Assembly (NCBI GenBank): GCA_964106645.2
Contig: OZ067042.1
Length of the DNA: 64,000 bases
From: Podarcis pityusensis
Taxonomy: Eukaryota
Reading direction: 5' to 3' (one strand)
Part shown: piece after piece, positions 1 to 64,000 of the stretch
Layout: every line of letters begins with the position of its first letter
Numbering within the stretch: the first letter of the stretch is position 1
The notes under the pieces: model-generated
Databases searched by the model: none
The model's input: only the letters and a program-made list of their open reading frames with translations
What the model was told of the DNA's origin: nothing
Translations under genes and position numbers: made by a program

Positions 1-662
1 CTGATTCCTCTTCCAGCTAAATAGGCTACAGGCAGTATAAATGGAAATGACAGCATATGCAGCACACACTCACCTGTGCTTTTAGTACAGCAACCCCCCC
101 CAACACACAAATATATGTGAATGCAATGCGTCTCTTTCCTGATGTGTGCACAGATGTGACATGGTGCACGTAAATGAATATCAAGTTCAGACCCACGCAG
201 TACACAACCAGGCACATGCATGCATACATAGCACCACATGTATTATGTGCATAGAACTGTAGATACAGCACACACACTGATCTACCTTGGGCATGCAAAT
301 GCAGCCATAGGTATAGCTTTGAAAATTGGTTTTATTTGCCTGTTTGCTGGTTTACGTTTTTATTTAAAATAGTTGTATACCGCCCTTCATGAAAATGGAT
401 TTCAGGGTGGTTTATATAAAAAATTCAACAACCAGAGAAAAATACATTAAACACACCCGAAACCACTTCTGAGTAGCAAGAAACAGTTAAGTGACAATAC
501 TTAAACAAACATTTAGGCACATTTAATGTTGAGTGGCATATCCTCTGACTTCTCACATCTGTTTCTTTTTCTTGCCCATCCCAAGGGTCCTCTTTCCTTC
601 TTCTTCTTTAACCCCTCCCCTCTCCTGCCTGTTCCACTACTCAACTTAAAGCCCCTCCAAGT

Positions 663-752
663 CATAGCTGTCAACTTTTCCCTTTTCTTGCGAGGAATCC
701 TATTCAGAATAAGGGAATTTCCCTTTAAAAAAGGGAAACGTTGACAGCTATG
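663..752. mobile_element. 90-bp hAT-type MITE
   Basis: 24-bp TIRs (catagctgtcaac-t-tttccctttt / aaaagggaaa-c-gttgacagctatg); 8-bp TSD ctccaagt/ctccaagg. Confidence 0.8.
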
Positions 753-1074
753 CTCCAAGGGTGTCTGCCCCAGAACTCTCCTGGAAACAATAATCTCTTT
801 AACCCCTTCTATGTCGAGTGGCCTCCAAAGTGGATCCATCTACATCCTACCAATCAGAGATGAAAGTGTCTCAAGTTCAAGACAGTGCAATATTGAGAAC
901 CATTGGCGGAGCATTGAATGTTCTTCTGGCAAAGCCCTGACTTCCTTTCGCGCTTCTTTGGGCTCTTTTCGAGAATGATAAAGGAAAACTGCCCACAAAA
1001 CCCCTGAAATGCTCCAAAGCGAGCAGTTTCTAGCCTCTCCGTTTGTTAAACAACCCTCATTTCCCTTTTGACAG

Positions 1075-1214
1075 GTGTTCCTGCGTGGATGGATTTGAAG
1101 GTCCAACCTGCAGTCTAAGGACCAACAACTGCAACAATAACAATTGCAAGAACGGTGCCACATGCATTAATGGATCCAGCAATTACACATGCTTATGCCT
1201 TCCGTTCTTCACAG
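1075..1214 (+). CDS. SLIT1: SLIT1 internal coding exon (EGF repeats: CSCVDGFEGPTC...CLCLPFFT)
   Basis: Acceptor ttcccttttgacag|G and donor ACAG|gtaggg; EGF cysteine spacing; phase matches the next exon. Confidence 0.93.
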
Positions 1215-1747
1215 GTAGGGCCAGGCTTGTAATGGAGGCGGATGCACGTGAAGAGAAGCAGAAGAGAGCTAAGGTAGCAAAGCACAAACTTATAAGCTGG
1301 TCAGTGCCAGAGGCAGGTTTATCCTAAGGATCTGACTACAGTGCCCAACATTTACTTTTTTTACTTTAGTGGTAGCACCTCTTCTCCACCAATACCTGAA
1401 GATACCCCAATGCATTTTTTAAAAACTAACTCTAGCTTCCCAAGTAGTAGTTCCCACTTCCCTGCCAGGTTAGTATCTAGCCCGGGAACAATAGTGTCTT
1501 TCCCTGAACAATAGAATGAGATCCACCTATACCCTGGTTGAATACTGAGTCATGGGTTTGGGAGTTAGATACAAATAACAGCATTCTGGGCTGAAGCATG
1601 AGACTATAAATATTTAATTTTAAATTATTTCATAAAATGTATTGTCAAAAGAAAAACCACCCCTCAAAGTAGTTTGGCATCTATTGTATGAATGGAAGTT
1701 TGCCATACCTTATCTCACAGTGCTTCTAGTGGGCTGCCCATAAGATA

Positions 1748-1841
1748 GGGTTGCCATACGTCTGGAATTTCCTGGACATATCCGGAATATTGTAGTACAT
1801 CCCGCTAAGTTGTCCGGGAAAATCTGGACGTATGGCAGCCC
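1748..1841. mobile_element. Short MITE with GGGTTGCCA termini (hAT-like)
   Basis: 31-bp imperfect TIRs at 1748-1778 and 1811-1841 (5 mismatches); no clear TSD. Confidence 0.65.
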
Positions 1842-2162
1842 ATGATGGCAGTGTCGTTTTTGCTGATTTTCTTAAAAACTAACTTAAAAACTTCATGTGA
1901 AAGCTCAACAACTTTGGGCAAACTAAGAAAAGCTCAATAACTTTGCGGGTCCAGATTTTCACTGTTTGAAATATAGAAACCCTCCCATAAGTTGTTGATT
2001 CTGTTGCACAAATGCAAGTGATGGGACAGCAAAGGTTGTTCTTCCTCGTTCCTTCCCTTCCCTGCCCTTTCCTTGGGGGAGCTGGTTCAGCCAAATGCAG
2101 ACTGGGCCTGGGGGACATGGGGCCTGAGCCTGCTTCTCTCTACTTTTCTCTCCTTCCTGCAG

Positions 2163-2256
2163 GGACTTACTGTGAGCAGCTAATGGATGTCTGCTCCCTG
2201 GAGCTTAGCCCCTGCCAGCATGATGCCGTGTGCAGGGTTACCCCTGATGGGCCCAA
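2163..2256 (+). CDS. SLIT1: SLIT1 coding exon (EGF: GTYCEQLMDVC...PDGPK)
   Basis: Acceptor tccttcctgcag| and donor AA|gtgagt; frame continuous with flanking exons. Confidence 0.93.
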
Positions 2257-2409
2257 GTGAGTGATTTAGCAGCTACCATGGTGGCATGGGGGGAAGCAGA
2301 AAAATTTAAACCTACAGCAAACCAGGGGAAGTGCAATAGACTTCTAAAGTGGATAGGAAAGGGATGCAGCTACAGCCAGTGAGTGGCTTCTCCCTGTCCC
2401 TGCCTACAG

Positions 2410-2547
2410 GTGTGAATGCATGCCCGGCTTTGTGGGAGATAATTGCAGTGTAGACTATGACGACTGCCTAGACCATCGCTGCCAGAACAACGCCAAGTGC
2501 TTTGATGAGCCAAATGGGTATTCCTGCCTTTGTACTGGAGGCTACAG
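2410..2547 (+). CDS. SLIT1: SLIT1 coding exon (Ca-binding EGF: [19 protein letters not shown]...GGYS)
   Basis: Acceptor cctacag|G and donor AG|gtaagg; translated by hand because this frame is not in the ORF track. Confidence 0.93.
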
Positions 2548-3874
2548 GTAAGGTTGTGAGATGGGCAGGAGTATATACCAGTTCATCTCATTCTAAGCTA
2601 CCTGCAAATCTCAACACCTGGGATTGCCCTCTACTGGAAGAGTCCCTCTTCCACAAGGGTGGCTGGGAGAAAAAGGTACAACAAAAAGAGTGATCAGTTG
2701 TTACCAGAAGTGTCAAACAGTGATCAGTTTTAAGAGCCTGGCTGTTTCCAGAGTTGTTTGACTGCGCTTACGAGATTAAAAGAATGCATCTCACATTTGC
2801 TGGGACTTTGTACCACACAAGGAGTTACATGCCTCGTGTGAATTGCTCTGCCCACCAAGGAGACGAGACAAGTTGTTCTGAACATCCTGGCAAAAGTAGT
2901 TCCTGTATATAGGGAAGTAATGTACAGAGATATGCGACATAGCTCTGTCCTGCAGCTGAGGTCAGCTTAAAAGACTTGGGGCACATGCCCATGATATAAG
3001 CCTGCATAAATGTAGAATGCCTCTGGGCAAGTTAAGAGGGTGGCAGGGCCAGCTCACCCATGAGACAAGGTGAGGCAAATGCCTCAGGTGGCCGGATCCA
3101 CTGGGCAGTGGATTCAGCCTCAAAGGGATGCTGTGGTGGCAGCAACAGCTATGGTGTACTCCTTGGAGGGCAGATCTCCTCAACACCCCCCTCCCACATG
3201 CCACCTCTACAGTGACTAGGGAGAAAATGGTGGGGGCTGCCCTCTGGGCATGATTAAGAGTGAGCTTCACCCCACACACAATGGCCTTTGATTCCCACTT
3301 CAACCATCCAGTAAGGTTGACTTGATACTCTCTATGTTCCTGCTGTAGATCTTCACTCACCCTTTCTTCCCTGGTTGCGGGGGGGGAGCACACCATTTTG
3401 TGGTTCACCTCAGGTGCTAAAATGTATTGGGCTGGCCCTGTCTCCTGGACCACGCCATAACGACACTCCTGGCCAAAGATATTCTGGTTTTCTTTATGGG
3501 TGAAGAAGCAGAAGAAGCAAACTGAGTAAAGTGTGTCAGTTTTCCCTTGGGATTCAGGGCGGTGTGATGACTTGTATGTCACTTGAGTACTTGCCTTGTC
3601 CCATTCACTTGATGCCCCAGTGCAGTGAACTGAAGTGCTTTTAGTGTGCAGGCACAAACAGGGACCAGGAAAGATCATGGGTCAACACACATGCATGTGA
3701 TTCCAGGCACATTTTACTCAGCCTCTGGGAAGAGGAAAATCAGAGGAGGGCACACTGCCTTAAAACTGTATGAGTGCCACAGGGTCCAGCTGTGGTCCTG
3801 CTAAGACCCTGTGGTGTTATCCCCAAGTTGCCTCCCGCAATTTGTGCCTTGTTGTGTTCTCACTCTTATCATAG

Positions 3875-4112
3875 TGGCCAGCTCTGTGAGATTCCACCCC
3901 ATGGCTCCCTCCAACCCAGCCCATGCGAGAGGGCAGAATGCCAGAATGGTGCCAACTGTGTGGAGCTAGGCAGTCGTGCCTTATGCCAGTGCCTTCCTGG
4001 CTTTGGGGGGCCCAAATGCGAGAAGCTGCTGAGTGTCAACTTTGTGGACAGGGACACGTACCTCCAGTTCACTGACCTGCAAAACTGGCCCAGCGCCAAC
4101 ATCACTTTGCAG
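3875..4112 (+). CDS. SLIT1: SLIT1 coding exon (EGF6 and start of laminin-G: [23 protein letters not shown])
   Basis: Acceptor tatcatag| and donor CAG|gtaagt; peptide matches SLIT1 rather than SLIT2/3. Confidence 0.95.
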
Positions 4113-4259
4113 GTAAGTGTTGATGAGCAAGGCTGCCGCCTCCGCCACCCCTAGAGCGGGCATCTGCCCACACTCTTCATCCGTGCCATTTGTGGGACTG
4201 GTTGGATTGTAGAATTAATGTTTCTGCCCCTTGCTTGTTCATTCCCTCGTTCTCTGCAG

Positions 4260-4390
4260 GTCTCCACGGCTGAAGACAATGGGATCCTCTTATATAATGG
4301 GGACACTGACCACATGGCGGTGGAGCTGTACCAAGGCCATGTGCGCGTCAGCTATGATCCAGGCACCTACCCCAGCTCTGCCATTTACAG
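4260..4390 (+). CDS. SLIT1: SLIT1 coding exon (laminin-G: [15 protein letters not shown]...SAIYS)
   Basis: Acceptor tctctgcag|G and donor AG|gtagcc; LamG GILLY motif. Confidence 0.95.
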
Positions 4391-4660
4391 GTAGCCCTCT
4401 GCCTTTGGCTTCTCCTTCCAGCTCAGAGTTACCCCCAGTCATTGAGCAAAGCTGTACATTGACCATGAAGGCAAAAGGAAGGGTTTGGGGGTCTGGATCG
4501 TGGGGAGTTAGTGCAGAAGTGACAGGGAACACAAGGCAAAGTGGATATGGGTGCTGCACTTCCATGCTGGATGGGTGCAGATGGCTGTGGATGCCAGATA
4601 TCAGGCCCAAGGTTGGGTGCCACCAGCCTTTCCCATCCCACACCTCCCTTCTCTCCCTAG

Positions 4661-4815
4661 TGCAGAGACCATCAATGACGGGCAGTTCCACACTGTAGAG
4701 CTGGTGACCTTTGAGCGGATGGTAAACCTCTCCATCGATGGAGGAGACCCCATGACCATGGACGGCTTTGGCAAGGCCCACACGCTGAACTCTGAGGCTC
4801 CACTCTATGTTGGGG
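4661..4815 (+). CDS. SLIT1: SLIT1 coding exon (laminin-G: [14 protein letters not shown]...APLYVG)
   Basis: Acceptor ctctccctag| and donor G|gtagga; LamG NDGxxH and LYVGG motifs. Confidence 0.95.
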
Positions 4816-5243
4816 GTAGGACTGTGACTTGGGCCCAATCCAGTTGGGGAGAAGGGGGTGAGAGAGGCTGGTATCTCTGTCACCTACATGCTTGCACCTG
4901 GAGGGCACTAACTGAACGGAGAACTCCTTCACTCTTCTTAGCTCATGTCCATTGGGTAGTATTGATGCAAGAGGAACGTTTCTGTTCAGTTCTCTCCAGG
5001 GTGGGGTGTCTGAGCTCATACTGCAGGGCACTAAGAGCCAAGTGCCAAACTGAGGAGGAGTGATGGGCGCTGTGGGAGAGGGGAGAGGGGAGAGAAACAG
5101 AAGAAGGTGGCTCTTAACATTCCACACAGCATTCCAGAATAAGGAATGCTCTTTTCCTTCCACCAGCACCATCTCTCTTTGCCCCTTGCTCTTCCCTCCT
5201 CTTCCTGCCCCTTACCTTGCTGTTCTTGCTCTCCCCTCCGCAG

Positions 5244-5532
5244 GGATGCCCGTGGATGTGAACTCTGCCGCCTTCCGCCTCTGGCAGATCCTGAATGGCT
5301 CCAGCTTCCATGGCTGCATCCGCAACCTCTACATCAACAACGAGCTGCAGGACTTCACTAAGACGCAGATGAAGCCGGGGGTGGTGCCTGGCTGTGAGCC
5401 TTGCCGCAAGCTCTACTGCCTGCATGGCATTTGCCAACCCAACACCCCTCATGGCCCCATTTGCCACTGTGATCCAGGCTGGGTCGGGCCCCATTGCGAC
5501 CAGCCCGTTAGCAACCCCTGCCAGGGCCACAA
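5244..5532 (+). CDS. SLIT1: SLIT1 coding exon (end of laminin-[12 protein letters not shown], plus EGF7)
   Basis: Acceptor cctccgcag| and donor AA|gtgagt. Confidence 0.95.
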
Positions 5533-6118
5533 GTGAGTACACAGCAGCAGAATCCCCCTCCACCCTTTCCTTGTGGGCTTCTTCTCTCACTGCAGTGCTG
5601 TGTGCAAGATGGAGAGCGTGTGGGGAGGGACTGCAGCTCAGTGGGATTGCAGCTCCCTGTGTTCCTAAGTGTGACTGGAACTGCATCTTGTGGGCTCTGA
5701 TGGGCAGTATTTTGCCTCTCCTGTTTGCTCATCTCTGATGAGGCAGGGCAGGCAGGGCATTTATGACTGTAGCAACAAAAGCAGAAATTAGTTGTTTCTA
5801 AAGCCCACCACAGGGGCATAGGTTTGGGAACAGCGTTCAAGAACAGCACATACCATATACCAACTCCTCCTTCACCTTTAAAGCAGCCTCAATAAAGCTG
5901 TACTTGTGTGTTTGGAGGATAAGGAAAGCTGGGGAGTCAGTGAGAACGCTCCTCCTGTCTCACTTCTTTGTATTTCTAAGATGATGTTGGAGAAGCCAGG
6001 GTGCACAGAGAATCTTGCAGGTCCTTCCTATGTTAAATGCTGCTTCTAGAAGATGGTGGCCTAACTGCAACCTTTTGAATTCACCTATATTTAGCTTTAT
6101 GTTTCACTCATTCTACAG

Positions 6119-6330
6119 GTGCGTCCATGGAATCTGCATGCCCCTTGATGCCCTCTCCTATAGTTGCCAGTGTCAGGATGGCTACAAGGGAGCCTTGTGC
6201 AACCAGCAAGGGGAACTCCACAACCCATGCAAGAGCTTGCAGTGTGTTCATGGTCAGTGCCAGATCTCAGACACAGGCGAGGCCTTCTGTGAATGCAACG
6301 GGGGATTTGATGGCGACCTCTGTGACCAAG
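6119..6330 (+). CDS. SLIT1: SLIT1 coding exon (EGF8-9)
   Basis: Acceptor ttctacag|G and donor CAAG|gtcagg; two EGF cysteine patterns. Confidence 0.94.
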
Positions 6331-7006
6331 GTCAGGCACATCTCCCTTTCTTCCTTACATTCCCATGTGCCGCATAGCTAAGGACCCCTGAGGGCCCTTC
6401 CCTGATAAGACACCTGGGCCTCTACCTCAGCTGCCGTATTGTGTTAAGCCAGGTATGCCCACCGTGGGCAGAAGAAACCCCAGCCAGGGCGACCTTAGAT
6501 GCTATTTCTTGCCCAGCCTCTTCCCCTAGTAAGTTTTCTAACAACTGTAGACCCCCATCCCTTCTGTTGCACCAGCTATAAATGGGAATTTGAAATTCTG
6601 TGGTCCCACAAAACAGCCAGTGTTGTACATCCCAGTACAATATCATTGCACTCTTCTTCCAGACACTATAGCCACAACTTTGTAAGGGAGCATGAGCAAC
6701 TGAGCCACAAATTCTTGATTCCCCAACCCCACCCCACCCCCCGTCCTGCCTCTCTGTCCTCTCCTTCCATTGACAAAAAGCAAGACCAGTTTTGCAGGAC
6801 CCCCTTCCAACCAGATAAGGGACAGATAAGATTTTTTTCTACCTGTCCCTAACCATTCAAAAGGCAAGATCATTCATCATAGTATGCTTATAGAATGCCC
6901 AGTTTTTTGAGTTGACCTTCACCAGAACCCCAAGCATGATGTATAATGAAGGCTTTCTCAGAGGAGCCTCCTTGCCTGACTTCCCTCTTCCTAATGTTTT
7001 CCCTAG

Positions 7007-7245
7007 AGTCGGAGTGTCGGGGTGAGGCCGTGCGAGACTTCCACCAGGTCCAGCGAGGCTATGCCATTTGCCAGACAACCCGGCCTGTCTCCTGGGTGGA
7101 GTGCCGGGGATCATGCCCAGGGCCAGGATGCTGTGCAGGACTGCGCCTCAAGCGAAGGAAATACACCTTTGAGTGCAGTGATGGTTCTTCCTTTGTGGAG
7201 GAGGTGGAAAAACCCAGCAAATGCGGCTGTTCCCAGTGCATGTAG
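7007..7245 (+). CDS. SLIT1: SLIT1 terminal coding exon (C-terminal cystine knot)
   Basis: Acceptor tttccctag|; encodes [30 protein letters not shown]; TAG at 7243-7245. Confidence 0.96.
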
Positions 7246-9748
7246 CCTCCAGCAAGGGACAGGCCAGAGCCAGAGACAAGTGGGCCAGGCCTGCCCTGAC
7301 AGAGGCCTTGGGAACACCCTTGCCATCTCCTCTTGCCCCTGTTGCTGCTTGGAAGAGGGGTGGGGCAGGGCTCTCAGTTTGGCAACGGAGCATCTCCTTT
7401 GGCATGGTGACAATGGCTCTTCTGGATGGACCAGACAAAGGTGTAGATAGAAGACTTTTGCTGGGAAATCCAGCCCAACAGATGTATTTATATCCAGCAC
7501 AGACTCTATCTGGGGCCACTACTTGTGCACAATACGGATTCTTAGCAAGCCTGGCCATGCCTGTTTGTTTTGCCCAGTGTGGTGCCCTGAGAGGCCATGC
7601 CCACAGCTCATGCCTAGACACGGGATCCTGCCATTTCATATCTTGTCATTTTACCTGATGTTAGACCCTGCTATCCTGCACCATGTCTGTCTTTTTTCTC
7701 CTTTTCTTTTGGCAGTTTTGTTTTTTCTCTTGTTGAATACCCACCTGTTCCTATTCCTACTGGCTGCTCGTTGCAACCTCATCTTCTGTTTATAGGACTA
7801 AATTGCAAGTAATGCAGAGGCAGTACCCGGGGCAAAGGCAGGAGGATTGTGTGCTGCAGAATTAGCAAAGTTAAAATCCCTTAGGTGAATGGGAAGCGTT
7901 TGTATGAACAGTTGCCTCCTATACCGGATGGTTGCAAGGTAATGGTATTTAAAAACAGCTTAACCTTGGAGCTGCAGTCTGGTCTCAACTAATAGCAAAA
8001 AGGAGCCACGCTTGCTCCACGTTGAATGATCCACCAGCATTAACAGGACTTACCACCACTTCCCTAATTTTGAAATCCTATACTCACTTAGCTGGGAGTA
8101 AGCACCATTGAACACAATGAGACTTAACTGCCAAGTAAGCATGATCTTGTTGCATGAGGGCTGGAGAAACCTTGGCTAGCAGTCTTCCTGTTGTACCTCT
8201 GCTGGATGGGACAGGGAGACTTTCATGTCCCCAGTTATAAAGCCAGCCATCTCATTGATTTGAGGGCAGCAACAAGGACAGACATAGTTTTCTCTGGTTC
8301 TGCCTAGATCACTGCCTTTCTACACCGCAAAATCTGTCTTCTGCCCAAATGCCATCTGGTTTGCTGTAATTAAAAGTCTGGATATTTTCAGAGTGGTGCC
8401 TGTTCTGCAACTCAACGTCTGTGAACTCGAGAATAATCATTTTCATACCCATCATGCTCACTTTCACCTGCCTTTTAGAACGGGAGGGGGGGGAATGAAT
8501 TGCATGTGTCTCTTGCACTGTTTACTGTAGCATTACTCTTCATACGCCAGGCCCACCCACGAAGTACCGTTGCCCTCTTGTAATGGGTTGTGGGGTTGGG
8601 TATATCAGCCACCGCCTGCAATAAAAGCTGAAGCACAGGCTTCCAAAGCAAGTGCTATAGATTATTTGCTCAGGTGGGGTTAGGCCTGGGCCACAGCATC
8701 AGAAGAAATAAGATGGCTCTTTAAGATAAACTAAGCTGACAGTACCTTCTTTTGCTATGTTTCCAAATCCCTGTTTGATAGAGTTTTTATGCTAGACCCT
8801 GGAGAATAGAGCTGCAAATTGGTCAAAGACACTTTTGATCTAACTTATTCTTGCAGAGAAAAAGTAGTTTGCACTTATCACCACTAGCTACTGACCAATA
8901 ATTAGAAGTAAAACCATTAGAGTTGCGGGGGGTGGGGTGGGGGGAGAAACACCAAACCAGATTCCTTCAAATTCTGCACATGAAAAGTTATTATCTCTGA
9001 TCTATATGCACTATGTTAATTAAGCAAATCTGAAGATTATTTGCAGAGTTTGCTCTGCTTCTCTTGGTTGGGAGGAGAAAAGAAATAGCACACAGAAGCT
9101 GCCATGTCCCAACCACTGGAAATGCTACTCACCCAGCCTGGGTTTTTGAGACTTCCATCAGACAGAGGCTTTAAAGTGTGTAGGAGACACTTGAAGTCTT
9201 GAAACAACTTTGTTAAAAAAAAATCGAGATGATATTCTCAGGATGCAGAATTTTCACCCAGTAGTCATGCCAGAATCCAGTTGCTGAGAAACAACGCGCT
9301 CTCCGGTACAAGCCTGGAGGCCTTGGCTGTACATGTGTTCTTGTTTCCAGGGCAACCTCAGCCAGATGCTTGTTCCCTGAAACTTATGGATCATGTTTCC
9401 TATGGTGGGGGGGAAGTTTCCCTCCTAAAAGGTAGAGCTACTTGCCTGGAAGCATCTGGTACATGTAATCTCAAGGTTGCAGGTTTCTAGGAGGTACATT
9501 GGATATGGGAGAAATAAAAGGGTAGCATCTCGGGATACCCCCTAGTATAAAACAATTGGTTATTAGAAGCACAGGTTTTCAACTATATACTACATTATGG
9601 GTAAAACCAGCAGCAAGGAGGCTATCCTTTGCTCCTGCAGAGAATCAAATGGATTGCTAGTTGCAGGGGCTTCTACAGGGGCTCCCACCTTGTATCTCTC
9701 TGTGTGCGCTAGTCATGCAGAACCTGCTAACTCTTCCATTGCTGCAGG

Positions 9749-9864
9749 TTAAGAGACAGAAACTTGACAACCATATGTCAGGAGTGCTCTGATGGTGTTT
9801 CCTGCTTGGCAGGGGGTTGGACTCGATGGCCCTTGTGGTCTCTTCCAACTCTATGATTCTATGA
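9749..9864 (+). mobile_element. CR1 LINE 3' end fragment
   Basis: ggttggactcgatggcccttgtggtctcttccaactctatgattctatga is the typical CR1 3' terminus with an ATTCTATG tail. Confidence 0.8.
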
Positions 9865-10283
9865 AACTACATGACAGCAGGGCATAAGTTGCCTTGCTAG
9901 TACTAAAAGCCTTGACTGGTGACTTTTGCAGACAGGTACAGCATGAAACTCTGTTAACATAACAGGATCTGCGGGGCCATTTAAATCTGCAGCCATTCTT
10001 TCATATTCTGGTTTTGCCATCTTAAGTATTTTTCATTTCTATTTATTATAGAAACCTCAAGAATGTTAAATGTATTTTTCTTCACACTGAGAATGTGCAG
10101 CTTTTAAACTTCCATTTGTAAGGTTCCTAAACAAGTTCAATTACACAAAATAAACTAATTAGGGTTTTTGGAATTTCTTATGACTTCACATTTCCAATTA
10201 TAGCCATTACACGTATCAAACGGAAAGTATCTTATGTCAGATTTTTTTTAAACTGTGCCTGCCACTGCAGTCCATACTTTGGT

Positions 10284-10289
10284 AATAAA
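10284..10289 (+). terminator. Candidate SLIT1 polyadenylation signal
   Basis: AATAAA followed by a GU/U-rich tract (tattgggtattgtttgg); other candidates at 8620, 10149 and 12009. Confidence 0.35.
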
Positions 10290-11995
10290 GTAGATTATAT
10301 TGGGTATTGTTTGGTAGCCATATGCTGCAGAGGGCATTGCTTGATGTTCACTGTTCATTTTGTCCGTCATGTACCAAAGTAAGTTTACACTTGCAATGTT
10401 ATCTCAACCAAGTGGCAACACCTTCCACTTATCACCATACTTGAATGAAGATTGTACCAAGCTTTTGCTTGTTTACTGCTGGCTTTGAACCTCCCAGTGA
10501 TCAGAACAAAGTGTTTTGGTGCCTACAGGGAGGGTAGCATCAAAAACCCAATTGGTGCAACCTTCAGGGGCAGCTCATGGAAAGGGTACTCGGCAATTGT
10601 GTGAAATGTCGTCTTTTGTCACCTGTTGTAAGCTAACAGCTGAAGTAGGTTTTTATACATAATACTTAGATTCTTATATATATTAATATATTTGTATTTG
10701 GTATAGTATTTTTCTATGCTGTAAGGATGTCAGACAGCATTTCTCTGTTCTTGGCAGGTGCTTCTCTGTCAGATGAAAACCGGCATCATTGGTTTTAGTA
10801 ACTGAGGTTTGTGATTCTTGCCACGCTTTTAATGATCTGAGTTTATGATGACTCAAGTGAGGGAACTCAAAATTGTCCCTCCTTTAGAAACAGCAGAATT
10901 GATTTAGTTGTTTTTTAAAAAAACTACCAGTGTTGTCGTCCATGTGAACATGACATTAATTTAGCCACGTGGATTGTCTTTTCTTTCCCCATAGAAAAAT
11001 ATAATAGGCTTGTCTCCCTCTCCCAGAACAATGGCCCAAATTAAACCTGCTGTTATTCAGTTTTCTCAGAAAAGAAAATTAGAGGGTCACTTCAATACAG
11101 GTCATGGCACTTTTCTTTTTTTCAACAATCACACTTGAGAAGGGGGCAGTCATCTCCTTCAGTTCTGTACTCTAGGAAAGTACTTGGTCCACAGCTTAAA
11201 CACACCAAATTTTGCTCCTTAAGCAGCACTTGGACATAAAACAAACCACTAACTTGCAACTGGGTTTTAAAAGCCCCACTTCTGACAGGCTTAAACAACC
11301 CTTGGACCTTAGGCATGTAAGAGGAAGTGTGGCACTGACATGGGATTGGTAGTCTATTTCTGAGGTAGCTGGACCTGTTTCAGACTTGTACTTGAGCTTC
11401 TAGGTGCTGCTCCCACCAACTGATTTTATCCAAATTCTCCCGCACCTCACAAATGAGAGGCTGGGTAGGAGCTTGTTCAGGAGAAGTGGGACACATTGAG
11501 CTACACCTTTGCTCTTGTATAGCCAGTGTGTGGCAATTAGGTAGGTGCAACCACACCTGGCTGGCAATAGTGCCAAAATAGCGCCTCCTCACACACACCG
11601 ACAATGTGGTATCGAACCCAGCCTAAGCACGAAGAGCCAAGCACAGAGAAATGGGTCAACTAGGAGAGGAAGACTGGTGTCAAAAACGGTGCAGAGCCTA
11701 CCTCTGCTGAAGCTAGGGCAATGACCAGGCTCTGAAGTTCCTACCCAAACTTACTGGTTTCTTTTGGAGAGCCAGCCTGCTGTAGACCAGGTCAAAGACA
11801 ACACCCACATGGGAGTGGTAGCTAACAAGGCAATCTTTCCATCTTCCAACAGTTCATTGTTTGGTGACATCCTTCACAATTGTGTATATGTCCTGATAAC
11901 TTCCAAAAGCAGCAATTGAGATGGCTCATCAACATGTCTCGTCTTTGCACATCAAACTATAATCACACCACACCAGTACTGATATAAAAGAAATG

Positions 11996-12001
11996 TTTAA
12001 T
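11996..12001 (-). terminator. Candidate polyadenylation signal of the LCOR/PALI1 long 3'UTR
   Basis: Minus strand reads ATTAAA-catttcttttatatCA-gtactGGTGTGGTGTGATT (hexamer, CA cleavage site, GU-rich downstream element); a second AATAAA with an upstream TGTATATA lies at 12282-12287. Confidence 0.5.
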
Positions 12002-15000
12002 AAGCGGCAATAAAGTAAGACTCCTTAGGGCACGCAGAGTACATACACAATGCATAAAGAGGAAGAAGAAACATGGAAAGAGGCAGAGGTCTAAGCCTCA
12101 CCTGCAGCCCCACAGTCTGTAACAAGAATGCGTTCTCTTCCACTGGTGAGTTAATAAAGCACACAGAAAAATCATGGAGCTGTCACAAAAGTAATGGCAA
12201 AGATTCAATACAATTTCCATGGTAAAGTAGCCCTAAGTGTTGTAGGTGTGTCAAACGGGTAGGAAGCCACTGAACAGAACCTTTATTTTTATATACATTT
12301 TCAAATGTTACTCAGGTGAGGTATATAAATATTACCTAATGACACATTTTACCAACAATTCACAGCAGACACGCTCTTCTTCTAAAGTCACAGCATTTCC
12401 CAGGGCCCTGAAGGGAATGAGGCTCCAACTTAAGCCTTCAAATACCCAACTCATGATCACACACTGGTTTGGGTGATGTGCACAGTACCAGACCTGAGGG
12501 AAGGGGAATAGAGAGAATAGACCCCCCAACACACACATTTGGTTCATCATATGGGGAAGATGGGAGTCCCTTAGACACAGCAAGTAAAAATACCTGTGCA
12601 ACACAGAGTGAAGAATGAACTGACTATAAATCAACACAGGAAGTGCAGAACACACCTGCAGTCTTGTTGAGCGCTGTGCAACACACTGATAGAGGTTCAT
12701 TCAACTGGGCAGGAGGTTATCCTAAACTTCAAGAATGCCCTTGTGGAAAGGTTGCAAGTCTACCCCCCCCCCACCTCATTTAACAACTTCATCTGAGAAT
12801 TGAGGACTTTTACAATGGATATAGGCAGGGCTGAAGCTTTTCAGTTGGCAGAAGAAGGGTGCAAGCAAAGCAACAATTTTTCTGGAGCTACATTAGGAAG
12901 CTGCATTGCCATGTTTTCCATAGAAAGAAGAGAGGGGTGATGGGTGGGAATTCTGAATGGCCATGACAAACAACAAGAAACAAACCCTTAGGAACTTCCA
13001 CACAAGCCTAACTTTAAAAAATATGAGATAATCACAAAAGAGACATTGAAAATAAGACTAATACAACACAGGAGGGAGCAGAGAGCATAGAAATACTTAA
13101 TGGTCCAAAGTAATAAAATAAAATAAATTCAGGGAGGCAGAGAGAGTAAAAAATGGGGCCCTGGACTCTTCACAGCAGCTGGAAACATGGGAAGTGATGA
13201 ATGATTGGCTTAATCTAAAAAAAGGGGGAGGGTGAGCACAGGAAACATCAAACACACAACACAAGAGGGGTTAGATTACAAGAGTCAGCTATAAATGATG
13301 CTTGGAGGGCACCATCACTTCCTCCATGTATGCCGTTGGCATTTCTCCCATCCTATCCCCACCAAGAGCTCCCCTTAATTCAGTATCCCTGAGTCCACCT
13401 GCCCAGGTGAATAAGCATGCAGAGATGTTGAAGCAAAATATGTCTCTTTCTCTATGTGGCAAGGCCAGTGAAGAAGGGCAGTCTTCAATGAGATGTGCAC
13501 ACACATTTACACAAATATCCCCATAAGGACTTAAACATTAATTTGTCACTTGAAAACATTATTACTAAAAATTCTTATTGCTCACATGTACTGTCCCCAA
13601 AGATGCACGTGACAAAGCGGGCTGCCCAGAACTGTACTTTGACTCACTTCCGCAGAAAATGAGATTTTAGATAACCCATGTAATGCTTTTACTCGGTTTA
13701 GGCCCAGTTCTAAGTTACGTCATAAGCCAGGGCCTGGGCTGTTTGACTTCGGATTGCAGGCGGGAGCTCACATGATTGAACACTCTCTCATATGAAAACA
13801 TTCTCCCACATGCAAAAGCTAGCATATCGGGGAGGAGAGGCTAAAACAATTCGCCCCGATAGCTTGCTTTCTATGTGAAAGGGCTTTTAAATATGGAGTA
13901 TTCAATTATGTAAGTGTCATTAATATTTATTTGTCTATTCTGGGTATAGCCCAAATGCAACTTCAATGGGAACTAAGCCCTTGATTTTGCAGCATAAACT
14001 CCAGACCAGATGCCAGTCCTTGTCCCCCCCCTCCATGTCCAATTATTTTTGCAGTAGGAATCCCCCACCCACCCAAAAAACCATACTACCAGTACATTGC
14101 AAACCAACAGCACACCCAAGACTTATTAGCACAAAGTACAGGAAATAAATATTTTAAAACTATTTACAGTATTCTTCTAGTTTTTGTGACCACCCAGGAA
14201 GAAAAGGCAGCAATTACCCTGCACCTAGGAAAGCATTACAACCGCTAGCTGGATGCTATGTTAACACAGCACCTACTATATATATTTATATATAAACACA
14301 CATATACATATATGTATATATTCACAATGCATTTTAAAGTCACACACAAAAAGCAGATCCTTAAAAAACCTTTGATAAGCATTACAGTGTAAAAAGACCC
14401 ACTTAGGTAAAAGGTCACACACGGGTAACAAAACCCATTCAGACTCCACTCATTTCCACTATTTCTGTGAGAAACAATTCTTAGGGCGACACTTCAAGAG
14501 GGAAGGGTTTTTAAGAAGAGGTCAGAGTCTCCTCTACCTGCAAACCAGAGCTCCTGAGTTCATCTTAGACTAGATAGGGAATTTTTCAGCGACTTAGCTA
14601 AATGGGGGCGGTTTGGAAATACAAAAGAAACTAACTGAGAACAGGAGAGCAAGAAGAAGGCTTAGGGAAGAACATACAAGTGTCTTTTCATTGAGATTAT
14701 CTGTGCCAGGAACACGCCGCATGGAGATTATCTCTGTGCAGGAAAATAGCATGCATGAAATGGCCCAAGGCGGTTTAACCCCTTGAAACAAGCTATGATC
14801 ACATATGGGACCTTTCAGGAACACGGGGACCTCGCCCAGACAGCTCAATTCCATGAAATTCAAGAGCTAGGCAGACCTAGATCAGGTGTGCATGTAGCAG
14901 GGAAGGGAGCAATGCCAGATGAAGTCCAAGCAAGGACAGAGGTGGGGTGTGTGAAAGACTAGGGAGGCACTGGTTTGTAGGCCATTGCATAGCATCATCA

Positions 15001-18000
15001 AATATCTCTTATCTGCATATTTGTTTCTATTTGGTGGGCATGTGGGAACTGAGTGAAGAGAGTTATATTTATAGCAACATTTCCAGAGGCACTCACAGAT
15101 TTAATGAAGTCCCTTTTCAATTTGTGGAGGAATTCAACGTAGCACTAAGGAGATTATTCTGTCAACACAAGCATTTCAGTTTTCCAGAAGGAACAATCGC
15201 CCTTCTCCCTCCTCCGCTTGCTGTCAATTACCCTGACACACAGCCCCGAGCCAATTTGGGAGGCAGGGAGGAGAGGGGCTAAAAGCTCTGTTGCACTCAC
15301 AGAAGACCTTGTGCTGGCTCCTGCTAGTGGGACTCAATGGTTGAATCCAGCCCAATACTTTGCATTTCCCTTTGGCGCAAGTTAATTCCCCATTGCTCTG
15401 CTGTGCTTCCTGGTGATGAGGAAGAGTGGTACCAACACTGATTTCTGCAACAAAAAGAGAAGCGAGGTACTGGCTACCACCTTTAAAGAGGACAAAGGCA
15501 GAAGACTGTCTTATCAAAGCCTCTGCCAAGCTAGTGTCATCTAGATGTTTTGGCTAGGGCAGATAGGAGCTGCAGTCCAAAAAATTTGGTGGGCAGCAGG
15601 CTGGCAAAGGCTGCCTTATCACAGGAGGCTACAAATGGAACAAGGAAATGACTCTGGAGAGAAAAAGATCTTTTCAGCAGCTTCTGGTTTAGAAGATGAA
15701 TAGGAATAATTGGCCAGGATGTTGCAGCTCATAATAATAATAAAAAATGATTAGTGATAAGCCTCAGTAACAGTTTTGTGCAGCTTAAATATTCCCCAGA
15801 CATAGAATGGGAAAAGGGAGATATCATCATTATTCTTACTACTACAAAGCAAAATCCTAAGCATAGTGACAGTACTTATGTCGGGAGGAAAGAGCCATAA
15901 ATAGCATTCCTGCAGAAGCCACCCAGAAGCTATGACAGAGGAACTGTCCAGAGCTAAAGTTGCTACGAAAGTTTCTCTAAGCATTGTGTGCCCTGCACCA
16001 TCAATCCTTAATAATGTGCACAGAAGTTGGGGCTTTCCCTTAAATACAAGATAACAGCCTTCATTGAAAATTACTGAAAGTAGTAATACTCTCAACCACA
16101 GAGAAAGAAAAGCACTGCACACTTGACCAAGAAAAAGGCTGTTGGGAGAAAATGGAAGACAACTAATGGAAGATCTTTTTGTGAAGAACGTCTAGTTTGT
16201 CTCAACGAGAAGGGATGGCAAAGGGCCAGATTTAAGGAGATGAGATATAAAGAGATGAGCAACAGGGCAAGTTATGGGGAATTCTCCACCATACCATCAG
16301 GGGGAAGAGGGTCCCTTTTCAAACACAGTGTGTGCTACAGGAGAGGCTAGGATTCATGATGGTCCATTGCATCTGATGGAAAGAAAACAGTACAGAGGCT
16401 GGTTTTATCCAATAAGCAAAGCCATCCACGCTCTTCTAGGAATGCCCAGGTAGCATGGAAACAGGAAGGCGCAAACCATCCCAGTTTGACTATACTTGTG
16501 AACAGGGGTTTTGTGACAGTACTCACAGGTATCATCACCTCTTTTTTTGCTGCCCATGGCAGCCATCTTGTGCTGACACCTACCCCACTTTTATCAAGAC
16601 ATGATACTTCATTTTTAACCCCCACAAAAAGCACTGCCTTTAGACCGTTTTGGCAATGGGGCCCAAGATGCTTAAGCAGTAGAACCTGCCAAGCACGTAG
16701 AGAGGAGCAGAAACAGAGTCACAGTTAGAGGAACGGAAAAGCCTTTCTTGTCACTATACTGAGTAAGGCTATTACAGTCGCAACCCCAGGCTTCTCCCCT
16801 TACTCTCGCAATTCTTTTGCTAGAGAGCAGTACCAGGTTAGACCAAGTTTATAACATCACCAGGCCATAGCAACTGCACTACTGCAGATAACCACTGATT
16901 CTGGAAAGAGCACCTATTTTTGCTGCAGAAACCAACAAAGCAAGATTGCATTTAACAGATGACACACACTCCTTGCAAAAAAAGAAAAGAAAAAGAAAGA
17001 CAAATGCTGCAGAAGTGGACGGATGGGAAACAGTGCGCAGGAATTAAACCCCTGCAAAGAGAAGAGCCCAACCCAAGAAGGCTGGTTTCCAAAGTTATAT
17101 CTACTGGAAGAATTAAGAGTCAAGTTCTCACTATCACAAAAGTGGGTTACAGGGCATCAAAGGGAGAGGAAATGGCCTCTTTGCAACTTACTTAGCGGAC
17201 AGCATATCAACCTGGCATGTTGGTGACATAGTGTCACTTGCATGACATAAGGACTGGTGCACAGAGCACAGTCTGAAGAATGCCTCCCAACCAGAAGGTA
17301 GCTTTGCTTCAATATAAATCATACTAAACTATCACCATCAGAATTTATTTTAAAAACAACAACTCTAAATTGCTTTAAACTACTTGGCTCACTTCTCTCC
17401 CCCCCCCCCCCAAGCTTACACTAGTCTATTGGCTACATGGCAAAGGCTTGCCTTGCCTTGCCAGAAGCCACTGGTGCTAGAACCTGGGATAAATCAACCA
17501 CTGGACCAAACTCTCTCCAGACCTCACCAAAACACTGCAAGGCCTGGTCACTGTATTCCAATTTCTCATCGGCAACCTTGCAGAAAAGGTGGGAGGGGAG
17601 GGGCAACTGTGAAGCTCTCAAATGCTACACAGGGCTTATAAAGGGATTCTCTTAAGTTACAGACCACAAAAGAAATGGGAAAGCAGAAAGGTGTAGAAAT
17701 ATTTTATTAGCAGTGTCGGGATCAGAATCAGTAGCCAAAAGTACCACAAGGTGCTCAGCCACCCAGCAGAGTGTTAGGAAGCAGCCCTGGGTTGAGGGAG
17801 CAGGAAGATTTTACACCTTTCTGGATGGAGGCATTTGAAGTTGGAGAAACGTAGAGGTGAAAAACCTGACATACTCACCCTTTCCTCTCACTCACACATA
17901 CATGCTCACGCACCACACTTCCTTAAATACCTTTTAATACTCCTGGTGGAATGTCTAGCACATTTTATATGTGCAGTTCAAATAGCAATCAGACAAATAC

Positions 18001-20160
18001 GTATCAATCTTTACAGAGAATGCTAGGCCTGACTTAATGCTTACAACAATTCATTTTATACAGCATGATTTACATCAAAAGACAGAAGTTAAAAATCAAT
18101 GATTCAAAAGTATTCATACAAAAAAAGTCCACCCTGATGTGTCTTATAGCTTTAGTGCACCCTCTCAAGACACAGACTTGGGTAAGCAGGTGAGCAGGAG
18201 GGCTTGGCAGTTCCAGGCGCTGCCTCCCAAATCTCTTTGATCAATGGAACAAATTATACAGCTAGTTATTTGTGTTCTGCCTGCAGTAATGAGCTTTGGT
18301 ATAGGAGTGCCAATGCTAACGCACCCTCCCTCCTTTAAAAAACGAAATAAAACCAATTTCCTTGCACCTAAGCCTTGTTCTTGCTCCCTAAAGAGTTTGC
18401 CTTTCCTTTTATTCTACAAATCCCTCACCAACTGGAAAGACTGGTTCCAGCCAGTTAATATAATAATGTGTAAAGATGTGTTTGAGTACGTCGATCTCAG
18501 ATGGTATCCATGGAAAGCTATTCTGAAAGGTCAAGCCATTTGAAGGCCTTCGCGGGAAGCTCCTGGGTGCCACGCACAGCAAGCGAGAGGAAGTTTGCAC
18601 ATGTTTCTAAGCAAATACCTCTGCCTTTGTTGTGATTTAAAGGAAAACTATGGAAATAAATAAAAGGCTGCTTTTCTCTCCAAGCCCAGAGTAGCAGCAA
18701 CCACTGTCTGTCACCCAGCAGATGGGTAGCACAAAGTACAAGGGGCAGGGAGTTTCCTCTGAGAAAAAGGCTGCTTCCAAATGCTGTCAGATCCAAAACA
18801 AATGTTTGCACTGAGAAGGGGACTGTTTGCCTTTCTAATAGGTGTTCGTAGAAATACCTTGTCTGAAGACAGATACTTCTTGACCTTTACATAATGCATT
18901 GATTAAACTTGCAAGGTGAGGCCTTGCAAGGGAGAGAGAAGCTTGCTTACTCTCAAGCTGGAACCAAACCACACTTGCAAAAGCACCAGATATTTCTAGT
19001 TGCTTCCTTGTTTGCAGCCAGCATTGCCTCCTTCTTATTTTAATAACAATAATTTTTAAAATCTTTTTGACATACGGCAAACAGGGAAAGTTGAAAAAGG
19101 AACTTGCAGCAACTGCATAGAAATCATATAAGTTTACAGCAGAGAAGAACCTCTGACTACGGGCGCTTTCCAACATTACTTTTTACAGACTCACAAGATG
19201 GATGCAAGCTTCACTTTGGAATGGTTTTTTGTCCGTCTATTTCACTGCTAAGATGTGCTTTCAAGTACCCATATTTCAGGGGTGTTCAGGCCTCACAGTA
19301 AAATGGACAGGAATACCACCATTCTGAAATGCATCCAGGCTTCATTTGAGGACACAGGCCCGAAGGCGCCCGCCTGTAAACAACCATGTCAGAAGTGGCA
19401 GGCAGTGTGCATGTACTTAATAGGGAAGGGCTCTCTATCCAAACAAGCGGTCCAGTTCCTTTCTTGGCTAAGTACAAAGTTGGCCGAGCATGGCTGCCAA
19501 TCACTGATGCTTTGGAATCAGCATCTTTTTGACACGAGAGCAAGGCTACATTACAGCCAAGCCCCAGTTACACAAGATAGTCCAACTGTTCATACCTTAA
19601 CAACAACACACACCATTCTGACTGACTGACTGACAGGATTAAAGGATGCAAATGCTTTGGGTTTTGGCTTTATAATGCCCTGCTTGGTTTAAACAGTGCC
19701 AGGATGCTACAATGCACAAAAGGAAGAAAATGCTCCTGTGTGAACCCCAGCAGGTGGGCTGCCAAGGTCTATGGGATGTGCATGAAAGCTGGTTCTCTTT
19801 CCATTACAGTTCAAGTGCTTGTGCATTAACTATAAACTGCCAGCCTTTAAATCACACAGATTAATTTATTCAGTTCCTAAAAGGATAAATAAGGCACTGT
19901 ACTTCGAACTGAAACTGCCAAACTCCTAGTTCCACTCAAGGAGCTTTCAGAAGCAGCAACTTTCCTTCTCAAGGGCAGAGAATAATAGCTTCTCCTTCTG
20001 GCTGCAACACAGCTAGGGGGCTCCTCGTCATCTGAGAGCGGGGGGTTGGCCTTCGGCTAAACACTTGCCACCCTCCCCACAATGTTCAGAAGTGGATCTG
20101 TTTAATGTATTAGGAAGTATTTCCGTGACCCACCTCCTACCCACCCCCAACCCCAGCCGG

Positions 20161-23100
20161 TTACTTTGCATCCAGACATCTGCGTTTGCTGGGTGAAGAG
20201 TCTTTGCTTGCCCTCAGCTTCCTCTTGCCCTGGGCTCTGCTGCTCTCCTGAATTCGCTTCATTGACCTAGTCAAGGCTTTGCCACTGCTTGCCTTTTGGG
20301 CAGCCACTTTGGGAGGTCGGCTGCTGGAGTCTTGCACCGCTTTCTGCTTGGGAGGCTTAGCAAGCCCTTCTTGCCTGAAAGGCAGACTTGCCTTTTGACC
20401 GGCCTTGGCTTTCCCCTTCTGGACGGAGGGCTTCCTTTTCCCAGGTCGCAAGTCATTCAGCTTCTTTGCCTTCTCGTTCCCAGACACAGGCTTATGACTC
20501 TTGTCGGCAGCCGCCTGCTTCCTGGTAGCAGGAGGCCCTGCAGGCTTCGGTTTACTGGCTTTCTTAAGAGGAAGCCTTTCTTTGCTCGAGGTGCTCAACA
20601 GCCTCTGTGACCTGCTGCTCTCGGTCGGCGACTTCTTCCTGGTTTGCTGAAGGTGGCCTTTGGATGAGGTGTCCTCCTGTACCTTGCCTTTCGCCTTTCG
20701 CCCCTTCCCTCCTCTTTCAACCAGGCTTGTCTTAGTCGCAAGTGGGGGGGCTTGGACCTGCTGGGCCAGTTTCGGAGACACCAGGGGCTTAATGCACAGG
20801 CTCTTCCCGCTCGGCTTGCTTTCAGCAGAGGGGTGCTTGGTCACGCCGTCGTTCTTGTCCTGCTTGGCCACCTTGCGTATGGCATTGAGTTTGCCTCGCA
20901 AGTTGGAGTACTTCCTCAGGATGCGAGAGCTAGTTTGCACAGGCGTGCTGGGAGGCTGGGTGCTCTTGGCTTCGGCTTTGTGTTCCACACTTACTTCGGA
21001 GGGAGGAGTCTGCTTCGAACTGGCAGCCTGCTCGGGCTCTTTGTCCTCAGAGCCATCTCGAAGCTTAGCCCACAGCCTCTGAATCTTGATGGTGTTTTTG
21101 GCCGGGGTCATAGCAGCAAACTTCTTCAAGTGTTTCTTCAGGCGCTCAGCTTGAAGGGAGCTAGGGTAGCTGCCGGAATAACAGCCCTTCTGGAGTGGAA
21201 GCTTGATGAGGGGGATGTCCCCCGGGAGACGGGTGTTCATCTTCTTCACAATGACCAGAGACTTGGTTTCAGTGGTCTCCATAAACCACTTGCAGATGTT
21301 GGACATGTCAAACCCCTTCATGAACAGCATCTGAACCGGGGAGAGCTTCTGGCCTTCCGTGGGCCCTTTTAATTTGCGGGTCCTCTTCTTGCTTTTCCAG
21401 ATCTCTTTCAGTTTGTCGGATTTATTCTTGACCTTTGGAGCTGGCTGAGCCTCTTTCTCCAGCTGAATCCACCCTTTCTGGACCTTCATGTACTGAGTGT
21501 TAAAGTTAGTGATGAGTTCTTGGTTCTCTTCCTCAGCACACCATTCCACAAAACTGGGCTTGTTGTCAGAGAGCACTTCCATGCTACTGAAGCCAACGGT
21601 GTCTTCACTCTGTGCATTTTCTTGGTCTGTGTCATTACAGCCTGCTTGTATAGTCACAGCATTAGAATCTCCTTGTACGGTTTCTTTTCCAGAAGTGTTT
21701 TTGGAGGCAGTGGCCACAGGGGTTGGGGCAGGGGTGTGCCTCAGGTTGTAGAACTGGAGAGCTGGCTTCTTAGATTTTACTGATCTCTCTGGTGGCACAA
21801 GCTTGCTTTCACTCCTGCTAACAGAACTGGGCCCATGCTGGGTGTGCAAATCCTCTGTAACCTCCATCATACTGTCAAAGTTATCTGGAGTGCCTGATGT
21901 CAAATCTGACTGCTTTTCACCCTTATCAGAGGTCTCTGCTGGGACGTGAACACTTCTCCTATCAGAATCACCCTCTAAGCAAATTTCAAGCATTGCCCCT
22001 GCCTTGTCCTTGTTTCCTTCTCCATTCTGGTCTTCCTCTACTATGGTCTTTTTCGCTAACTGTGTCTGAGAGGCCTGTCCCATTGTGATGTCATTTCTGT
22101 CACCTGGCTGCTGCTCAGAAGAATTCCCCATGTTGTTTAGCAGTGTTTCCTGGAACCCATCATTTGGGAAACACAGCGATGCTGCCCCGTCAAGTTGCAC
22201 CTCCCTCTTGAAACGCTTAGCACCAGGGCTTTTAGAAAGCTTGATCTGAACTTGAGGAGGCTGTAGAGACATGGAAGAAGTTGATTGCTCAGGACTATCC
22301 TCTGCAGATGACAGGGATTGCTGGCTTCGAAGACAGCGATCGGATACAATCTGAGGTTTTTTCTCCCGCTTTCGTTTTTTGTCCGGGCTTGTTTTGGAAG
22401 AAGCTCCCTCCTTGTTGTCCACTTCTGATGTTTGGGGCACTGCTGGAGCTTCGCTATCAAGTTCCTTTCCATCATCCACCTTGCTTGTTTCACTTGTATC
22501 TTTTACTGTTCCCTCTCCCCAATCTTCATCATTATCCGCAACAGGCAACACAGTCTCACTTTCCCCAGAGTGGATTCCACCTGAGTCCAGAATCCCTTCA
22601 ATGCTATTTTGAGTATTAATACTTTCATGTGCATCTGCACCCTGCAAGCTGCCAGGGAGCTCTGCAGCATCCAAGTCAGAAAGTGGCTGTGAGAGCTCCG
22701 TATCTAACTTGCCAGTTCCCCCCACTGGAGATTCTATAGAAGGAGCCCCTGAAGGAGCCTCTAGGTCAATATGGGCAGGAGGCTCAGACACCACAATGCC
22801 AGGAGACACTGCCCTTGAACTGGCAACAGGTTCCCCTGGACACATATGCTCTGTGATAGGAGGGAGTTCACCAGGGAAGGCTATGGAAGGCTCCAGACGG
22901 ACAAGGGCAGGAGGTTCTGCCAGGTCTATAGGGGAAAGAAGTGGGGGTTCCACATCAGAAGGTAGTTCTACAAATGGTGGCAAGTGTTCAACAGGGGCAG
23001 GCTCCTCCAGTGGAGGCATCAAGTCCATTCCGGGGGAAAGGTCTTCAGGGGGCTGAAGGGCCATGCTGTCAGGAGGCACCTGGTCTGGAAGAATGGAAGG

Positions 23101-24853
23101 CTCAGGGATAGCCTCGGTCTCTGAGAACATGGCATTTTCCTCACCATTGGCAACCTCTGAAGCAGACAACACCACAGATTCTCCTTTGTTGACACTGTCT
23201 TCATTGGGACTGCTACTCTTACAAGAGTCTGTGCCATTGCCAGCCTTCTGCACAGTGTCCATGTCCATTTCGTCCTGTGGCTCCCCTTTGCTCAGTTGGC
23301 AGGGAGAGACAAGAGTGGTCTGCAGTGAAGAATTGGACAGGCTGCCTTTCTCTACACGCAAAACAAGGCTGGGTAGCGGGGAGAGAGCAATTGTGGATGC
23401 TTCAGCAGAACTGTCTTCTCTCTCCTTCACAAAACTTACCTCAGGAGCGGCCTTCTCAGCCGGACGTATCTCATCTCCCTCCTGAGTACTGTTGTTGGAG
23501 GCATCTCCTTGAGGGACGGCCACAGCAGGTCTTTTGTCACCATCACCACTCATGGCCTGGGCTGCTGCTAAGCAGCTATCACTCGGAAGAGAAGCTCCCT
23601 GGCTAGGGCTTGTCAGCACCTCAGGCCTTGATGCCAGTGTGTTCCCACTCTCCTGTACATGGGAAGTCTTGGCCAAGGTGCGAACTGTGGGAATCTCACA
23701 GCACTCACCGTTGTAGTAGTATCCACGAGTGCTCTTCCTTGCCGTCTTCCTAGAGGAGACCACCCTCTTGCTCTCAAAGTGGCACTCTGTAATTGGCTGG
23801 CTGATATAAACAACATCGCATTGGTTGTCATAGTCATTAATTCGCAACCCTGAAGGCCTTTTGCTCTTACGTGTGCTTTTGGTGGAGGATGAGTTACTCT
23901 TGGTCCTGGAGTGTCCATTGGTGGTTTTGTGGTGAACCACTGGCACAGGGCTATTGGATAGCCAGCCGTCCTTGGCATTCTCCACATGGGTCTTGTCAAC
24001 AGGTTGCATGTTATAGCTCCCCTTGCTTTTCCCTGAAGCCTGGAGGTGGTTCTCTGCCTTCAGTCTTGCTTCTTGGTCATTCATTTCAGTATCCGGGTGC
24101 AAAGAGGCTTTGGAGCTGCACTGCAAGGCATTCTCTTTGTCTGCTCTCCTAGGGGAGTTGGTGGTGAAGCCTGGCTCTCGTGTTTCCTCTGGGAAAGCTT
24201 TAAAAGGGTTCTTCTGGGAGCCCACCAGACCGTCTTCACTCATGTGTATGTTTGTTGCTTTCACAGCATTGTAGCCTCCCAGCAAAGCTCTATTTTGCAC
24301 CTGGTCTTTGTCATCCTCACCTTTCCTACCCCCCATCTCTTGGTCACTACCAAGGGCTTGGCCTTCCAGACTTTTAGCAGAGTGATGGGAATTGGAGGCA
24401 GTGAGGTATCCTTGAGAGGGACTGTCCCTGGGACTTGCAGAACTTGTTCTAATGCTAGGAAGCTCAGGGAAGTCTCTTCGGACAACTGGGCTGCAGTTTT
24501 CCCTTCTATCTGTAGATTTCAGATCCACAGCCTGCTTCAGGGCATGGCAAAGTTTGCGCAGAGAGCCATGAGACCCTGATTGCTCTGTGTCCAGGGAAGA
24601 AGGGAGCTTTGATTCAGAGCAAGAAGTTCCAAGCTCCTGGTTCTCAGTGCAATACTGGCTGCAGCCAGAGCTACAAGTGGACACATCCATGTTTTCTGCT
24701 CCAGGTAACTGCTGTCCCTCACAGCCTGTCTGTACTTCAGTGCAAATGTCGTTTAAGACACGGACGAAGTGCTTCTGATGGTACGTGCACAGTCTGACCA
24801 TAAATTTTTCCAATGGAGATTTCGGCTGGCCAAGACAATCTGCAGCGTCCTCA
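20161..24853 (-). CDS. LCOR: LCOR alternative terminal exon encoding the C10orf12/PALI1 region (PRC2-associated LCOR isoform 1; G9a-binding region and PIP domain)
   Basis: 4693-nt open exon; acceptor tctctctctag|T completes the phase-2 Gly codon from exon 51135-51228; conserved blocks SPLEKFMV, LRINDYDNQCDVVYISQPITECHFE, FVEWCAEEENQELI..QKGWIQLEKE, CKWFMETTETKSLV, SSLQAERLKKHLKKF and C-terminal KRRCLDAK; spliced product is 1674 aa from the ATG at 55638. Confidence 0.95.
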
Positions 24854-25190
24854 CTAGAGAGAGGGAGAGAGAAAGAATCAGTAAAGCTGGGTAGCAAATC
24901 ACTTTACACTGCAAATCTTCACAACTCTCTCTCTCCTTTCTGCTCCCCTACATTGCATACTCTACGAAGATGGCAGCTCCAATTGTCTACCTAAAATGAG
25001 CAGGCAACTAAAGCAAAAGCTCAAGATTATGTTTGTCATTTCTCCCTTTTCTCCTCATGGCTCACCTATAGCCTCAGTATATTAAACACTGAATAGTTAT
25101 TGGGACAAACCTTGCTTTATCCCTTCACATTTGTCCCTTAGAAAAATTGGTTCTAGGGGAAACCAATCTGAACTAGCTGGAAAACAACTA

Positions 25191-25441
25191 CAGTCATAAC
25201 TTGGCTTTCGAACGTCTTGTGAGTCGAAAGTTTTCGGCTCCCGAATGTCGCAAACCCAGAAGTGACTGTTCCAGTTTGCAAACTATTTTTGGAACCCGAA
25301 TGTTCGACAAGGCTTCCATGGCTTCTGATTGGCTGCAGGAGCTTCCTGCAGCCAATCAGAAGCCACACTTTGGTTTTCGAACGTTTTGGAAGTCGAACGA
25401 ACTTCCAGAAGAGATTCCGTTCGACTTCCAAGGTACGACTG
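25191..25441. mobile_element. Tc1/mariner (Tigger-like) MITE
   Basis: TA-flanked; TIRs cagtcataacttgg / ccaaggtacgactg; internal perfect 22-bp palindrome at 25319-25365. Confidence 0.85.
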
Positions 25442-26479
25442 TACCAGATTCCCCATTTCCCTGCAGACATTTCCCCATTTCAGGCAATGAACAGACTGCC
25501 ATCACTGCTCTGGGAATCTGGCCGAAGGGAAGGCCAAATATCTCTGTAAGTGATAAAATAAATATTCTCTTCCCAAATTTGGTGCAAGTCCTCAACAGCT
25601 TCACAGGGGCAGGAGTTTAGGAAGAGACAGACACCCAACAACGAATAGTCTTTATAACAGCTATATATACAAGATCCTTAACATACTTAGACTGAATAGC
25701 CAACCTATAGACAATAGCATTTGCCCTCTCTGCATCAGCCACCACAATTCCATAAACATGAAGATTTGAAAGAGCTGTTTTGAATAATAATTAACTCAAC
25801 AGGTGTGGAAGGAGGTGGCAGCCCTGAGGACAGCAAGGGGCTGGGGGATGGCAGTTGGAGTGTTTGAGAACAGCAAAGCATCAATAAACATCCCTATCAA
25901 TCTTTTCCCTCCTGCCCCCAAAGTAGGTAGCCAGGTTCTGATTTATATATAACTTATATAATTCAGTGGCTAGGCTGCTGGTAGAGAAGATACATCATCC
26001 TAGAGAGTGAGCAGTATTATCTCTTGACAGCTACTGAATAAAACGATCAACCTTTCTGTCTTTGGAAAGTGCATGAAGAATTATTCACTCTCATTACTGA
26101 ACTCAGGAGCTGCACTACTGAAGCGGTTCATATGTTAATGGCAACCTGGGTGACATGGCCTTGTCCTCATTTTTTCCTCCTCCTTGTGCCCCACGTCAGT
26201 TAGTTACTTCCTCTTTAGGACAAATCACAGTTTGCCATCACATCTAATCTGGCAAACTGTGGTTCACACCTATCCTCCAAGCAGGAATACAAACAAGTTT
26301 TGGACCATAGTGTACAATCTTGGAGAGCAAGCACAGAAACTATAGTTTGTACTCTGATGAAATGGCATCTGAACAGAGGAGAGCTATGGACTATCGTGTG
26401 TGCTAAAGAGAAGGAAACTAACTGAACCTGAGTATGGGAGGGAATAGAGTTGTGTGTGAACACAAAGCTTGTTCAAATG

Positions 26480-26715
26480 CAGTCAAACCCCGTTTGTCGA
26501 ATGTAATCCGTTCCAGAAGCCCGTTTGGCTTCTGAAATATTCGACAACCAAGGCTTCCGATTGGTTGCAGGAGCTTCCTGCACTCAAGCGGAAGCCGCGC
26601 CAGATGTTTGGCTTCCGAAAAACGTTAAAAAACCAGAGCATTTACTTCTGGGTTTTCGGTGTTCAGGAGCCAAAACGTTCCAAAACGGAGGTGTTCAGGA
26701 TCCGAGGTTTGACTA
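26480..26715. mobile_element. Related Tc1/mariner MITE, inverted relative to 25191-25441
   Basis: TIRs cagtcaaaccccg / cgaggtttgacta followed by TA; shares the ggcttc-gattgg-tgcaggagcttcctgca core; acttctgggttt is the reverse complement of aaacccagaagt in the first copy. Confidence 0.75.
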
Positions 26716-26850
26716 TAGTACCAAACCATGTCTGAACGGAGCCGCTATTAGAAGCTGGCTACTGATTCCAAAGAAAAAGCATTCACATTAGTTTCTTAGC
26801 AGGATTGGTCAGGCCTATCTCTCACAAATGAGGGAATACTCCTGTTTCTC

Positions 26851-27050
26851 AGTGTACCATTGCAGATTTCTGTTAGGGGTTCAACAATATTGAATGCTCT
26901 TCCATTTAAAAAAATGTATAGAAAACTAGATGGCTAGGAGAAGGATGCTTGCCTTTCTCTCTAACATGTTAGTTTTCTATGTGCATTTCTTTTGAATGGA
27001 GGAGCATTCAATTACTTTAAATCTCTAACCATTTACTGAAGTGGTACAGT
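26851..27050. repeat. ~200-nt imperfect inverted repeat (probable old MITE)
   Basis: Arms attgaatgctcttccatttaaaaaaatgtatagaaaacta (26889-26928) and tagttttctatgtgcatttcttttgaatggaggagcattcaat (26970-27012), with further partial outer and inner pairing. Confidence 0.75.
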
Positions 27051-28132
27051 ACAAACACAGGTTTGCCACATGAGACAACTAGAGCTCAGATTGCCTGAAG
27101 TAGAACCTTATACTCTTATTTTGTAGCTTCTCTTTACCTGAGCTCTAATTGTTGGGTACATAAACCTCATATCTGAATATTTTGCAAGCCCACATAATCC
27201 ATGGAAACTTACTCTCCAGCTCATTCATAAATAGTGTTTGCCAATCTCTGAATCAGAATGGTATGAAGTATCTTAAGTAAATATATAACTGTTCAGTCCA
27301 GTACATATACAAATGCATGCATAGGACATCATCTTAGAAAACAGTTTTTTTTCAATCTAGTTTACTAATTATACTGAGATGTCAAATCAACATTCAATTA
27401 CAATGTCAATCAAGCAGTTCCACAGAAACTGAAGAAAGAATCAACGGAAAAAGTGACCGAACTAATGATGTAAACCAAGCTTTCTATTCAGTTATCTGAA
27501 CGATCCTTGAGAAAGTCAGGCAAACTTAACAACTATCATCAGTAAGCTAAAATGATAGAACCTCGGCCTAACTGAAACCCTGTCACAGTCCAAAGCAAGG
27601 GTAACCAATGTGGTACCTGTTGTTGAACTATAACTCCCATCAACTTCAGCCAGCATGAGCAGTTGTCAGGACAGCAGCCATATTTAAGTACTTAAACTGG
27701 GCTATAAAGATCCTGGATAGAGTATGGCTTCTCAACAGCATTCCCCTGGGTTCTGTTCAATCACTGTTGGGCTTTCTTTCATTTGTTAAATTAACTAGAA
27801 GAATACTGGAAACTTAAAGGACCAACACACCAGCATATTTAACTGAGAGTCACATTGATTTTAATGGAACTTGCTTCCAATTAAGTATGCTTAGGATTGC
27901 AGTCTCAAGAGGCCAAATAAAAGGTGAACTGTGCTTATTAAGGTCACTTCTTAGACCTGTTTATTGAACATTCATCCTATTTTTTGTTAGCAAAAAGCTT
28001 GCAAGGAGGTTAGACAACATCATTCTGATTTGTTTGAAGGGAGTTTACACAATATTACATCAAGCAATGGTTACCCCCCATTTTCACAGTACTTTCCTCA
28101 TCACAAAAGGTCTAGTTTTGTGGAAAACACAT

Positions 28133-28134
<2 letters not shown>

Positions 28135-28174
<40 letters not shown>

Positions 28175-28260
28175 TTTATTTATACCCTGCCCTCCCCAGC
28201 CAAGACCGGATTCAGGGCGGCTAAAACCAGGTAAAAACAATTGATTAAAATACAACTTAA
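28135..28260 (-). mobile_element. LINE (probably L2) 3' tail with an (AAT)12 microsatellite
   Basis: (AAT)12 at 28135-28170 adjoining ttttatttataccctgccc...tcagggcggct, a common squamate LINE terminus in antisense. Confidence 0.6.
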
Positions 28261-31200
28261 AAACAAGATTAAGTAATTTGATGTACAAGAGCATCAAATC
28301 AACCACATTTGTGTTCCTTGATTTGGCAGTATGTGACTGAACCCCACCTGAAAATAGCAACAGTCTAGCAGCACCTCAAGATCATTTAATAGTTTTTAAA
28401 ATGAACAAGGGATGTACTCATGACATTTCACTGAGTCTGGTCCAGACACTGCAGTCAAAAGGTTTCTTAGCAACAATTAGGATACAGGTAGGGTTCCCCA
28501 CTAGGTCACAACCTGCAGAACCTTCTCATCTCTTGGGTAGAGCCACAGCCATTAAACAGGATTCAGCTGTGGCTTTTCCTGTTTCTCCTCCTAGGCCTCT
28601 TACGCACCCTCCACCCCCAGCTGCTGTGTGTCAAAACAAGAGTTTCTCTGGCTGCAGCAGGTGGGGGAAGTGTGAGTGTGGAAACTGAAGCTGCATCCTC
28701 CTTCAGAGCCGCAGTAATATTAAAGCAACAAAAGGATTCTCATGGTTGTCGCCTGGCAAGCCTTGATGCATGTAGGGATGTCGAATCTGGATCTTGATCA
28801 GCTAGGCTCACACACTGCAGAAGAACTCCCATTTGTGTAAGAACAAAAGAACATCCAAAATGGTGGTTGTTGCATATGCTTGTTTGCAGATAAAGTAACT
28901 CTTTGCAGGATCCACTTTTCCAAAACTCTTGAGAGCCTCCAGCTTGCATAGATTTTCCTGCACATTTTAAAAAATACTAACTTTTAAAAATCCCAGTATA
29001 AACACATCTTTCATTGGAAATTGAGGGTGGTTTATTTCTGCTATCCTTTTTTATTACTTTACCTTGTTGATCTGACACATCTTAGCCCCTATAAAGCCCC
29101 CCCCCATTCATCAAGGAGCTCTGTTCCTCTTCTGTTGTGCACGTAATTTTAAGAGCCTAAAGGTCACCCGCAACAGATTTCACCTCTCTGCCTCCTGACT
29201 TTGGGGCTCTTATAGCACCTGCCACAGCTTTCCCCAGGGCAGCCATCATTGCTTCTTATTCCAGTTTGTCACTAAGTACGAGAGAGAGAAATCAAGGGGC
29301 AGTAGCTGTCATTTGTTCAAACACAACTGTTGCCATGCAACAGTCACAGTGCCACAATTAATGCTTTTCAGATTTTGCTCTGCAGTGCAGCTATTTGCAT
29401 AGCTGGATGCTGAAACATGTCTATTTGCACAGAGCTGTCACTGGCTGGTGTTCTGTTCTCAATTAGTATGTGTGCACAAATCCCTACATGCACATATACA
29501 GTCTGTTTGTTGTTGTTGTTGTTTTGTTTTCTTCTGAAGGATGCACACAGGCTGCTAAAGAACATTTTAAAATTTCTGAGCAATGCTGGTGATTTTTAGG
29601 GTGGAGGCAGAAGATTAGCTACAATAGCAAACAACAGTAATCTTCAGTTTGTAGGGATTTGGAGGGTTTACCTGAGAAATGTCGTTCTTGAAGTTCAGGC
29701 CATTCAGTTTGGCCCCTATTTGTATAACCACCAAAATCTTCTACTGAACACACAAAACACCCCCCTATTTCCCACTTCCTTAATATGACCAAAACGGATG
29801 CATCTTCCCCAGCTACAGAACAGACTGTTTGGAATCCATCTAACTGAGCTGCTGTATATCCAAATAAGAGGGGTGTGTGTGTCCCAATTAATCACCCACT
29901 GCCTCCCAAGTTTCCTTTCCATCTCCATTTAGCCCCCTGGTAAATCAGTTTGACAGAGTATAAGTTTACAGGTATGTTTTGTACCTCAGAGGCACAAGAA
30001 GAAGCAGCAGAACAAAAGTTCAAGGCTAAGTGTTTCTGTTCCTTTCAGATCACTCTAAGCACCACGATTATAGCTCTGTAAAAAAAACAAGACATAGCTA
30101 TAAACTTATAAAACCCAGCCCTGGTGTTGTTTTTTTTATACATCAAGAGGGAGACAGTTCTCTCCCTCTCCCTTATGCTTTTCAGCAGCCAACTCACAAA
30201 ACAGATTATCAGCAGCAGAAGTCCCAGCACCCAGCTGTAGCAGAACTTCCTCTCCCCTTCAGGCTGAGGGGCAACAGAAACCTCGGTCAGAACATGAAAC
30301 AGAGTTTGAATTTGTCACAAGATGGACATGGTTTTGAGCCTGGGCTGCAGAGGCTTTAGAAAGGTCAGTGAAGAAGTGACACATCGCCTCTGTGCAGAAA
30401 CACCCCTTATGAACAGTGGTCCAGACCTCCTCATAGCAACCCAAAAAACACAGGTGGTTAGTTTGAAAAACTGCAGTCCACACCTAGATGGGCTGAGGAA
30501 GAAGAAAAACACACTAGTTTCACCCTTAAATGCATTTTCAGAACACCAATAATGTCTTTTATTCCTGAATGAATCTCTTGCCGATGATTTTTTAAAAAGG
30601 GGGAGACCCACTTCAAACTGAATAAAATTTTCCATCAATGTGGTTTTTTTCATGCAGAAAATGCAACAAACAAAACAAACTAAGGCCAGTTTGTGTTGCC
30701 TGTGTTGTTTCAGGCTGGCTAGTTTATGAATCAGAACAACAAAAGCATTGGCCATAATATGGAACAAGTCTCGTGCTTCCCCCCATTTGTCACCCAAATG
30801 CAGGGTGGTTGGCAGAAATTAGTCTACTCTGAACACACAGGGAAATCTGAGCCAGAAAAAAATAGTTTATGAATCAAGGGGCCCGTAAAGAGGAGGGGTG
30901 GATTTTGTACACAATTATAAAAAAGCCAAATACATAGGCAATCCAACCTACAAGTCCCTTGATTTTCTTTGTTTTTGATGATGTCTTTTGGATTAATATA
31001 CTCTATATGGGAGAGCAAGGCAGAATTTTAGCCCTTCAGAGTATGGAATTTTGGAAGTACCTTACATTTTTTAAAAGCAACCTTCTTCACTATCTGAATC
31101 CAATCAAGTTAGGTAAGGAAGCCTCTGCAACCTATATCAAGGGTACCTGATCTGTGCATTTTATTTCTTTCCAGAGCGTTCTGCTCTCCTTCCCACCCAC

Positions 31201-31954
31201 TTTCCCCCATACAACATTTTAATCACCAGCTGTGACGCATCTAACAACCTTCTTGTGGCTAATTGAAAAACGTTATCATTCAGTCCATCCCTTTTAAACC
31301 AGGGGAGATTTATCATGCTGAAACATTAACCCACGTACTGCTTTCATTTCAAGGGCTTTTCACAATGGTCCTTGCTAATTTTTCTGATTATCAAGGACGT
31401 TGGGGAGCTTTTCTTCCTCTCCTCCCCCCCCCCCCCGGGTGAATGCATGGTGTTCCTGCCACTGATAGTACAAACACCACTCACTCACTTAACAGCTGGG
31501 CGTCGTGGCAGCCACCACGGCCACCTTTATAAAATAAAAACACAAATAAGAGATTGCAAACTTATGAATTGATGAAAGGCTTTAAACATGAAACTCAAAC
31601 CCAGAACAAAAATCTTCTAATCTAACAATTCCAGAGCTCTGAGAATGATCTCTGTAGCTAGGAATAGAAGCCCCAAGCTACAGAGGGCTACCTGACCCAA
31701 GGCCACTTCTACTACATTAAAAGGTTAGTACTGTGCAGGTTTATATAAGTCTCGATTTTACTACACTCTATGAACAAAAGATACCATTCATTCGCTTAGC
31801 ACAAGTTCATGCATCAAATCCACCGAGTTATCTTAAAAACTTCAGGTGAGGATGTCAACCAATCATTAGAAAATGGATGAGCATCTTTAAAACATCACAT
31901 GATGCCCGTATCCTGTGCAAATAGAAGTTTTTAAGAGAAGATAAATATATGGAT

Positions 31955-32319
31955 GGGACGCGGGTGGCGCTGTGGGTAAAACCTCAGCACCTAGGACTTG
32001 CCGATCTCATGGTTGGCGGTTCGAATCCCCGCGGCGGGGTGCGCTCCCGTTGCTCGGTCCCAGCGCCTGCCAACCTAGCAGTTCGAAAGCACCCCCGGGT
32101 GCAAGTAGATAAATAGGGACCGCTTTATAGCGGGAAGGTAAACGGCATTCCATGTGCTGCTCTGGTGCCGGTTCGCCGGAGCAGCTTCGTCACGCTGGCC
32201 ACGTGACCCGGAAGTGTCTGCGGACAGCGCTGGCTCCCGGCCTCTAGAGTGAGATGAGCGCACAACCCTAGAGTCTGTCAAGACTGGCCCGTACGGGCAG
32301 GGGTACCTTTACCTTTACC
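31955..32319 (+). mobile_element. Full-length Sauria SINE
   Basis: tRNA-derived head gggacgcgggtggcgctgtgg with B-box ggttcgaatcc, (acctt)n tail and a perfect 13-bp TSD taaatatatggat. Confidence 0.95.
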
Positions 32320-33094
32320 TAAATATATGGATAGCATAATGAATTGCTGTTATGTGAGTAAAGCATTTGTTATTTATATAGATTTATATGCTAGCCTCAT
32401 ATTACTTATTATAACCCAGCCTAGAACTATGGCAAACAAAGCGGATAAGAAATACAAATAAATAAAATCATACAGTAGCTAAAGGTATAACCTGGGGTTC
32501 TGAGTGCAAAACAATGGGCAAGACAGCACTCTCAGGCACCTGACTTGGTGCCCCCCAATCCTCCTGCCCTCTTAATTTTTTTTTAATTTAGTTTTTTAGC
32601 TTCTTAGAGAATGTTGACTGTGTTTTTTTCTGTGTTTTATTTGCTTGGGGTGTACAGTGTTATGTCTGTGTTTTTGGGAAGGGGGATTCACAGCATCTCC
32701 AGTTTTTTCTTGTGTGAAACTGGCACTTTATAGCGGCTACAACAGTTTATTCAATTTCCAAACGTGCCCCTTGACAAATAAAAGTTGAGGACTCCTACAA
32801 ATGCCTTGAGTTATCTCTCATGATTAAGGCTACCCACACTCGACAAAAGGCACCATCAGTGCAGTGGCATAGGAAGGGGGTGCAGTGGGTGTGGGCCGCC
32901 CTGAGTGTCATCACTGAGGGGGTGACAAAGTGGCAAAAATATGTGTTTCTGGGTCACTATTGGGTGTGCCGCAATGCTCAGTCGTGCACATATTGAACGT
33001 GTGTAAATGGGGGCTGCCTGTACTGTACACACACAGCCACAGCCCCCCCCCCAACACCAGTATCTACTTACTTCTGCATAGAATAGGATCTTAA

Positions 33095-33900
33095 GACCAC
33101 TGCCATGGTTGCCAGTTCATTTCTGGGCCTAATTCAATGTGTTCATGTTAGTGTTTAAAACTGTAAACAACACAGCCCCCAATTTTCTGAAAGACTGCCT
33201 CATTCCCTATAGACTATGGGTAGGCCAACTAAAGCCTGCGGGCCAGATCAGGCCCAACTGCCTTCTGGATCCGGCCCGCGAATGGTCTGGGAATCGCTGC
33301 GTGGATTGCCAGCACGTGCGTTCTTTCCCTCTCCCTCACACGGCGGCGCCGGCAGCGCCTCCTCCCTCTCTCCTCCTGGCTTCTCCCCACCCTGCCTAGA
33401 GGAGGAAGGGGGCTGGGCTTTGTTAGTGCCAGCAGCAGCAGCGCTTGAGCGGCCGCCATTTTAAGCAGCCCCTCTCCGGAGCCCTTTGGCGCGCTGCTCA
33501 TCGTCCCCCCCCCCCCGTTGCCGCCAGCCCCTGCCACTCACAAGACACAGTTAAGCAGCCACCGGGGCTCGTGGTGCTCTTGCATCATTCCCCTCTCTAA
33601 AAAAAAATATAGTCTGGCCCCCCACAAAGTCTGAGGGACAGTGGACTGGCCCCCTGCTGAAAAAGTTTGCTGACCCCTGCTATAAACCGTCTCAGGTGCA
33701 GCAACTTGTGGGCGGTGTAGCAGCCTCAGAGAGGACCTTCTCTGTGGTGGCCCCTAAGTACTTCTTCCTCAAAGAGGTGTGTCTGGCACCTCTTTACCCT
33801 GACTTTTGACACTTGAGGTATATATCTTAAGATGGACCTTATTTTGTCTTAAACCATCTTTAATATGTTTTAACCCACCCTGGGATCTTAGATGAAGTGC
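33095..33900 (+). mobile_element. Decayed L2 LINE 3' fragment interrupted by a hAT element
   Basis: Degenerate HWLPV..FKV....FK.....P..LKD.L.PY-type L2 ORF2 C-terminus on both sides of the insertion. Confidence 0.6.
33215..33679. mobile_element. Non-autonomous hAT (Charlie-like) DNA transposon
   Basis: Termini tatgggtaggccaa / tttgctgacccctg; ggccc subterminal repeats; 8-bp TSD ctatagac/ctataaac; GC-rich interior. Confidence 0.8.
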
Positions 33901-33904
33901 AAGA

Positions 33905-33944
33905 ATCCATCCATCCATCCATCCATCCATCCATCCATCCATCC
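33905..33944. repeat. (ATCC)10 microsatellite
   Basis: Direct reading. Confidence 0.95.
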
Positions 33945-34214
33945 ATGAGAGTACCAATAGACATGACTGCAGCAGAACCAAGCAGGACAGAGTTCTGCTT
34001 TCTTCCACAAATTGAAACCAGTGCCAATAGGGGCTAATGGAATCCTTATTACTGGGACTATGCTAGAGTTGACTGAATTCTCTCAGAGAAAAACGCACTA
34101 TTCAAATCTCATCCTGGAAATTAGCACCATTTTCAGTGTTGTGTTGCTGAGTAAATTTTATGTTAAAGTTTATTTACATGCCTGAAACCTCACAATGCTA
34201 TTTCAAAAGGATTT

Positions 34215-34236
34215 TGTGTGTGTGTGTGTGTGTGTG
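34215..34236. repeat. (TG)11 microsatellite
   Basis: Direct reading. Confidence 0.95.
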
Positions 34237-37200
34237 AGTAAAACTAAAGAATTAAAGACAAAGTTATAATAAAAAGGAAAAGTCACAGCAAGATGCCTTA
34301 GCCAAAGGTAACAGCATGGCATGAAAATCATGCAGAGCCCTCCCTCCTCAGTTGACAGGGCAGTGAGGAAGGAAAATCCAGCCTTGACTTACCACCTGTA
34401 TTATGTTATGTTGAAAGAAGTATATAGAGTTTCTCTACTGCTGTGCGATGAATTGAATGCAAATTATGCTCCTTGCAGCAGATGGAAGGGGGGGGGGGAG
34501 CATAGAAGTTGTTTTTTGCTACCTGAAATAATAGCCACCTGAATTTTCTACTGCCTGTATTGCTCTTCCCCCTCTTCTCACCCACAGCACAGGAAGCTTT
34601 GCTAGTGAAATGAGCTGTTGTTGGGTCTTAAAATATTTCCAATTAGTTGAATCAAATATCTGGAGTCTACAGGCAAACACAGAGCTTAGCAATACAGTGA
34701 ACAGAATGAAGTGCTGCCAGTTACTCTTGTTATGCAGAAATAAGTAGCTATAAGCATTTTTAACAAAATCACATTATTTGGGCTGGTATACAGGCATTTC
34801 AGGCATAGGTAGTACTAGGCCTGCTGTCAGGCTAGTTATTAATACTAACATCAAATCTTCAGCCTATGTGGCATATGAATCACAAAAGAAAATGGGTCCT
34901 CTGCTTGTTCTGCAGCCAGCAGCACCCACGCATGACTCACTAATAACAGCACACATATTGGGAAGTGAAATCCCACTAAACTCAGTCAGACTTCCTTCCC
35001 AGTAAAGGTGTTTAGATTCAGGCTGCTACCGTTAGCACCTCCAGCTAAACCTATCATGAGGGCTGCTACACTGAAAGGATTGGAAGGTTGTCATTCAAAC
35101 AGAAATCCACTGGGCAAAGATTATTTTTTTGCCAAAATCCCATTTGATTTGCAAATAATAATTTTAAAAAATCAATGAATTGTTTGGTGATCCAAGGACG
35201 CTGTAGGATGTTTGTGCAGGCAAACATGTTTCTTGCTTATTCTGACTAAAATAGAAAGGATGAATTGTACACCACATCTCTTGGTTCAGCCACTACCTAA
35301 CTGGGTTCAGTGCTGATTCGATAAGCTTGAAAGAAAACAGCCTAATTAACACACGGATGAATCCAGACTTCACTCCTGTTGACATGCACATCCTCTGAGC
35401 AGAGTCCCACATCAGAGAACACTTTCTCTAGCAGAGTAACTTCTGCAGATTCCCTCTCCCTCTGCAGCCCCCAGTGCCACTGCCTACACTCTGCCGGAGT
35501 ACTGGTGGGTACTCCAGAACAACATGGGAAGTGGTACTGGGAGCTCCAGGTGATGGAGAAATCCGCAAAGTTGGTTCATCCCATTCACCAGTAGAATCCC
35601 TCTGCTGCATCAAAACCCTTCCATGGATTGAGTCAGTCTCTCCGTCAACAGAAGTTAAAGACAAATTTGCCTATTCCTAGTATGGATTACTTAGCTAAAA
35701 TACACTGTATAGATAATTAATTGCACCTGGCCCACCAAGGCTTTAATTGTACTGTAGTAGCTTTTACCTATATGGATGCCCATATACATGGAAAGCCTGG
35801 CATTCCCCAGATGTGTATACAAAGGCACATACTGGCATATTTTTGCTTCCAAAATTCAGACTATTCCTGCAGTAAAGATGGGTAGAAGATCAGAATTTCA
35901 TCCAGCAATTGAGAGCACAGATTGTTAGCCAAAGTAGGTCAGTTTACTTGAACACTAATTGGTCAGAACTTCCCAGGAAACAAGTGCCCCCCATGTTATT
36001 TAGTTGAAAGGTAGAGCTGTTGGCAGTTCTTGTGCATTTGTTCTTGTGCATTTGGGAAACAACCTGCCCAGACAACCCTCCTGAAAAGAGTCTAAGGCTG
36101 TGGGAGAGGAATCAATAGGTTTCCAATCCCTCTCCTAAAACAAAGTTTGGGAAGGGAAGAAAAGAATACTATGCTTCCAGGTGTTAAGTGCAATGTTTAG
36201 GTAAAAGGAAGAATGTCCTTACTCCCCCCCCCAAAAAAAAAACCATGGGGTGCCACCATGTTTAGTTAGGGCAATAGGGCAGACTGCCCAATTTCAAAAG
36301 CAACTTACACCACCACATTAGATCTGTGACAGGCCGAAGGTTTGAGAGAGAGGTGAATTAGTAAAGGACTGTGTGTAGTAAATGCATATGGGGAATATAG
36401 CGGCGAAAGAACTCTACTCCAACTTGACAGATCTTTAACACCTATATATAAACCATAATTCCCAAGATTCTGTGGCATTCCAATGTCACATTGAGAACAA
36501 AACTCTGGATGGGGACAAGCAAAGGGAAGGAGGGGTAGCTTTAGTTCTCAAAAGACTTTCATTGAATTTATTGAGACAAACTAAATGGTCTACAGTCTGG
36601 AACACCATCAAGAATAGATAGGCAACAGCAGGCTTAGTTCTCATGCCACTATTGGGCCGCAAGTAGTTCCCTTTAATTCCTCCTATATAAGTAAATATTG
36701 GATGTTCATTGAGAAGGAGGGAAATAAAACATTAAGATTTCTAGCCAGCTTTGCAGTGCAGGCAAAACCTTTCACCTCTGGCAATAATAACCTAGTGTCT
36801 ACTGATACTGAATTGTGGTTGACACCGGGTTGCAATATACAGCTGCTGCCTACGTACAAGAGAACACACTATAACGATGAACATTCTGCAAGTAATTCAT
36901 AATTTGCAAAGTGTTTATTAGGGACAGACAGAAGGAATTGTTGAGAGTTGGGATAAGTAATATTATTATGCAGAAACATTATGCCGCTATGCAGCTACAC
37001 TATGGAAAATGTGATACCCAGCAGAGGCAAGTCTTTTTGACCCTATAACAGTGTACAACTGACCATGTCTAACCAGAAGTAGGTCCTATTGAATTCAACA
37101 GGGCTGACTCTCAGGGAGTAATCTTAGGACTTCAGCCTTAGGTTCTCAGAGGAAGGAATTCCCCTCCTCTCACAATGGACTAGTCAATTAAAAGTCCACT

Positions 37201-38382
37201 TATGATGGCCCATAGAATTTAAAGAGAGTTGTTGAAAATGAAGCCTCTTTCTGTCCACATAGCCTTGCCCTTGGTTGTGTTTGTTGCTGATGCAAAGTGT
37301 GTGACAAAGGAGGATCCCAGAAACATGCACATATATAATAACTTGAGAACTCAGCAAACTACACAGCTGAGGTAGTTAAGAGTGCATATTAATAGGAATA
37401 TGAGATTAGAAGGAAAGTGCTGTAAATGAATCATTCTGAGTGAAATATAGGGTGGTGGAAAGGTTGTTTATAAAAAGTACAGGCATCACTAATATGGCCT
37501 TCTATCCAGCAGCTGCCGAAAACCATAGATCTACTTCTTTGACTGACTGGGGGGAGACGAGACTATGTAGAAAGGCCCTATAACACTGATTTCAAATCAA
37601 TGCCTAGTGGCAGCATTATGCTACACGTAAGCCATATGCAAAAGGAATTAACTTTTTATCCAGATATGTACTGTGTTGCTCAAGACTTTTGTCTTGCCCA
37701 TATAAATTAAAGGCTGTTAGCAATTACAATTACAACATTTCACAGTGTCTGTGGTTAGATTCAGATATTCATTTTTGAAAGAATGTAGCAAACACAAGTT
37801 CACACATTATTTTCATATTTTCATAATTTCTTCTGAACTTGCTCCCATGTGGCAGGCCTGAGATTTATCATACCTCGGATACAATGAAAACATACTGTAT
37901 CTAGTAATAATACCTCACTACACTGAAAAGAGCATTCGGAAGAACCACAAGGAAGTGAAAGGTAAAAGACACCTTGTGGTGACATTTCCTCATTTGGTAC
38001 AATTTATTTTTAAATCTTGCATCCCAGTTCTATATAGGAGCTTCAAAAGAGCTAAGAATAAAAAATCTTTTTTTTATTAACAGGCCAATCAAATCAAATA
38101 ATATACCTACACATCAGCTAATCATTAAAAGGTGGCCGAAGGAGGGAACTGAAAATGTGGCTGAGAGGCAGTTACTGCATGACAAGAGTACATTTTTACA
38201 TTCATGAACATCGGCTCTGCTACTCAAATACAAAACACGGTTTTATTTGTATATATAAACATATATCGACCCACCCTGGTACTCCACTGAAAGAAAGCAT
38301 CATAAGGAAACAGAACCATAGATATTTTAAAAAGACACTTTAGAAACCAGCGCTTTGAACCATTCAAGTTTTCACAACAAAA

Positions 38383-38388
38383 TTTATT
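38383..38388 (-). terminator. Candidate polyadenylation signal of the LCOR HTH-isoform 3'UTR
   Basis: AATAAA on the minus strand followed by a U/GU-rich tract at the end of a long AU-rich block; alternatives at 38073 and 38003. Confidence 0.4.
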
Positions 38389-41300
38389 AGAAGAATAGTG
38401 GTTCTGAAAAGTCTAGCATCCAGTGAAAACTACCATACACGTTACAGCTGGGAATGTGTTTTCAAAATGACATGGCCAAAGAATACAACAGGGCTGTTAA
38501 ACCCTTACACATGCACAACGAGAGAATCAGCGCTTTTGACATACAATGCAAAAAAAAAAAAAAAGTGGACCACGTGAATTAAAAATTTATAAGTACTTAT
38601 CACATACATTAAGACACAGCTTATTTAGTCCAGTCAAAAAATCAGAACTGCATTAAAAATTAAATGTAGTGCAATCAAACCAAAACCTTAATTTGTGATC
38701 ATAAGTGCTCTACTACATAAAATGTTGATCATAGCAAGGAACAAAAAAGTTCAAATCACACAGTACAAAAAAAATCTGTAAATAAATACAAACTACAGTA
38801 CAAGAGAAATATTAAATTATACAATTCCGTCAAACTGTAAACAGTATATTGAAATGAGGTCCATAGATTAAAAAGGGGGTTCCTGCTTTATTTTTCCATG
38901 ACACTTGTACTTTTAGAGGTCTGTGAAAAATGCCATTTTTTCATACTCTACATAAATAGAACTTTCTAAGGTGTAAAGCATCAAATAATAAAGCAGAGGC
39001 ATTGCTGACGCACAATTATGGTGAAATTAATGCTGGTGCGAGCAGCAGGCTTTATTTTAATGTGTTACACACATGCTCACCAAACAGACCCACCACTACA
39101 GGCATGAAATGCCAACACACTCACAATTAGTGCGCGGCACAAGAGGTGACACACCCAACAAGGAGCATAAAGGTAGGCGCTATCATGTGCTCCCACAATC
39201 TATGTGCTGCTGCTGATTATTTGAAAGTTTTACACTCTTGCCATAAAACACCAACTTTGGCAGAAGGGTTACTAATAAACTCAAGCCCATCTGGCCCATT
39301 GGCTTCCATCACAGTGGCCAGTGCACAGAATTCCTAGAGACATTGCATAACTAGAATGTAGAGGTCAGACACCCAAGGGCCAGGGCTCAAGTTTAGAAGT
39401 ACCTGGGATGAAGGAGAAACCACAGCCGTACTGAGAAGCTGCCCCTGTTCCATTTACAGGGACAGCCAGGAATGTATTTGACATTAGCTGTGCTGGCTTG
39501 GTAGTGGCATTTTTAAATATATACGTTTAAGATTACATATATAATATATATGTATATAACATAATACACATACTATATATAGAAATTTCTTACAATACAT
39601 AATTATCAGGAACCCCCATGCGATCTTGCTCAGTAGTAATAACTGAATATACAGAATGCCACTACGTGTCTGAGGCACTGCGTGCTGGAGAGTAATATGC
39701 AGCTTTAAAATCCGTTTGGCTGAGTTATACCTGGATACCTGAACTGAGTTTAAGTTGACATTCATCAAGGATGTGCTATTAGCACATCAAAAGAAAAGCA
39801 AAAACAAAATACAAGTCACTGCTAGGTTTAAGAATAGTGTACAAGTACCTGAATTGAGTGAGGGTAGTGTGTAAACTGTCCCTGAGGGTTTTCAAACAGT
39901 GTGTGTAACAAGCTGGAATCCTAAGCACGTTAGTTTATAACTTACACTGCGGACTGATACCAACATTTGACAATTTAACAAGTGGAGGTTAGAAAGAGTT
40001 ATGAGCAAACACTCAAAACATATTTATACATGTTTAAGCAGCAGTAAGCTGCTGTAAGCAAAAATCCCATGGATATAACCACCCAATGGGACTCTGAGAG
40101 GCTGCAGTCTGTAATCTGTTTTTCTGATGCTAGGGCATATGACAGCCGCCATCCACCCTCTCTCAACAAGTAAAGAAGTTTCACCTGCTAATGTAGAATG
40201 CACCTAGTTACAGACTAGCAATTCAAGATTAGATTTTTAATCAAAGACTTTCCTATTACATACTAAAATCTCTTAAGATCACTAATGCTGGTATGCTAAT
40301 CTAGTTAGTTTTTTTTTTTAATTTCCCCCTTCATTTAAGAAATATACCATTCGACAACTTAAACATTAAGATCCATTTTCAGTCCTCTGATGTAAAAAGC
40401 ATGTCAGTGAATTTATATTAAAAATTTACATGGTAAAAAGGCTTGAATTTCAGCCAAAGATTCTAAATACTGCTCATTCCCTGAAGACAAAAGGGAGAGA
40501 GAATCCCTACCCATTTTCCTAGTGATATACTTTCAAACTGAGCACTACACAATGGTCTAAAACTATTCTTCATTTGGGAAACTTTACCTAGCCTCCCCCA
40601 TTTAGATCCCAAACCTTAAAGCCCTGAAATGGTCTACTGAAATGTTTAATTAAAATATCATGCGTGTACACCCAGAAGCTGCCTGAACATTATAAAATTC
40701 CTGGACTGAAACTTTTACAGTACCTTAGACTCTGAAGACCAGATAAATTAAGACTCTAGTTGTAACAGTAAAAGTGCTGAAAGGTCCCTTTTCTGTCTTT
40801 TTTTAAAAAAAACAACAAGCGGTCAGACAAGTGCTTTAATGGTCTATCTATCTTTCTATCAAGTCTGTAAAGGTCTGATGAGTGTAGCACCAAATGTGAG
40901 GTACATTAGAGGCTGAAGTGGCATGTCCACAATTTTAGAGTGGGAGAGGAAATACTTAAGTCAGATTTTTATAAACTAGCGACCAAAGACGCAATGTATT
41001 TATTGTATAAAGAGATGGAACATCTAATCTTCTAAGGATCTTTTTTTTAAAAAACTTTGTACTAATAAAAACGGATTGTGCAATCAGGTTAATAATTTCA
41101 GAATTTTATAATGAATGTTTTCAGGCCATTACCTAATTACAGGTAATTTTGCAGGCTTAAAAATATTACTGACTTATACAAACTGACTAAATCAAATCTA
41201 GATATCTGTCAGAAAGATGCTGCAGTGGCCAACAACTTGAGTTTTTATTTCTCTGGCATTTTGAGTGCATCTGTGGATTATTTTAGGTGCCTACATAGAT

Positions 41301-43293
41301 TCATCCATAAATTTGCAAAAAGTAACATTACAATACTTGTTACATCCAATTAAACTGCATCTGCATAATTTTAGACTTCAACAAAAGCTTGCTCACTTGC
41401 AAAATTTCAGTTTATGACTAGATATTCTATGGTGTATTTCCAAGGAAGTTGCCAAGTTCTACATTTGAGAACTCCATAAGGCTAAAGGGCCAAAAGACGC
41501 ACATCTCCAAATCCTTCCCTCTCTTCCAAGCCCTAGATCAGGCCCAGACCCTGGTCAGTCTGCAGCTCCTTCCTTCTGCCTATCAGCCCACAATGTCAGA
41601 GGCCCAAATATCTACAACTGCATTCTTCTCTTTGTCTCCTTTGGACCTAATGTGAAGCTGCAAGCTTTTGATGGAAGGAGTGAACAGAAAATCTCTATCT
41701 CTAGTACACCAAATTCTCCATCAGTGATGTTCACAATCTTGAACTGCCCAGATTTGGCCAACCCTGGTATATATCACGACAATTTAACAAACTGTTCACT
41801 TATCAAAAAAACTTGGAAAGCACAGATATAATGACCACATTTGGGCATAATGTTAAACTATGGTTTAGTATTATGCCAATGAGCCTCGCCTCCTGCCGGG
41901 CTCATGTATTTCCTCTCCTTATTCCTGCTGCACAGCAGGGAAGAATTTAAAAGCTTTGGTTTGCTTTTAGTTAAGTAGGGTGTGCCGCTTCATCCTAACT
42001 GGGGATTGTTGTCTAACACTAACTTTGGCTAACGTCACGAAGCCAGCTGCTTAACTCATGGTCTGAAAGTGGCTTATTTTTAAACTAACCAGTCTGTGTT
42101 GAACCACAAAGCCTAGCTTGAATGAAACATACCACAGTTAACTAAAACCAAAAGCAAATGTTTCTGAGCTGCTTCTGTGGAAAGTGTGGAGGGAAGGAGA
42201 GAACATGCGAATTTAGAAGGAGACTAGACTTGTTAAAATGGTGCTAAATCACAGTGTTTTAAAATTCAACTATGAAAGCCATTAGACACCCATGTGTTAT
42301 AAAAGCCAACTGCAGAATGTGTAATTTGCAGACAGCAGGCAAGTCGACTTTTTTAATTACATTTCTGAAACTGCAAGGGAGAAAAGCAAAAGATGCCTGA
42401 TCCACAAAGAATGGACACCCTATAACTTCCTAGAAGCACCTATTTTTTTGCCTGAAAAGATATGGAAAAAATTATTTTTAGGTCAAGTTTATCTTTTCAA
42501 GGCTGCCCAAGTCCTTCAAGCAGCCTTGGCTAATATGTGAACCATCCCACTATGGGGCTGAAAGCTAGACTTTTAAAAGTTTCTGTTTTAGAGTTCTAGC
42601 AAAGTGCTTTTGGATAAGAAAGGGGAATGCTAGGAATGCTTCCCCAACCCACTCAGGTGCCATGCCTTTATCCTCTTTATCACCTCTGAGACACTCAGAG
42701 ACTTTAGGAAGATTTAATCCTAAATTTATTATACATGGAGGGTGGAATCTGCTTTTCCCTGTCAACACCACAATGAAATTTGATTCCCTTTCCATTTTTT
42801 TGGCTTGCTAAGGAGCTTACCATGAGACATCAATAGCATGATGTCAATGGGATCACAAATACAGCCAATGTGTGGAGGTTTTCATGGGAAAACATTTTTT
42901 TTTAAAAAATGCATAAATAATTCCTGACAGTTTCTGAGCAATCATGGTGTCATCTGAGATCATAGTTCAAACTGCCCCATCATTTGTCAATATGCTTTGG
43001 GATAAGCCACAGGAAACAAAGCAGACCTGCACTGCTACCATGTTTATAAGGTACATCTCATTCTTAAAGGATAATGAAAATTTATTCCAGATTTGCATTA
43101 GAAAATATTTAAGAAAACATTCAGACTAGGCCTTTCCTTTGGAGGCAGAGCAGCAGGCAGTATGGAGCAGTCCTAGGGCCATACAGAAGCAAGGGCATAT
43201 TCTTGGGGCATTTGGCTAATGCAAGAAGAGGATCTTCGTGCCCCTGGAGGAGTTATCTTTCAATTCTTTTAATAAACTCAGGAGTTTGGAGAT

Positions 43294-43333
43294 TATATAT
43301 ATATATCTATATATATCTATATATATATATATA
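43294..43333. repeat. Interrupted (TA)n microsatellite in the presumed LCOR 3'UTR
   Basis: Direct reading. Confidence 0.9.
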
Positions 43334-46300
43334 AAGTAAGGGCAACAGTCCAAACCCTACAACTTCCATTCTTTATAGCTGTAGTGAAAACAAAAAGGCC
43401 TGGGGCACAGAAAATGAGGTTCTAGAATGGCTGACAGAGGTAATAGTGTATCAGATCGCCAGGAAAGAGCTTTTATATTTTACAGATCCAAGTAAAAACT
43501 GATACATTTTCTACACACTGGGCTCGCTCCACAGAACTGCACAATAATTAACTCCACACTTGTACCCCTACAACACTAAGCCTTACTCATCTGTATAACC
43601 TGCTGTAGCAAAAGGTCACCAAGCAACATCTAAATTCCAGTACAATAGTGAACTTGATTTTAAACGTTACACAAACACACTCTAACATTAGTCTTCTAGG
43701 CTGGGAGTAGAGGGAGAACCTATCCTTCATGATACCTGGTCTGTATAAGCAGAGGCTGCCACAAATACTGTTCACAGTTTCATTCTGTCATCCAGGTGCA
43801 CATGACACCGTCAACAGATACACAATAATTCCACCAAATTTTGGTTCTGGATCTAACACAATCAAAATGTCCAGTTCTTCCTCCCAAAGACTTCACCATT
43901 TCTGGAGCATTGCACTTGGCTTGTCCCCTCAATATGCTCTCAAAAACGACAGGGAAAACAAGGCCTAAGCCCTATGTCTTGCGCAAGTTACATGAGCATC
44001 CATTTACTGGAAAACAGGAGAAAACAAGGCTTCTCTTACAAAGACAGCAGCGAACCACATCTTCCCACATCAAGCTATGGTCAGTTGAGGATTTTGGCCA
44101 TGCAAACTTCTGTTCAGCAGAAAATTAAGCATGCTAATGGATAAACACTGATTCCATTTTTTCCTAACAGGAAAGATGCTCCCAAATACTACTCAAAGCT
44201 GCACCAAAGGCATCTGTCAGAGCAGTCTTACTTCAGTGAATCACTTAGGATCTAGAGTGAGATACGGTCACAGGATGAGCCACCTGGGCAAAAACAGGTG
44301 AGATGAAGTCTTAAACAAAAGTTAAACATTAAAAAGGTGCACCTGAATATTACAGACTAAGTTTACAAAACCTACAATAAGGTAAAATATAGATATATTT
44401 ATATCTTTTGAATATTCAGCAGCTTTTTGTTTATTTTTGAGAGGCTTCTGAAATTTTAGAAAGGGACAACTAACTAATTTCAACCATGCTTCACAAAACA
44501 ATAATGGCTATTTTATATTGCAATTACAAAAGTAATGCAATTAGTGCTTTAAAAATAACCTACTTTTTCCTTTTCTTTTTTTAAGCAGAGACCTTTTGAG
44601 GAAATATGGTTGTTCCAAAGCTTCTGGGATTTTTTTTTTACCTGAATAGGAAGTGATCACAGATATTAAGTGTTATATTTCAAAGCTTTGCAGATAGGAA
44701 TCTTACAATCGTCAGGTCCCAGGACTTTTATCTGAGAAAATTAAGTGTTTGGTTGTTTAATTCATTTTCTAACCAAAGCAATAAGAATACGCAACTATCA
44801 CTATCTATTTACAGTTCTCAACCTATGGTCTGAAATGACGTACAAGTAGTTCTCTTTCTAAACTGCAGCATTAAAGGGTAGGCACACCATTTTTCTGCTG
44901 CACGATTGTCATCCACTTAATGATACACATAGAAAATATTTAGGTAAGTAAAATGAACACTCCACATACACTATGACAAGGTTTTACGGAACTCAACTCA
45001 TACATCACTTAAATAAAAACAACCACAAAAGGTTAAACCTCTGACAGTAAAACTCTATGCAAGTGTTACACTTCTAGCTTGCAGCAAATCTTCTCCCACA
45101 CTTTCAATAGCAGATGAAACCACAAATTTAAAACAGTGCATTTTTATTGCAATTTCCAGAAAAACTGGAGTATATTGCAGAGTTTCTACACCACTATGGA
45201 GCTTCAAACAGGTTTCTGTACTGAGATGACACCTAGATAGCTAAAGGAACTCTGCTTTTGAGTATGGAAACACATTAAGCTACCAAAACAAAAAGAAAAG
45301 TCTAAGAACAGTAGTACAAAGCATATCTGGGCCAAAAGCCCAGTCTCTCTCAAGAATGAGAAGTGCATATTTAACACGACAGCAATGGTGTGCCTAACCT
45401 TTGAATACAGTGGGTTACTGGGAAGCAATCAACCAATCAAGAAGGCCAACTCAATTAATTGCCCCCAAATTCAAGCAGCAGCCCTGGGGCTATCTAGGCC
45501 TTCTTCCTATGAATCTTAGCATCCACTTTCAGTCATTAACACAGGATAACTAATTAAGAACAGTGCTCAAATGATGTCTCACATACAAATTCCATTGCCT
45601 CTTTTGGTTGTGCAAAGCAGTAGAGTGGAATCTTACCAATCTTTTGCACAGCTAAGATTAAATTGTTTCTCTACCCAAAGAACCATTAAGTTTGATTCAG
45701 TGAAGCTGCAAGTCCAGAAAGCTTTATTTAAAGCTTAACATGTAAGAATGTTCAGATGCCTCTGCAACTAACAAGACTGAACTGTGGATTTAGGAGTGCT
45801 AGTGGTGATCTGCCTATGCGAGTGTGTGCTAGTCCCCTATTAAAATCAATAGTGGATGAAATAAAAACAGAAATTCAGGATATGCAAGCACATTTCCTGC
45901 TACTGGCAACTGTAGTATTTAAAAAGGAAACACCCATTGGGTGTTCAACCCTGACAGTGTTACAACTAGATAAGATGCTCAGCCTAAGTCAGACCAGAGT
46001 GATCTGATAATGGGTTTTATTAAAATTTGTAAAAATTTCTTCCCTGAACATTAACATAGATCCTTCATTTACATGACTATTTAGGCAGACTATTGAGGTT
46101 GTATGTTTAGAGATCAGTTGGTTTGATGAGGATTTTTGTTTGTTTTTTGCCCAAGATTACAGTAAGCTGTTATATGTATTCCTGACTCCCAGAAGAGAGT
46201 TCTTTAAACAAGATGTTGGAAACGCACAGTTTAGCAAACTCAGAATCCAGTCTGTTAAAAAGCACGTAGGTCACAAAAAAGCCATTATTTTGTTAAAGTG

Positions 46301-47173
46301 AGGAATACCCTAGTATATCATTCAATGTACCCTGATGCTCCTGAATGGAGTGTTGAGATAAGGCTACATCCTCAAGCAGGCAAGCTGAACTCTTTCGCCT
46401 TTGCAAAAGAGCAAACACAATTACAGTGAAGGTAGTGTTCCAAAGGAATGAACCAAAGCATTCTGAAGGTAGTGTATGTAAAGTTCCCCCATCCCACTCC
46501 CACCCGCCCCGCCGGGTGAGCACTAAGCAGATTGCAAATAGTAAAGGAGGAGTTGAATTTAAAACAAAATGGCTCCGATTAGACCCAATTGACTAGGAAT
46601 CCAATCACTAATCACTGAATTCAAAATGACTAGCCATACTTAAAAAGGTTAAACTCTCTTTCAAGCCAACTGGATCAAAGAAGAAAAAAACTGTGAAAGC
46701 CTAATTATAAGCAATTATCCAGTTTTTGTTTTACAAGTCTGGTACTAGAGCTCAAGAAAGTGTTTTTTTTAAAAAGGCCATATGAAGAAAGCAAACCCAA
46801 TAAAATAACTGAAAGTCCATGCAGGCTCAAGAGGCAAACAGTCCACTTCCATGTCTGCATTCTTTGTGAGGTAACTCAATTCTCTATAGAATATTAGAGA
46901 AACATGCAAAAGGCCAAAAAAAAAATATCCCCCAACAACAAAACAAAACAAAAACACAAAAGAGGGCTCTAAGCCATTCCGGGCCAGAAAATTTACAAAT
47001 ATGCAACATTCAGAGCACCCTTTTCCCCCTGTGTCCACACAAGTCTTTGCTGAACTGCAAAGGAGCATGTCCTGCACCCAGTGACTGAAGAGGAGTTGGG
47101 TACATACAGCAGGAGTTGAACAATGCCATAGTGCTCACCCAGTTTATAATGTAATTGGCACTCTACAACATCC

Positions 47174-48143
47174 CTAATCATCCTTTGACTCATTCGCACT
47201 CTGTGCTGCCTCTCCCTGGGGATCTATCTCAAGCTTTACAGAGACATCCTGTCCCTCCGACCGCATTAATTTCATTTTTTTCTTTGGAGGGTTTTTCAAA
47301 GTGCCCAGCCTCTCTTTCACTTTATATTCCAGGGTGCTATGGGGAATCCCATAAATACTCTGAGCTTTGGAGACGCTCATTTTCCCACTCATCACCACAG
47401 AGATCGCTTCTTCCAATATCTCACTGTTGTACTGTCTGTATCTGCCTCTTTTCTTCCGAGGTTGCTTAGAGCCAGGATCTCCCTCTTGATCAGAGGTGGG
47501 ATATGGCTGTCCAGAGGTAGATTGCTCAGCATCTGAGCCCCAGGAGTCTGGTCCGGGATCCAGCAAGCTCCTTCTGTTTTGTTTCGGAAGGATAGCCCTT
47601 AACTTTTTACTAAGCGCGCTCTCCGTTTGTGAACCCATCACCAAAGAGCTATAGCTATACTGGTCGCCAGAACGGGACTCCCATGAAAGGTCCATGCCTC
47701 GAACTTGTGGTATCTTTAAATCCACAGGAGTTGAATGGCTCATGTCCTTTTTCCCATCCTGTTTAGTTTGAAGTGCCATTTTTTGAAAGGCTGAATTTTC
47801 TGTAAGAAAAGGAAGGTCACTGATGTTGCTGAGTGCACCGTTTCCCCTGAATTTCATTCGGGTGAAGTTGAATTCGTAGTGTGGTTTTGCCCAAGAAGCC
47901 TCCCTGGATAGTATCATGTGCTGTCCGTGATTCTGCAGCCCAGACGGCCCATGGCTGGCAGCTGTAGCATGCTGGTTTCTGCTCAGCAGTTCTTCGCTTA
48001 TCTGCAGTGATCGAGCCAATGGAACTTTGAGAGATGTGGAGTGGCCAGACCCTTCCCTCGTTCCATCCTGCCAACTTCTCGGGGGCACCCCATCACCACT
48101 CCGAAGTCCCTCTGCATGGTGCTGGCTGGGTCTCCCAGGTCGC
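47174..48143 (-). CDS. LCOR: LCOR canonical terminal exon (HTH/pipsqueak-type DNA-binding domain and NLS)
   Basis: Acceptor ccatccaattag|G; encodes KQPRKKRGRYRQYNSEILEEAISVVMSGKMSVSKAQSIYGIPHSTLEYKVKER; spliced CDS is 238+94+970=1302 nt, i.e. 433 aa, the length I recall for mammalian LCOR. Confidence 0.97.
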
Positions 48144-49551
48144 CTAATTGGATGGAAGGAAACTGATGTGAGCAGGACTTGCACAGGTAGGGAGGAATGG
48201 GTGAGGGGGCCACTCCTTTATTAGAAGACCTTGCTTGGGTAACATCACTTTTGTGGGTTTTTATTTTTATTTTTTTAAGTCTCAGCAGTCAGTTTTTTAA
48301 AAAATTGTTCAAAAATAAAGAGAAGCTTTTTGGGCAAAGAAAAACGAAACCTGTCAGCTGGTCTTTGGTTGGGTTCACAAAATCTTGGAGCAGAAAAGGC
48401 TTCGCGCAAGTGTCTGAAAATAGCATCTTAATTATAGATTAGAAAGGAATAATCATTTGCTAGAGTCTATTCACGACTGTATTACTAGTGTGACGTTACC
48501 ACTAAACAAGTACAGTAATAAAAGAGTAAGCCAAGTGACAAAATGCAGCAAATTCAACACACATACTCTCACACACCAGCCACCTGCACTTTTTATAAAA
48601 TGCTGAAAGCTCTGGAGGGCATGGATTAACACTATATATGCTAAAGTTGCTGCTCAGCATCAAGAGCGCTCAGCAGAACTCAAAGGTGTTTGCTTATTTT
48701 GCATTAAACATTAGAACAGACAAACGGAATGGTTCTCAAATAAAAATGTTGCACAAATTCAGACTCCCATTTCCTTTTAAAATTAATCATAAGCCACATA
48801 AATATCAATTTGATTCTGTTTTTCACATGCCTAGGTAAAGAAGCAGGATATTTTCTTGCCACATATGTATTATTTATTATGCTCTTTCCAACTTTACTGA
48901 TTAAACAGATCCGGGTTAAATCTATTTTAAAAAAAGAGTATGATCTACAGTCTAATCAGACTATCAATCTTGTTTTATGTACACAATTATTTCATTCCCT
49001 GTAAATAATATGAACAAAAAGTATGCAATGCATTCTTGGTACTTTGCTCATTAAGATGATTACTGTGTATATCCTATCTAGCAGACAGTCTTTATATATT
49101 CACAGACCCCTTTAACCTAGCCATCTGAGATAGGTATTTTAGGACCCACCTTACTCTCTTTACTGTAATTTGTATTTCAATATTGTATTTTTACATTTTT
49201 GTAACCTGCCCTAGGACCTCATGATGAAGGGCAGGTAAGAAATCTAATCAACAACAACAACAATAACAACAACGACAACAACGTACAGAAGATTTGGATG
49301 CATAGCAAGGCAGAAGGAAGAACTTACATTCAAGTCTGGAATTCCTAACTCTTTAGTAAATGCCTATTAAACATTACTCAGAATTTGAAGATTCTTAATT
49401 TGGTAACGAACAGTCCACATGAATTCAGAACAAGAACCACCCCAGTGTCAAGGAAAATAATAAATTTCTACCAGAACTTTAAACATGCATTGACTATTTC
49501 AGCTAGTTCTAAAACAGTGAATCACTGTCCAGATATAAAGATTAACTAGCG

Positions 49552-49681
49552 CAGGCTTCTTCAAACCCTCCAGATGTTTTGAGACTACAATTCCTATCAT
49601 CCCTGACCACTGGTCCTGCTAGCTAGGGATCATGGAGTTGTAGGCCAAAAACATCTAGAGGGCAGAGTTTGAGGAAGCCTG
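49552..49681. mobile_element. hAT-type MITE
   Basis: TIRs caggcttcttcaaac / gtttgaggaagcctg; internal palindrome; 8-bp TSD aactagcg/aactagca. Confidence 0.85.
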
Positions 49682-51134
49682 AACTAGCACTTTGAAAGAC
49701 AAAGGGCAATAGTTAACTGACATTTAACTTAACAGTACAAAGCAGAAACACATGCTGATCTCTTAAAGATGCTTTCAGTCAGCCATGTAGGAACACTTTC
49801 TTTTTTTTAATGCACAGAACCTGTTAGAATATTCAGAAAGGGAACAGAAATTGATATTCTCCTTCACAATACAGTGTTTAGAGTTCTGACATACAGGGTT
49901 AAGTAATATATCCATGTTGTGAGGAATTTAAATGTCTCTTTTGCAGTTATAAGTCAGTGACTGTCAACAATGGTTATTTTTATATCACTAGAAGTCCAGC
50001 AACTTGAAGATTATGTAATTCCACATCTATATTCAGCCGCTTAATATTCTAAAGGCCAATTAGCTTTAAAATTATACAAAAAATGTATTCTATTGCAGCA
50101 TTTTAAAGTATCACCCCAAATTTCTTTATTCTCATGTATCTTCTCCCTATCAGCACATGCAACAAAAAATACAAAGTTGATGGGATTGTATAACCTTCAC
50201 CAAGAAAAATTTGCACCCAGAAACTGCCTACAAGTCTAATAATAGTATAGTATTAGTAATGTTTGAATTATTGAGTATTCATCTTGGAAACAGCTCCAAG
50301 GTAAGTAATTACAAATCCGTCATTAGAAAACAAATGGAATTATAGCACTGTACTATAATAGTAGGTTATACAAAAAAATAATCCTAACAAATATTTTACA
50401 ATTCTTGCTCAACCACTATCTTTACTTTAGTGGCCTTGCCTAACATTCTGACTACTAAAGGAAACACTGTTTGGTTTGCTGATCTATTCAAACTAGGCAG
50501 CCATCATCCCATCCTATCAAAGGCTGAGATCGGGTTCAGATACTCATCAAGCCTCATGTGATCACCTGTGGGATGTGCATGGAACTACCAAAGGTTCACA
50601 ACCCAACAAAGATCATGTGCAGCCACTGGTTGTATGACCTGATACCCCATACATGAAGCCACTGAAACTGCATTGTGATAACACTTTTTGACTTGCTACA
50701 ATCATGAAAACTGCAGTAGTCATTTGTATAAGCTTCAAGGGGAAATGGTTGTTCATACAACTGGCACCCAACATAACCCCTGCCAAGTTGTTAGCCCACT
50801 CATAGGCCCAATGCTCCCATAGTCAAATGCACAGGTGTGGCTGAGCATGTGAACAAAGTCAAAATAGTCAAATTTTCAAAAGGTTGAAAGATCATAGCTC
50901 TACATTTCATATATCAGGTACAAAACCAAAGTATTCCTGAAATGGAATTAATTTTTCAGTTGACTTCATATTTAAGGATTGGAAGAAGGTGTTTTAACAA
51001 GATGTAATTATACTCTGAAGGGTTAAATCAACCCTGTCTATGGAAGCAATAAGGAAGAATTTGACCCTCAGTTTGTTGTTATGCAAATAACTTGAGGGGG
51101 GTTTTAGCTTAAAAATACTAAGAATTTCCCTTAC

Positions 51135-51228
51135 CCATTCCCAGGAGTAGCGGAGCAGCCAGGTGAATGGCTCAAGGAGGCGCTGCCTGCACATGGACTT
51201 TTCTTAGTGGACAGATCAAGTACTCCGT
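51135..51228 (-). CDS. LCOR: LCOR shared coding exon (second CtBP motif VLDLS); its donor serves both terminal exons
   Basis: Acceptor ctctgcag|AC and donor GG|gtaagg; encodes DGVLDLSTKKSPCAG...GNG. Confidence 0.95.
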
Positions 51229-51924
51229 CTGCAGAGACATGAGAATTACTTGAGAATAGGAAGAAATTAATAAAACTAAACACACACAAACATACAACTT
51301 GGTAAGTTTTTATGGCTGAAACTCTCTCAGTTAATCTTGGGTTGCTTTGGAACTTCCTACTGAACCTCAACCAAAGTCTCTTGATATATCAGCCATTATT
51401 TTATTTTCCTTATTTTGTTTTGTTAAGGGCATATCGATATTATGACTTTCATTCAATAAAATATTAATGGTAGATTAAACAGTATGAACACATTATATCT
51501 GAGAGCATAGAATGCAGGTTAATTTCAAAACATAGTTCTCTGCATATACTTCATAATGTCTGAAAAGTGGATCAAGTTACTTCTTTTTGTGCATGTATAC
51601 TTCTTGTTATCCACCATACATTCATTAAGATGTAGTCTATGTACTGATAGTTTCAAGTAAGACACAAAGCAGAACAGGAAAGAAAAAACATCTTAACAAG
51701 CAGAACCGAAGTTCATGTACCCATAAAAGAAAACTCAACAAGTGTTTAATTCAAGAACTACAAAATGGAGCAAGAGTGGAGAAATTATTGCCTTACAATT
51801 ATTATTGCAAACAAACTGCAGCTTTCATATTAAGTATTTTCTGGGTACACTTCATTTTATTTAATATATTTATATTCCATCTTTAAATTTAGCAAAAACA
51901 ATACAATTTAATGGGAAAGCTTAC

Positions 51925-52042
51925 AGGGCACTCTCCAGATTCTGTGGACTACAACTTCTATTATCCCTGACCACTGGCCATGTTGGCTGGGGTAATGAGA
52001 GTTGTACCCCACAATATCTGGAGTGCACCACTTTGGCTACCA
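51925..52042. mobile_element. Decayed MITE of the same family as 49552-49681
   Basis: Shares ctccagat..gactacaa..atccctgaccactgg..gagttgta..atctggag. Confidence 0.65.
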
Positions 52043-54293
52043 CTATTCTTGCTTTTTAAAAAGTGCTGCAGTCCAGATATTCAGTCCATGAGCTATTCAG
52101 TTAGAACAGAGATAACTAGTTCAGCAATGCTAGCCTTGCAAGTTCCAAGGCAGATGGTAGAAAGTCATGTGACTGGATTTTAAAAGTCATGTAATAATAT
52201 ATTTTGCATTTATAAGATAATTGAGATATTGTTAGCCATTAGTGGAAGACTAACTAGTAAGCTTGATGAAATCATTTTTTCTACACAAAGACTACAGCCT
52301 ATCTTCCATGAAGCTTAAGTATAAACATTCTTAAAAGCTGCACAATTCTGGAAGGTAATAAGCTACTTGTTATTACTAACAACTTTTAAGAGGTAGCCAG
52401 TGGGAAAGAGGAAGGGTAAGTGGTGGCAAGTGTACAGTAGTTACCAGACAATTTGCCAACATGTAAATTTACAGATGCCCGCATCCTACAAGCAGGATAG
52501 ATTCTCTCTTCTTTTTCTTAATAAGCTGGATAGATTCTCAATGAATTACTGCTGTGTTTCATATAACACCTAAACTCTCAAGGGATCCAACTCCATTCCC
52601 AGCATATGGAGTATACAGCAACTTCTAATGCACACAGGAACTCACTTTTTAGCAGCTGCAGCTCAGTGAAACAGTGTCTCCTTTTCCAGCAAACAAGTAC
52701 CAAAGCTATGGTTGTACAGACCCCCTTTAAGACTCTTATCCAGAACTTTATTATGAATCTAAATCTTTCTGTTCTCTCCTCTATCGAAACAATTTTGGAA
52801 CTGTTTCAAGTCTGTTTGTAACTACATTATTAGTACAGTTAAGGAGGCTTGTTAATATTTGCTGTCCATGCATTTATATGCTAAAATGTACTATTTGGCT
52901 CACAAAAATGGAAAACATTCAAGTTCATAATTATTCAAAGTAATGTTATTTAAAGCAAACCTAAATTTCAAGATCATCTATACTGTTTAACAATAAAGAA
53001 TATTTAGTTTTTCAACATGTATTTTTGCAATTTAAGGGGCCAGAGTAAGGTCTGAAAAAGGTCTACTTATTAATAGAGAGATGGGGCAGTACCTCATTAC
53101 ACCCTGTCCAATTAAATACTTCTTTGGTTCTGCGAGAAAACCAACTAGAAGACCCATGTTATTCTTCCAAGGTAGAGATTCACAATCCTTTTCACTATCA
53201 CTTTTCATCTGTGTCTGGTGTAGGTGAAGTTTTACACATATGAAATAACATGCAGAAGTGGAGAATAGCCAGCTGTGCATGCTTACAAGGATTTGAGGCT
53301 TACAGTAGCTAACAAAATTAAGTGTGACTCAACAACATCAACCTGTGACAAAGATTAATTCTAATTTGCATTACATTAAGACTTAAGTAATAACAGTATT
53401 TGTCGGTAAGACACTATTTCTAGTGGGTCAAGTTTCTGGTTCAATAGCTTAAGAAAGTGTTTAAAAGCTAGTGGATTCTGTATATATGTGGAACTCTCTC
53501 TGGTAAATTATATGAGGAAATGCTACAGGAATAGGTATATGTAGCCTTGAGACCAGAAAGGCAAGTGGGCAAACAAATTATTTCAAGAAATACCAGAATG
53601 GAAAGAATGAATGGTTTTTTCAGCTTTCTATGAAAACAAAGCAAAGAAGTTACAGGTTTAAAGTGGGAATTTGATGCACACTCCCTTAGGAGAAAGCACA
53701 ATTGAACACAGTGGGATTTTATTTAGTAAACATGTATCAGATTGCACTGTAGATTACCTAACCGTAATGATTCAGAAAATGGACAAGTTGCTTAAGCTGA
53801 ATGTGAAAATTTCTTAAGGTTTTTAAGAAAGCTAAAAAGAAAATGCTAGACAATAATATTTTAAAATGCTTTATTTTCTAACACATATGTATTGACTTTT
53901 CAGCAAAGTCCAAGTGGCATACAAAATAATCCAACTTTAGGGCAAACAATTGCTTTTAATAGCTTATGGATTTCTCTCGTCTCTAGAATGCATTAAAATA
54001 AACATACATTATAATGTAAGATGAAGGGCAAAATTCTTCAGGTCCATTAAAGTACTGCGTATATGTTCACTTCCAAGGGGAAAGAACAAAATGTTCAACT
54101 GCTACAACCTTGCATTTGTTCTTTCAAAAGCACTTGGTCAGCACCAACGTTTTCTTTTAACATAAGCACCACAATCAGAGGTTGACAAATGCAGTTACCA
54201 TATCTTAAGATGCTGGCAACCACCTGCTACCTCCAGTACAAGATGAGAAACGTGGGGCTCATCTCTAATGTTGTTCGGGACTTTGGAAGAATG

Positions 54294-54373
54294 TAAGGGC
54301 CTGCTGGATTGGGCCAATGACCCATTCAGTCAAGCATCCTGTTCTCACAGTGGCTAATCTGATGCTTGTGGGG
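54294..54373 (-). mobile_element. Short CR1-type LINE 3' fragment (antisense)
   Basis: gcctgctggatt.ggccaatgacccat...agcatcctgttctcacagtggc is a common sauropsid retroposon terminus. Confidence 0.5.
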
Positions 54374-54555
54374 CTCAGAATGACACAAGCCACAAGGTCC
54401 TGACCCTGCACCAAATCTCCTTTGAATGTCGGAAGACTAGGTGGAGAACAGGGTCAGTGATAACCACAACTGATTCCTGGCTAACAAGGTCAGTCAAAAT
54501 CTGTGGATCTTGTTTAAAGCCCTTCACCAGAAGACACACTCTTATGTGTAGGATA

Positions 54556-54901
54556 AAGATAAAGGTAAAGGGACCCCTGACCATTAGGTCCAGTCGTGAC
54601 CGACTCTGGGGTTGCGGCGCTCATCTCGCTTTATTGGCCAAGAGAGCCGGCATACAGCTTCCGGGTCATGTAGCCAGCATGACTAAGCCGCTTCTGGCGA
54701 ACCAGAGCAGCACACGGAAATGCCGTTTACCTTCCCGCCGGAGCGGTACCTATTTACTTTGATGTGCTTTCGAACTGCTAGGTTGGCAGGAGCAGGGACC
54801 AAGCAACGGGAGCTCACCCCGTCACGGGGATTCAAACCACCGACTTTCTGATTGGCAAGTCCTAGGCTCTGTGGTTTAACTCACAGCGCCACCCGCGTCC
54901 C
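54556..54901 (-). mobile_element. Full-length Sauria SINE
   Basis: Reverse complement of the gggacgcgggtggcgctgtg head and (acctt)n tail; perfect 12-bp TSD atgtgtaggata. Confidence 0.95.
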
Positions 54902-55400
54902 AATGTGTAGGATACCACATACTTAAAAGATGTCACACACAAAGAACTAAACACACAAAGAAAGTTGTAATTGACACGAAGGACTATATTTTAAGTAAAT
55001 AAAACCGCCTTTACTAAGCGGCTGCTGTAAGACAATTTGAGTATTCAGCTCCAATTACATGCATTCTGCTTATGAGCAAATTGCCAAAATACTTGCCAAG
55101 TGTGATTACAGGCACAATTCACTACATGGAGGCTGGAAGTACACTATCAAACCCATTAATTTCCCAGAGAGTAAGTTTCTTTTCTGGCAGACCCAGCATC
55201 CATCTGGAATATGCTTAATAAAATGAGGGCACATAGCTGTTAGCACTTTCGCACCATTTTCAGCACAGCTTTTCTCCATTCCCTTATGCACTACTAATCA
55301 ATCCATGCCTCTCTTCTTTCCGTTCTATGATTTACTTAGTCATTAATGGCCAGCAAATTGCAAATGGTTGCAAGGGGCTATGAACAGAAATGTGGCATAC

Positions 55401-55688
55401 CTTGTTCGCTAGGATCCAACTGAGACTTTCTGACAGTGAGGTCCAAGGGCGAGTCCTGGTCAGCCATGAGAAGTTTGCTGAGCACAGGATTTTGAGCCGT
55501 TGCACCCACAGGGGATGAGGCTACCAGAGATGCTTTCAGCAGGCTTTGGTTCTTTGTGCTATTGGGCGAGCTGGAGTCCTGAGTAGAGCTAGTTTTTGAG
55601 GTATATTCAGCAGCAAACTGTCGAATCATCCGCTGCATGATCTCACGGGCCACTAGGGGAATGTTGGGGTCAGAGACCCTATGACTGT
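55401..55688 (-). CDS. LCOR: LCOR shared exon containing the conventional ATG (55638), the LxxLL NR box (LSKLL, 55468-55482) and the CtBP motif PLDLT (55435-55449)
   Basis: Acceptor ttttaccatttag|AC and donor CAAG|gtatgc; encodes [15 protein letters not shown]; the 50 nt before the ATG are open and in frame ([16 protein letters not shown]). Confidence 0.95.
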
Positions 55689-57085
55689 CTAAATGGTAAA
55701 ATAAAATTAAATAAATAAGAAGGAAGTTTTATGTAGAACAAATTTTAAAGCAAGACAACTTCCGATACTGAGGGTTGTGGGTTTTCTTAATTTAAAAAAG
55801 CTACAATATTATAACGTGTAAGTGCAAGATAATAAAAAGGCACAGATCTTACATCAGGGGCTCTCTTAATTGCATCTTCAAGATCTGAAGCAACTTACAG
55901 AATTGTGCACCCATTCCCTACAGCTCCCTCTCTTAACTGCATTTAAAAGAGCCGCTATGTCTGCACCAGCTCCTTAAGATCACAATGCCCAATTTTTAAC
56001 ACAGAGAATTTAAAAATGATATAATACATTCACAAGAATGAAATAATTTCTTCAATGCTGGAATGGGAAGAGGGAGGCAAATTAAGCATGTATTTCTTTG
56101 TATGGCGGTTTAAAGAATCACATTCCAGTATAGCAGCCCTTTACCAACATAAGACAGAGACCCTATGTATGTCCCCAAATTGAATTCTAGGTCTGCAATA
56201 ATCTGCCCACCAAAATAAGCTGAGCTACAGAGCATGAACTAATAAATTATCAATGTGAATCTCACCTAAGCCGAAATTCTCTAGGTAGAATTAGATAAGC
56301 AATCTTAAATCCACAATTTCTCTTACCTTCCCCACAACCACATGGATATAATATTTGCCTATTTACTGGTTCTGAGATAATATATGTGTGGTACTTTGAA
56401 CACAAACTCTGCTGTGTAGATGCTATTATTACTAACTCCCCAAAATTCTTCTCTTCCCACCAGTCCAGCTGCCTGAGAAATCTTGGGCACTACCAGGGCT
56501 TTTTTTCAGCTAGAACTCACCAGAACTCAGTTCCAGGTGGGTGTGATTGCCATTATAAGAGAAAAAGAGAAGTGTTCATGGCACCTCTTTTTCTAGAAAA
56601 AAAAGCACATGGCACCCTGCATGGAGACAAACTACCCAGAGGGTGGTGAGCCTTTTGGGCCCAGTGGGACAGAACTTTATCTCCCCTCAACTCTGTGAGC
56701 CAACTTCTAACAGGTGGGTAGGATTGCCCAAATGTCAATCATCTAACATCACAATAACACCGGAGGATTGATACATCAACATTGGGCCACAGGAGTCAGA
56801 GGACTCAGGAGATAGTTCAAAAGTCTTGTTCTTCTCTGTATGCAGCACTTCACAAATGCCTGAAAATTGTTGGGCCTCTGGGAAGTGCTTGGGAAGCATG
56901 TCAGGTGCAAGATATATTTAAAGGTGTCAACCAGTGTCCTTTATAGATTATTTGTACAGATTAAAAACCTTGAGATTTTATGGAAATAATACATGGCTAT
57001 CTCAAAAAAAGTATATTAAAAAGATCAGTTAGCTAAGCATGCAAGCCAGTTAGAGTATTGATTTCATTCTTTCATCATTACCAAC

Positions 57086-57218
57086 CTTTTCGATAAAAGA
57101 CTGCATGGATAAATTCTTCCGCTTGCCTCTCGAACCGAATGATTTTCGCTTGCTCTTGTCTAAGCAGAGCTTGGTGCCCAACTTCCAAAGCTGGCTCATC
57201 CAGACTGACTAAGTGTTC
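57086..57218 (-). CDS. LCOR: Upstream in-frame LCOR exon (N-terminal extension: [44 protein letters not shown])
   Basis: Acceptor tatttttcatag|GAA and donor AAG|gttggt; 133 nt, no stop, phase 1 joins exon 55688 in frame with the ATG; resembles the LCORL N-terminal segment. Confidence 0.8.
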
Positions 57219-58199
57219 CTATGAAAAATATTTAATACAAATGTAAAAATATAAACACCTCTTCTTTTTTTATGCTGACTTTAAAAAAACTGCTCACTGT
57301 AAAGACAGTGATACAATTTGATCTGATACAATTTGGAATATACGTCAGAATTTGTCAGCCATCTCTCATTGCTTAACATTTAGGGCTGCACATTTATTAA
57401 GAAGCAGTTTCCACTAAACTCAGTGGCAGCTACATCTGAGTAAATATATTCAGGATCTTAATTCATTTTAAATGATGAATGCACCAACAAAGTCACAATA
57501 TTAAATACAAAACAAGAAAGACAGAACCATCTTTTCATTATTTAATAAAATTTACCATATAAGGAAAAGTATTCAAAATTTTCACTTCAAACTGATTAAA
57601 CACAGGGTTGTTCCAACCAAGGCATTGGGGGTGTGTGTGGAGGAATGGCAACCTGCCTGGCTGCTGATTGCAACTCTACATTATGTGAACGGGCAGGGGA
57701 AAATTGGTTCAAGGAAAATATGGGGGGGGATTATGTCGCCACTGCTGCTTTTCCTACTAAGTTCTGCGCCAGTCTTGAAAATTTTACCACTTTCTCCTGC
57801 CCTCCAAAAAAACTACTTCATTTTTCTCCTCCCACCCACCTAAAAGTCCCTTTCCATCAAAACCTCTACCACACTACTCATAAACTATATTTAGGGAGAG
57901 TACATGCAAAGTAGCTAAGGAAACTGATCAACACTGAGGTCAAATCACATGCCCAGTTAGGCATGTAGGTAACCTATCCATTTTCTGTCAAGGTTGAACT
58001 TAAATCTCCAGAGTCAAGATTTTATGAAAAAATGACTGTCTGAGAACCCAATCATAAGCACACAATGAAATTCAGTTTGTTGATGCTCTTACCCCTATTT
58101 AAGAAATTGGGAACTTTACATCTGAAATAGACCTCTTTAAAAGAAATCCCACATCAAGCACAGCAGTTTGTGAAATCACTAATACAGGAAACAGTTACA

Positions 58200-58560
58200 A
58201 AGTCCCTACTTTCCATATGCAACCACTAGATAGCACTCCTGGCCATGGTTGCCACCTGGCCTTTCCAAGAAGAAACCTGGATTCAGAAGATATTGCCAAG
58301 CAGCAAACCAGGTTCTTTAAGAGGAGTGTGATTACGTTCAACAGGAATTTCCCCCTGTCTCCATTAAATCCCTGTTGATTAATTCTTATCCAAAATAGTC
58401 TGTAGGTATTTATGCAGGATGAGGACAGATGCTGCTGGATCCAAAATAAAGAAAAATTGCAGTTTGATGTTATCCACATGCAACTCTTTCCAACAGTCTA
58501 ACCATCTCAACCCAGTGACATTATACAGCTGTTAAACCATATTGGCAAGTGAGTATCTCT
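58200..58560 (-). mobile_element. Highly decayed LINE reverse-transcriptase remnant
   Basis: Minus-strand translation resembles the FN...LG....(Y)ADD.QL RT region; many lesions. Confidence 0.35.
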
Positions 58561-61136
58561 AAAAGGTATCATAGAAGTAGTAAAGGTGCAAAAATGATAA
58601 TCAAGGTCACAGCCTTTAAAATATTGCTTTAACTATGGGAGCACGTGTAAGTAGTTCCTGAATGTTATAGATGGAAATGAAAAGAAATGCTCGGTAGAGC
58701 CTTTCTTGTACTAAAGTGAAGAAAATGACAAGATGGTGTGCTCACCCTAGTTTTGATGTAACAAAATAAGTGGAGGGGGAAAAACACACCTCTTTCCATT
58801 TGTAGGTTCTCATAAATAATTATTTCACCCCACACAATATATAAATAACATGAAATTTCTATAAGACAAGATGGTTTCTAGTAGATATAAACCTATCAAT
58901 GAGTATTAGACACAATACCTAAATGTTATGCTCAAGTTCAAGAAGCAACATACCCTTCAGAATCAAAGTCTAGAACTGAAACAACAGGAGGCACCCATTA
59001 TCATTCTGTTCTGTTTCTGAGCTTTCTAGTTATTATTCACCACTGTTGGAAACAGAATGCTGAGCACAACTGAATGGACAGATCCATTTTTAGGTTCTTA
59101 ATCCAAAAGGTCGTCAAAACATTGCCCTTCAACACACACACACACAATGGGAACAAAGAAAAAGAAAGGACTTTAAAATATATGATCAATGCCCGTTAAG
59201 AGGTTGGGTATGAGGTAAAGTTTCTAGCATGTCTTAAGAAACACTCTCCCAAGTGCTTCAGGCAACTTATACCTTTAATATCCCACATAACTCCTTGCCA
59301 GAATTATGCAAAATAAGCAGCTTGGCTTAAGCTCTTCAACCTATGCATAATTTATAAAGGCTAAATAATTTTATTTTTTTCTTGGCACAATTTAGTTTAC
59401 CTTGCTACCTGTTTGATTCAATTTTTGAAACAGAAGTGCCCACATGAATTTTAAGACCCTACTTTATTCTGCTTTGTCTGAAAATCCATCCTTTCCTTAC
59501 AGGTAAAAATACCTTGTATAGAACAAGGTACCTAATGCTAGTATATATCAGTAAAGAACTCACAGCACTTTAAAAAAAAATACTTTCAGTAACACTGGCT
59601 TCATTGAATAGGGTTGCTGCTGTCCACATATGCCAACTGAATATGGTGTTATAGCGGTGAAGGACAAAAGTGGATCGAAAAGCAATTGTAAGGAAGGAAT
59701 AAAGAAGTGGATCAATTACAGTTAGGCACCAAATGTCTTCAAGGAAAGAACTACCCTGTGTGCTGGTGTATAGCACACTGTCAAACATAGGCTAATAACA
59801 CAAAACACAACATGCTCAACAGTTCCAAAACATCAACCACCCTCAGACTAAGGCTAGGTAGGGTATTATGTAGCCCCAGCAAATCTTAGTACAAAAAAGC
59901 AACAGTGAAGGATATCTCATGTATCCAGATCACAGCAAGGACTTACACCACTCTTGACCTATAGAACCACAATACGTAGGATCACAAGAAAGAACTTGGT
60001 GATGCGAAACTTTAGTGAAAATGTACTGTACACAAACCCAAGGATAACAGGGTGCTGATAAAAAAGTGCTACAGAAAACAAAGAAAAATAGAACATTTGT
60101 GAGTTCTGACTTTCCAAAGGAATTCTACAGTATTTATTCATGTCACACTTTCTTCCACAAGGCAACTCAACGGTGCATAGATAGGGTTCCCAAGTGCTTT
60201 CCCAATCAGGCACTGGCCAGAACCAATGCTACTTTAGCTTCAGCAAGCCTGTTGCAACATGTGCCCTCAAGCCATGCCCTAGGATCTGGACACAAATGCC
60301 AAACAGAAATTTCAACTCTTAAGCTAAAACGCAAGATGCAACACAAAGCACCAGCACTGGTAACCAAGGGAGGGGGAGGGCAGTTTAACACCAAAGTGTA
60401 TCTTAACATACACCCAGAACAGGGATGGGCCAATGATCAGCACCAAGATCAAGAAATGTTTATACCCAGGTAAGTCCCCAAGAGAAGCTACTAAAGGAAT
60501 GCCAAGCACAAACAACCAAGGCCTTGGATTTCAAGCACTCTGCTCACTGGCGGTGCTAGATCTAACAACTCTATACTATCCTTTCTTGCATAATAAGCAC
60601 AACCAGAAAATACACGGCAGAATAATCATGACTAAAGTAAACTATGACTGCCTACTGTAAACCACTTAGAAGTCTTTCGTTGTAGTAGACTGAAAATAAA
60701 TGTTAAATAAATAAAAAATAACTTCAGTGCAATATGCTCCTCTGGAAAGATGCATACAGTCCCTAATATTAAATTTTCCAACATATAAACCCCACCTCAA
60801 TTATGGAGGTGACCACAATGACAAGAGGAGCATGTATCAGCGAGACTGATGGAATGGGGATACAGATTGAGGCTTTCTTGTGCACTGACCAATCCACTCC
60901 TTTGCAATGAATGAATATATATATGAATGATTTGGTACCTACTTTTCTTTATAAAATAATCTGAAACCAGAGTATAACACAATAAAATGAATTAAAAATC
61001 AAGCAATCAATGAACAATAAAACATACATAGCTCAATAGCTATTTAGAAAGTGCAGTGACACAGATTCAATCCAAAGCCCAGATGGTTAAGTAGGTCTTC
61101 AACTAGAGCTGAACGCTAACAAGAGTTTCCACCAAC

Positions 61137-61279
61137 CAGTGTTTCCTTCTAGAAAAAAGGTACCAGTGCTCGCCATGAAGTTGTTACATTAAGTGCCACA
61201 TTTTTAAGCAGTGCTTTTCTTCTAGGAAAAAAAGTGCTGGTACTACGTAACCTTGAGTACCCCCAGAAAAAAAGCACTG
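61137..61279. mobile_element. Short MITE (related copy near 56494-56608)
   Basis: Termini cagtgtttccttct / agaaaaaaagcactg; degenerate 8-bp TSD ccaccaac/ctgccaac. Confidence 0.55.
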
Positions 61280-62517
61280 CTGCCAACTGTAAATGAAGGG
61301 TAAGGGAGTTCCACCATCAGGGCACCATGCACCCCAGGCGCAAACTATCTGATACTACTGTTAGCATGCATCTTTTTTGCATTGCAAACTACGATGAAAT
61401 ACCCACTAAGGCAAGGGTGCTTCCCTACTTGGTACCACACAAACAGCTAAGATAGCCTGGAGAAGAAGCAATCATTGAACACTACTTGAAACCACCAGAA
61501 GAACTGAGAGAGCTGAAGCAGTTAATCCATTTACTTGACACTATTGGAGGTGGTTCAAGCCCAGGAACACCTCTCCTGCGCACCACCACAGACTTCACAC
61601 ATATCATGTGTATGCAACAGTGCCCACAAAGGGATAACTGAGGCACTAACTGCCTTGCTGCAATAGCCACCAGAATGGGGTTTAACATCTTCCCAATGAG
61701 TAGTCACTCCTTATCAGCCATGATGATCTGGCAGGCCCCTCATTCCTGCCTCACCTAGAAGTGCCAACTTCTAGAATGTAGCCAAATAATTATTTTTATT
61801 TATAATCCACCAACTCATTAAAAAAAAACTAAGGTGGTGTACAGTTAAATCATTAAAACACCTTAAAATCTTAGGCTCATAAAATACAGAATGAATGGCC
61901 AACAGTGAAAATACAGGGGAAGATGGGAAATGAACACAAAGTGAGAGATGACCTGGGGATATGAGCATTCACTGACTCATTCCACCCACAATGGTCATTG
62001 AACTGTCAACCACTCCAACTAGTTTCCCCATCCTCTGTGGGACTTCACAGTTGAGGACACCAATAACTGCACTTGGAAACTTGTCATGAACAAACAAAAT
62101 ATTGCACCCAAATTTTGTGGTCCACTTGTATCATTAGTGGAACAGAGCCAACAAGACAAAGATCAGGAGTTGAGGTTGGGATGTTGCTCTCACAGAGCTA
62201 GGTTCTCGCCCCACTGTCTCAAATAAACTGCCTCTCTGCTACCTCTATCATTTACCATCTGAAACTGTTGCCAGCAAGAAATCTATTCAGCATATTGCAC
62301 TTGTACAAAAACATTATCAGTGGCACTAGCATCATCTAAGAATGAATTTATGCAAACCATACCCATATACTCACAGGAACAGCCTAAATATCCTAGAGTC
62401 TCAAGTGTAATACACAGAATCTACACCTAATATGCCATTCTGCAAGGCATGGATGACCAACTGGCTAGACTGCTGATGCAGGCAAACTGCCAATGGCATG
62501 TAAGAACTCTGCTAAAC

Positions 62518-62990
62518 TATCTGCACTGGCTGTCCATTTGCTACTGGGACCAGGTTCCAGGCTCTTGTGGTAATATATAAAGCCCTGAACAACTCGAGTC
62601 CAGGATACCTTAAGGACCACCAGAGCCCTTATATCCAAACTCAATCATTAAGATAATCCAGAGGAGCACATAGCTGTTCCCTGAGTTACAGAGGTCCAAC
62701 TGGCTTCAACCAGAGGGAATTTAGTGTTGCCAGGCCCATGCTGTAGAATATTCTTCCACCAAAGAAACAGGAGGCACCCTTGCTACTGACTTTTGGGTGT
62801 CTCATGAAGAGCTTTTTATGCTGACAGGTTTATAAAGTTATTTAAACTTTCCTGATTAGCCAATCATTTTAATGATTACTATTGGGGGGGGGGTTGTTTT
62901 CATGGCATGTTATGTTTTATTGTATATACAGTACTGTTGTACATCACCTTGATATTTTATGAGTTGGCAGTATACAAATATTTCTATAAA
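62518..62990 (+). mobile_element. L2 LINE 3' fragment
   Basis: ctgcactggctg (LHWL)...tataaagccctgaac...ccaggataccttaaggac (YKALN..PGYLKD) is an L2 ORF2 C-terminal motif, followed by an AT-rich tail. Confidence 0.7.
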
Positions 62991-63369
62991 TAAAAATGAT
63001 AAAAGCAGTGCAAAGCAACACCATTATCGCACAGCATAGCCATCTGCAATGCAGACACTTTGGTTACAATCTTAACACCCTATCACTGATCTATGACAGA
63101 ATCTCTGTGAAACAGGCATCATCATTGCCTCTTGTCTAAGAGAAGGGAAGAGTACAAAAATGGTTCCACATATGCAATAAAGAAACTTCTGCTAAGCTTG
63201 GACCCTTGTAGATCAAAATGAGCACTCCACACAGATCCCTATTCAGCTTCTTAAACATGACATGGGACTGATCTACTTCCCTCAGTGGACTCCGGCATAA
63301 CTGTACAAAGGGTCATGGAGTACAGACCACAAGTACATGCATGCCATCAAAGTTTCTTAACACCTACTT

Positions 63370-63900
63370 AAATAGCTAAAATGTATAAGACAAAAACAAA
63401 TCTGTGCTGGAGGTGTGGTAAAACAGAGGGGAAACATACATATTTGGTGGACCTGTGAAAAAATCAAAAGCTTCTGGAACACAGTGTATGATGAGCTTAA
63501 CAAAATGTTTAAGTATAACTTTATGAAAAATACAGAAGCTTTTATACTACGGATAACGGACACAGGCATAGCAAGAGATGATCAAAAATATTCCTTGATG
63601 CCATAGGAGCGGCAAGGATCCTAATTGCTAAAAACTGGAAAAAAGAAACTGTGCCAACAAAAAAGGAATGGCAAGATAAACTGTTACGAGTATACTGAAC
63701 TGGCTAGATTAACAGAGGCAATTAGAGATCACACTAGACAAGTTTCAAAAAGCATGGGGGGAAATGCAGAGAATACTTCACAAAACAGTGCCCTAAAATA
63801 CATACCTGGACTTGTTTCGATTAATGTCTGCAGGAGACTTTGTGGATATTTAAGTTATAATTAGAAAAATCTTAATAATTATTCATAAAGGACACAATTT
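63370..63900 (+). mobile_element. L1/Tx1-clade LINE ORF2 C-terminal fragment
   Basis: tgctggaggtgt (CWRC)...HIWWTCEKIKSFWNTV cysteine-rich zinc-knuckle region; frameshifted. Confidence 0.7.
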
Positions 63901-64000
63901 ATAAGAAGTAAATAAGGAGGCCAGATACAGGATAAAGGAAGTCTTTTATTTGGTTGTTTCTATTGTTGTATGTTATGTTCACTGTGGGGTTTGGGTGGGG

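What the first reader, a model, noticed from the sequence alone, without database searches (positions are those of the whole stretch)
55639..57218. Hidden in-frame exon gives LCOR/PALI1 an LCORL-like N-terminal extension upstream of the textbook start codon
Seen: a 133-nt exon (57218-57086) with canonical AG/GT and no stop splices in phase onto 55688. It reads [69 protein letters not shown], i.e. at least 61 extra residues with no in-frame AUG. Recalled knowledge: reference mammalian LCOR starts at MQRMI, whereas the paralog LCORL has a coding segment ...[38 protein letters not shown] at this position. Inference: sequence usually treated as LCOR 5'UTR is protein-coding, so both LCOR and PALI1 can carry a helical N-terminal domain initiated further upstream, outside this window. 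The ORF track misses it. Some predicted gene models may already include it.
Basis: partly seen in the sequence, partly recalled or inferred. Interest (0 to 1): 0.8.

Follow-up and report, generated by a model that had tools for sequence, protein, structure and literature searches.

The report
Annotated N-terminal coding exon of LCOR
The 133-base segment is a real, conserved coding exon that gives the reptile LCOR/PALI1 corepressor a longer N-terminus, but hundreds of public vertebrate gene models already include it, so it is ordinary annotation and not a hidden exon.

Summary
Observation confirmed. On the minus strand, 57218-57086 is a 133-nt open segment. It has an AG acceptor (the in-frame codon just before it is TAG) and a GT donor, and it joins in phase 1 to 55688, reading through to the MQRMI methionine at 55638.

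Interpretation supported, but not new. The 44-residue peptide matches residues 82-125 of annotated long LCOR/PALI1 proteins (E down to 1e-15 in 1.84 billion proteins). The 142-residue extension occurs in 519 PALI1-type and 440 LCOR-type protein clusters, from sharks to placental mammals. One is a Xenopus tropicalis RefSeq NP_ record. Its nearest relative is the squamate Rhineura floridana (65 of 67 residues across the junction).

LCORL carries the same module (47-62% identity), as does a hagfish protein. Against a bird contig, conservation stops at the splice sites, and 10 of 16 substitutions are third-position. A teleost transcript contig carries the whole extended ORF behind an in-frame stop.

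Exons 1-2 and the start codon lie beyond the window end. The module has no Pfam family, no solved relative and no confident AlphaFold model, so its function is unknown.

The parts
57086..57218 (-). LCOR coding exon 3 (133 nt, phase 0 to phase 1), encoding residues 82-125 of the long isoform
   Evidence: Searches show the sequence, the AG/GT boundaries and the TAG just upstream in frame. One search gives the protein hits, with the exon at residues 82-125. In one search, tblastn of nine orthologue N-termini hits 57218-57087 (the P0006 hit starts at 57215). In some searches, conservation against bird contig L001 is limited to 57237-57080.
55636..55688 (-). 5' part of exon 4: residues 126-142 ([17 protein letters not shown]) plus the textbook ATG (55638-55636), which is Met143 of the long isoform
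   Evidence: 65 of 67 residues across the junction are identical to Rhineura and Elgaria LCOR.
55492..55635 (-). Continuation of exon 4 ([15 protein letters not shown]...).
51134..51229 (-). Next shared LCOR coding exon (about residues 222-253 of Rhineura LCOR)
   Evidence: tblastn, 97% identity to P0090.
47177..48142 (-). LCOR-specific terminal coding exon with the HTH_psq domain
   Evidence: ORF; 84% identity to P0179; PF05225, E = 3e-15.
20161..24864 (-). Large PALI1-specific terminal exon (C10orf12-type, DUF4553)
   Evidence: 1578-aa ORF; 77.5% identity to Rhineura P0090; PF15090, E = 5e-178.

Best explanation
Window 57218-57086 (minus strand) is the third coding exon of the LCOR gene of a squamate reptile. 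In long transcripts, translation starts at a conserved Met (MAS.C..Q.C...) in exon 1. It then runs through exon 2 (50 codons) and this exon (44 codons plus 1 base) into exon 4, where the textbook MQRMI methionine is residue 143. The resulting 142-residue N-terminal module is shared by the short LCOR product (HTH_psq end) and the long PALI1 product (DUF4553 end). It is paralogous to the N-terminus of LCORL. It also occurs in a hagfish protein labelled LCORL, so it probably predates the LCOR/LCORL split. Shorter isoforms that start at MQRMI arise from other 5' exons or from exon skipping. Shown here: the exon, its phase, its protein-level conservation, its presence in annotated and transcript-derived products of other species, and the downstream LCOR/PALI1 exons in the window. 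Inferred: that this species transcribes and translates the long form, and that exons 1-2 lie just beyond the window end. The module's function is unknown. My best guess is a protein-interaction module, with a Cys/His-rich part in exons 1-2 that may bind zinc, followed by an amphipathic helix encoded by the second half of this exon.
For:: exon anatomy and in-phase join; 16 representatives match the 44-aa peptide (E 1e-15 to 4e-4), and in most of the long ones (1656-1978 aa) it sits at residues 81-126; the sources name these ligand-dependent corepressor isoforms X1/X2 (bird, ruminants, frogs, axolotl; a snake record without an isoform label; catshark and paddlefish records labelled 'uncharacterized protein'), plus the Xenopus tropicalis RefSeq record NP_001182625.3; 519 PALI1-type clusters carry the extension; 440 LCOR-type clusters of about 575 aa carry it; nearest is Rhineura floridana (65/67 across the junction, 77.5% over the PALI1 exon); against a bird contig, DNA similarity covers only the exon and its splice sites; there are 16 differences at codon positions 4/2/10 (P = 0.016), in 10 synonymous and 6 non-synonymous codons, and only frame 1 is open in both; all indels in exon-3 columns are whole codons across 76 species; a 2908-nt Logan contig (L002, teleost type) holds an uninterrupted 700-codon ORF from MASLCK... 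through the extension to the HTH_psq end, with an in-frame TAG two codons before the ATG. P0012, 238 aa on a 1009-nt Logan contig and frog-like by sequence, joins the peptides of exons 2-4 and continues past them. LCORL short isoforms and a hagfish protein align over the whole module; downstream LCOR and PALI1 exons lie on the same strand in the expected order.
Against: Exons 1-2 and the start codon are not in the window, so an intact long ORF in this genome is inferred from relatives. Most supporting proteins are automated gene models, which are partly built by homology and so are not fully independent of ORF conservation. The first half of the exon is only moderately conserved (mean column identity 0.54, against 0.83 for the second half). 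MQRMI-start isoforms are also annotated in the same species, so the long form may be a minor product.
Confidence: 0.9

Rival explanations
1. In this species the exon is mainly 5'UTR. Most transcripts start from another first exon without an in-frame AUG, ribosomes start at MQRMI, and the extended protein is a minor or tissue-restricted isoform.
For: MQRMI-start isoforms sit beside extended ones in the same annotations (for example Pithys X3 and Xenopus isoforms of about 1551 aa). The ATG at 55638 has an A at -3. A frame-2 ATG at 57199 opens a 49-codon upstream ORF that ends 14 nt before that ATG, and the same ATG and open frame 2 over the exon occur in the bird contig. This layout would fit reinitiation on such transcripts.
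Against: It does not explain the frame-1 amino-acid conservation from shark to mammal, the third-position bias or the whole-codon indels. It is compatible with the best explanation rather than an alternative to it: the question is how much of each isoform is made, not whether the exon codes.
Confidence: 0.3
2. The exon is a relic. It coded in the ancestor, but this lineage has lost the upstream start or exons, so the open frame is inherited and no longer translated.
For: Exons 1-2 were not found in the 6.8 kb of window upstream of the exon, and no transcript data could be laid.
Against: Four other squamates (Rhineura, Elgaria, Pogona, Anolis sagrei) have complete models starting at MAS.CGRQEC. 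The window exon differs from Rhineura and Elgaria at 1 of 44 residues and keeps both splice sites. Introns of this gene are long, so absence within 6.8 kb is expected.
Confidence: 0.04
3. The exon is conserved non-coding sequence (a regulatory or UTR element) that happens to be open.
For: Nucleotide identity to the bird is high (88% within the exon), including many synonymous sites.
Against: Similarity stops at the splice sites. Substitutions favour third positions, and only frame 1 is open in both species. The peptide is conserved at the protein level to sharks and in the paralogue LCORL. Transcript-derived ORFs read through it.
Confidence: 0.02

Closest known systems
RefSeq/Gnomon long LCOR isoforms (e.g. 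Rhineura floridana isoform X2, 1835 aa; Elgaria, Pogona and Anolis sagrei models; Xenopus tropicalis NP_001182625.3 isoform 1)
   Same: Same gene and same exon: residues 82-125, the same phase-1 join to ...[16 protein letters not shown], and the same downstream DUF4553 or HTH_psq exons.
   Different: Nothing of substance: 1 of 44 residues differs from Rhineura and Elgaria. The window lacks exons 1-2, which lie beyond its end.
LCORL N-terminal region (short LCORL isoforms of Callorhinchus, Dipodomys, Vulpes, frogs; a hagfish protein labelled LCORL)
   Same: The same 142-residue module with the same conserved Cys/His/Trp positions. These include the GFESILEGL block, the QAE..LNA.F.KK helix end at the equivalent of this exon, and DPNIPLVA after it. 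An LCORL isoform that skips the next exon (P0314) diverges right after ...FRKK, which fits a shared exon boundary.
   Different: It is a paralogue, not an orthologue: 47-62% identity, against 97% to squamate LCOR. The first half of the exon-3 equivalent is Ser/Thr/Gln-rich in LCORL and not alignable in detail.
Textbook LCOR (433 aa) and PALI1 as used in the literature, starting at MQRMI
   Same: Identical from Met143 onward: NR box, CtBP motifs, HTH_psq or the PRC2-binding exon. Reviews draw the protein from this N-terminus.
   Different: They lack the 142 upstream residues. In the papers I could search, none describes the extension.

Membership tests
LCOR (ligand-dependent corepressor), long N-terminal isoform | Peptide orthologous to residues 82-125 of annotated long LCOR | tested here: met
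   (59-86% identity to representatives across the hits). By inspection of the sequences printed, 43/44 residues match Rhineura and Elgaria. One search gives 65/67 across the junction.
LCOR (ligand-dependent corepressor), long N-terminal isoform | In-phase splice onto the exon that holds [16 protein letters not shown] | tested here: met
   AG/GT boundaries and a phase-1 join giving Asp, matching residues 126-150 of the orthologues.
LCOR (ligand-dependent corepressor), long N-terminal isoform | Downstream LCOR exons on the same strand (HTH_psq terminal exon; DUF4553 PALI1 exon) | tested here: met
LCOR (ligand-dependent corepressor), long N-terminal isoform | Exons 1-2 with the conserved start codon (residues 1-81) | not testable with these tools
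   no match to residues 1-81 in 55700-64000.
LCOR (ligand-dependent corepressor), long N-terminal isoform | Junction reads or translation in this species | not tested
Transcript-type contigs exist only for other species.
LCORL | Orthology to LCORL rather than LCOR | tested here: not met
   LCORL proteins are 47-62% identical over the module, against 97% for squamate LCOR over the junction peptide. The window also carries the LCOR and PALI1 terminal exons.
C2H2-type zinc finger (for the exon-1 part of the module, outside this window) | Significant match to a zinc-finger profile or structure, with Cys2-His2 in canonical spacing | tested here: inconclusive
   No Pfam hit at E <= 1. One PDB sequence match, to a ZFAT finger, at E = 0.69; it aligns F, L, H and H but only one Cys. 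The spacing is C-x4-C-x15-H-x3-H. AlphaFold models are low confidence.

The most novel reading that the evidence does not exclude
The 142-residue N-terminal module is an unnamed, functionally distinct domain. It occurs in LCOR and LCORL, with a counterpart in hagfish. It has nearly invariant Cys5, Cys10 and His30 and invariant Cys31, Cys70 and Cys73, and it ends in the helix encoded by this exon. It may bind zinc or a partner protein. In the papers searched here it is absent from descriptions of LCOR and PALI1. Its inclusion would be set by the choice of first exon, which would give two classes of LCOR/PALI1 proteins with different activities.
Probability: 0.35. Interest if true: 0.5.

Novelty: already known. 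Interest (0 to 1): 0.22.

Why it matters
For genome annotation it changes nothing, because the exon is already in public models for close relatives and for hundreds of vertebrates. Its only wider value is as a reminder. The LCOR/PALI1 proteins described in the papers I could search begin at Met143 and omit a 142-residue module. That module is conserved from cartilaginous fish to mammals, with a counterpart in hagfish, is shared with LCORL, and has no Pfam family, solved structure or described function. Anyone studying LCOR, PALI1 or LCORL could test whether the long form behaves differently.

Tried and rejected
1. RNA junction test: the look-up of sequencing runs listed runs guessed to be RNA that hold 17-25% of the words of 55400-57400. 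I draw no conclusion from the shares.

2. Structure: two AlphaFold runs on Rhineura residues 1-165, one with 76 orthologues and one with orthologues plus LCORL, gave mean pLDDT 45 and 47. I ran no fold search because matches to such models are meaningless.

3. Pfam on the extension found no family; the only match was a chance-level CSPP1_C hit at E = 0.033, below its cut-off. The PDB sequence profile gave only E = 0.69.

4. The look-up of encoding contigs for the Rhineura protein found nothing on record, so there is no squamate DNA comparison. A bird contig was used instead.

5. Literature searches for a described LCOR extension found none. The PhyloCSF paper mentions only the merging of LCOR with C10orf12.

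6. P0326, a placental-type Logan product that joins the exon-3 and exon-4 peptides, and P0004 could be human. I did not fetch, compare or search their contigs.

7. Disclosures. I used the large representative search first, because a 44-aa query cannot reach long proteins in the word search.

Full report
**Observation**

On the minus strand the sequence reads ...tttttcatAG|GAACAC...CGAAAAG|GTtggt. The segment 57218-57086 is 133 nt. Frame 1 gives 44 sense codons, EHLVSLDEP...AVFYRK, plus one base. The in-frame triplet just before the exon is TAG and the peptide has no Met, so this frame can only be entered by splicing from an upstream exon.

The spare G joins AC at 55688-55687 after the acceptor ...ccatttAG. 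That gives Asp, followed by [16 protein letters not shown] and the ATG at 55638-55636 (MQRMIRQF...). Read unspliced in frame 1 from 55688, exon 4 has stops, so the phase-1 join is needed. Frames 2 and 3 of the exon contain stops. An open run of 44 codons is not remarkable by itself (about 0.12 by chance). The evidence lies in the homology.

**What it is**

The 44-residue peptide was searched against 1.84 billion representative proteins and matched 16 (E from 1.1e-15 to 3.8e-4). In most of the long hits (1656-1978 aa) it sits at residues 81-126. I ran this large search first because the word search only sees proteins of 0.55-1.75 times the query length, so a 44-aa query cannot reach them.

The sources name most of these proteins ligand-dependent corepressor isoform X1/X2: Pithys (bird), ruminants, axolotl and several frogs, plus a Crotalus (snake) record without an isoform label. 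The catshark and paddlefish records are labelled 'uncharacterized protein'. The same cluster set holds the Xenopus tropicalis RefSeq record NP_001182625.3, isoform 1.

In these proteins the MQRMI methionine is residue 141-144. The preceding ~142 residues divide as follows:
- Exon 1: 31 aa, MAS.C..QQC...WRHKLIHC.
- Exon 2: 50 aa, VGFESILEGL...CLFCCLRREKVK.
- This exon: 44 aa.
- The first 17 residues of exon 4.

A bird isoform that skips exon 2 stays in frame (P0003 against P0018). This fits phase-0 boundaries on both sides of exon 2.

**How widely it is annotated**

A word search with the 142-residue extension found two sets:
- 519 clusters of long, DUF4553-bearing (PALI1-type) proteins.
- 440 clusters of HTH_psq-bearing (LCOR-type) proteins, mostly about 570-700 aa.

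Together they cover sharks, ray-finned fishes, amphibians, turtles, squamates (Elgaria, Pogona, Anolis sagrei, Rhineura), birds and many placental mammals. Platypus and marsupials appear among the LCOR-type forms. So both products of the gene are already modelled with the extension. One 84-aa fragment labelled human LCOR also appeared in a hit table; I did not examine it.

**Whose genome it is**

The large PALI1 exon in the window (20161-24864, minus) is 77.5% identical to Rhineura floridana, 69% to Elgaria, 62-63% to Pogona and Anolis, 48% to turtles and 38% to a tenrec. Across the exon-3/exon-4 junction, 65 of 67 residues match Rhineura and Elgaria. The window is therefore from a squamate reptile, not a mammal. 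A first-stage note on another piece of this genome also calls it a reptile (s1-728333).

One search made the junction peptide inside a local script and compared it only with proteins already fetched. This went against the instruction to work exon by exon.

**Gene layout in the window (minus strand)**

| Feature | Coordinates | Evidence |
|---|---|---|
| Exon 3 | 57218-57086 | |
| Exon 4 | from 55688 | |
| Shared exon | 51229-51134 | |
| LCOR terminal exon | 48142-47177 | PF05225, E = 3e-15 |
| PALI1 exon | 24864-20161 | PF15090, E = 5e-178 |

No match to residues 1-81 exists in 55700-64000. Exons 1-2 and the start codon therefore lie beyond the window end.

**Is it coding rather than conserved UTR?**

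- A Logan contig (L001) carries the bird form of the exon. It aligns to the window only over 57237-57080, that is, the exon, the acceptor tract and the donor.
- Within the exon there are 16 differences in 132 nt, at codon positions 4/2/10. Ten changed codons are synonymous and six are not. Only frame 1 is open in both species. The third-position excess has P = 0.016.
- In 76 orthologues, every indel inside the exon-3 columns is a whole number of codons.
- The second half of the exon (residues 102-125) has mean column identity 0.83. That is similar to the 0.86 for residues just after Met143. The first half is more variable, at 0.54.

**Transcript-type evidence from other species**

The 2908-nt Logan contig L002 (teleost type) has one uninterrupted 700-codon ORF. 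It starts gaaaATGg, two codons after an in-frame TAG, and runs through the full extension and MQRMI to an HTH_psq end. P0012 is a 238-aa product on a 1009-nt Logan contig and is frog-like by sequence. It joins the peptides of exons 2-4 and continues past them. Both must come from spliced RNA.

**Relation to LCORL**

Short LCORL isoforms align over the whole module at 47-62% identity (E 1e-34 to 6e-49). These come from elephant shark, rays, kangaroo rat, fox, a parrot, frogs and platypus. A hagfish protein labelled LCORL aligns as well. They share the nearly invariant Cys5, Cys10, Trp24, Cys31, GFESILEGL, Trp64, Cys70 and Cys73, the ...QAE..LNA.F.KK end of this exon, and DPNIPLVA after it. An ESM Atlas look-up also put LCORL clusters first, at 0.81-0.85, which is a lead only. 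The hagfish protein suggests the module is older than the LCOR/LCORL split.

**How it works**

- Shown: the exon is translated in long isoforms of relatives.
- Inferred: the same holds here.

The function of the module is open. It has no Pfam family and no solved relative. One non-significant match (E = 0.69) aligns residues 9-30 to a ZFAT C2H2 finger but matches only one Cys. Two AlphaFold runs gave mean pLDDT 45 and 47. Both predict a helix over residues ~93/95-122 (the second half of this exon) at pLDDT about 55. I ran no fold search on such models.

My best guess is an interaction module: a possibly metal-binding Cys/His part followed by an amphipathic helix. MQRMI-start isoforms are annotated beside the long ones, so the choice of first exon probably decides whether the module is present.

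**Literature**

The reviews and papers I could search draw LCOR and PALI1 from the NR-box end and do not mention an upstream extension. The whole-genome PhyloCSF paper mentions LCOR only for merging it with C10orf12.

**Verdict**

But this is the ordinary third coding exon of an already annotated long LCOR isoform. Novelty: already known. Interest is low. What remains is that the conserved 142-residue module is uncharacterised.

Noticed in passing
window 57199-57197 (ATG, minus strand) to 55655-55653 (TAG): In frame 2 the exon holds an ATG that opens a 49-codon reading frame across the same splice junction and stops 14 nt before the MQRMI ATG. The same ATG, with frame 2 open to the end of the exon, occurs in the bird contig L001. 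On transcripts where this exon is untranslated leader, it would act as an upstream ORF. Its peptide is not conserved.
   Followed up: partly
window 3774-6377, plus strand: Several ORF pieces with EGF-type domains (Pfam EGF, hEGF, EGF_Teneurin). They look like the last exons of a SLIT-like gene converging on the PALI1 exon. The SLIT1 identity is from my recollection of the mammalian neighbourhood and was not tested.
   Followed up: partly
P0316 (protein labelled Eptatretus burgeri LCORL): A hagfish protein aligns over the exon 1-2 part of the module with the conserved Cys/Trp positions, but diverges over the equivalent of this exon. The module probably predates the LCOR/LCORL duplication.
   Followed up: no
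P0020, P0024, P0155, P0275 (sheep, bighorn sheep and pig models, plus an unnamed Logan product): Some mammalian models replace exon 1 with a different first exon. Its peptide ends ...HIFNPPPKR, and the models resume within the conserved FESILEGL block of exon 2. This may be a real alternative first exon or a model reading through leader sequence.
   Followed up: no
Teleost hits: Teleosts show two distinct versions of the exon-3 peptide (one with ...ENGGGSQVLSECED..., one with ...GLSNQGLE...KDQTKINRLEKQAEEF...). This would fit two retained LCOR copies, possibly from the teleost genome duplication.
   Followed up: no
P0326 and P0004 (Logan products): These are placental-type peptides of this exon. 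P0326 joins the exon-3 and exon-4 peptides on a 1.3-kb contig. They could be human, so I did not fetch or compare their contigs.
   Followed up: no
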